Source: Promethearchaeota archaeon
GTDB taxonomy: Archaea; Asgardarchaeota; Lokiarchaeia; Sigyniarchaeales; Promethearchaeaceae
DNA: 32,000 nucleotides
Assembly: GCA_016933055.1 (NCBI GenBank)
Contig: JAFGBS010000009.1
Location: 540,001 to 572,000, forward strand
Direction: 5' to 3'
Part shown: positions 1 through 32,000 of the stretch, piece after piece
Layout of the letters: every line of letters starts with the position of its first letter
How positions within the stretch are numbered: position 1 is the first letter of the stretch
The notes under the pieces: model-generated
Seen by the model: the letters and a program-made list of their open reading frames with translations, nothing else
What the model was told of the DNA's origin: nothing
Database searches by the model: none
Made by a program: the position numbers and the translations under genes

Positions 1-166
1 ATGCAATTTACAATTTATCGGGTAGCATAGATTTTAATTAATCAACATCTATTCTACCCTTTAAAACGAATAGGTAAACACTTTAACGTAATACTATCAT
101 AAAACAGCGAGATACGTATAAATCAGAATCAAATTACGATCCAATATCACGATTGATAGGTTTGTC

Positions 167-200
167 TATCCGAGGGTGGTCATAGACCACCCGATGGATA
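167..200. repeat. Inverted repeat / hairpin (TATCC-GA-GGGTGGTC-ATA-GACCACCC-GAT-GGATA)
   Basis: Perfect 8-bp stem 174-181/185-192, enclosed by TATCC 167-171 / GGATA 196-200. Confidence 0.7.
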
Positions 201-279
201 AGCGTAACAAAACCCAACAAAAAGGTAACAACTAAACATTTTTGCTTAAATACCCGATCAACTCAAAGAACTTAAGTAA

Positions 280-389
280 GAAGTGCGGGAACGTGGTCCA
301 ATTGGAAGAACCAAAGCCGAATGCGTAGCATGAGGTACCTATCCGATAGGATAGGTCCGATAGGATAGGCACCAAATTGACCGCACTTC
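280..389. other. Putative structured non-coding element of unknown class
   Basis: GAAGTGCGG 280-288 pairs with CCGCACTTC 381-389; inner CAATT 299-303 / AATTG 375-379; internal hairpins ATGC-GTA-GCAT and CCTATCC-GATA-GGATAGG; no ORF. Confidence 0.4.
342..369. repeat. Exact 14-bp tandem duplication (TCCGATAGGATAGG x2)
   Basis: Copies at 342-355 and 356-369. Confidence 0.9.
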
Positions 390-539
390 GTACTATATAC
401 CCTCTGTTCACCTATCCAATAGAATAGATGGATATCACAGCATAGAATTTAACTATGTAAAGAAAATCAAGCTTTATTAAAAGAGAAGTAGATAGGAGAT
501 TGATTTATAATTAAATCATAAAAATTAAAGGTATATAAA

Positions 540-1040
540 ATGGCAAATAGCGGAAAAGTATTGGCTCTTATCGGTGGTATTTTAACTCTTTTGGGGACAT
601 TTTTGTTCTCACTAATGGGAGATCCTGTTTCTGGGGTATATGTTTACGGATGGAGTATGCTGAACATTGATGATGTATTTATTTCGGCGGCCTCTCTTCC
701 TTTTGCAGATGGATGGATATGGTGGGTTATTGGTATTGTTGCAATTTTCTACTTTCTTTCCGGATTCATCCAGTTATTGGGAGTGAGATCCAGAATTGCA
801 GCATTATTAGGAGCATTAATCCCCCTAGCTGTAGCAGTATTTGTTGTTTTAGGATTTACTGGAGTATACATTGATATTGCTTTTATCATAGCAATAGTGT
901 TTTCTCGACCAGAACTAGCTACAGGTATCTTTCCTGTGAGTTTTGAATATTCCTTTATGGATCTTGGCTTAGGAGCAATTCTTATAGCTCTAGGGAGCTT
1001 GCTTGCTTTAATTAGTGTGTTCATGTCCCGTGAGGATTAA
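540..1040 (+). CDS. Hypothetical integral membrane protein (about 4 TM helices)
   Basis: 166-aa ORF with ATG start, long hydrophobic segments and a T-rich tract after the stop. Confidence 0.75.
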   Translation: MANSGKVLALIGGILTLLGTFLFSLMGDPVSGVYVYGWSMLNIDDVFISAASLPFADGWIWWVIGIVAIFYFLSGFIQLLGVRSRIAALLGALIPLAVAVFVVLGFTGVYIDIAFIIAIVFSRPELATGIFPVSFEYSFMDLGLGAILIALGSLLALISVFMSRED

Positions 1041-1050
1041 ATTCTCAATC

Positions 1051-1070
1051 TTTTTTTTCTGTTTCTTTTT
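1051..1070 (+). terminator. Oligo-T archaeal-type terminator
   Basis: TTTTTTTTCTGTTTCTTTTT 10 nt after the stop at 1040. Confidence 0.5.
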
Positions 1071-1241
1071 TAATATTCCTATTTTTACATCTGCGATATT
1101 CCTAGGTTTAAAATGGACTTATAGATAAAAACTGTCACTTGAGTGATTGAATTATTTTCAAAAAATCTTCCAATCGATCACATATAAGTTGGAGCGCCAT
1201 GGTTTTTATTTAAAGATTTTTCTAGAATAATAGGGGAGTTA

Positions 1242-1883
1242 TTGATAAAAATGCAGATTTTGAAAAAATTGCGTATTAAAAAGTTGCACCGTAAACATGC
1301 AACAGAATACAATGTAAAACATTTTAGTAGGTTGGTAACCCGTGCTTGGAGAGAAGATCCGCTTATCAAAGGATTTATACCGAATGCAAAGGAAAGAAGG
1401 CACTTTTTATATGCGTACAAAAAATTCTTAGTGACATTGGGATTTTTGAAAGGAGAAATATATACAACTGATGATATGAATGGGGTTGCTGTGTGGTATC
1501 CCTCCACAAATTCCGATTTTGATTTAAAGGATTTAATTAAGGCAGACATTGGAGATATGATTCGGAATACGAATCTGCTACTACTTTTAAAATTACTTAG
1601 AATGAATAAATTGACAGGTAGAATGCATAAAAAACATGCTCCCTTCCCACATTGGTATTTGAGTCAAATTGCAGTGGATCCAAATACGCAAAATTCAGGA
1701 TTGGGTAGTTTGTTACTTAAGCATAAATTTAATAATCCACAAAAATGGCCGATCTATCTAGATTGTTCAAATGAACGTGCACGGAAATTTTATGAGAAAC
1801 ACGGATTTAAAATGGTAGATAGTGCGAAATTGGATAAGAAACACATTCTATATGCAATGATTCGACATCCCGAGAATGCCTGA
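1242..1883 (+). CDS. GNAT family N-acetyltransferase
   Basis: Motif A-like WYLSQIAVDPNTQNSGLGSLLL and motif B-like N..ARKFYEKHGF; GVAVW strand. True start may be ATG 1251. Confidence 0.85.
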   Translation: MIKMQILKKLRIKKLHRKHATEYNVKHFSRLVTRAWREDPLIKGFIPNAKERRHFLYAYKKFLVTLGFLKGEIYTTDDMNGVAVWYPSTNSDFDLKDLIKADIGDMIRNTNLLLLLKLLRMNKLTGRMHKKHAPFPHWYLSQIAVDPNTQNSGLGSLLLKHKFNNPQKWPIYLDCSNERARKFYEKHGFKMVDSAKLDKKHILYAMIRHPENA

Positions 1884-1914
1884 TGTCGGATATTTCTACC
1901 TAAAAACCGAATTT

Positions 1915-2964
1915 TTATTTCATTACATTAAACAAGTGTCTTGTTCTATGTCTGTACACTTCATTAGGCTTTAATATAACCGATTCTCGAAATTTTAACA
2001 TATTAATCGCATTTGGTACACGTTGGGTTTCAAGACATACAGCGTTATGTTTTTTGCATGGGGTACCGTAAGATGTTAGATGTTCCATAAAATTTCCTGT
2101 GTATACCTGCAAGCAAGGTTCAGACGTCTCTACTGTCATTTTTCGACCAGTTTTAGGAGAATAAAGCATTGTTGCAGGAAATACATCTAATGCAGAATTT
2201 TCATAGAGATAATTTTCCAAGAAGAAATTATGATCTACATCTCCAAATCTCTTGAAAATAGTCTTGAAATCTTGTAATTTTGTTAAATTTATCGGAAATT
2301 CTTTAATCTCTCCGGTTGGGATAAGATCATCATTCACAACGCAATATTTTTTTGCATACAAAGCAATTTTCAAGTCATCAATCATTGTATGCGTCCCATT
2401 CAAATTCCAATAGGTGTGATTTGTAAGATTCACAATAGTTTTCTTATCAGTAGTAGCATGGAATTCCCATTCCAAAACCATAGGACGGATTCGATAAGAT
2501 ATCTTTGTTAGTAAATTGCCAGGATAGCCCTCTTCCCTCTCTTTACTAAGATATTGAAATGAGATTCGGATATCCTTATTTTTTATAAAAGTCTCTTCTT
2601 CGATATGCATCCACAATCTTTTATCAAATCCCTTGAAACCACCATGTAGTTGATGAATGTTCTTATAGTTTTTCGTTAGTTTATAGATTGTGCCATCTAA
2701 TTCAAAATGACCATTTTGAATTCGATTGGTAACTCTTCCAATCGTTGCTCCCATATAACCGGGAGATTCGATATAGGTTTTCGGATCTTCATGCCCATAT
2801 GTAATGGCATCAATCTTCCCTTTATTATCAGGGACTTGCACGGAAACAATGGATGCACCAAGTTCGCTAATCTCTACCTTAAATCCAGTATTGGGATCTT
2901 CAACGATAAAAAGATGAACATCTTTATTTTCCAGGATACCCCATTTTTTTTTAATTAGTTTCAA
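1915..2964 (-). CDS. galM: Aldose 1-epimerase (galactose mutarotase)
   Basis: Characteristic GATIGRVTNRI, LHGG, EEGYPGNL, NLTNHTYWNL, QVYTGN and CLETQ motifs. Confidence 0.93.
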   Translation of the reverse strand: MKLIKKKWGILENKDVHLFIVEDPNTGFKVEISELGASIVSVQVPDNKGKIDAITYGHEDPKTYIESPGYMGATIGRVTNRIQNGHFELDGTIYKLTKNYKNIHQLHGGFKGFDKRLWMHIEEETFIKNKDIRISFQYLSKEREEGYPGNLLTKISYRIRPMVLEWEFHATTDKKTIVNLTNHTYWNLNGTHTMIDDLKIALYAKKYCVVNDDLIPTGEIKEFPINLTKLQDFKTIFKRFGDVDHNFFLENYLYENSALDVFPATMLYSPKTGRKMTVETSEPCLQVYTGNFMEHLTSYGTPCKKHNAVCLETQRVPNAINMLKFRESVILKPNEVYRHRTRHLFNVMK

Positions 2965-3164
2965 GTTAACACCTTAACAAGTTTTGATATTATAAAGATA
3001 AATTATCTGGAAAACCGAATAAAAATTGCGATCGAGATAGTTATCTCAAAAATGTGTTTATGTGAATGTGGGGGCGAGATCTCTAAACACCTAATAATGA
3101 AATACATAGCGATAATAAGGTCGAGAACCTAAAATTTTTATATGAATTGGAATGGAAAATTATC

Positions 3165-3728
3165 ATGAGAAAGCATCAATACGGAAGATTTATGATTGAA
3201 TTAGCAAAAGGAGATATAAGCAATTTGCGAGTTGATGCAATAGTCAATGCTGCTAATACTCAACTAGTTTTAGGTTCTGGGGTCGCTGGAGCAATTCGTC
3301 GAAATGGGGGTCCAAAAATCCAAATCGAATGCAATGAGCTTGCACCAATCAATACCGGAGAAGCCGTAGTAACTAGTGGGGGAAAATTAATGGCAAAATA
3401 TGTGATACATGCAGTAGGGCCTATTTATCATCAATATACACCCCATAAAGCGGAAGAATTACTAAAAGATGCAGTGTTAAACTCGCTAAATTTTATACGA
3501 TTAAAAAAATTAAATACCATTGCTTTACCCGCAATTTCTGCGGGTGTCTACGGATTTCCTGCAGCAAAGTGTGCTGAAGTAATGTTTTCTGCCGTATTTG
3601 ACTATATCGAAAAATATAGCGACACTAGCAGCAACAGATTAGTAAAAATCATTTTTTGTCTATATGATCAAACAATGTATAATATATTTGATGAGGAATT
3701 TGAAATAAGGATAGAAAAGGAATTATAA
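3165..3728 (+). CDS. Macro domain protein (O-acetyl-ADP-ribose deacetylase, YmdB-like)
   Basis: KGDI, DAIVNAAN, GSGVAGAI, VIHAVGP and PAISAGVYGFP macrodomain motifs; ATG 3165 preferred over TTG 3147. Confidence 0.93.
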   Translation: MRKHQYGRFMIELAKGDISNLRVDAIVNAANTQLVLGSGVAGAIRRNGGPKIQIECNELAPINTGEAVVTSGGKLMAKYVIHAVGPIYHQYTPHKAEELLKDAVLNSLNFIRLKKLNTIALPAISAGVYGFPAAKCAEVMFSAVFDYIEKYSDTSSNRLVKIIFCLYDQTMYNIFDEEFEIRIEKEL

Positions 3729-6455
3729 ATTTTCATTAAAATGCAACTTTTGGTAGAGGTCTTCAAGACTATTTTTAATATCCACATTCTCAGGATCCAA
3801 CGTTAATTTCTTTTTATAAGCGGGAATTTCGTCTACGTTTACATCAATATCCATGATAATTTGTTTCCATTTTTCGAAATCAGAAAGAATTGCAGTTCCA
3901 TCTATCTTTTCTGAAGTTTCTTCTTGATCTAATAGATCTCCGAATGTCATTTCCCCGGCATCATCCATTGAATCGAAAGATTTCTCTGCTTTTTTTATAG
4001 CACGTTTTAGATTCTTCTCCCATGCTGATAATTCATCTAATACTCGTTTTTTAACTAAGAAATCTTTTCGTTTAATATCTCCAGGACGGATATTTTCTTT
4101 ATTCATGTAAATGTCCTTAACTTTTTGATACACGGTTCGCATTATTTTCACATAATCATTAAGCATTTCTTGAGCATTCAGACGATCATCGTCATATTGC
4201 TTTACTATTAATGCATCTTCTGATCGAAACTCTCCTGTATTTGGATCATATTCACCGATTAAATTCCCAGAGTCTACGAGTTTTTCTAAGATGGTTAACG
4301 CATAAGCACGAAATTCATCTCTGATTTCATCCTCTGGAAATAATGTTTCCATGGTGATGAAATCTTTATTGAAGAATATACGATCTCGAATGCCTGCATC
4401 TGTAATAAAGAAGTCATCATTGACAAAAATACCCATCAGACTTTTCTCCTCCGATAATTCAGAAATAATCTCAAAAAGCATATGCTCACTAAAATTAAGT
4501 TGATGTGATAAATCTGAAACAAATAACTCGTGCTTTTTATAAGCGATATCCAAGATTTTATTGGTAATTTCTTTCTTTCGTCGTTCAATTTGTTTGGGAT
4601 CAAATATCATCATGTTTTGCTGAATTAAGTACTCTACACCGAGTTCGTTAACAAAAGTAATGAAATCCTCCCGTTTCATACCTAATGCACGACTGTATTT
4701 ACTTAGGTCAATAGAGGGTTTGTTTTTTATTTGATTGATGATCTCTGCTCGTTCTTGATTTAAATTGGTTGTTATGGTTTCACTATCAATATTTAATTCC
4801 ATAGCTAGGGATTGAACGAACTCATCTTTTGCTTCAGTTTTCCCCTGTTGCTTCATTTTCTGCTTTATATATTTATTGAGATAGAATATATTCCCGGTTT
4901 TATCCCAGACACCAGGAATAGTTTTAATCCAACTAGAAAATATTTCTTTGACAATAGATTCAGGAATATTTTCCTCTTCCATTATTTTAGGCAAATTTAT
5001 ATAACCGACTGTTTCCCCTTGTTTGAATCTTGCAGAAAGACGGGTATAACCAATATTGGTTAACCATCGTAATTCTTCATGGTATTCTGTGAAGAATTTC
5101 TCTTTGCATTCTTTTTCAATTAATGTATAATCTTCAGGAAGATAACTCGTTTTGTATTCCGATAAATCACAAATACTTTCCTTTACACAAATTCGTTCAA
5201 TTTCTTTTATTACCTTTGACAGAGTAAGGAAATAGCTCTTATTTTTAGAATAAATTCCTTTGAATTTCGTTTCTTTATTGATTGCATCGGCAATTTGAAC
5301 AATGAAATCGTAATTGATATATTTTGCATAATCGTCCAAATTAACCTCTCCATTCTGCCGAATATCATTCATCATGGATTCTTTTATGGATTCATATGAA
5401 TAAAAATGAGATTTTGAAAGATAACCTCGTATATATTTCGCTTTTACAAGTTTTTTCACAAGTAAATTAAGTAAAGAAATCGTATCAAGAGTATCCGTTC
5501 CCAGCATGAGTAATAAATCTTCAATGCGTACTTGTTGGGAGAGTAATTTGATAAGCGGTTCGGTTTCAATTTCAATAAAATATTTTTTCTTATCTTGATA
5601 GAAGAAACGGAAAATATCTGTATCTCCTGATATTTCTCTAAATTTTTCTTCCACTTCACTCGTATCCATTTTCTCTTCTTGTGAGATCTTATTTATATCA
5701 TAAATTTTTATTAGAGGATAGCGATTTTCGAGGAGTGCAATAACCTCATTCTTCATTATGTTTTGTTCAGTTTTCAAAAAGTACTCTAATTGTTTTAATC
5801 CAGTGCTTAGAAATTGCAGTATTTTTTCTTCTTTTTCTCGGATAGATGTCTCTTTATAAATTTTAGACAGCATCTCGAAAACGCTTTCCATCATGGGTAA
5901 TGTTTTTTTCCACAGCTTGGATAAAATATGTAAAATTGCTTCAATGACAGAATTATGTTCGGTTTCGTCTAAAATTTCAGTTAATCTATTGATTTTGGAG
6001 GAAAAATAGGGATAATATTCTTCCGGTAACTCTTCAATAAAGAACAATGCATTGCTCTGTATTTCTACAATTTTATCCTCTAATAATTCGGCAAATGTGT
6101 CTATTAATTTTCCTTTTACGGGTTCATCTTTCTCGATTTTTTTCAACATTAGTGTACCCAATAAAATTACAGCATCTAAACGGATCTCATCTATTTTTGA
6201 TGTAACTATTTCCCTTAATGGTTCTATGAGATCTATGGTCAGCACGTCAGGAAATTCATCCATCAAGGTAAGAAACACTTCTAATGCTTCTTTGCATTCC
6301 GTGGAGTTTTTATCAAAGGCGAGAAAAGGTTTGAGTGCTTCGACTATTTTATCTAATTTCGCCAATTTGTTCTTAATCTGAATCAGATTTATCTGTTTAA
6401 CGATCTTTTGTATTTCCTCAGTTTCAAAACTATCGATTTCAAACACTATGTTCAC
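3723..6455 (-). CDS. 910-aa hypothetical protein: N-terminal HEAT-like repeats, tandem winged-helix-like repeats, C-terminal helical region
   Basis: Long uninterrupted ORF; HEAT-like SKIDEIRLDAVILLG and DKIVEIQSNALFFI; repeated G-x-(Y/W/F)-D/S..F(Y/L)T wing motifs. Confidence 0.85.
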   Translation of the reverse strand: MNIVFEIDSFETEEIQKIVKQINLIQIKNKLAKLDKIVEALKPFLAFDKNSTECKEALEVFLTLMDEFPDVLTIDLIEPLREIVTSKIDEIRLDAVILLGTLMLKKIEKDEPVKGKLIDTFAELLEDKIVEIQSNALFFIEELPEEYYPYFSSKINRLTEILDETEHNSVIEAILHILSKLWKKTLPMMESVFEMLSKIYKETSIREKEEKILQFLSTGLKQLEYFLKTEQNIMKNEVIALLENRYPLIKIYDINKISQEEKMDTSEVEEKFREISGDTDIFRFFYQDKKKYFIEIETEPLIKLLSQQVRIEDLLLMLGTDTLDTISLLNLLVKKLVKAKYIRGYLSKSHFYSYESIKESMMNDIRQNGEVNLDDYAKYINYDFIVQIADAINKETKFKGIYSKNKSYFLTLSKVIKEIERICVKESICDLSEYKTSYLPEDYTLIEKECKEKFFTEYHEELRWLTNIGYTRLSARFKQGETVGYINLPKIMEEENIPESIVKEIFSSWIKTIPGVWDKTGNIFYLNKYIKQKMKQQGKTEAKDEFVQSLAMELNIDSETITTNLNQERAEIINQIKNKPSIDLSKYSRALGMKREDFITFVNELGVEYLIQQNMMIFDPKQIERRKKEITNKILDIAYKKHELFVSDLSHQLNFSEHMLFEIISELSEEKSLMGIFVNDDFFITDAGIRDRIFFNKDFITMETLFPEDEIRDEFRAYALTILEKLVDSGNLIGEYDPNTGEFRSEDALIVKQYDDDRLNAQEMLNDYVKIMRTVYQKVKDIYMNKENIRPGDIKRKDFLVKKRVLDELSAWEKNLKRAIKKAEKSFDSMDDAGEMTFGDLLDQEETSEKIDGTAILSDFEKWKQIIMDIDVNVDEIPAYKKKLTLDPENVDIKNSLEDLYQKLHFNENL

Positions 6456-6518
6456 TAGAGTTCTGTATTTAGTAGAAAAATAAAACCTTCAACATAAATT
6501 TTACTTCGTTTTTAGGAA

Positions 6519-7259
6519 TTAAATTTGGAACAACTCTGAAATTGATAATATTTCCTTCAAAGTCGGGATTATAAAATCGGGATTTGCATTCTGTAATTCT
6601 TTTTCTGTCGAATTTCCAGTCAAGACGGCAATGCTTTTCACTCCTGCCCGTTGTGCAGTTTTAACATCGGAAACATTATCTCCCACGAAAAAAACTCTCT
6701 TTTTATCAATAGGTGCAGCAAAATTGAGGTTCTTTTTAATTCTCCACAACACCAATAATAAAATCCTTGGATTTGGTTTAATTCCATAGAGTTTTCTGTC
6801 ATCTCGAGTGGAATAAGCAGTAATTAAAGAGGATAGCGTATATTTCGTTAACCATTGATAAATCCTTCTCTTTTCCGAATTGGAACAAATTCCAATTATT
6901 GCATGCTTAGCTAATTCGGTCAACGTGGATTTCACATAGGGAAATAATTTAGAATATGTAATTTCAGATTTTTGAAAACTGTACCGGAAAGAAAGTAAAA
7001 AACGGATGCGATCAAAAGGATTTGGGAGAATGTCTTTGAATTTAGAAAAAATTTTATATGCATTTTTAAAATCTTTGTCCGAATTAATATTCTCAACTCT
7101 TCGAATCAGGTCTAAGGTGGTATATTTTTTTAATTGCTCTTTATCCCATGCGTATCTATCATCTTTTAATAGACGAAGTATAGCCAATCTTGCTCCAATC
7201 GATGGAAGAATAACGCCATCAAAATCCATAATGATAATTGGAGGATGAGATTGCCTCAT
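6519..7259 (-). CDS. HAD-superfamily hydrolase (phosphoglycolate phosphatase-like)
   Basis: Motif I DFDGVI, motif II ICSN, motif III KPNP, motif IV FVGDNVSD; ATGA overlap with the upstream FAH gene. Confidence 0.88.
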   Translation of the reverse strand: MRQSHPPIIIMDFDGVILPSIGARLAILRLLKDDRYAWDKEQLKKYTTLDLIRRVENINSDKDFKNAYKIFSKFKDILPNPFDRIRFLLSFRYSFQKSEITYSKLFPYVKSTLTELAKHAIIGICSNSEKRRIYQWLTKYTLSSLITAYSTRDDRKLYGIKPNPRILLLVLWRIKKNLNFAAPIDKKRVFFVGDNVSDVKTAQRAGVKSIAVLTGNSTEKELQNANPDFIIPTLKEILSISELFQI

Positions 7260-7954
7260 TCTGCTTGCACGTGATTTCTTAATATACCAATTTTTTGGAT
7301 TTCTATTTCGATAATATCTCCCACTGCAAGGGGTCCAATACCTGATGGGGTACCTGTTGCGATTATATCACCAGGGTATAAGGTAAAAAACTTGGATATA
7401 AATTCTAAGACATAATCAACCTTGAAAATCATATCTGAAGTATTCGTTTTTTGAACAACGGTGTTATTTTGCCTAGTCAATAATTGTAAATCATTAGGTT
7501 CACCAATATCGTTGTGTAGTACTAAATTTGGACCAATTGCTCCAAATGTATCAAAACTTTTACTTTTAAACCAAGGCCATGATTTACTTCTATCATGTAA
7601 TTGTAAGTCTCTTGCAGTAATATCATTAAAACAAGAATATCCAAAAATATATTCTGCGTATTGTTTTCGTGGAATATTTTTTCCCTTTTTTCCAATAATC
7701 ACCGCTAGTTCCCCTTCATAATCTACTCGTTCTAATCCAATTTGATGTAGAATTTTGGGAAAAATGATAGGATCCTCGTGACCGATAAGTGTATTGGGTG
7801 TTTTTGGAAATAGTAATGGCTCTTTTGGTGGCTCTCTATTTGTTTCTGCGGCATGTGCTGCATAATTAAGACCTAAACATATAATTTTGGACGGGTTCAC
7901 GTGATAATCCTTTTCTGTTCCCATAATAGGTAATGTAATAATTTGATTAGTCAT
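7256..7954 (-). CDS. Fumarylacetoacetate hydrolase family protein
   Basis: KIICLGLNYAAH, DYEGELAVIIGK, NDITARD, KSFDTF and GDIIATGTPSG motifs. Confidence 0.93.
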   Translation of the reverse strand: MTNQIITLPIMGTEKDYHVNPSKIICLGLNYAAHAAETNREPPKEPLLFPKTPNTLIGHEDPIIFPKILHQIGLERVDYEGELAVIIGKKGKNIPRKQYAEYIFGYSCFNDITARDLQLHDRSKSWPWFKSKSFDTFGAIGPNLVLHNDIGEPNDLQLLTRQNNTVVQKTNTSDMIFKVDYVLEFISKFFTLYPGDIIATGTPSGIGPLAVGDIIEIEIQKIGILRNHVQAE

Positions 7955-8077
7955 GAATTAACCTCGATTTCTGATTTGTACTAATCCAAATTCTCGGAAA
8001 GTTTTAATCTTTAACACAGTGAATCTCAAAAAATTTTAATCTATTGCATGATAGATCCCTTTGAGTGAATAATTTAT

Positions 8078-8356
8078 ATGCCAAAAAAGAGAAAAAATTC
8101 GGGAAAAGGTCAATCCGGAAAAAATGTTCCAGTACAATGTAGTCGATGTGGTCGATTAGTTCCACGTAGTAAAGCAAAAAAGGTAACGAGACCAACTCGA
8201 CTCATGGAAGGAGTCATAGCTAAAGAGCTAAGACAAGCTGGAGCAATATTACCTAATAATAAGAGTACAAGATGGTTATGCGTTTCTTGTGCAGTACATA
8301 GTCACACTGTTAAGATTCGAAGCGCTGATGATCGAAAGAAAAAAGGACGATTGTAA
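8078..8356 (+). CDS. rps26e: Small ribosomal subunit protein eS26
   Basis: MPKKRKNSG N-terminus, VQCSRCGRLVPRSKA, CVSCAVHS..VKIRS..DRK zinc-finger pattern. Confidence 0.95.
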   Translation: MPKKRKNSGKGQSGKNVPVQCSRCGRLVPRSKAKKVTRPTRLMEGVIAKELRQAGAILPNNKSTRWLCVSCAVHSHTVKIRSADDRKKKGRL

Positions 8357-8371
8357 ACTCCTGTCTTATTT

Positions 8372-9049
8372 TTAGTCTTTTCCTTCACGTGGATTACTTA
8401 ACCACTTGTAACTGTGAATTATTCGTACTATTACGGTATAAATACATAAAATAAGGTATATGCAGAATATTATAGAAAAGAATAGTCCATTATAACTGGG
8501 GATTAATCCTCTTAGTATAGCTTCTATAATGTATCCAATTAGGAGAAAAAAAAACCGTTCTCCTCGTTCCATCAATCCAATTCCTTCCATCTTTACACCC
8601 TCATTTTCAGCTCGTGACCGAGTGTAACTAATAACAATACTAATCGATAAGCCAATGTAACCCAAAACATTATTTATTTGGAGACCCCCTCCCCAACTTA
8701 TATTCCAATACATATTACCGAGCATTAATCCGATCAATATCGCAGAATCTCCAAATCTATCTAATGTGGAATCTAAAAATCCCCCAAATTTTGAAATAGA
8801 TCCCGATTCTCGAGCAACTCCTCCATCAATCAGATCCAAATATCCTGAGATAAAAAATAACGATGGTGGTACCCATCCCCATATCGAATCGATGAAATAT
8901 TGGGGTAGTGCGAAACAGATACCAGCTAATATTGCAAATCCCATTCCTAAAAAAGATAAGATATTTGGTTTTATTCCAATTCGAACAAGGAACTTGACTT
9001 GACTAGAAATTATCTTGTCCGCTATATGTCGAAATTTATTCAGAACCAT
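8372..9049 (-). CDS. CDP-alcohol phosphatidyltransferase (archaetidylinositol phosphate synthase-like)
   Basis: D-x2-DG-x2-AR...G-x3-D-x3-D motif (DLIDGGVAR...GGFLDSTLDR), SYTRSRAE, GLMERGER. Confidence 0.9.
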   Translation of the reverse strand: MVLNKFRHIADKIISSQVKFLVRIGIKPNILSFLGMGFAILAGICFALPQYFIDSIWGWVPPSLFFISGYLDLIDGGVARESGSISKFGGFLDSTLDRFGDSAILIGLMLGNMYWNISWGGGLQINNVLGYIGLSISIVISYTRSRAENEGVKMEGIGLMERGERFFFLLIGYIIEAILRGLIPSYNGLFFSIIFCIYLILCIYTVIVRIIHSYKWLSNPREGKD

Positions 9050-9087
9050 TAGAATACACTATATAGAATTCTATAAAACATCACGGA

Positions 9088-9729
9088 TTATGAGATGATT
9101 TGATTTTTCCATAGGATCCACTTCACTAAGGTTATTGTAGTAGAACTTAAATATGAGGTAGTTCCCAGTGAAATCCTTTTTATTTTTGGTGAAAATTGCT
9201 CCAGCTCAAGGTGTGAAAATCCTTTTTGATCTCCTAATATAAAGCACATTTTTTTAGGAACTTTCGGGATACCTAAGTTAAATTCCTTAATCAGTGTACC
9301 TCCCTCAACTAATAGATATGAATCAACATCATTATTAGCCAAAAAAGCAGTGCATTCATAAATATTTAGGTCAACAAGCCTGTCAAACAACGTATTTTTC
9401 TGTGTTGTACTATCAACATTCTTGCAAGATGAGTAAAATGCTTTCAATAAACTATGTTCCGAAGCATTTTTACAGGATATTCTAGTAAAAAAAGGAGAAT
9501 TGGTAGAAATCATAAATCCATTGAAATTAAGTGGGGGATGATTAAGATATCGACTTAATTCTGACAAAAAGGTTGAATTAGGGAATAAGATGAATGCAAT
9601 ATTTGAATTATAGCCGTTTGGATTAAATAAGGCACTTTTCATCACTCTCATAATTACATCCGCTCTTCCGGTTGAGGTAGGAACATTTCTTAGATCATAT
9701 CCTTCAAATCTCACGGTACTTGAGCACAT
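9088..9729 (-). CDS. trmY: SPOUT methyltransferase, tRNA pseudouridine-54 N1-methyltransferase-like
   Basis: N-terminal GRADVIMRVMKSALF resembles TrmY GRxDxxxR; C-terminal knot FILGDQKGF...ISLG..SYLSSTTITLV. The frame stays open upstream to 9786, so the start is uncertain. Confidence 0.72.
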   Translation of the reverse strand: MCSSTVRFEGYDLRNVPTSTGRADVIMRVMKSALFNPNGYNSNIAFILFPNSTFLSELSRYLNHPPLNFNGFMISTNSPFFTRISCKNASEHSLLKAFYSSCKNVDSTTQKNTLFDRLVDLNIYECTAFLANNDVDSYLLVEGGTLIKEFNLGIPKVPKKMCFILGDQKGFSHLELEQFSPKIKRISLGTTSYLSSTTITLVKWILWKNQIIS

Positions 9730-9844
9730 AATAAAAATAATTTCAGGAAATGCATTGATTTGAATAATTATTTCACCGATATCAGATCAAAAAGTAGAAA
9801 TGGTGCGTATGATATTAATTCTATGGGGAATTCGATGAAGAACA

Positions 9845-10125
9845 AGTAGCCTTATTGTATCGAGGACGTGTTAGAGTTCTACAATGACAACACCGAGCAA
9901 AAAATAAGGCGATATTTGGAGAACCTTTTTCACACTTCACCCACTGGGCGAGCTGTATGAGGAATTATCCTATGAATACAGTTCAGCATTTTTGGGTGAT
10001 AAAGAAAATGCCCCATCAGCATAGGGTTCGAAAACACCTTCCATGGAGAACTTCTTAGAGCTATTGGATTTTCCTTGCGATGAAAAAGATGGTTAGTGGG
10101 TAGGTAAAATCGATAACCCTATGCT
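9845..10125 (+). ncRNA. Probable three-hairpin box H/ACA pseudouridylation guide sRNA
   Basis: Three stem-pocket-stem-K-turn hairpins (9849-9914, 9938-10001, 10036-10108), each followed by an ANA box 14-15 nt from the top of the pocket. Pockets are complementary to conserved 23S rRNA sequences recalled from memory. Confidence 0.75.
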
Positions 10126-10184
10126 CCCTCTTTTAGCTCTTTATTCCAATTAATTGGAAGTTCAAACAATCAAGAAAATTACAC

Positions 10185-10631
10185 TTAAAAAATATTCTGT
10201 TCTTTATAGATAATTTTTATTTCTTCGGGAACTGCAGAAAGTGTTTGAAAGCTGAGTTTTATGATTTTCCGTAAAATCGGACTGTACTTGTTCATTAGGC
10301 CTCGGATGATTCCCATATTTACCATTAAATCTGTTGCAACAACTAAATAGGCTGAACCAAGACCTTGAGTGAAAATAAAACCTTGATCATATTCAGTAAT
10401 CTGAGATTTGATTTTCCCATATCCAATAAGGAATCCTTGTTCTTCGATTGTATGGTAAATAGTGCCAGAAATTGCACCAAACCTCTCTAAATTTACATCG
10501 GTTTGAAATTTACTCACATTGGCTAAACTTATCCCTGATCCGTCCATTATCAGTGCGTATCGTATTCCGGGACTGACAGCAAGTATCTTTTTTAATACTT
10601 TCATTATCACTTCCTTATGTTGTTGTTCCAT
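10185..10631 (-). CDS. Roadblock/LC7 (MglB-like) domain protein
   Basis: Typical pattern: ALIMDGSGISLA, FGAISGTI, ITEYDQGFIF, YLVVAT..VNMGII. Confidence 0.85.
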   Translation of the reverse strand: MEQQHKEVIMKVLKKILAVSPGIRYALIMDGSGISLANVSKFQTDVNLERFGAISGTIYHTIEEQGFLIGYGKIKSQITEYDQGFIFTQGLGSAYLVVATDLMVNMGIIRGLMNKYSPILRKIIKLSFQTLSAVPEEIKIIYKEQNIF

Positions 10632-10638
10632 GTGAAAT

Positions 10639-10645
10639 CCTCCTT
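10639..10645 (-). promoter_or_regulatory. Shine-Dalgarno site (AAGGAGG) of the Roadblock gene
   Basis: AAGGAGG 7 nt upstream of ATG 10631. Confidence 0.7.
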
Positions 10646-10841
10646 AACCGAAATTAATCAAAAGATCTATGTTTGGATGTATTTATTTTCCACACAAGTG
10701 TATATCAAATAGGAATAAAAAAAGATACAAATAGTTGATTTATTGGAAGGTTTCCAAGAAAAATTGGATATCGATGTTGTCGATCCTCTTCCAAGATTAT
10801 GATTAAAGATGGTGAATTTAAATTATGAAAAATAAATCATG

Positions 10842-11819
10842 TTATTTTTTTTTAATAGAATCTATGGGAATATTGAGGATTTGTACCAATTGTTTGAAGT
10901 GGTTTCTCACAGTAACCTCGGTAACTTGACTGACTGCAGCAATACGTCTTTGAGTCCGATGTTCCCTATGAATTCTACTAGATAAATAAATTGCCGCAGC
11001 GGCAACTCCTTGTGCATTTTTTCCACTGGTACAGCCTCGTCTTTCTGCAGCAGTTACAATTTTTGTGGCCAAAAGTTCTACATCTTGTGATAGTTTTAAC
11101 TCACTGATGAAACGAGTGACAAATTCTCTAGGTTTAATCGGTTCTGTTCGCAAACATAACTTAAATTTAATGAATCGATAACTTCTACCGATTTCTTTTT
11201 TATCTACTCGAGCGTTTTCTGCAATTTCACTTAATGTGATCGATCGTTTTGTTGGAGAGCGTTTTTCTATATTTTTAAAGGTAGCTTCCTTACATGCCGC
11301 ATACAAACAAGCCGCTGCTACTCCCTCAATACTCCTTCCACGAATTAGTCCCTCTTCGACCGCTTTTCTATATATTTTTGAAGCACTTTCCCTTAACGAT
11401 TTCGAGAGAGACAAAGAACTTGCCATCCGCTCTAATTCACCAAGAGCAAAGGCAAGATTACGTTCAATTGCATCATTTACTCGAATACGTCGTTGCCATT
11501 CACGCATGCGCCGAAAACGTGGTCTAACTTTCGCAGGTATATCTTTTCCGGAATAATCTTTATCTTTATAGTCAATTATCGTAGATAATCCATGATCGTG
11601 AATTGTGTGCGTCATTGGTGCACCCACCCTAGTCCTACGCTCCCGTTGTTGGGCATCGAATGCTCTCCATTCAGGACCTTGGTCAATTACACTTTCTGCT
11701 ATAACCAATCCACAATTGCAGCATATTAACTCCCCTCTATTGTTATCACACACTGTCACTGATCCACAATCCGGGCACAAATCTAAAATTTCATGGAGTT
11801 GTACTTCTTCGCTAACCAT
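10842..11819 (-). CDS. tfb: Transcription initiation factor IIB
   Basis: Zn ribbon CPDC..CCNCG, B-reader GPEWRAF, two cyclin repeats (RGRSIEGVAAA, RTQRRIA, VTEVTVRN). Confidence 0.97.
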   Translation of the reverse strand: MVSEEVQLHEILDLCPDCGSVTVCDNNRGELICCNCGLVIAESVIDQGPEWRAFDAQQRERRTRVGAPMTHTIHDHGLSTIIDYKDKDYSGKDIPAKVRPRFRRMREWQRRIRVNDAIERNLAFALGELERMASSLSLSKSLRESASKIYRKAVEEGLIRGRSIEGVAAACLYAACKEATFKNIEKRSPTKRSITLSEIAENARVDKKEIGRSYRFIKFKLCLRTEPIKPREFVTRFISELKLSQDVELLATKIVTAAERRGCTSGKNAQGVAAAAIYLSSRIHREHRTQRRIAAVSQVTEVTVRNHFKQLVQILNIPIDSIKKK

Positions 11820-11881
11820 ATGTGTTACACTCTTTGATTGTTACACTTGGGGTTATATATTGACAACTACTCTTTTGGCGA

Positions 11882-12295
11882 TTATTTTTCTTGCCGTGAG
11901 ATGCTTGATTTAGATCTTGGCTTATAAGGCAGTTTCCCAGATTTATTTTTATTACTTTGATGCCGCATATCTCTCATTCTCCAATCCGTAATTTTTCCCT
12001 TTTTCTTTCCCCGAGAATCAGGTAATGTATACAGAGGTTCACCAACACGAGAACTAAAAGAAGAGGATGAAAGATTCGGACGAGAGGATTTTATTTTGAA
12101 ATACGGTTTGTATACTGGACCTATTATATCGGTAATTTTCCCAATACGCATTGCATTCGAATCATAAATTTCTGATCCGATTGCAGGAAGCTTTTTATCA
12201 CGAGACCATGTAGATGGTCTCACGATAATTGCACGTTGGGTGCATCCGAGTATATATCCAAGTCGCAGTGTGTGATCACCTAATGAGAAACTCAT
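11882..12295 (-). CDS. gar1: H/ACA RNP protein Gar1/Naf1 family
   Basis: LPAIGSEIYD..RIGKITDIIGPVYKPY motif; position directly upstream of tfb is a known archaeal arrangement. Confidence 0.85.
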   Translation of the reverse strand: MSFSLGDHTLRLGYILGCTQRAIIVRPSTWSRDKKLPAIGSEIYDSNAMRIGKITDIIGPVYKPYFKIKSSRPNLSSSSFSSRVGEPLYTLPDSRGKKKGKITDWRMRDMRHQSNKNKSGKLPYKPRSKSSISRQEK

Positions 12296-12692
12296 ACTAC
12301 AAAATAAAATCCTTTTCGTCCGTTAAGTAGTATAACAATTTAATTTATAATTTAATTTATAAATCTAACGGTCATTTATATAGTGTTACAGAGGAAATAC
12401 AGAAAAAATATGATTCTATTCTTAAAGAGAATATTAAAATTTTCACCAAACTCAAAAAATCTCTTCATTTTTGTAAATTTTCACGATCTACTTGCCTAAA
12501 GATGAAGATGATAAATGCGGACAAGTTTGATAGATAAAAAGGCTAAGACATAAACGCAACTAATCCTATTTAAATATTTTTAATTTGATCCAATCTATTC
12601 AATGTACAATAAAATTGATCGGATTTCCACAAAACTGTCTTCATTATCATTTAAATCCGATTCTTCTACATTTTGCCATTTGGAAATCTTTA

Positions 12693-13340
12693 CTATCCAG
12701 TGTTCATCATATTCCAAATTTCTTCGACAAAACTTTGTAGTTTTCCCATATTCATCTCTTTTTTTGCGGATACAGTGAAGATCTTAAGCAAGCCCTTAGA
12801 AATATTTCCTTTCACTTGTATGTGAATATCTGTTAATATTTTATCAATCTCATGAAGAATTTGATCAAGTTCCTTGTGTTTTAACCGATCAATTTTATTT
12901 ATTACCATAATGCATGGAAGCTGGATGTTCTCAATCCATGAGATAAATTCGAAAGTTAAAGGTATGGTTGTCTCATCCTGATAATACCATTTTTCCAATT
13001 CATCCATTATGCGTATACCATTAACGATAACCATAATTAAAAAAATGTTAGACTTATCCCTTTCAATGTAATTAATTATCTCGGTATGAATTTTATCTTT
13101 CAAATCTTTGGATGTTCGTGTCATTGCTCCAAATCCTGGAAGATCTACGATCTGATAGGGAACAGATGGATCATCATATAATTTCAAAGAAACCGTACTG
13201 CCTGCATGCTTTCCAATGGCCCCCGTGGTTAGTTTTTTGTTTTTCAGAAAATATCTAGCAATTGTACTTTTTCCCACATTCGAATTGCCTATGAGCACCA
13301 ATCGCGGGTGATTCTCCTTAATTTTAAAACTTTTCAGCAT
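12693..13340 (-). CDS. engB: EngB/YihA/YsxC family GTP-binding protein
   Basis: G1 GNSNVGKST, G3 DLPGFG, G4 NKID, G5 SAK. Confidence 0.88.
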   Translation of the reverse strand: MLKSFKIKENHPRLVLIGNSNVGKSTIARYFLKNKKLTTGAIGKHAGSTVSLKLYDDPSVPYQIVDLPGFGAMTRTSKDLKDKIHTEIINYIERDKSNIFLIMVIVNGIRIMDELEKWYYQDETTIPLTFEFISWIENIQLPCIMVINKIDRLKHKELDQILHEIDKILTDIHIQVKGNISKGLLKIFTVSAKKEMNMGKLQSFVEEIWNMMNTG

Positions 13341-13379
13341 ATTACGATACCTTTTTCTTGGAAGGAAAGATTTGAAACA

Positions 13380-14285
13380 TCAAATGTCTTTAAAATCATC
13401 TGTTAAGAAATCCAGATACATTTTCTTCTTCTCGGATTTAGTGAGAATTGGTCGCTCACTAATCGGTTTTCCCACTTCATGCAATATGTCATTTAAGACA
13501 TCAATTCCTACGTCTAATTTCAGTTTATCTCCCCGGAATTCAATTACTTTCTTTCCATTTAGTGTAAGACGTAAAATAAACCCTAGACCAAAATAAAATT
13601 TATGCTCTTCGATTGGATCGATGGGCGATTTTGAGGTCGCCTCTTTTAATAATTCATATAAAATGTCTTTACTGGCTTGGTGGTCCTCTATATCAAATAC
13701 TAGAACCCATAAAGCGTGATACCAAATTTTAGTTCTTCGATCTGAACAATACTGAGCGAATGCTTCAGGTGTGATGATTTTTTTCTTTTCACGTTTTTTT
13801 TCTAATTCTTCTTGGATGAGTGTTTCCAGATCTTCTGTTATTTCTGGTTTAAACTCGGATTTTATCTCTTCGTACAATCCCCATCCTTCATACGGATCGA
13901 ATTCAATCTCTTCACCCTCTGATTCCATTTTCTCTATTTCCGGACTATATTCAGCCTCATCGGCAACCTCCTTCACATCCTCAATTGCATTTTGAATCTC
14001 CATCATTTCTTCAATGCTTAGGTCTTCAATATCGCTGAAGTCCTTAAGCATTTCTCGAAGTTGTTCGTCATCATCTAGGTCAATATCGGCATATTTAACA
14101 ACATCAGCAGATAAATCCATGATCTCAATTTCTTGTTCCTCTTGATTATTGGATTTATGTGCAAGATTTTTAGTAGTATTTAATTGATCTGGACTACTTT
14201 CGTTTTTTCCAGAAACAGTAGCTTGCTCTTCTTCTTCATTTTTCGTTTTTTCATTATTTTCTTGGGAATCTTTCTCTTCATTCAT
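13380..14285 (-). CDS. Hypothetical protein: acidic low-complexity N-terminal half, globular C-terminal domain
   Basis: 301-aa ORF; very E/D-rich first ~170 aa, ordered C-terminal ~130 aa. Confidence 0.85.
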   Translation of the reverse strand: MNEEKDSQENNEKTKNEEEEQATVSGKNESSPDQLNTTKNLAHKSNNQEEQEIEIMDLSADVVKYADIDLDDDEQLREMLKDFSDIEDLSIEEMMEIQNAIEDVKEVADEAEYSPEIEKMESEGEEIEFDPYEGWGLYEEIKSEFKPEITEDLETLIQEELEKKREKKKIITPEAFAQYCSDRRTKIWYHALWVLVFDIEDHQASKDILYELLKEATSKSPIDPIEEHKFYFGLGFILRLTLNGKKVIEFRGDKLKLDVGIDVLNDILHEVGKPISERPILTKSEKKKMYLDFLTDDFKDI

Positions 14286-14342
14286 TATGGGATAAAGGAA
14301 ACAATATTCTAAATAACTTTTATTCTCTATATAGAGCTAAGT

Positions 14343-14870
14343 ATGAGATTTTATGTGCCTTATGAAATCCAAGGAGATAATTTCAATCTACATATTATGA
14401 AAAAAAACCATATCAAGCACCAAAAAAAGCTCTTAAGGGATTCTACGCTTCGCTATTACCTCAATATACCCCCTAATCATAGATCTAAACAAATATGGTT
14501 TAAATCTCGTTCCTTATTATATACTATTTTGATTCAAAATACAATAGTCGGATGGGTTGGTGTGAGAAATATAAATTCCACCTCCACTTCATGTTCGATA
14601 GAAATTGTGCTCGAATCCTCTCAAAGAAACAAAGGATATGGTAAAGAAATCCTAACTATAATAGAATTTGTAGTTCAGAAATATCTTGCAATACGAAAAA
14701 TAATAGCTCATGTGTACAAAGAAAATATTCCTGCACGGGGATTATTTGAAAAATTACATTATAAGCAAACAGAAGATCAAAATTCTCTTTCCCAAGAAAA
14801 AATGACCTATATAAAGCAATTAAATAAAGGTGATAAAATTAATGGAAAAGTATCATTTACGGAGATTTGA
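14343..14870 (+). CDS. GNAT N-acetyltransferase (RimJ/RimL-like)
   Basis: IVGWVG, QRNKGYGKE, HVYKENIPARGLFEKLHY. Confidence 0.8.
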   Translation: MRFYVPYEIQGDNFNLHIMKKNHIKHQKKLLRDSTLRYYLNIPPNHRSKQIWFKSRSLLYTILIQNTIVGWVGVRNINSTSTSCSIEIVLESSQRNKGYGKEILTIIEFVVQKYLAIRKIIAHVYKENIPARGLFEKLHYKQTEDQNSLSQEKMTYIKQLNKGDKINGKVSFTEI

Positions 14871-15336
14871 TAAAGAAATTACAGATTATAATGAAATAAA
14901 AGGCATAATTCAGAGACAAGAGTATCTAACTCTTGCAATGAGTAGATTAAACCGACCATATCTTGTATCCCTTAATTATGGTTATGATGTAAAACAAAAG
15001 TGTTTCTATTTTCATTGCGCCAGTGAGGGGAAAAAAATAGATTATCTGTATTCAAATCCAAGAATATATGGGCAAATTTTAGAAAACCTCAAATATTTGG
15101 AGGGAAAATGTTCTTATGCATACCGATCCGTTCAATTTGAGGGTGAAGTTTCATTTGTAGAAAAAGATTACGAGAAAAAACATGCTTTACAATTAATGGT
15201 AGACAAATTAGAAATTCCCGCTCTTATTAATAAAACTAAAGAGAAGTTTATGACGGATTCAGCAATTGAAAATGTGGTAATTGGAAAAATCAACGTGACA
15301 AAATTTTCGGCTAAAGAAGAAAAGTTAACAAGTTGA
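14842..15336 (+). CDS. Pyridoxamine 5'-phosphate oxidase-like FMN-binding protein (NimA-like)
   Basis: RRFDKEI, PYLVSLNYGY, YFHCASEGKK, YRSVQFEG; ATG 14842 preferred. Confidence 0.88.
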   Translation: MEKYHLRRFDKEITDYNEIKGIIQRQEYLTLAMSRLNRPYLVSLNYGYDVKQKCFYFHCASEGKKIDYLYSNPRIYGQILENLKYLEGKCSYAYRSVQFEGEVSFVEKDYEKKHALQLMVDKLEIPALINKTKEKFMTDSAIENVVIGKINVTKFSAKEEKLTS

Positions 15337-15384
15337 TAAATGAGAGAAAAAAGAATAATTTGTATTTTACTTAAATTTAGTAAT

Positions 15385-15621
15385 TTATTCTCCTTCAAAA
15401 TCGGATGGGAATACTGTAATTCGTTTCAATTCACCCTTGGAGTCCCCTTTTGTTTTGCGAGGTAATTTATCCAAAATTTCTTGGACCCCTTGGGCAACCT
15501 TGTTATCTAAGTATTCATAAACCATGTCTTTTGCTTCAGCGGAGATTCGAATGCTTTGATCTCCTACAGCGAATAGATCCTTTATCTTTGAGCTTCGGAT
15601 ATATTTTACAGTGTAAGGCAT
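15385..15621 (-). CDS. Atypical histone-fold protein (alpha3-truncated type)
   Basis: SKIKDLF (alpha1), RISAEA (L1), amphipathic alpha2, KRITVFPSDF (L2 R-x-T-x4-D). Confidence 0.72.
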   Translation of the reverse strand: MPYTVKYIRSSKIKDLFAVGDQSIRISAEAKDMVYEYLDNKVAQGVQEILDKLPRKTKGDSKGELKRITVFPSDFEGE

Positions 15622-15928
15622 TATTTTTCACTTTATTATTTTATCTTAGTTTAATTCAATTATTTTTTAAAATAATTAAGATGTGTTAGTATCTTGAATA
15701 TTTAAATATATGCCCCAAAACATCGACAAAATTCAAAATCTGTTGCCGAATTAACACGAGGTGGTGTTATATTGATGGAATTTTCCTTTACAGAAATCTC
15801 TGCTTAATACTCAAAACCTAACGATTTTTTCTCAATTTCGCAGAGATAGAGAAAACTATGAAAGATCTTCATTACAATTTAATTTTGGAATCAGTTTTTG
15901 ATTTATTATACCCAAAATCACTTATTTT

Positions 15929-16162
15929 TTACTTATTTGGAGATTGATTTATCAATTGCTTTTTCATAGTTTTTGAATAAATAATTGATGTCACAATTAA
16001 AATAACAAAAAGAACGATTGAAATAACTGTATATATGTAAAATTCAGTTGATTTTTTCTCAATTGCAGAACGGATTGCCTTATATAAAGGATAGATTAAC
16101 AAGAGCCAAGATAATCGAAAATACGTATACGAGAACACACTTCGAGACCGTGATTTACTCAT
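15929..16162 (-). CDS. Small hypothetical membrane protein (2 TM)
   Basis: 77-aa ORF, ATG start, two hydrophobic segments flanked by basic residues; co-oriented 16 nt downstream of the Zn-finger gene. Confidence 0.55.
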   Translation of the reverse strand: MSKSRSRSVFSYTYFRLSWLLLIYPLYKAIRSAIEKKSTEFYIYTVISIVLFVILIVTSIIYSKTMKKQLINQSPNK

Positions 16163-16178
16163 CTTAGAATCAAACTAT

Positions 16179-16379
16179 TCAGTGGATTCGAAATAACCTG
16201 GTGGAATCCAATTTTTGAATTTCACCACATTTTGGACATTTGTAATGTTTATTATCAGTCTTTAAGGATTGAACACACTCGAAACAGACAGGTGCATCAC
16301 ATACACAATAATGCATGGTGGTTATGTCCTTAGATTTTTTACAGACCATGCACATAGACATATCTGAATTGTTAGACAT
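16179..16379 (-). CDS. Small RING-like zinc-finger protein
   Basis: CMVC...HYCVCDAPVCFEC...CPKC; ATG 16379 gives 66 aa. Confidence 0.75.
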   Translation of the reverse strand: MSNNSDMSMCMVCKKSKDITTMHYCVCDAPVCFECVQSLKTDNKHYKCPKCGEIQKLDSTRLFRIH

Positions 16380-16534
16380 TATATAATATTGATTTTTTAC
16401 ACCATAAAAGTTTTGCATCAATATAAGAGAAAGATTTTTAGTTGTTCACTCAATTGTTCTCTTGGTGACAGAAAATTAGTGAAGAACCGCAATTTCCCCC
16501 AATACCATCATTAGGAGAATCCATTAAAAAAAAC

Positions 16535-16738
16535 ATGATCGAAAAAAAAACAAGTGTTTTAGAATGTGAAAATTGCGGTAGAAAGTTCAAACGACCGTTT
16601 GAAGTCGGAGATTATGTGTATGTGAAACTAGTGGGGAAAAATTGCCCCCAATGCAATAAAACCAATTACACTATTATCCAGATCTATGGTGAATGGGTAA
16701 AAGCGAACCGTAAAGAACGAAAAAACTCGTTGTTTTAG
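16535..16738 (+). CDS. Small zinc-ribbon protein (conserved-archaeal type)
   Basis: CENC..RPFEVGDYV..CPQC..IYGE. Confidence 0.8.
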   Translation: MIEKKTSVLECENCGRKFKRPFEVGDYVYVKLVGKNCPQCNKTNYTIIQIYGEWVKANRKERKNSLF

Positions 16739-18474
16739 CAAATACCGCAACGGTAGCAATTATCTTCACAGCCCACGATTTTTCCCAATTTAGCGAGCTG
16801 TAATTCTTGAGATAAATATCCTTTTTTAAACCCTATATCGATAAGTCGTTGGATAGAATTCATTTGTTTCGATTGAATTGATGAACTTGTCTTTATTGAT
16901 AAATTGAATATATCTTGCGTAGATCTAAGGTATTTCGTAATAATGTAGTCGTTCTTCTTATCAATATTATTGAGATCTACGGGTTTTGCGCCCATATTAT
17001 AAAAATCTAATATTAAATGAGCGAATGTATTATCTAGTTGAGATAAAATCGTCTGCATACGTGCCTCCTTCCAATTTAAAAACTCTACTCCTACATTCGG
17101 TATATTTTGGAGTTCTGATCGAAGAAACTTTTCCGAAGTTCGAAGATATTCCATTTTTGGATCAATATAATGCTCAGTATAATTACTAAATGGAGTAAAT
17201 AATTTGGGAATAAAAGGATTAATGCTTAATTGTATTCCATTTTTAGGTAGAGATTTACCAACCTTTTGAGTTATTTCCTTTATTAAATTAACAATTCCAT
17301 CTAAGTCCTCTCGTTTTTCGAAAGGTAATCCTATCAAAAAGTAAAATTTTATTGATTGAAAACCAAAATTAAAGATTTTTCCGCATTTTTCTATTATTTC
17401 ATTATTGCATATGCCTTTGTTAAGATTATATCTAAGATGATCTGTTCCCGTTTCTGGTGCTATGGTTAAAGATTTCACTCCCCCTTTTCTCAGTATCAAT
17501 AGAGTTTCATCCGTCATTTTATCAATCCTAACAGAAGGAATCATGATTTCGAGGTCTTTTTCTATAATATAGTGACATATCTCACGAAAATTAGGATGAT
17601 CGGTAACAGCTGACCCTATCAGAGTGATTTTTTGTGCACCAGTATGGATAATCGAGTCATCGATTAACTTTTTAATTTGAGGTAATGAACGGTTCCGTAG
17701 CGGTCGGTTTATATAACCCGTTAAACAAAACCTACATCCGTTTGGGCAACCACGATTAATCTCTATCAAAAAAGTCTCACCAAAAACTAAACTATGATTA
17801 GGAGATTGGAACTCGGGTATTATCTGTTTTATTGGGCAGTCAAAATCATCTAAAACCTTGAGTGGAGTACGAAATTTTGGAAAAAAAGATTTTTCGGGAC
17901 TTTCAGAGGATAAATGCTTTAATGCATAATTTGAAACAATAATATTTGGAAGTTTATGAAGCTCGTCGAGTACACGGGATCGCGCGTTTTCCTCACTCAC
18001 CTTCGCTAGGGATTTACACATATCCTCAAAAATGGGTTCCAAATCGCTGAAAATCAGAACATCAATAAATGGTAGTAGAAGTAACGGATTGGATTTCACA
18101 GCAGACCCCCCGGCAATTATAAGTGGAAATTGACTTTCTCCTCGATCCTTTCCCAGGTGAGGAATATGCATATTCTCCATTAACCATAGGACATTCAAGT
18201 AATCTAATTCATAATGAATGGAAAATGCAATAACATCAAAATTATCAATAGTACACCCTGTATCTATGGATTTTAGAGGTATATGCTTATTTTTTTGATT
18301 AGGAAAAAAAAATCGTTCACACCTTATACCTGAGTAACTATTAAACAGAGAATATAATAGGTGGATAGTATAACTCGACATGCCTAATTCGTAGATATTA
18401 GGATAAATTAGGGCAATTCTTGTTCTAATATCTTTAGAAGGTAGAATTAACTTATTTCGTTCTTTGATAAACAC
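16735..18474 (-). CDS. Radical SAM protein with N-terminal B12-binding-like domain
   Basis: CxxxCxxC in EINRGCPNGCRFC; IALIYPNIYELGMSS, IAFSIHYELD, IAGG, SLTIAPETGT, KFYFLIGLP. Confidence 0.9.
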   Translation of the reverse strand: MFIKERNKLILPSKDIRTRIALIYPNIYELGMSSYTIHLLYSLFNSYSGIRCERFFFPNQKNKHIPLKSIDTGCTIDNFDVIAFSIHYELDYLNVLWLMENMHIPHLGKDRGESQFPLIIAGGSAVKSNPLLLLPFIDVLIFSDLEPIFEDMCKSLAKVSEENARSRVLDELHKLPNIIVSNYALKHLSSESPEKSFFPKFRTPLKVLDDFDCPIKQIIPEFQSPNHSLVFGETFLIEINRGCPNGCRFCLTGYINRPLRNRSLPQIKKLIDDSIIHTGAQKITLIGSAVTDHPNFREICHYIIEKDLEIMIPSVRIDKMTDETLLILRKGGVKSLTIAPETGTDHLRYNLNKGICNNEIIEKCGKIFNFGFQSIKFYFLIGLPFEKREDLDGIVNLIKEITQKVGKSLPKNGIQLSINPFIPKLFTPFSNYTEHYIDPKMEYLRTSEKFLRSELQNIPNVGVEFLNWKEARMQTILSQLDNTFAHLILDFYNMGAKPVDLNNIDKKNDYIITKYLRSTQDIFNLSIKTSSSIQSKQMNSIQRLIDIGFKKGYLSQELQLAKLGKIVGCEDNCYRCGIC

Positions 18475-18482
18475 AATCGATC

Positions 18483-19328
18483 CTACTTAAACTTGATTTT
18501 CGTAAATTTCTTCTTTTTAGGTTTCAATTCGCCTTTTTCTTTTTGAATGGATCTTACCTTATTCATGATTTCGGTGAGAATAATGCTGGACTCCCCACGT
18601 ATTACAACAGAGGCACGTTTATCAAAATCAGTTGGGGTTTTATTTATAATAATAAGTTTACCTCCGTATTTTAAAGTATATTTTGGTAGCATGTCTGCGG
18701 GTGAAACTAAAAGAGAAGAACCCACAACAACCATCACATCAGCTTTTTGAGATAAAGCTACGCTTTCGAACCAAATTCCTCTCGGTAACATTTGCTGAAA
18801 TAACACTACATTCAACATCATATAAGCTCCACATTGTGGACAAGTGGGGGGATATTTATCATCTTCTGGTTGGTGGTTTTTTAGTATTGTCTTGATATTA
18901 AATCGCCCGTGACAAGCAACACATTTCATTTCGGTGCCATTTCCATGGATTTCTTGCACAATAACATTTCCGGCTTTTTGATGCAATCCATCAATATTCT
19001 GTGTAATTAATCCTTTTAATAATCCGATTTTATCTAATTCTGCTAATACCAAGTGTCCTTTATTGGGTTTTGCTTTAATTATCTGTGGGGCCATTTCCCG
19101 TGCCATTTGCCAAAACGATGTAGGATCACGAAGAAAATTTTCTAAAGTTGAGATATCGGGAGAATATTTTGACCACAATCCAGTACCGGGACTACGAAAA
19201 TCGGGGATTCCTGACTCTGTAGATACACCTGCTCCTGTTAAGACTACTAAAAATTCTGAATCTGTTATTAATTTTGCAGCTTTTTCAATTTGCTTTGGAT
19301 TGATTTTTCTTCTCTCGGAGATTTTCAT
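18483..19328 (-). CDS. cobB: Sir2-family NAD-dependent protein deacylase
   Basis: TGAGVSTESGIPDFRS, ITQNIDGLHQKAG, EIHG, CxxC..CxxC, VGSSLLVSPA, IINK. Confidence 0.95.
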   Translation of the reverse strand: MKISERRKINPKQIEKAAKLITDSEFLVVLTGAGVSTESGIPDFRSPGTGLWSKYSPDISTLENFLRDPTSFWQMAREMAPQIIKAKPNKGHLVLAELDKIGLLKGLITQNIDGLHQKAGNVIVQEIHGNGTEMKCVACHGRFNIKTILKNHQPEDDKYPPTCPQCGAYMMLNVVLFQQMLPRGIWFESVALSQKADVMVVVGSSLLVSPADMLPKYTLKYGGKLIIINKTPTDFDKRASVVIRGESSIILTEIMNKVRSIQKEKGELKPKKKKFTKIKFK

Positions 19329-19507
19329 TCTTTAGTGATAGTGGGTAGGCTTTCTTAAAAAAAAAACTATTTTAAGTCGGAACTTCATCCCATTTCACAC
19401 GTTAGAAAACATATTAAAGAAAAAATAGGTGATGATTTATTATTCATTTTATTGCTTTAGAATAAATTAATTGATTAAACAAAAAAGAAATAACTCAGGG
19501 ATCGTAC

Positions 19508-22500
19508 ATGGTAAAGTTAGGAGGACGAGCGATAAACATAGGTTTAAGCGTCTTATTTGGCATCATTGCAGTCTTTTTGATTCTAAGGATATGGAGATAC
19601 CTACGTAATGAATTAAAAACCGCTCCTAGGCAAAGAATTCGAGATCGGTTTTGGATCACTTTTTCCATGTTGTTGTTTTCAGTAATCCTCACAGCAGTAA
19701 TATTGTTTATTGCGGCGATGATCTCCTCAACAGTGATATCTAATCGAGCGTACTTGGGAAAGCAAGGAATACTTTCCCTTTTAGATCCTCAATTAATTAA
19801 TGCTTTTGAATTTCCATTATTACTTCCCTCCACATTAGTGGGCTTAGGTATATTTATCGTCATTTATCCCTTTGGAGAACTCTTTTACATGGGTCAAAAA
19901 ACCAATGATGGAGCCATGGAAATTCAAAAATGGGTCGAAAAAAACATAATTGATAGATTTCAACCCCCATGGAGTTACATGGTGGGAATTTTAACGTTTT
20001 TTGTCATTTACTTGATACCTCCTTATCTCATTACTCGATTATTACCCGTTATGTATTCAAGTGTAGGATCTGACATGTTGAACCATCCTCTTTCGATATA
20101 TTTTGTTTTTCTCGATTGGTTTATGTTATTTCCTATAATATACTTGACCTACTATGCCACTATAGGAACTTCTCAAGCACTTTTCATCGGATTAAAACGT
20201 AATTTACGCAAAGCTGAACGAAAACGAATTTTTTATTTGATCACTGCCTTCATCGCGATAATTACAACCATTTTAAACTTGATAAATTATATTCCCCTTC
20301 TTTTTAGACCGGGGAGTTTAACTACCGAAATAAGCCAAGCTGGTGAGGGAGCTATTGGATTTCTCCAACGTGAAATAGGAAGACTTCTTAACACTGTTTT
20401 TGGACAAGGGGCAGAGGATATTTGGTATCTTTTTTCCATCGTAGTTCCCTTAGATCTGTTTATTTTTTTCTTATCCACCATGATTTTTGCCCTTGTAGGA
20501 TTCTTTTCAAAATTCCTTAATAAGGAACCTTTAAATCGCCCGATTCTCGTATTATTTGCTGCAAACATCTTGTGTGGTATTCCGTTTCAAATATTCGGAT
20601 TCATCATAACAAAATGGCCGTGGGTTTTTCCTGTTCAAAATGCTTATTTTTCTATACCTGCAATAGATGTAAATACTGCTCGAATTTTCATCCCTGCTGT
20701 CACTATTGACAAAATTTTCATGGCAATCTTCCTCATTTACCAACTATTCTTCAACAAAAATCTGCGTCAAACCGTGAATGAACTTTCCATCTCGCAAGCG
20801 ATTGCGGATAAAGAAGTTAAAGTATTGCTCAAATATGCTCATAACAAAGATTCACGAATTAGAAGATTAGTATTGGAAGCTGTGGGACATATATGTGAGA
20901 CATACCCCGATGAAATTGAAGATTTTTTATCAGTATTTTACGAATTGGCTGGTGATCATGATTCAGAAGTGATTCGGGCAATAGGTCCGGCAGTAAAATT
21001 CATTAGTTTTCGAGGAACTCCAGAAAATCTTGTGCCTATCCTTCAAATCGCATTTGGCACGGAGCAAGATGTTAGCATCTCGGAAATGCAAAAAGTATTA
21101 CTAGAACTCGGAAGAACAAATCCTGAAAAAGTTCAAAGTATTTACGAGAATTTGTATGAGGGATATTTACCAGACAAGGCGAAAGACGCCATGGTTAGTG
21201 TCCTACATACATTAGGGGATATTTTCCCTGAACTTTCTTATAATATTGCGATTCCTTTACTTGAGCGAAAGACATTGAGAATTCGACAAGGTGCAATGCA
21301 AATCATCAAAAATCTCATTCATGATTTTAAACCTAAATTTCGTTCTTTATACGATAAAATGAAAGAGATCGCTGATAACAGAAAAGAACCCTTACGAGGG
21401 GCTGCAATTGAAGCTATGGCTTACATTTGCTCAGTTAACGGTGCTTATATCGATGAATTTTTGCATGACTACAAAGAATTTATCGGATTAGAAGATGAAG
21501 ATCTAAAGCAAGTTATTGGTGGATTAACCCAGATCATAATTTCCTTTCCCGAGTATATTGATAGGGTCTTTCCCCAAATTGCTACTGGGTTTTCAGATTT
21601 TCATCCAGAATTAAAAGGGGATATAATTATCACTCTAGGCGTTATTTCTATGCATACTTCGCTTGAATTCTATCTTGCCAATATACACTCCCATTTTCTA
21701 AAGATTATCAATGAACCAAAATATCGAAAAATATTATTAAATACACTCAGATTTCTCTTTAAAGCTCGCTTAGAATTATTTAATATAGAACAATGTCGAA
21801 ATTTATTATCGTCATTTCTACTAGATAAGGATACAGAAACCCGAAAAGATAGTGTAAATATTATTAACTCAATAGATTTTATTTACTCATTTAATATATA
21901 TCTGGAAACTTTACGTAAATCCGAGAAACGAGAGGATAAAATCTTTCTATTATCATCCATGAATGAATTACTAGATTCCCATTATTTAACTCGAGATATT
22001 TTAGATGAATCTCTTTCCCAATATTTTTTTAAAGTTCTCACTGCTATTGATGTGGAAGACTCAGGAATATTGCCCTTGGTGACAAAACTTCTGTGTAATT
22101 TAAGTCAATATTCTAATCCTTTGACAGTAATTTCATATGCATTTTTAGACTCCGTTCTACAAGGGAATAATGATCATGCAACTTCCTACGTTTTGAGTTA
22201 TTTCGGAAAACTAATAGTTCAGTTACAATTGAATCCGAATAAATATCAAATAAAAATGAACTATCGTCAATTCATTGATGAAGTAAAACATTTTGCAGAA
22301 AATGATCAAATGCCGAATTCTCAGATCTCAGCATTTTATACGCTTACATTACTTTACAATAATGATTATAATCTCGGAATCGAATTTTATAACTTCTGTT
22401 ATTCGCATCGAAATACGAAGGGAACTGAGAATCGCTCTACAATTTTAAAATTACTGACAAATATTGCATGCAACACACCTGAGGTGTTTTTTAAGCAGTT

Positions 22501-23779
22501 CCAAGAGCAAGATGTGCGATGGTTGGATCCCTCTCGATTGGAATTAGAAATTTTGCCTCTAATAATGAAAAATTTGGATACTATTGACAAACTAGAAGAA
22601 TCTGTAGTATACAGTGTTAGTTTACTTACCAATACCTACGGAACCTCTCAAATCCTCAAGGAATTTCTAGTTCAAGCAATTCGTAAAATAAGGAAATCTA
22701 TTAATCAGCGAGTGAATATGATAAATTGTCTTATTCAAATCCCCGATATTGAATGGGATATCCGAATTATTCGTAAAATTATTTCATATACTAATTCATC
22801 GAACCCACAAATCCGTGAAGCGAGTTTAAAGGCATTGGTGATGGTACTAGACAAAATTAAACCATTGGAGAAATATCACGATATCACAAAATTAACTCAT
22901 CAGAGATCTGTGAATCTTCTTATTAATGCAATTATGCAAAGAAAGTTTGCGCGTGATAAGGACGATGAAGTAAGATCAGTGTTCATCCGCATTGCTCGCG
23001 ATATTGCAATTAAAAATCCAGATTTCAATGTACCTATGTTGTTTATCCGTGATCTTGGTGTTGATAAATCGTATATAATTTCAAGTCAAGCAATTTCTGC
23101 ATATTTCAAATACATAAAAACCTATCCGGAGAAACTTGAAACAACTGCAGGATATTTGCGATTATTTGCAAATTCAAAGTACACACATACCAAAAACTTA
23201 ATTTTAGAGAATATTACTCAATTGGACTATACGGGATCAGAATTGACATATGTACTACCCACACTCTTGAAACTCGCAGAAGATAGTGACTCAAGAATAC
23301 GTAATAAAAGTTTGAAAATTTATCAAGAGATTTACCGGAATACGACTGATAAATTGTTCGATTTTATTGAACTTTTAGTCCGGGTCACTCGGAAAAAAGA
23401 TCCTCGTATACGAATCGATTCACTAAATATAATATCAGAAATAGCATTTGAATTTCCTGAGGAAGTTTCTAAACGTAATCTTGTATTTGAGATGTTTACT
23501 CAACTTTCTAAGGACAATGACTCAGTAGTAAAACGAATGGTCTCAGAGAAACTTGAAAATATGATTAAAATCTTCCCAGAACATCTGAACATTGTGTTAC
23601 GTATGTTATATTCATTAATCCGCGAAAGTGATCGGAAAACATTCTTTAACTGTATTGAATCATTGCGTTATGTATTGTTACTCTATCCCGAACAGCGAAA
23701 AATCATCAGAGATGCAATCCAACGATTCTACAAGAGAACAGCGCATCCTGCGTTGGAAAAACTCCTTGAGGAATTTTAA
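19508..23779 (+). CDS. 1423-aa polytopic membrane protein with C-terminal HEAT-repeat solenoid
   Basis: About 8-9 hydrophobic segments in the first ~415 aa, then recurring D-x-D-x2-(V/I)R HEAT motifs. Confidence 0.9.
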   Translation: MVKLGGRAINIGLSVLFGIIAVFLILRIWRYLRNELKTAPRQRIRDRFWITFSMLLFSVILTAVILFIAAMISSTVISNRAYLGKQGILSLLDPQLINAFEFPLLLPSTLVGLGIFIVIYPFGELFYMGQKTNDGAMEIQKWVEKNIIDRFQPPWSYMVGILTFFVIYLIPPYLITRLLPVMYSSVGSDMLNHPLSIYFVFLDWFMLFPIIYLTYYATIGTSQALFIGLKRNLRKAERKRIFYLITAFIAIITTILNLINYIPLLFRPGSLTTEISQAGEGAIGFLQREIGRLLNTVFGQGAEDIWYLFSIVVPLDLFIFFLSTMIFALVGFFSKFLNKEPLNRPILVLFAANILCGIPFQIFGFIITKWPWVFPVQNAYFSIPAIDVNTARIFIPAVTIDKIFMAIFLIYQLFFNKNLRQTVNELSISQAIADKEVKVLLKYAHNKDSRIRRLVLEAVGHICETYPDEIEDFLSVFYELAGDHDSEVIRAIGPAVKFISFRGTPENLVPILQIAFGTEQDVSISEMQKVLLELGRTNPEKVQSIYENLYEGYLPDKAKDAMVSVLHTLGDIFPELSYNIAIPLLERKTLRIRQGAMQIIKNLIHDFKPKFRSLYDKMKEIADNRKEPLRGAAIEAMAYICSVNGAYIDEFLHDYKEFIGLEDEDLKQVIGGLTQIIISFPEYIDRVFPQIATGFSDFHPELKGDIIITLGVISMHTSLEFYLANIHSHFLKIINEPKYRKILLNTLRFLFKARLELFNIEQCRNLLSSFLLDKDTETRKDSVNIINSIDFIYSFNIYLETLRKSEKREDKIFLLSSMNELLDSHYLTRDILDESLSQYFFKVLTAIDVEDSGILPLVTKLLCNLSQYSNPLTVISYAFLDSVLQGNNDHATSYVLSYFGKLIVQLQLNPNKYQIKMNYRQFIDEVKHFAENDQMPNSQISAFYTLTLLYNNDYNLGIEFYNFCYSHRNTKGTENRSTILKLLTNIACNTPEVFFKQFQEQDVRWLDPSRLELEILPLIMKNLDTIDKLEESVVYSVSLLTNTYGTSQILKEFLVQAIRKIRKSINQRVNMINCLIQIPDIEWDIRIIRKIISYTNSSNPQIREASLKALVMVLDKIKPLEKYHDITKLTHQRSVNLLINAIMQRKFARDKDDEVRSVFIRIARDIAIKNPDFNVPMLFIRDLGVDKSYIISSQAISAYFKYIKTYPEKLETTAGYLRLFANSKYTHTKNLILENITQLDYTGSELTYVLPTLLKLAEDSDSRIRNKSLKIYQEIYRNTTDKLFDFIELLVRVTRKKDPRIRIDSLNIISEIAFEFPEEVSKRNLVFEMFTQLSKDNDSVVKRMVSEKLENMIKIFPEHLNIVLRMLYSLIRESDRKTFFNCIESLRYVLLLYPEQRKIIRDAIQRFYKRTAHPALEKLLEEF

Positions 23780-23895
23780 AATCATTTTTCCTTTTTTTTT
23801 GTTTACAGAGTTCCCCAAGTTTTCTAAATTCGATCCAATAAACTTAATTTAGGGTATATCGAAAGGTAGAATACTACTAAAAGGAATAGTTGAAA

Positions 23896-24759
23896 ATGGG
23901 AATAATGGAAGGAAAAATCGCATTAGTTGCAGGAAATCTTGGTAAACTAAAAAATGATAAATTTATATTAGATCTTGGTGGTTATATTGCGAAATATCTT
24001 GCAGATGAAGGCGCCAATGTCATAGTTATTGACTTAGAAGAAGGAATAACTAAAAGTTGTGTTAAACATTTAGGTCATACCAAAATAAAAGCAAAAACTT
24101 GTGACTTACTGAAAGATCGGGCATATGAAACGAAGAATTTTGAAGAAGATGGTCGAGTTAAAACCGATGTTATCTGGACCGATAGTCCAGCACACACATT
24201 AATCAAGGAAATTATTGACGAATACGGAAAATTGGATGCACTTGTTACCAATTTTGATTATTACGAAAAAGAAAAAATTTTGGATATAACTGAAGAATCA
24301 TACGCTAAAATGCGTGAGCTAAATGTTATACCTGTATTTCATCTTTTGGCAGCGGTTAGAGAACAATTTTCAGCACAGACGAAAACGACAGGTTCATTTG
24401 CCAAGGTAGTAATTTTAACTAATATGGTAGGAAAAGCAGGATTAAATATGGCTGCTGTATACAGTGCTTTCAAAGCATCCATGATTGGTTTAACCAAAAA
24501 TACCGCAAGAGAATTTGGACGTTTTGCAAGCGTAAATGCAGTTGCTATGGCTCCATTAGGGGGAAAAAGTATGCAGGGTCCAAAAGAAAGAGCTAAAAAA
24601 GTCTTTGCCCTTATAACAAGCACTGCAATGGGCAATTTAAGTATTATGCCAGAGCATATTACTCCTCTAGTAGGATTTTTGTGCTCAGATGGTGCTGCTG
24701 CAATAACTGGACAAACTATCAGTATAGATGGAGGATTATGGCTCAAATTAGAGCAATAG
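23896..24759 (+). CDS. Atypical SDR family oxidoreductase
   Basis: GKIALVAG, YGKLDALVTN, YSAFK (YxxxK), VNAVA, ITGQTISIDGG; canonical TGxxxGIG is disrupted. Confidence 0.88.
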   Translation: MGIMEGKIALVAGNLGKLKNDKFILDLGGYIAKYLADEGANVIVIDLEEGITKSCVKHLGHTKIKAKTCDLLKDRAYETKNFEEDGRVKTDVIWTDSPAHTLIKEIIDEYGKLDALVTNFDYYEKEKILDITEESYAKMRELNVIPVFHLLAAVREQFSAQTKTTGSFAKVVILTNMVGKAGLNMAAVYSAFKASMIGLTKNTAREFGRFASVNAVAMAPLGGKSMQGPKERAKKVFALITSTAMGNLSIMPEHITPLVGFLCSDGAAAITGQTISIDGGLWLKLEQ

Positions 24760-24771
24760 GAGTGGATCATT

Positions 24772-25566
24772 ATGGAAAATTTACTTAAAGGAAAAATAGC
24801 AATAATTACTGGTTCAGGACGAGGAATTGGTAAAGCAATTGCTGAATTATTTGTTGAACAAGGAGCAAAAGTCACAGTTAATGATATAGATACAGATGTA
24901 TGTAACCAAACTGCTGCTGAAATCAACGAGAAATATCCCAATTGTGCAATCTCATGTGTTGCTGATGTAACGAATAAAGAACAAGTTCAAAAAATGGTTG
25001 ATGATACAATCGCAAAATTCGGAGATATTGATATTCTCGTAAACAATGCCGGATTAACTCGAGATGCGTTGATTCATAAGATGGATGATAAATTAATGCG
25101 TTTAATAATAGATATTAATCTTAAAGGAACAATTCTCTGTACTCAAGCTGTACTTCCCAATATGTTGAAAGAAGAGAGAGATTACCAATTTAAAAAAATC
25201 GTAAATTTTGCATCAACAACAGGTGTGAGTGGAAATATTGGGCAAACTAATTATGCAGTAGCTAAGGGTGGGGTTATAGGTTTTACTAAAGCATGTGCTA
25301 GAGAATATTCCCTCAACCGAATCTGTGTAAATAGCGTTGCCCCATCTTTTATCGAAACACGCATGACTCAAGAAAAAAAACCTGGTGATAAGCTTGGTAT
25401 TCCAAAAGCGATGCGAGATCTTATCATAAATGGGATTCCATTCGCTCGAGATGGTCGTGGGGGGCTTCCTTTGGACGTTGCTAAACTTTGCTTGTTTTTC
25501 TCTTCCACTTTAAGCGATTGGATCACGGGGCAACTATTAACATGCGATGGTGGAACCCATATTTAA
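24772..25566 (+). CDS. Classical SDR, 3-oxoacyl-ACP/CoA reductase (FabG-like)
   Basis: TGSGRGIG, ILVNNAG, YAVAK, VNSVAP, ITGQLLTCDGG; AGGAG ribosome-binding site upstream. Confidence 0.93.
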   Translation: MENLLKGKIAIITGSGRGIGKAIAELFVEQGAKVTVNDIDTDVCNQTAAEINEKYPNCAISCVADVTNKEQVQKMVDDTIAKFGDIDILVNNAGLTRDALIHKMDDKLMRLIIDINLKGTILCTQAVLPNMLKEERDYQFKKIVNFASTTGVSGNIGQTNYAVAKGGVIGFTKACAREYSLNRICVNSVAPSFIETRMTQEKKPGDKLGIPKAMRDLIINGIPFARDGRGGLPLDVAKLCLFFSSTLSDWITGQLLTCDGGTHI

Positions 25567-25627
25567 ATAAAATCCTCTTTTTTTATTTTTCATTGAGTTT
25601 TAATTTATAGTTTCCAACTAAAATTTC

Positions 25628-25892
25628 GATAAGATAACTATTAAGCAATTTTCGCCTTTTCCTTAGATGAGAAAACAGATCAGAAAATCAAGATATTATA
25701 TGTTGCAAAACTATGTTTATTCTTCTCATCAACCTTAAGTGACTGGATTACAGGTCAGTTGCTGATCCGTGATGGTGCTGCATTTATATAATTTATTTTT
25801 TTTTTCCCCTTGTGGGACTTAATTTCTTTATAAACTTTCTAATGGATATTTCTATAGATAAGATATTAAGCAATTTTCAACTTTTCCTTAAG
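25628..25892 (+). repeat. Imperfect direct repeat (25628-25666 and 25857-25892)
   Basis: GATAAGATAACTATTAAGCAATTTTCGCCTTTTCCTTAG versus GATAAGATATTAAGCAATTTTCAACTTTTCCTTAAG, each about 60 nt downstream of an SDR-type stop. Confidence 0.85.
25696..25791 (+). pseudogene. Start-less duplicate of the last ~31 codons of the SDR gene
   Basis: Translates LYVAKLCLFFSSTLSDWITGQLLIRDGAAFI*, versus LDVAKLCLFFSSTLSDWITGQLLTCDGGTHI* in the intact gene. Confidence 0.82.
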
Positions 25893-25926
25893 TGTACAAA
25901 CAGAAGATTTTAGAGCTGATTAATGA

Positions 25927-27276
25927 GTGCAAACCACCAAGTACGAGCACGTTATATTCTATTTAGATGTCACTGGATCCCATGTAAAGCGAAAAGATGT
26001 TACCAAGGCAGTGATCCAATTTATCAAAGAAAAATCACATCTGAACCCTCTTACTAAATATGGACTCATGTATTTTAAAGCGGGGGGGTATCCTGAATAT
26101 ATTGATGAGGATGATTCCGACCTAATAGTAAAAAAAATCAATGACGATTGGAAAGATAAAGAAAGTGCTGAAAATTTTTTGGAAAATGGTCTGTTTTATT
26201 GTTTATCAGTTGTGGCTCAAAAATCTACTGAACGTGCGGGTGAATTTCGCGTAATTGTTATAACTGATAAGCCCTCAAATAAACCAGCGGAATATCAAGA
26301 GGCATTATTCAACTTAGTTGACACCGTTTGCTTTTTTCCAACTTATATTGATATTATTCGGGTAGGGTCGCAACGCTTCTATTCTGATGATGTGAAATTG
26401 CGGATCGTTACTTCTACGACGAATGGAGGTCTCTTTTACGTTTCAGAGTCAAAACACCTTACTCAAATCCTTCAAGGATTAACCAAAAGCAAACGTTTTA
26501 CTGCTTTAAACCAACCCGAGAAAATTGTAATAGATGAAGATAATAAAGAATTTTATGAGAATTTGGCAACAGATCTTTTAACTCCGACTCCTCATGAGGA
26601 ATTGGGTTTATGTGCATTTTGTAACAGTGAGATCTGTGATAGCGGGATTTATACTCGAATCTTAAAATGCTATAATTGTGGTTCTTCTTTTCATGAATAC
26701 CATATTGGAAAATATGCCTTCGACCATAATATCGGATTACCGCATATTTTTCGATGTCCTCAATGTGATGTGTTATTAAAAATGGATGAACACGCAGTTC
26801 TTGTGATTAACGATATACTTATCGAACAGGAAACAGGAGATTTTATGGATGATGAAAAATTCCAAGGGGAATATTATAACACAGAAGCGTCGGAGATAGA
26901 AATGGAAGTAAATATGGAATCGGTGTTAGAACAAGAAAATCTGAATGATGAATATTTTGAAATTACCGAGCAAGAACTACAGAATCCCTCAAATAAAAAT
27001 GGACAAACAATCCCCCTCCGCCCAAGTGGATTTGGTTTTTTCCAGAAGCCTCTGGTTAACTTAAACGGAGTAAAAAACCCAGAATATGAAGTTCCTGCCT
27101 CTATCGATTCATCTACACCCGTGAATGAAACATTCGAAACGCAAAAAACAGTAACGTCCCCAAATTCTCGTTCTAAACGCTCATCCAATACACGAAAATT
27201 CTTGGTATGTAAAATCTGTGGAACTTCGAATAATATTTATAATAAAAAATGTAAAAATTGTGGAGTTGATCTTTAG
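25927..27276 (+). CDS. vWA-like domain + PHD/RING-like finger + acidic linker + C-terminal Zn ribbon
   Basis: VIFYLDVTGS, VIVITD, IDIIRVG vWA strands; CAFC..CYNC-x4-H-x2-H..CPQC; CKIC..CKNC; GTG start. Confidence 0.88.
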   Translation: MQTTKYEHVIFYLDVTGSHVKRKDVTKAVIQFIKEKSHLNPLTKYGLMYFKAGGYPEYIDEDDSDLIVKKINDDWKDKESAENFLENGLFYCLSVVAQKSTERAGEFRVIVITDKPSNKPAEYQEALFNLVDTVCFFPTYIDIIRVGSQRFYSDDVKLRIVTSTTNGGLFYVSESKHLTQILQGLTKSKRFTALNQPEKIVIDEDNKEFYENLATDLLTPTPHEELGLCAFCNSEICDSGIYTRILKCYNCGSSFHEYHIGKYAFDHNIGLPHIFRCPQCDVLLKMDEHAVLVINDILIEQETGDFMDDEKFQGEYYNTEASEIEMEVNMESVLEQENLNDEYFEITEQELQNPSNKNGQTIPLRPSGFGFFQKPLVNLNGVKNPEYEVPASIDSSTPVNETFETQKTVTSPNSRSKRSSNTRKFLVCKICGTSNNIYNKKCKNCGVDL

Positions 27277-27539
27277 AGTTCTTCAGGGAAATCTTCTGTA
27301 AATTCGACTTCTAATTCCCACCTGCTTTTCAGCTTTTTTCGATTCGCAAGATGGAATTTAGTGTATTTCGCTTCAGCCTTTATAACCTTTTCCCGCTTCT
27401 TGAGCTCTTTAGCTTGTATAAAGGCATTTGTTTCTGGTTTAGGACGAATCTCTCGGGGATCCACTTCAAAATTAAGATTTTTAATTTCCCCTGAGATTCT
27501 CGTTCGGTTTGAATGGTGTGTATGTTTCTTATCTGGCAT
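27273..27539 (-). CDS. Small basic hypothetical protein
   Basis: Only ORF filling the gap downstream of the ABC genes; ATG 27539; no recognisable motif. Confidence 0.5.
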   Translation of the reverse strand: MPDKKHTHHSNRTRISGEIKNLNFEVDPREIRPKPETNAFIQAKELKKREKVIKAEAKYTKFHLANRKKLKSRWELEVEFTEDFPEEL

Positions 27540-27711
27540 TAACTTCAACTCGATTTGATTGTAATTAAAAGATAAATAATTTCAATAAAATGTAACAAAA
27601 ATCACTTTCAGGGTATCTTGAAAAAATTAAGGCAGTTTTCGTCATAGCCCCAAAGAATTAGTCAGAATAGATTTTTATAACTTACTGTTATCAAATTATA
27701 AGTCCAAAGAT

Positions 27712-29628
27712 TTATGTTCTAGCGAATTTTTTTCTCCGTTCTTTCACTATATGCTGTTCCAATTCATCAAAAGTCGCACTAGGTCGAGTAAATTGCATCT
27801 CGTAAAGGTGATTATAGAGACCCTCTTTATTTTTTACCAATTCTTCATGAGTTCCTATTTGAATTATTCTACCATTTTCGAGAACACAGATCAGATCTGC
27901 ATTCAGAACAGTTGATAATCGGTGAGCAATTATAAATGAATTTCTGTTTTCCAACAAAGTTTTCAAAGCTTCTTGAATCTTTAATTCTGTATAAGGATCT
28001 ACCGAGGAAGTAGCTTCATCTAATATTAGAATCCGTGGATTAGCTATGAGAGCCCGAGCAAACGAAATAAGTTGTCTCTGACCCACACTCAGTAAAGTTC
28101 CCCGTTCACGTACTTCCGTTTCATAACCATTCACTAATTTCATGATGAATTTATGGGCTCCTAATTTCCTAGTAGTCTTCAATATCTCTTTATCCGTTGC
28201 ATCTGGTTTACCATAGCGTATGTTTTCCATGACGGTACCACTAAATAAATACGTATCTTGAAGTACAATTGCCATTTGGTTTCGTAAAGACTCTGGATCG
28301 ATCTTTCTGATGTCTATTCCATCAATTAAAATCCGACCCTCAGTAGGATCATAAAATCGTGCGAGTAAGGAAATTAATGTGGTCTTACCGGCTCCTGTAA
28401 ACCCAACGAAGGCAATCGATTGATTTGGTGAGACTTTTAAGTTAACCTCTTTAAGAACGGGAATATCTTTTTCATAAGAGAAACTCAAATCTTGGAATTC
28501 TATATTACCTTCAATACGATCAATATAAACCGCGTCTTTAGGGGAAGTAAGTTGAGGTTTTGTGTCTAGGATTGTTAAAATACGTTCTCCAGCAGCCATT
28601 GCCAGCTGAATTGTGTTATAAAAGTTGACCAAATTACCTAATGGACCTATAAAGAACGCTACAAGAAGAAAATAAGATACAAGCTCCGGAATAGTGAGAT
28701 CTCCTGCATCCACTAACCTTGAACCCACAATGAGAATAGTACCCATAATAAGAGCTAAAATTATTTGAACAAATGGGACCAGAAAAGCCTGTAAACGAGC
28801 TGCAGACAAATTAACACTACGATCCGCCTCTGCCGCCAATTGAAAACTCTCGATATTTTGCTGTTCAGTTACGAATGCTTTTATGGTCCTACTTCCCTGA
28901 ATAGTTTCTTGCAGTAAACTTGTGATAATCGAAATCGTTTGACGTGTTCTCCTCCAGTATTCTCTTGCTTTTCTCGCTATCAAAAAGAAGATTATTCCTA
29001 ATACTGGAACAAACCCAAGGATTAGAAAAGTCAACCTCCAAGAGAAAAACATCATTAAGGTCATCGCAATAACTACAGTGAGAAGATCTGCAATGATTTG
29101 TATTGCGGCATTACTAATCAAATTGTTAACTCGATCTACATCATTCGAGAGTGTGGAAAGGATTTTTCCCGAAGGTCTCGAACTATAATACTTTAAAGAT
29201 AATGTTTGGATATGCGAAAATAACTCTGTTCGGATATCACTTATAGCGGTTAAACTTAAGTTTGCAACATTTCTTTGGTAAATCCATTTAAGGAATAAAT
29301 TGAAGGTTACAACTCCCAATAAGATCAAGGATGCGATCCATATTTCATTCCATGCTTGATTTTGTAAGAGAGGGTCGTCAGTAACAGCGCTAATGGATCC
29401 TATAATTCTATACATCAGTAGAGGGAATGCAAGTCCAGTTAAAGATACAATAATGGATAAAATGAAAAGAACTGTGATTTTTCTTTTATATTTAAGGATA
29501 TAATTAAAAAGTCGCTTTATAATGACATAATCCTTATACTTCCATGTACGTTGTTCTTCCTCGGGGATATCCGTTCTTCGATTTTTACGTTCAATTCGAC
29601 GTTGTCTTCTTGATTTCTTCTGTGTCAA
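27712..29628 (-). CDS. ABC exporter fused permease/ATPase (MdlB/TmrB-like half)
   Basis: 6-TM domain; Walker A GFTGAGKTT, signature LSVGQRQ, Walker B ILILDEATSS, H-loop IAHRL; TTGA overlap with its partner gene. Confidence 0.96.
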   Translation of the reverse strand: MTQKKSRRQRRIERKNRRTDIPEEEQRTWKYKDYVIIKRLFNYILKYKRKITVLFILSIIVSLTGLAFPLLMYRIIGSISAVTDDPLLQNQAWNEIWIASLILLGVVTFNLFLKWIYQRNVANLSLTAISDIRTELFSHIQTLSLKYYSSRPSGKILSTLSNDVDRVNNLISNAAIQIIADLLTVVIAMTLMMFFSWRLTFLILGFVPVLGIIFFLIARKAREYWRRTRQTISIITSLLQETIQGSRTIKAFVTEQQNIESFQLAAEADRSVNLSAARLQAFLVPFVQIILALIMGTILIVGSRLVDAGDLTIPELVSYFLLVAFFIGPLGNLVNFYNTIQLAMAAGERILTILDTKPQLTSPKDAVYIDRIEGNIEFQDLSFSYEKDIPVLKEVNLKVSPNQSIAFVGFTGAGKTTLISLLARFYDPTEGRILIDGIDIRKIDPESLRNQMAIVLQDTYLFSGTVMENIRYGKPDATDKEILKTTRKLGAHKFIMKLVNGYETEVRERGTLLSVGQRQLISFARALIANPRILILDEATSSVDPYTELKIQEALKTLLENRNSFIIAHRLSTVLNADLICVLENGRIIQIGTHEELVKNKEGLYNHLYEMQFTRPSATFDELEQHIVKERRKKFART

Positions 29629-32000
29629 TCAGATACCTCCTCATACTTTTTTGGACTCGTTTTATTGAACGGAATTTCCACATGGCGTTCTTCATCTTGT
29701 AGAGCTGCCACTTCTTTCTCACGAACATGGCGTTTATACATAGTACGATAAATTTTCGTATAAATTCCATTTGATTGCATAAGTTGTTCATGAGTACCTT
29801 GTTCCACTATTCTTCCATCATCTAAAACGAAAATTCGATCGCAATTTCGAACAGTTGATAGTCTTTGAGTTATAATAAAAGTGGTTCTTCCCTCAAATAA
29901 TTGTTCCAGTGCCTCTTGAATCTCAAATTCAGTGTCTACATCTACGGCACTGAGACTGTCGTCTAAAATTAAGATTTTTGGGTCTTGAAGAAGAGCTCTG
30001 GCAATTGCAATTCTTTGTTTTTGACCTCCACTTAGAGTCTGCCCTCGCTCCCCAACCACCGTATCATATCCTTCTGGTAATGACATTATGTATTCATGAA
30101 TTTTCGCAACTTTCGCAACAGTTATCATATCTTCCTCTTTAACCCGTTTTTTTCCGTAGCAGATGTTGTTCTTGATGGAACGGGAAAACAAAAAGGACTC
30201 TTGAGCAACAATTCCAATTTGTTTTCGATAGTGTTTTAAATCCAGTTCTCTAATATCAATTCCGTCAATATAGATATTTCCAGTCGTTGTATCATAAAAT
30301 CTTGGAATCAGATTAATAAGTGTGGTTTTTCCACTTCCTGTTGCTCCTAAAAACGCCACTGTTTCTCCCGTTTTAATGTCAATCGAAATATCCTGCAAAG
30401 CTAACTTTGGTGCATGATCTTCCGTGAGATCATCATATGAAAAGCTAACCTCTTTAAATACAACATGACCGTTAAATTCGAATGGAATCACGGGCGTCGA
30501 TGAGATTTCTTCAAATTTTGAATTCAGATGAATAGGATCAATTTTGGGGATGATTACTTCTTGAGGGATATCCAGAGGGATTTTTTTCATTCGCTTTTTA
30601 TGAATCTTTTCAAACTGCTTGCGCAGTACTTCTTTTTCTAAACGTAAAAATGATAATGCATCTTGAGTAATTACTTTTGAACCGGTGGCGGTATCTTTTC
30701 GAGTAGCTGGAACAATTCCTTTTTTAATTAATAATTTTTCATACTTTTTAGCTATTTCTATATGAACAAGAGGTTCGGGAGAATACATGGTTTTTTGGAG
30801 CTCAATCACGCGATTTTGTTCATAATCATTTTCTGAGAAATATTCAATGTATAATAGCAGAGAGTCCATAGGATCTTTTCGTAGTTCAACTAGGGTAGTA
30901 TCATAAATATTTCTTAAACGTCTATATACGTTTTCCATAAGATCGTTGTTTTCAAGAAGGAACAACAAATATTGGGCAATGAATGAAATTGGATTTGTCA
31001 AATCACTTGGTTTTGGTTCACTTAAAGCAAGTTCCTCCAGTTGTTCTAGGAATTCCGGTCTTTTAGTTAAAATTGCGATTTTCTGAGATAATGGAGTTAT
31101 AAAATTTAACCCATTAAAGATGATCGGTTCATTACCTTTGAAATAAATGGTTTCAACCGCACTAGTTTTGACATTTCGTGGAAGAATTGTTGTCTCTTCA
31201 AATCTTTTCAATATTCGTTTTGCACGTTTTTCCCGACGAGTTTCTTCTGGTTTTGGCATTCCAATAAGGGCATCAATAGTATCTATTATTTTTTCATCCT
31301 TAAGAAGGCGAATATACAGATCCCCCAGTGCTCGACTGGGATCAATAGGTTGATCTGGCACCTGAATCTCATTTCGATTGTCTATTATTTCATTTACTCG
31401 GTCTAATGCTGCTCGATTTGCAGATAATTCATTGAAGAAATTCACAATCATCCGAATGGGTTCATAAATCGTGATAAAATATACAAAAGTTGCTACAACA
31501 GATCCCAGAGAAAATACCCTGTCCCCAGGATGAGTAATTAACCATCCTCCAATAAATACAACAATGGCGCTTCCTGCCATTGTAAAATATTCAGATAAAG
31601 GAGAATATAAAGTCTGTAATCGAATAACTTGTTTACTTTTATTTAAAAAGTCCTCGTTATCTCTGTTATATTTATCCATCTCCATTTTTTGGCGACCAAA
31701 AGCTTTAACAACTCTCACACCCGTGATATTTTCTTCAATAGTGGATAGCATTTCTCCGCGGGCCTCATACATAGCCAGGGAAGAAGGATGGATTCGTTTG
31801 CGGTACCATCCCATGAGGATAAATAGAGGAGGGGTTAATCCTATGAAAACAAACGACATTATGGGATTTATCTGCCAGACATAATAAATTATTATAAACA
31901 AGGAAACCACATTCCGAATTAGATTTTGGAATTGATTTGCTAAGAAATTCTTTATAGCGTTTACATCCGATGTCGCTTTACTCATCAAATTGCCCGTCCG
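29625..32000 (-). CDS. ABC exporter fused permease/ATPase (MdlA/TmrA-like half), 5'-partial, with a large TMD-NBD insertion
   Basis: Frame open to the window edge (RTGNLMSKATSDV); Walker A GATGSGKTT, LSGGQKQ, degenerate Walker B ILILDDSLS, TQR in place of the H-loop. Confidence 0.95.
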   Translation of the reverse strand, partial: RTGNLMSKATSDVNAIKNFLANQFQNLIRNVVSLFIIIYYVWQINPIMSFVFIGLTPPLFILMGWYRKRIHPSSLAMYEARGEMLSTIEENITGVRVVKAFGRQKMEMDKYNRDNEDFLNKSKQVIRLQTLYSPLSEYFTMAGSAIVVFIGGWLITHPGDRVFSLGSVVATFVYFITIYEPIRMIVNFFNELSANRAALDRVNEIIDNRNEIQVPDQPIDPSRALGDLYIRLLKDEKIIDTIDALIGMPKPEETRREKRAKRILKRFEETTILPRNVKTSAVETIYFKGNEPIIFNGLNFITPLSQKIAILTKRPEFLEQLEELALSEPKPSDLTNPISFIAQYLLFLLENNDLMENVYRRLRNIYDTTLVELRKDPMDSLLLYIEYFSENDYEQNRVIELQKTMYSPEPLVHIEIAKKYEKLLIKKGIVPATRKDTATGSKVITQDALSFLRLEKEVLRKQFEKIHKKRMKKIPLDIPQEVIIPKIDPIHLNSKFEEISSTPVIPFEFNGHVVFKEVSFSYDDLTEDHAPKLALQDISIDIKTGETVAFLGATGSGKTTLINLIPRFYDTTTGNIYIDGIDIRELDLKHYRKQIGIVAQESFLFSRSIKNNICYGKKRVKEEDMITVAKVAKIHEYIMSLPEGYDTVVGERGQTLSGGQKQRIAIARALLQDPKILILDDSLSAVDVDTEFEIQEALEQLFEGRTTFIITQRLSTVRNCDRIFVLDDGRIVEQGTHEQLMQSNGIYTKIYRTMYKRHVREKEVAALQDEERHVEIPFNKTSPKKYEEVSD

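What the first reader, a model, noticed from the sequence alone, without database searches (positions are those of the whole stretch)
9845..10125. Unannotated three-hairpin box H/ACA guide RNA with predictable 23S rRNA targets
Seen, hairpin 1: P1 GCCUUAUU 9849-9856 / AAUAAGGC 9903-9910; P2 GUGUU/AACAC; K-turn GA 9874-75 plus AAU-GA 9883-87; AUA box 9912-14. Hairpin 2: P1 CACCCA 9938-43 / UGGGUG 9993-98; 8-bp P2; textbook K-turn GA 9959-60 plus UAU-GA 9971-75; AUA box 9999-10001. Hairpin 3: P1 10036-44 / 10096-105; K-turn GA 10058-59 plus GAU-GA 10079-83; AAA 10106-08. Using conserved rRNA sequence recalled from memory: pocket 1 (GUAUCGAGG / GCAAA) pairs with UUUGC-U-A-CCUCGAUGU, giving U2496 in E. 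coli numbering (yeast Psi2865, snR46). Pocket 2 (UGGGCG / CAGC) pairs with the A-loop GCUG-U-U-CGCCCA, giving U2554 (yeast Psi2923, snR10). In both, the box lies exactly 15 nt from the pocket, as the H/ACA rule requires. Pocket 3 (GGAGAAC / GUUA) fits UAGC-U-G-GUUCUCC, giving U807, with weaker support. Inference: an Asgard-type guide RNA for sites that eukaryotes also modify. The RNA class is known; I cannot tell whether this instance has been described.
Basis: partly seen in the sequence, partly recalled or inferred. Interest (0 to 1): 0.82.

Follow-up and report, generated by a model that had tools for sequence, protein, structure and literature searches.

The report
Three-hairpin H/ACA guide RNA, Asgard archaea
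The gap between two genes encodes a real, uncatalogued small RNA of about 310 bases, conserved across Asgard archaea, that most likely tells the cell's pseudouridine-making enzyme which uridines of the large ribosomal RNA to convert; it is a new example of a well-known kind of RNA.

Summary

A single hairpin of this type is not beyond chance: a strict descriptor gave 18 hits in the genome against 12 in controls. Conservation is the real evidence. The whole three-hairpin RNA recurs in 17 aligned genomes of two Lokiarchaeial families and in three further Asgard families. Guide bases are invariant and the stems covary.

Hairpins 1 and 2 obey the archaeal H/ACA geometry exactly: a 10-layer GA stem, with ANA 15 nt from the pocket. 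Each has one outstanding match in the organism's own 23S rRNA, at E. coli positions 2496 and 2554. These equal yeast Psi2865 (snR46) and Psi2923 (snR10).

Helix 69 (1915-1921) fits the geometry better. This target stays unresolved.

The RNA is larger than proposed, about 9824-10134. It has a closing helix, a basal helix under each hairpin that starts right after the ANA box, and a fourth, box C/D-like K-turn under hairpin 1.

Cbf5, Nop10, L7Ae and Gar1 are all encoded. There is no Rfam match.

The scan had found other uncatalogued archaeal H/ACA RNAs before, but no look-alike of this one.

The parts
9824..10134 (+). Whole predicted sRNA (about 311 nt): the 5' end is inferred from promoter spacing and helix P0, the 3' end from the U-run after the outer stem
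   Evidence: The MFE of this stretch recovers P0, the L-helix, all P1 stems and the outer stem; z = -3.05.
9790..9803 (+). A-rich BRE/TATA-like element (AAAAGUAGAAAUGG) about 30 nt upstream of GGGG. It is conserved in G001; family f3 has AAAA+TTTTATNT at the same distance.
   Evidence: inference from spacing; no TSS data
9824..9828 (+). P0 5' strand, UGGGG. It pairs with CCCCA at 10011-10015 and encloses hairpins 1 and 2.
   Evidence: GGG/CCC is invariant and the flanks covary (UGGGA/UCCCA against AGGGA/UCCCU).
9831..9842 (+). Kt0 bulged strand (C-box-like): C-stem UUC, bulge GAU, GA, A, NC stem GAA
9849..9914 (+). H/ACA motif 1. P1 is 9849-56 / 9903-10. The 5' guide is 9857-65 (GUAUCGAGG). 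The GA stem is 9866-75 / 9886-96, with 10 layers and C9894 bulged. The K-loop is 9874-87. The 3' guide is GCAA at 9897-9900. AUA is 9912-14, 15 nt from G9897.
9915..9923 (+). Kt0 non-bulged strand (D-box-like): NC stem UUU, G, GA, C-stem GAA, starting directly after the AUA box of motif 1
9925..9931 (+). L-helix 5' strand, CUUUUUC. It pairs with GAAAAUG at 10004-10010 and forms the basal helix under motif 2.
   Evidence: G001 has CCUAUUUC/GAGAUAGG, G006 has GUAUUUUCU/AGAAAAUAC, f3 has AUAAUCA/UGAUUAU and G162 has GGGUUGA/UCAACCC.
9938..10001 (+). H/ACA motif 2. P1 is 9938-43 / 9993-98. The 5' guide is UGGGCG at 9945-50. P2 is 9951-58 / 9976-83. The K-turn is G9959.A9975 and A9960.G9974, with C-stem 9961-63 / 9968-70 and bulge UAU 9971-73. 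The 3' guide is CAGC at 9984-87. AUA is 9999-10001, 15 nt from C9984.
10004..10015 (+). L-helix 3' strand (10004-10010) followed by the P0 3' strand CCCCA (10011-10015)
10018..10031 (+). Outer stem 5' strand (AGCAUAGGGUUCGA). It pairs with 10110-10125 and forms the basal helix under motif 3.
   Evidence: Compensatory changes include G080 GGCGUGCG/CGCACGCU, G006 GCAUGAU/AUCAUGC and G162 CGCGUCA/UGACGCG.
10036..10108 (+). H/ACA motif 3. P1 is 10036-44 / 10096-105 with U10101 bulged. The 5' strand is GGAGAAC at 10045-51. The upper stem is 10051-57 / 10084-91. The K-turn has GA 10058-59 and GA 10082-83, with bulge GAU 10079-81. The 3' guide is GUUA at 10092-95. AAA is 10106-08, 14 nt from G10092.
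10110..10125 (+). Outer stem 3' strand
10126..10134 (+). CCCUCUUUU tail: probable oligo-U termination signal (inference)

Best explanation
The plus strand of about 9824-10134 encodes one small RNA with three box H/ACA pseudouridylation-guide motifs. Each motif would bind Cbf5-Nop10-Gar1 through its lower stem and ANA box, and L7Ae through its K-turn or K-loop. The two strands of its internal loop pair with 23S rRNA on either side of an unpaired U-N, and the U is isomerised to pseudouridine.

Motif 1 targets the U at E. coli position 2496, in the helix 89/90 region of the peptidyl-transferase centre. Motif 2 targets U2554 of the A loop. Motif 3 is a conserved guide whose target is most likely in helix 69, either U1921 in a typical pairing or U1915/1917 in an atypical one, rather than near U807.

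The three units sit on a common scaffold: closing helix P0, a box C/D-like K-turn (Kt0) under motif 1, and basal helices under motifs 2 and 3 that begin right after each ANA box.

What is shown: the sequence anatomy, complementarity to the organism's own 23S, conservation and covariation, and the presence of the protein genes. What is inferred: transcription, RNP assembly, pseudouridine formation, and the role of the scaffold.
For: Anatomy is at the stated coordinates.

Published rules (PMC4652768) say that productive archaeal motifs have a 10-bp GA stem and 14-15 nt from the stem's closing pair to ANA. Motif 2 has 8 bp plus 2 G.A pairs, which makes 10, and a 15-nt distance. Motif 1 has 10 layers and 15 nt. 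In all 17 aligned genomes the 5' strand between guide and GA is exactly 8 nt, and ANA lies at 14-16 nt.

Against the organism's own 23S, motif 1 pairs 4+9 bp (score 12, next best 7) and motif 2 pairs 4+6 bp (score 10, next best 5). The target sites are conserved in relatives.

E. coli numbering was checked on an E. coli 23S sequence. The yeast equivalents are Psi2865/snR46 and Psi2923/snR10 (PMC8307265).

Covariation: in Kt0 plus the motif 1 GA stem, 202 of 208 cells are canonical, against a mean of 158 and a maximum of 171 in 1000 partner shuffles. RNAalifold finds 15 pairs with double changes. The P1 stems of motifs 1 and 2 have many unrelated sequences.

The family is found in two Lokiarchaeial families and in Asgard families f5, f6 and f24.

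G.U pairs and the boxes fit the plus strand only.

The protein genes are present: Cbf5 (419.8 bits), Nop10, L7Ae, and Gar1 at window 11882-12295.

A related record is titled Promethearchaeota archaeon.
Against: There is no Rfam hit, including to HgcG RF00064.

The motif 2 match alone is not rare: 28 of 300 shuffled guides score as well.

Outside the window's genus, motif 2 has 16-18 nt to its box and leaves three target bases unpaired.

The guide arms of motif 3 are short (4+4 to 4+6 bp). Its box is lost in G001 (CCG) and degenerate in G006 (UCA).

The 3' arms of motifs 1 and 2 are only 4 bp.

The RNA was not found with my patterns in most other genera of family f1, including the three single-contig genomes.
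Confidence: 0.8

Rival explanations
1. Same RNA, but motif 3 guides pseudouridylation near E. coli U807 (AGC-U-G-GUUCUC).
For: GGAGAAC pairs with GUUCUCU over 7 bp in this organism. In genus g9 (G057) the site reads UAGC-UG-GUUCUC, giving 4+6 bp, the best LSU hit for that guide. GAGAAC is invariant across the phylum and GGUUC is invariant in 23S.
Against: This model uses A50 and C51 as guide bases, which leaves an 8-layer GA stem. Motifs 1 and 2 of the same RNA, and motif 3 itself, always keep 8 nt (10 layers) before the GA. 8- to 9-layer stems were unproductive in P. abyssi.

C51 pairs with a G of the 3' strand in every lineage, and the pair becomes U-A in G006.

The organism's own 23S has a U.U mismatch in the 3' arm. 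In g6 and f5 the site reads GUUCCC, giving only 4 bp.
Confidence: 0.15
2. The RNA, or at least motif 3 and the scaffold, acts mainly as a non-modifying chaperone or assembly factor for rRNA folding. It would bind H/ACA proteins without making pseudouridine, as proposed for parts of yeast snR10 and snR30.
For: Motif 3 has short arms. Its box is degenerate in two f1 genomes. The scaffold (P0, Kt0, basal helices) has no role in the standard guide mechanism. The review PMC7991803 notes processing roles for snR10 and snR30.
Against: Motifs 1 and 2 have full canonical guide geometry and invariant guide bases that match modified sites of other archaea and eukaryotes. Archaeal rRNA processing is not known to need H/ACA RNAs.
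Confidence: 0.07
3. The hairpins are chance or regulatory structures, such as a UTR, a terminator of the convergent Roadblock gene, or a leader of the trmY-like gene, and not a stable guide RNA.
For: A strict single-hairpin descriptor is only slightly enriched over controls (18 against 12). There is no Rfam hit and no expression data.
Against: The same ordered three-hairpin unit, with its own promoter-like element, recurs in different gene neighbourhoods across five Asgard families. Guide bases are invariant and stems covary. The flanking genes are on the opposite strand.
Confidence: 0.03

Closest known systems
Afu4 / Pf7 / Pab40 / Pho40, the three-motif box H/ACA sRNA of Archaeoglobus and Thermococcales (Rfam HgcG, RF00064; PMC2377435)
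   Same: It has three H/ACA motifs in one RNA.

Motif 1 of Pab40 makes Psi2588 of P. abyssi 23S. This is E. coli 2496 by the 92-nt offset implied by the RluE/B/C statement of that paper, the same site as motif 1 here. Motif 3 targets the helix 69 loop (Psi2016). Afu4 motif 2 was once assigned to the P. abyssi-equivalent 2647, which is E. coli 2555 in the A loop.

The order of targets therefore matches hairpins 1 and 2 here, and hairpin 3 too if the helix 69 reading is right.
   Different: The covariance model detects no similarity. The authors doubted the A-loop assignment for Afu4. To my knowledge those RNAs have not been described with basal helices after the ANA boxes or with a K-turn under motif 1. 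The RNA here is AT-rich and comes from a mesophile.
Haloferax volcanii sR-h45 (two stem-loops; PMC7075261)
   Same: It is a multi-hairpin archaeal guide. Its SL2 pairs next to UAAC of helix 69 and accommodates extra unpaired bases (UNUN), which is a model for the atypical helix 69 reading of hairpin 3. The paper also shows tolerance of box distances up to 17 nt and modification of the 5'-most unpaired U.
   Different: It has two motifs and different targets (E. coli-equivalent 2580-region and 1915/1917). It has no motif for 2496 or 2554.
Yeast snR46, snR10, and snR3 or snR191 (eukaryotic H/ACA snoRNAs)
   Same: The predicted sites coincide with Psi2865 (snR46), Psi2923 (snR10) and, for hairpin 3, Psi2264 (snR3) or Psi2258/2260 (snR191).
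   Different: Eukaryotic snoRNAs have the hairpin-hinge-hairpin-tail form, no K-turns, and Nhp2 in place of L7Ae. No sequence homology was tested or is claimed.
Pab21 (Pf1), an H/ACA sRNA carrying a box C/D motif
   Same: It is an archaeal H/ACA RNA joined to a C/D-type K-turn motif, and two forms of it are seen in vivo. This is a precedent for Kt0.
   Different: The arrangement in Pab21 was not available to me. Here the C-like and D-like boxes bracket hairpin 1, and there is no C'/D' pair or free methylation guide.

Membership tests
Archaeal box H/ACA guide sRNA | Hairpin with lower stem, internal loop (pocket) and upper stem | tested here: met
   true of all three hairpins
Archaeal box H/ACA guide sRNA | K-turn or K-loop (tandem sheared G.A signature) capping the upper stem | tested here: met
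   The GA/GA signature is invariant in 17 genomes. The 3b.3n position is non-canonical (U.U, C.A), as expected. This is a sequence-level test only.
Archaeal box H/ACA guide sRNA | GA stem of about 10 layers between pocket and second G.A (PMC4652768) | tested here: met
   Motifs 1 and 2 have exactly 10 layers in every genome parsed. Motif 3 has 9-10.
Archaeal box H/ACA guide sRNA | ANA box 14-16 nt 3' of the pocket top, next to the lower stem | tested here: met
   In the window the distances are 15, 15 and 14 nt, and the boxes are AUA, AUA and AAA. Relatives have ACA, AUA or AAA. Exceptions are the motif 3 box in G001 and G006, and motif 2 at 16-18 nt outside the genus.
Archaeal box H/ACA guide sRNA | Two-arm complementarity to rRNA around an unpaired U-N | tested here: met
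   Met for motifs 1 and 2 against the organism's own 23S. Inconclusive for motif 3.
Archaeal box H/ACA guide sRNA | Cbf5, Nop10, Gar1 and L7Ae encoded by the organism | tested here: met
Archaeal box H/ACA guide sRNA | Stable transcript, RNP formation, and pseudouridine at the predicted sites | not testable with these tools
No modification data were available.
Rfam HgcG (RF00064) and other catalogued H/ACA families | Score at or above the gathering threshold of the covariance model | tested here: not met
   There was no hit at the gathering threshold. At E<=10 only 4 sub-threshold hits appeared, none to an archaeal H/ACA family and none to RF00064. RF00064 found nothing in the whole genome at E<=10.
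Box C/D sRNA (considered for Kt0) | C box RUGAUGA and D box CUGA forming a K-turn closed by a terminal stem | tested here: inconclusive
   Leader AUGAAGA (f3: AUGAUGG) and linker UGGA (others CUGA, CGGA) form a covarying K-turn with C-stem and NC stem. The boxes are near-consensus only.
Box C/D sRNA (considered for Kt0) | C'/D' boxes and a free 10-12 nt guide upstream of box D | tested here: not met
   The bases upstream of the D-like box are the ANA box and the P1 3' strand of hairpin 1. No C'/D' pair was seen.

The most novel reading that the evidence does not exclude
The conserved scaffold may be functional and new for this RNA class. The scaffold consists of a closing helix, a basal helix that starts immediately after each ANA box, and a box C/D-like K-turn bracketing hairpin 1. 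It would hold three Cbf5 modules and four L7Ae copies in one fixed particle that modifies the peptidyl-transferase centre, the A loop and helix 69 together. This would be an Asgard-wide arrangement that foreshadows eukaryotic multi-hairpin and composite C/D-H/ACA RNAs.
Probability: 0.3. Interest if true: 0.65.

Novelty: new member of a known kind. Interest (0 to 1): 0.5.

Why it matters
Asgard archaea are the closest known relatives of eukaryotes, yet I found no description of their H/ACA guide RNAs in the searchable literature.

This RNA gives a concrete, phylum-wide gene whose predicted sites coincide with pseudouridines that eukaryotes install with snR46, snR10 and snR3/snR191. One of its predicted targets (E. 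coli 2496) is the experimentally assigned site of motif 1 of the euryarchaeal Afu4/Pf7/Pab40 RNA; the other two parallels rest on an assignment those authors doubted and on the unresolved target of hairpin 3. That makes the continuity of rRNA pseudouridylation from archaea to eukaryotes testable in cultured Lokiarchaeia.

A guide for the A-loop uridine (2554) is not among the P. abyssi sites. The basal helices and the extra K-turn are structural features worth testing.

It also supplies a missing annotation, and a seed alignment for a new Rfam family.

Tried and rejected
- Rfam at the gathering threshold and at E<=10, and RF00064 on the whole genome, gave nothing useful.
- Covariance models built from only two sequences (R1 for hairpin 2, R2 for hairpin 1) found nothing outside the genus in 60 relatives. 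Guide-anchored patterns were what found the family.
- A plain DNA search found only the congener G001.
- Synteny through the trmY-like protein was too loose to use directly.
- A relaxed phylum pattern gave many false positives and had to be read by eye.
- The pattern GGGRAAC..., meant to find a covaried hairpin 3 in other f1 genera, gave nothing convincing.
- For hairpin 3, tRNA targets gave no convincing hit.
- A 6+4 match in the 3' end of a relative's 23S (UAACCG-UA-GUUC) depends on bases that differ in f3 and was rejected.
- An automatic duplex-based parser of all helices failed on several genomes, so those helices were read from printed segments.
- MAFFT alignments misplace the P1 strands, so RNAalifold under-reports them.
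- The third covariance model was not built, because the alignment register at P1 was inconsistent.

Full report
**Setting.** The window is contig C17:540001-572000 of a 3.76-Mb archaeal assembly with 35% G+C. The stretch 9730-10184 has no ORF of 40 aa or more. It lies between a weak TrmY-type RNA methyltransferase gene (9088-9729, minus strand) and a Roadblock/LC7 gene (10185-10631, minus strand). TFB and Gar1 genes follow. A near relative's record is titled Promethearchaeota archaeon, that is, Asgard.

**Observation.** Hairpin 2 contains a textbook K-turn: P2 as the non-canonical stem, G9959.A9975 and A9960.G9974, a GGA/UCC canonical stem and a UAU bulge. The thermodynamic fold of the plus strand has z = -3.2 and, for the extended RNA, z = -3.05.

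**Is it more than chance?** Not on motif grounds alone. A strict descriptor was run over the genome: 6-bp P1, 7 of 7 paired GA-stem layers, K-turn or K-loop, and ANA at 14-16 nt. It gives 18 hits against 12 in reversed or complemented controls. Shuffled guides reach the observed rRNA match in 1/300 trials (hairpin 1), 28/300 (hairpin 2) and 60/300 (hairpin 3). The decisive evidence is comparative.

**Relatives.**
- A DNA search found only the congener G001, at 76% identity. It already shows compensatory changes in P1 of hairpin 1, P2 of hairpin 2, and P1 and P2 of hairpin 3.
- Two-sequence covariance models found nothing further.
- Patterns anchored on the guide bases did. UCGAGG...GA...GA...GCAA recovered hairpin 1 in genus g9 and in G006. 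GAGAAC...GA...AUGARAA recovered hairpin 3 in genera g9, g11, g13 and g18, with further matches in g15, g16, g17 and g22 that I read only as matched strings and did not examine in context.
- In every locus inspected all three hairpins are present in the same order.
- A phylum-level scan plus fetched loci showed the same RNA in three other Asgard families: f5 (1.4-Mb genomes), f6 and f24.
- Guide bases are invariant, while the stems carry unrelated sequences. P1 of hairpin 1 reads GCCUUAUU, UGUCAU, CGCAU, GAGCAU, UACAUU, GGCAUU or UGCGU. P1 of hairpin 2 reads CACCCA, UCAGA, UGCAAA, UCCUG, CUGCGA, CCCUG or CUGCUG.

**Geometry.** Toffano-Nioche et al. (PMC4652768) found that productive P. abyssi motifs have a 10-bp GA stem and 14-15 nt between its closing pair and ANA.
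- Hairpin 2 has 8 Watson-Crick pairs plus two G.A pairs, and a 15-nt distance.
- Hairpin 1 has 10 layers and 15 nt. Its closing layer is A.A in the window and U-A in G001, with one bulge.
- In all 17 genomes the 5' strand between guide and GA is exactly 8 nt in hairpins 1, 2 and 3. ANA lies 14 nt (f3), 15 nt (window's genus) or 13/16 nt (G006) from the 3' guide of hairpin 1.

**Targets of hairpins 1 and 2.** The organism's own 23S sits at a contig end (C6:1-2702, minus strand, truncated at model position 2706).
- Pocket 1 pairs GCAA with UUGC and GUAUCGAGG with CCUCGAUGU around an unpaired UU. The score is 12; the next best site scores 7.
- Pocket 2 pairs CAGC with GCUG and UGGGCG with CGCCCA around an unpaired UU. 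The score is 10; the next best scores 5.
- I fetched an E. coli 23S and calibrated it on landmark residues. The targets are positions 2496 and 2554.
- The yeast table in PMC8307265 lists Psi2865 (snR46) and Psi2923 (snR10), with Um2921 equal to E. coli Um2552.
- Majumder et al. (PMC7075261) report that the 5'-most unpaired U is the one modified.
- The 2496 site is identical in all relatives examined. The A loop reads UA instead of UU in most of them.
- Outside the window's genus, hairpin 2 lacks the G opposite C2556 and has 16-18 nt to its box. The extra length falls in one or two A's that would bulge if CAGY-A(A)-CCCA pairs with UGGG-GCUG.

**Hairpin 3.** Its structure is as well conserved as the others. 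P1 shows several double changes. It has an ACA box in f3, f5, f6 and f24, AAA here, and AUA in one g13 genome. G001 has CCG and G006 has UCA at that place.

That gives 7 bp on one arm, but a U.U mismatch on the arm that matters more. The site varies among lineages (GUUCUC, GUUCCC) while GAGAAC does not. It also requires A50 and C51 to act as guide bases, which shortens the GA stem to 8 layers. Yet C51 pairs with a G of the 3' strand everywhere, and the pair changes to U-A in G006.

If hairpin 3 follows the same 8-nt rule as hairpins 1 and 2, its guides are ...GAGA and GUUA. The only LSU site that scores in the window's organism, g6 and g9 alike is helix 69, UAUAAC-U-C-UCUU, which is invariant in these rRNAs. 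That gives two readings:
- a typical 4+4 pairing on E. coli U1921, which equals yeast Psi2264 (snR3);
- an atypical pairing in which GUUA binds the first UAAC and GAGAGA binds UCUCUU, leaving the loop UAUAAC unpaired, as in sR-h45 SL2 for Psi1915/1917.

I rate helix 69 at about 60%, the 807 site at about 15%, and something else at about 25%.

**Extended architecture.**
- The closing helix P0 is UGGGG 9824-28 with CCCCA 10011-15. GGG/CCC is invariant in the 17 aligned genomes, and the flanks covary.
- Kt0 has C-stem UUC/GAA, bulge GAU, G9837.A9920, A9838.G9919, and NC stem GAA/UUU that starts right after the AUA box of hairpin 1. It covaries: AGC/GUU, AAU/AUU and GC/GC for the C-stem; GGA/UCC, GAA/UUC and AGA/UCU for the NC stem.
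- Together with the GA stem of hairpin 1, 202 of 208 cells are canonical, against at most 171 in 1000 partner shuffles. The sequences are related, so this overstates significance.
- The L-helix under hairpin 2 and the outer stem under hairpin 3 also start right after their ANA boxes. They show unrelated yet complementary sequences in different lineages.
- The MFE fold recovers P0, the L-helix and the outer stem unaided.
- A BRE/TATA-like element sits about 30 nt upstream of GGG in all lineages. A U-run follows the outer stem.
- Pab21 of Pyrococcus, an H/ACA RNA seen with and without a C/D motif, is a precedent for Kt0.

**Proteins.** Cbf5 (TIGR00425, 419.8 bits), Nop10, two L7Ae-family genes and Gar1 are encoded.

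**Comparison with known RNAs.** Muller et al. (PMC2377435) describe Afu4/Pf7/Pab40 as three-motif RNAs. Motif 1 makes Psi2588. That is E. coli 2496, given the 92-nt offset implied by their statement that Pab35 covers the RluE, RluB and RluC sites. Motif 3 targets the helix 69 loop. Afu4 motif 2 was once assigned to the equivalent of E. coli 2555. The Asgard RNA therefore looks like the functional counterpart of that RNA, though no covariance-model similarity exists. E. coli-equivalent 2554 is not among the P. abyssi pseudouridines.

**Literature and earlier notes.** Searches for Asgard or Lokiarchaeota together with H/ACA terms returned nothing relevant. The scan's earlier notes list uncatalogued H/ACA RNAs in other archaeal groups, but no look-alike of this sequence.

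**Verdict.** This is a real, conserved, uncatalogued three-motif H/ACA guide RNA. It is a new member of a known kind, with an unusual conserved scaffold. Two targets are well supported and one is unresolved. Expression and modification remain untested.

Noticed in passing
23S of relatives: L035, L036, L037, L089, L155 (A loop); own contig C6: The A-loop base equivalent to E. coli U2555, usually regarded as universally conserved, is A in G009, G010, G011, G057 and G152 (GCUGUACGCCC). It is U in the window's organism.
   Followed up: partly
window 9088-9729 (-) and 11882-12295 (-); relatives G017, G019, G023, G026, G031, G032, G037: A weak TrmY-type (m1-pseudouridine methyltransferase family) gene lies beside the RNA here, and 3-15 kb from it on the same contig in many f3 genomes. 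Gar1 lies 1.7 kb away in the window. This may be general synteny or a loose pseudouridine-related neighbourhood.
   Followed up: partly
G000:C15:162271-162359 (-): Another hairpin passes the strict H/ACA descriptor: long GA stem, AAA box, AT-rich P1. It could be a second guide RNA or noise.
   Followed up: no
G008:C235:5662-5701 and G008:C240:9601-9640 (L095): Two near-identical copies of a K-turn-like hairpin (GAGAAC.GGUUUGA-CCUCAAUUGCAAUUGAG-AAAUGAGAACGG) with no recognisable lower stem or box. Its nature is unknown.
   Followed up: no
G057:C68:17319-21347 (L090): A second LSU rRNA match spans 4029 nt for a 2987-position model, at a much lower score than the first copy. This suggests large insertions or a degraded copy.
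   Followed up: no
L061:1640-1700 (G006): In G006, hairpin 3 carries an extra 7-bp hairpin (UUCAUAU/AUGUGAA) inserted between the outer stem and P1, and its box reads UCA.
   Followed up: partly
G000:C6:1-2702: The genome's only 23S copy is cut by the contig end at about model position 2706 of 2987, so targets in the last 280 nt could not be checked in this organism.
   Followed up: yes

Follow-up and report, generated by a model that had tools for sequence, protein, structure and literature searches.

A probable HLoC-family histone-fold protein in a Lokiarchaeial genome, carrying a basic family-signature insertion before L2

The locus and its surroundings

The window considered here is a stretch of 32,000 nucleotides from the genome of an archaeon of the Lokiarchaeia, and the feature of interest within it is an open reading frame on the reverse strand, running from ATG to TAA (stop codon at 15385-15387), whose 78-residue product is very probably a histone-fold protein of the HLoC family (Table 1). 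Sequence comparison confirms that this is a real gene under strong purifying selection, since the finding of 14 close homologs of 65-92% identity and 77 representative clusters, together with low dN/dS, implies that the frame is more than a chance occurrence. Values of dN/dS lie between 0.01 and 0.06 in those ortholog pairs for which dS is unsaturated; the comparison with the same-genus ortholog was left out because its dS is saturated. The flanks, which include a putative promoter and a possible terminator, would be compatible with a monocistronic archaeal gene.

Table 1 Features of the HLoC-type gene and of its product, in positions of the window.
Feature	Position	Strand	Basis
HLoC-type histone-fold gene	15385..15621	-	ORF; 50-member family profile match E=4.6e-33
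Oligo-T run, possible archaeal terminator	15343..15355	-	30-45 nt past stop; read from sequence
AT-rich upstream region, putative promoter	15622..15715	-	TATA-like stretches at 15697-15710 and 15660-15679; read from sequence
alpha1, residues 10-16, S-K-I-K motif	15574..15594	-	AF2 helix 10-16
L1, residues 17-27, ends I-R-I-S	15541..15573	-	aligns on V-S of nucleosomal L1 (hhalign)
alpha2, residues 28-51 (24 residues, net charge -4)	15469..15540	-	AF2 helix 28-51
Basic Gly/Lys signature loop, P54-RKTKGDSKGE-L65	15427..15462	-	family conservation, beta-bridge 55/65, deletion scan
L2, K66-R67-I-T69...D74 (RxTxxxxD)	15400..15426	-	aligns on GRKT...D of FtF and QRKK...D of nucleosomal histones
alpha3 stub, residues 72-75, then 3 residues and stop	15397..15408	-	AF2 helix 72-75; chain ends at 78

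Adjoining the gene, on the forward strand, are ORFs for a GNAT acetyltransferase (PF00583; 14343-14870) and a PNPOx-like flavoprotein (PF12900; 14830-15336), which overlap one another by 41 nt, while on its upstream side (15929-16421 on the reverse and 16535-16738 on the forward strand) lie genes for a small 2-TM protein, an 80-residue Cys-rich zinc-ribbon/RING-like protein and a divergent 67-residue zinc-ribbon protein. The three upstream genes are kept alongside HLoC in the same-genus locus L015 only, where the PNPOx neighbour is also retained, and comparison of the fetched loci revealed no linkage of either the GNAT or the PNPOx-like gene to HLoC in other genera. A connection between HLoC and histone acetylation is thus unsupported, and since conservation of the neighbours stops at the genus, the use of operon structure or synteny as a clue to HLoC function was dropped. 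The region 15000-16200 occurs as identical pieces in a hot-spring metagenome run of 2017 (X2) and in a sediment metagenome of 2021.

Profile searches of the window genome found this single copy of HLoC, a 59-residue ORF resembling its N-terminal part, and five PF00808 histones. There was no match to PF09123 (DUF1931) in this genome and, using a dedicated FtF (face-to-face) profile, no FtF histone; the dedicated profile was built because a PF09123 search across the phylum had mostly picked up nucleosomal histones. The 59-residue ORF (G000:C35:21965-22144; L007:1486-1665) matches the HLoC profile with E=5.8e-5 over its N-terminal two-thirds (alpha1-L1-alpha2), is without loop, L2 and alpha3, and stops one stop codon before an in-frame sulfatase-like gene; it might be a fragment, or else a minimal paralog. 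Elsewhere in this genome (G000:C6:330234-330746; L001:1477-1992, also L085) a nucleosomal-type histone (PF00808, residues 10-67) and an aEF-1beta exchange domain (PF00736, residues 85-171) follow one another in one open frame that has no stop between them. The family's other 13 genomes have their histone and aEF-1beta matches at separate places, the aEF-1beta frames being of roughly 100-110 residues, and the shared frame could have arisen through true fusion or loss of a stop codon, or be a quirk of the assembly.

Membership of the HLoC family

The family was named in a preprint by Cho et al. of July 2026 (bioRxiv 10.64898/2026.07.02.735847), which describes HLoC.1 and HLoC.2 from Lokiarchaeum ossiferum B35 and HPsC from Promethearchaeum syntrophicum MK-D1. 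There the family is independently classed as a histone (one figure legend labels it a ‘face-to-face histone’), is stated to be confined to Loki and its relatives (Hel, Sigyn), and is then set aside, being “excluded” from further analyses. Supplementary Tables 2 and 3 of the same source list HLoC.1, HLoC.2 and HPsC along with 13 other entries, and the segment L-P-R-K-x-K-G-x-x-K-G-E-L-K-R-I-T is present in all of them. Its Supplementary Table 1 puts the share of HLoC orthologs in the proteomes of four cultured Loki strains (iBAQ) at 2.4%, 2.0%, 0.93% and 0.21%; the supplement, in the part accessible, contained no PTMs on HLoC.

On the evidence of sequence the window gene is an ortholog of HLoC.1, HLoC.2 and HPsC, and so a new member of this family. 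The locus L012 encodes MK-D1 HPsC exactly, and the window protein is 63.5% identical to it; the locus L011 holds the complete B35 HLoC.1, read from an internal Met, to which the identity is 55%. The 14 proteins returned by a word-indexed search ran from 65% to 100% identity; the window's own protein ranked first, and one is annotated as from a Promethearchaeota MAG. An exhaustive profile search supplied the 77 representative clusters, all with E<=1e-3 and 48 with E<=1e-10. The named proteins share with the window protein their length class (76-79 residues), an identity of 55-64%, their lineage, the signature segment and the truncated C-terminus; the window protein comes from a different genus of the same family. 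They differ from it in being more basic (pI 9.4-9.7, as against 7.9) and in having I-Q-x-x after the Thr of L2 where the window protein has V-F-P-S.

Some of the matches obtained were not accepted. Several very long repeat proteins (P0046, P0059 and others) matched repeatedly to profile positions 13-41 only, and these were regarded as spurious helical-repeat matches; a WD40 protein (P0084) was set aside as being weak (E=2e-4) and belonging to a cluster that also contains a bacterial protein. No viral relatives were found in IMG/VR.

Histone fold and localisation of the insertion

An earlier sequence-only reading of this stretch had picked out a set of histone hallmarks, comprising S11-K12-I13-K14 in alpha1, R25-I-S-A-E-A30 in L1 and R67-x-T69-x4-D74 in L2, together with a truncated alpha3 and a basic insertion ahead of L2, counted there as 12 and here as 11-12 residues, all of which have held up. 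K12 and K14 line up with the S-K-V-R that is near-invariant among FtF histones. In full, L2 reads R67-I-T69-V-F-P-S-D74, and within the family R25 is conserved in 92% of members, R67 in 76%, T69 in 94% and D74 in 76%. The chain does indeed end four residues past D74, leaving only the short helix given in Table 1.

Profile comparisons made use of three alignments: 50 members of HLoC (A2), FtF/alpha3 histones of Heimdall-type genomes (A3), and nucleosomal-type histones including the window genome's five (A4). With the loop intact the support from sequence is modest, the hhalign probability against histones being about 40-60%. Against the nucleosomal histones HLoC gives 40% (P=3e-4, 64 columns), co-linear along the whole chain, with one 8-residue gap that falls within the loop and with K-R-I-T...D lying on Q-R-K-K...D; against the FtF histones it gives 43% (P=2.5e-4, 39 columns), reaching from alpha1 to mid-alpha2. 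As a calibration, FtF against nucleosomal histones gives 97% (P=7e-11, 59 columns). When columns 55-65 are deleted from the HLoC alignment, both comparisons extend over the full length, rising to 92.8% (P=3.9e-7, 58 columns) for the nucleosomal and 88.7% (P=2.6e-6, 54 columns) for the FtF histones, and R67, T69 and D74 then fall on the R-K-T...D hallmark in both. In a control using ten other or overlapping 11-column deletions, the score rises only where the deletion overlaps 45-65, with its maximum at 55-65, and deletions elsewhere lower it (P between 5e-4 and 8e-3). Given that only the 55-65 deletion yields a full-length, high-probability histone match, these alignments indicate that the insertion is real and is localised at residues 55-65.

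A predicted structure was obtained using AF2 with the 50-sequence alignment (pLDDT 76.5), replacing a poor first model based on 14 near-identical sequences (pLDDT 58); its helices, together with a beta-bridge joining residues 55 and 65, are those listed in Table 1. The top Foldseek matches to this model are all histone-fold chains, with E>1 in each case, and in an exhaustive VIA-align search most of the top 50 are likewise histone-fold chains, including HTkC (9F2C; Z 4.0, rmsd 2.5 Å, 57/58 residues) and HBb (8CMP; Z 3.6, 55/58). These values of Z are low (<5), as commonly happens when an obligate dimer is compared as a single extended chain, and enrichment and coverage were therefore given more weight than Z itself. 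A histone fold is therefore what hhalign, the AF2 model and the structural matches all predict, as the sequence-only reading had supposed, and between them they support a form of that fold having a 4-residue alpha3 stub and an alpha2 of roughly 24 residues.

Direct searches returned little, and much of what they did return lay below threshold. Pfam and NCBIfam scans of the window protein gave no model at threshold, weak hits to GntR (E=0.079) and MMSDH families being noise. PF00808 does not match the protein even at E<=10, the protein is absent from the genome's five PF00808 matches, and within the family PF00808 matches only 2 of 50 members, at E-values of at least 0.043. A phmmer search of the PDB using the window protein produced a single match, HMk (1F1E; E=0.75), while the designed armadillo repeats that topped the PDB profile search were judged to be spurious low-complexity helix matches. 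Sub-threshold sequence matches were to CENP-X, PF00808, DUF1931 and HmvA, and the neighbours of HLoC according to a protein language model carry PF00808.

The sequence-only reading had presented the protein as a variant, and in this respect it has to be revised: the window protein is no idiosyncratic form but belongs to a conserved family, of which, from the alignment, the insertion at residues 55-65 is the signature rather than some local oddity. Information content averages 2.97 bits over loop residues 52-65 and 3.09 bits over K-R-I-T-[IV] (residues 66-70), as compared with about 2.2 bits in the helices. The signature, L-P-[RK]-x-x-[KR]-G-x-x-K-G-x-L-K-R-x-T, occupies residues 53-69 of the window protein; in 49 of 50 stand-alone members the span from P54 to T69 comes to exactly 16 residues, and P54, G59, G63, L65, T69, R25 and A30 are each conserved in at least 92% of the family. 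The net charge of the loop across the family is +3 to +5, with K or R found at positions 14, 25, 55, 58, 62, 66 and 67 in 80-96% of members (84% at position 14; 68-84% across the alpha1 positions). The loop probably forms a rigid basic beta-hairpin. The median pI of the family core is about 9.6, the window ortholog lying at the low end of the range with its pI of 7.9, acidic alpha2 (net -4) and acidic C-terminus.

Comparison with known histones

According to Schwab et al. (2024, PMC11390915), alpha3-truncated histones have an alpha3 of 3-4 residues, an alpha2 that is 4-5 residues shorter than in nucleosomal histones, and the motif RxTxxxxD. In terms of architecture HLoC agrees in every respect, namely fold, short alpha3, short alpha2 and RxTxxxxD; in the model, P54 would close alpha2 some 4-5 residues short of the point at which, in the alignment, the nucleosomal alpha2 ends. 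The likeness to FtF histones (HTkC, 9F2C; HVO_0196/D4GZE0) extends to S-K-[VI]-[KR] in alpha1 and to their being stand-alone, abundant proteins. HBb/Bd0055 (8CMP) similarly shares with HLoC the alpha3-truncated fold, the alpha1 lysines and an RKT-type L2, but it is bacterial and has no loop insertion, and its action as a DNA-bending dimer is experimentally established whereas HLoC is known here from sequence and a predicted model. Nucleosomal histones (HMfB/HTkA type, PF00808) have in common with HLoC the co-linear alpha1-L1-alpha2-L2 arrangement, the L1 Arg and the R-x-T...D of L2; they differ in their 10-residue alpha3, their four-helix-bundle residues, their longer alpha2 and their lack of the loop, while HLoC, unlike them, falls below the PF00808 threshold.

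The proposal that the protein is of Bd0055/FtF type rather than HMf type therefore stands in part. As regards architecture it is sound, HTkC and HBb being aligned over 57/58 and 55/58 residues respectively. In sequence, on the other hand, HLoC with its loop removed is no closer to the alpha3 histones (P=2.6e-6) than to the nucleosomal ones (P=3.9e-7; alpha3 against nucleosomal, 7e-11), so that it is architecture that carries the words “rather than HMf type”. The relation to FtF is a remote one (hhalign 43-60% with the loop and 89% without it), and the specific likeness to FtF also has its limits, since beyond the truncated alpha3 the residues of the FtF tetramer interface are not conserved: no counterpart of the FtF dimer-dimer pair (R41 and N45 of D4GZE0) was found in HLoC, nor does a conserved Arg or Asn close alpha2. 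The FtF alignment has an invariant N-G-R-K-T and a near-invariant Arg, whereas HLoC has an invariant Leu two residues before R67, where the FtF Asn would be. The 11-residue basic insertion before L2 sets the two families further apart.

Distribution of HLoC and FtF histones

When the HLoC and FtF profiles were run on the same 400 genomes of the Asgard phylum, HLoC was found in 29, all belonging to the class Lokiarchaeia and none to any other class. The two families prove to be nearly mutually exclusive (Table 2), with only 3 of the 400 genomes containing both. In f3, all 5 genomes of genus g9, which have HLoC, are among the 9 genomes of that family that have no FtF histone. The complementarity is strong, but only about 3-4 independent phylogenetic contrasts underlie it.

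Table 2 Occurrence of HLoC and FtF histones by family (genomes with a match/genomes searched).
Family	HLoC	FtF
f1 (family with MK-D1 and L. ossiferum loci)	13/13	0/13
f2	1/1	0/1
f3, whole family	5/135	126/135
f3, genus g9 only	5/5	0/5
f4	2/4	3/4
f5	3/3	0/3
f6	2/2	0/2
f7	2/2	2/2
All other families	none	most

No flanking genes were common to the g9 HLoC loci and the FtF loci of sister genera, and the syntenic position of the g9 HLoC locus in the sister genera held neither an HLoC nor an FtF gene. As HLoC and FtF thus occupy unrelated loci, the pattern, so far as can be judged from the sequences, looks like the reciprocal presence of two genes rather than the divergence of one in situ. Archaeal FtF histones have been described as generally tailless (PMC11390915). 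Spot checks of the proteins of f3, a sister family, showed typical FtF histones having a short Lys-rich tail, and in L066-L068 (G234, G269 and G173) this is a short Lys/Ala-rich N-terminal tail (M-A-K-K...).

Doublets and domain fusions

Besides the stand-alone proteins, tandem HLoC doublets occur (P0019, P0026), and among metagenome proteins doublets are also found fused to TIR_2, with or without TPR (P0015, P0018, P0057), and to SAP (P0017, SAP together with two HLoC domains); several of the doublets have a shortened loop in one of their two halves. Single HLoC domains occur fused to LRR (P0051) and, with a weaker match, to NACHT (P0077). The natural doublets point to pairing of HLoC with HLoC, and the SAP fusion to a setting that involves DNA or chromatin. 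From the TIR, LRR and NACHT fusions it would seem that the domain has been reused for recognition within signalling or defence-like proteins, while the TIR, SAP and LRR fusions suggest that it has also been reused for recognition of DNA or chromatin.

Proposed function and alternatives

The reading that we favour, with somewhat more confidence than doubt, is that HLoC is an abundant, non-nucleosomal DNA-binding dimer, i.e. a nucleoid protein that stands in for the FtF histone. On this proposal HLoC would form a handshake homodimer, with L1 and L2 paired at either end as a DNA-binding site; the basic beta-hairpin would enlarge each such site, and the alpha1 lysines would flank it. The lack of alpha3 would exclude extension into a hypernucleosome through the usual four-helix bundle, and it is this that suggests a non-nucleosomal role, in which the protein might bend, bridge or coat DNA and, in the Lokiarchaeia, fill the niche that FtF histones occupy in other Asgard archaea. 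It must be admitted that the near-neutral pI of 7.9 and the acidic alpha2 and C-terminus of the window ortholog count against a nucleoid protein, and that the TIR, LRR and NACHT fusions would also fit a protein-interaction or sensor module.

Such a module, not binding DNA at all, in the manner of TAFs, CENP-X or DUF1931 proteins, and having the loop as a docking or modification site, is an alternative that we consider improbable. Some prokaryotic histone-fold groups do lack the DNA-binding residues (PMC11390915), and the pI of the window ortholog and the fusions to signalling domains speak for it. Against this, HLoC has kept the canonical DNA-contacting residues (L1 Arg in 92%, L2 Thr in 94%, alpha1 K/R in 68-84% of members), most members are basic (median pI about 9.6), a SAP fusion exists, and an abundance of 1-2% of the proteome, on the figures in the preprint's supplement, fits a nucleoid protein. 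Less probable again is that HLoC is not a histone but some unrelated small helical protein, resembling histones through convergence or only by the artefact of weak matches. The absence of any Pfam or NCBIfam match, the E-value of 0.75 for the best PDB sequence match, Foldseek E-values that are all >1 and the pLDDT of 58 for the 14-sequence model might all be taken in that sense, but in the co-linear, full-length hhalign alignments R25, R67, T69 and D74 coincide with hallmark positions of histones, the deletion scan is specific to 55-65, most of the top 50 structural matches are histone-fold chains, and the preprint reached a histone classification independently.

A further possibility, to which we attach about the same low weight as to the interaction module, is that HLoC acts as a capstone, pairing with nucleosomal-type histones (the HLoA/HLoB class) and so ending the growth of the hypernucleosome and limiting particle size. 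It would be in keeping with this that HLoC is without the alpha3 needed for the four-helix bundle, that the same genome has five nucleosomal-type histones, that HLoC is no further in sequence from nucleosomal than from FtF histones, and that in an AF2-multimer screen described in the preprint (bioRxiv 10.64898/2026.07.02.735847) all 11 Loki histones, HLoC among them, fall in the cluster of prey that interacts with histone baits. However, an alpha2 that is about 5 residues short would be expected to put the two L1-L2 pairings of a heterodimer out of register, the tandem doublets (P0019, P0026 and the fusions) point to HLoC-HLoC pairing, and an FtF-like role is suggested by the complementarity with FtF histones, whose action involves no nucleosomal partners. 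A fuller version of the same idea, in which HLoC heterodimerises or stacks with nucleosomal-type Loki histones and stops their growth while the basic hairpin clamps the exiting DNA, giving discrete particles of defined size, seems a shade less probable still; were it true, such HLoC-capped particles might represent a step towards the closed nucleosome of eukaryotes.

Significance for the Lokiarchaeia

The preprint (bioRxiv 10.64898/2026.07.02.735847), in its accessible portions, reports only the existence, abundance and distribution of HLoC. Set against those portions, the localisation of the insertion and its constraint, the failure of the FtF interface test, the near-exclusivity with FtF and the domain fusions seem to be new here. 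In cultured strains HLoC accounts for up to 2.4% of the proteome, yet it was left aside by the sole paper to have named the family. Its fixed basic hairpin, among the most constrained parts of the protein, is placed where histones have their L1-L2 DNA-binding site. Taken with the near-exclusivity of HLoC and FtF, this constraint leads to a testable hypothesis, namely that HLoC may be a nucleoid protein that replaces the FtF histone and has an enlarged DNA-binding site.
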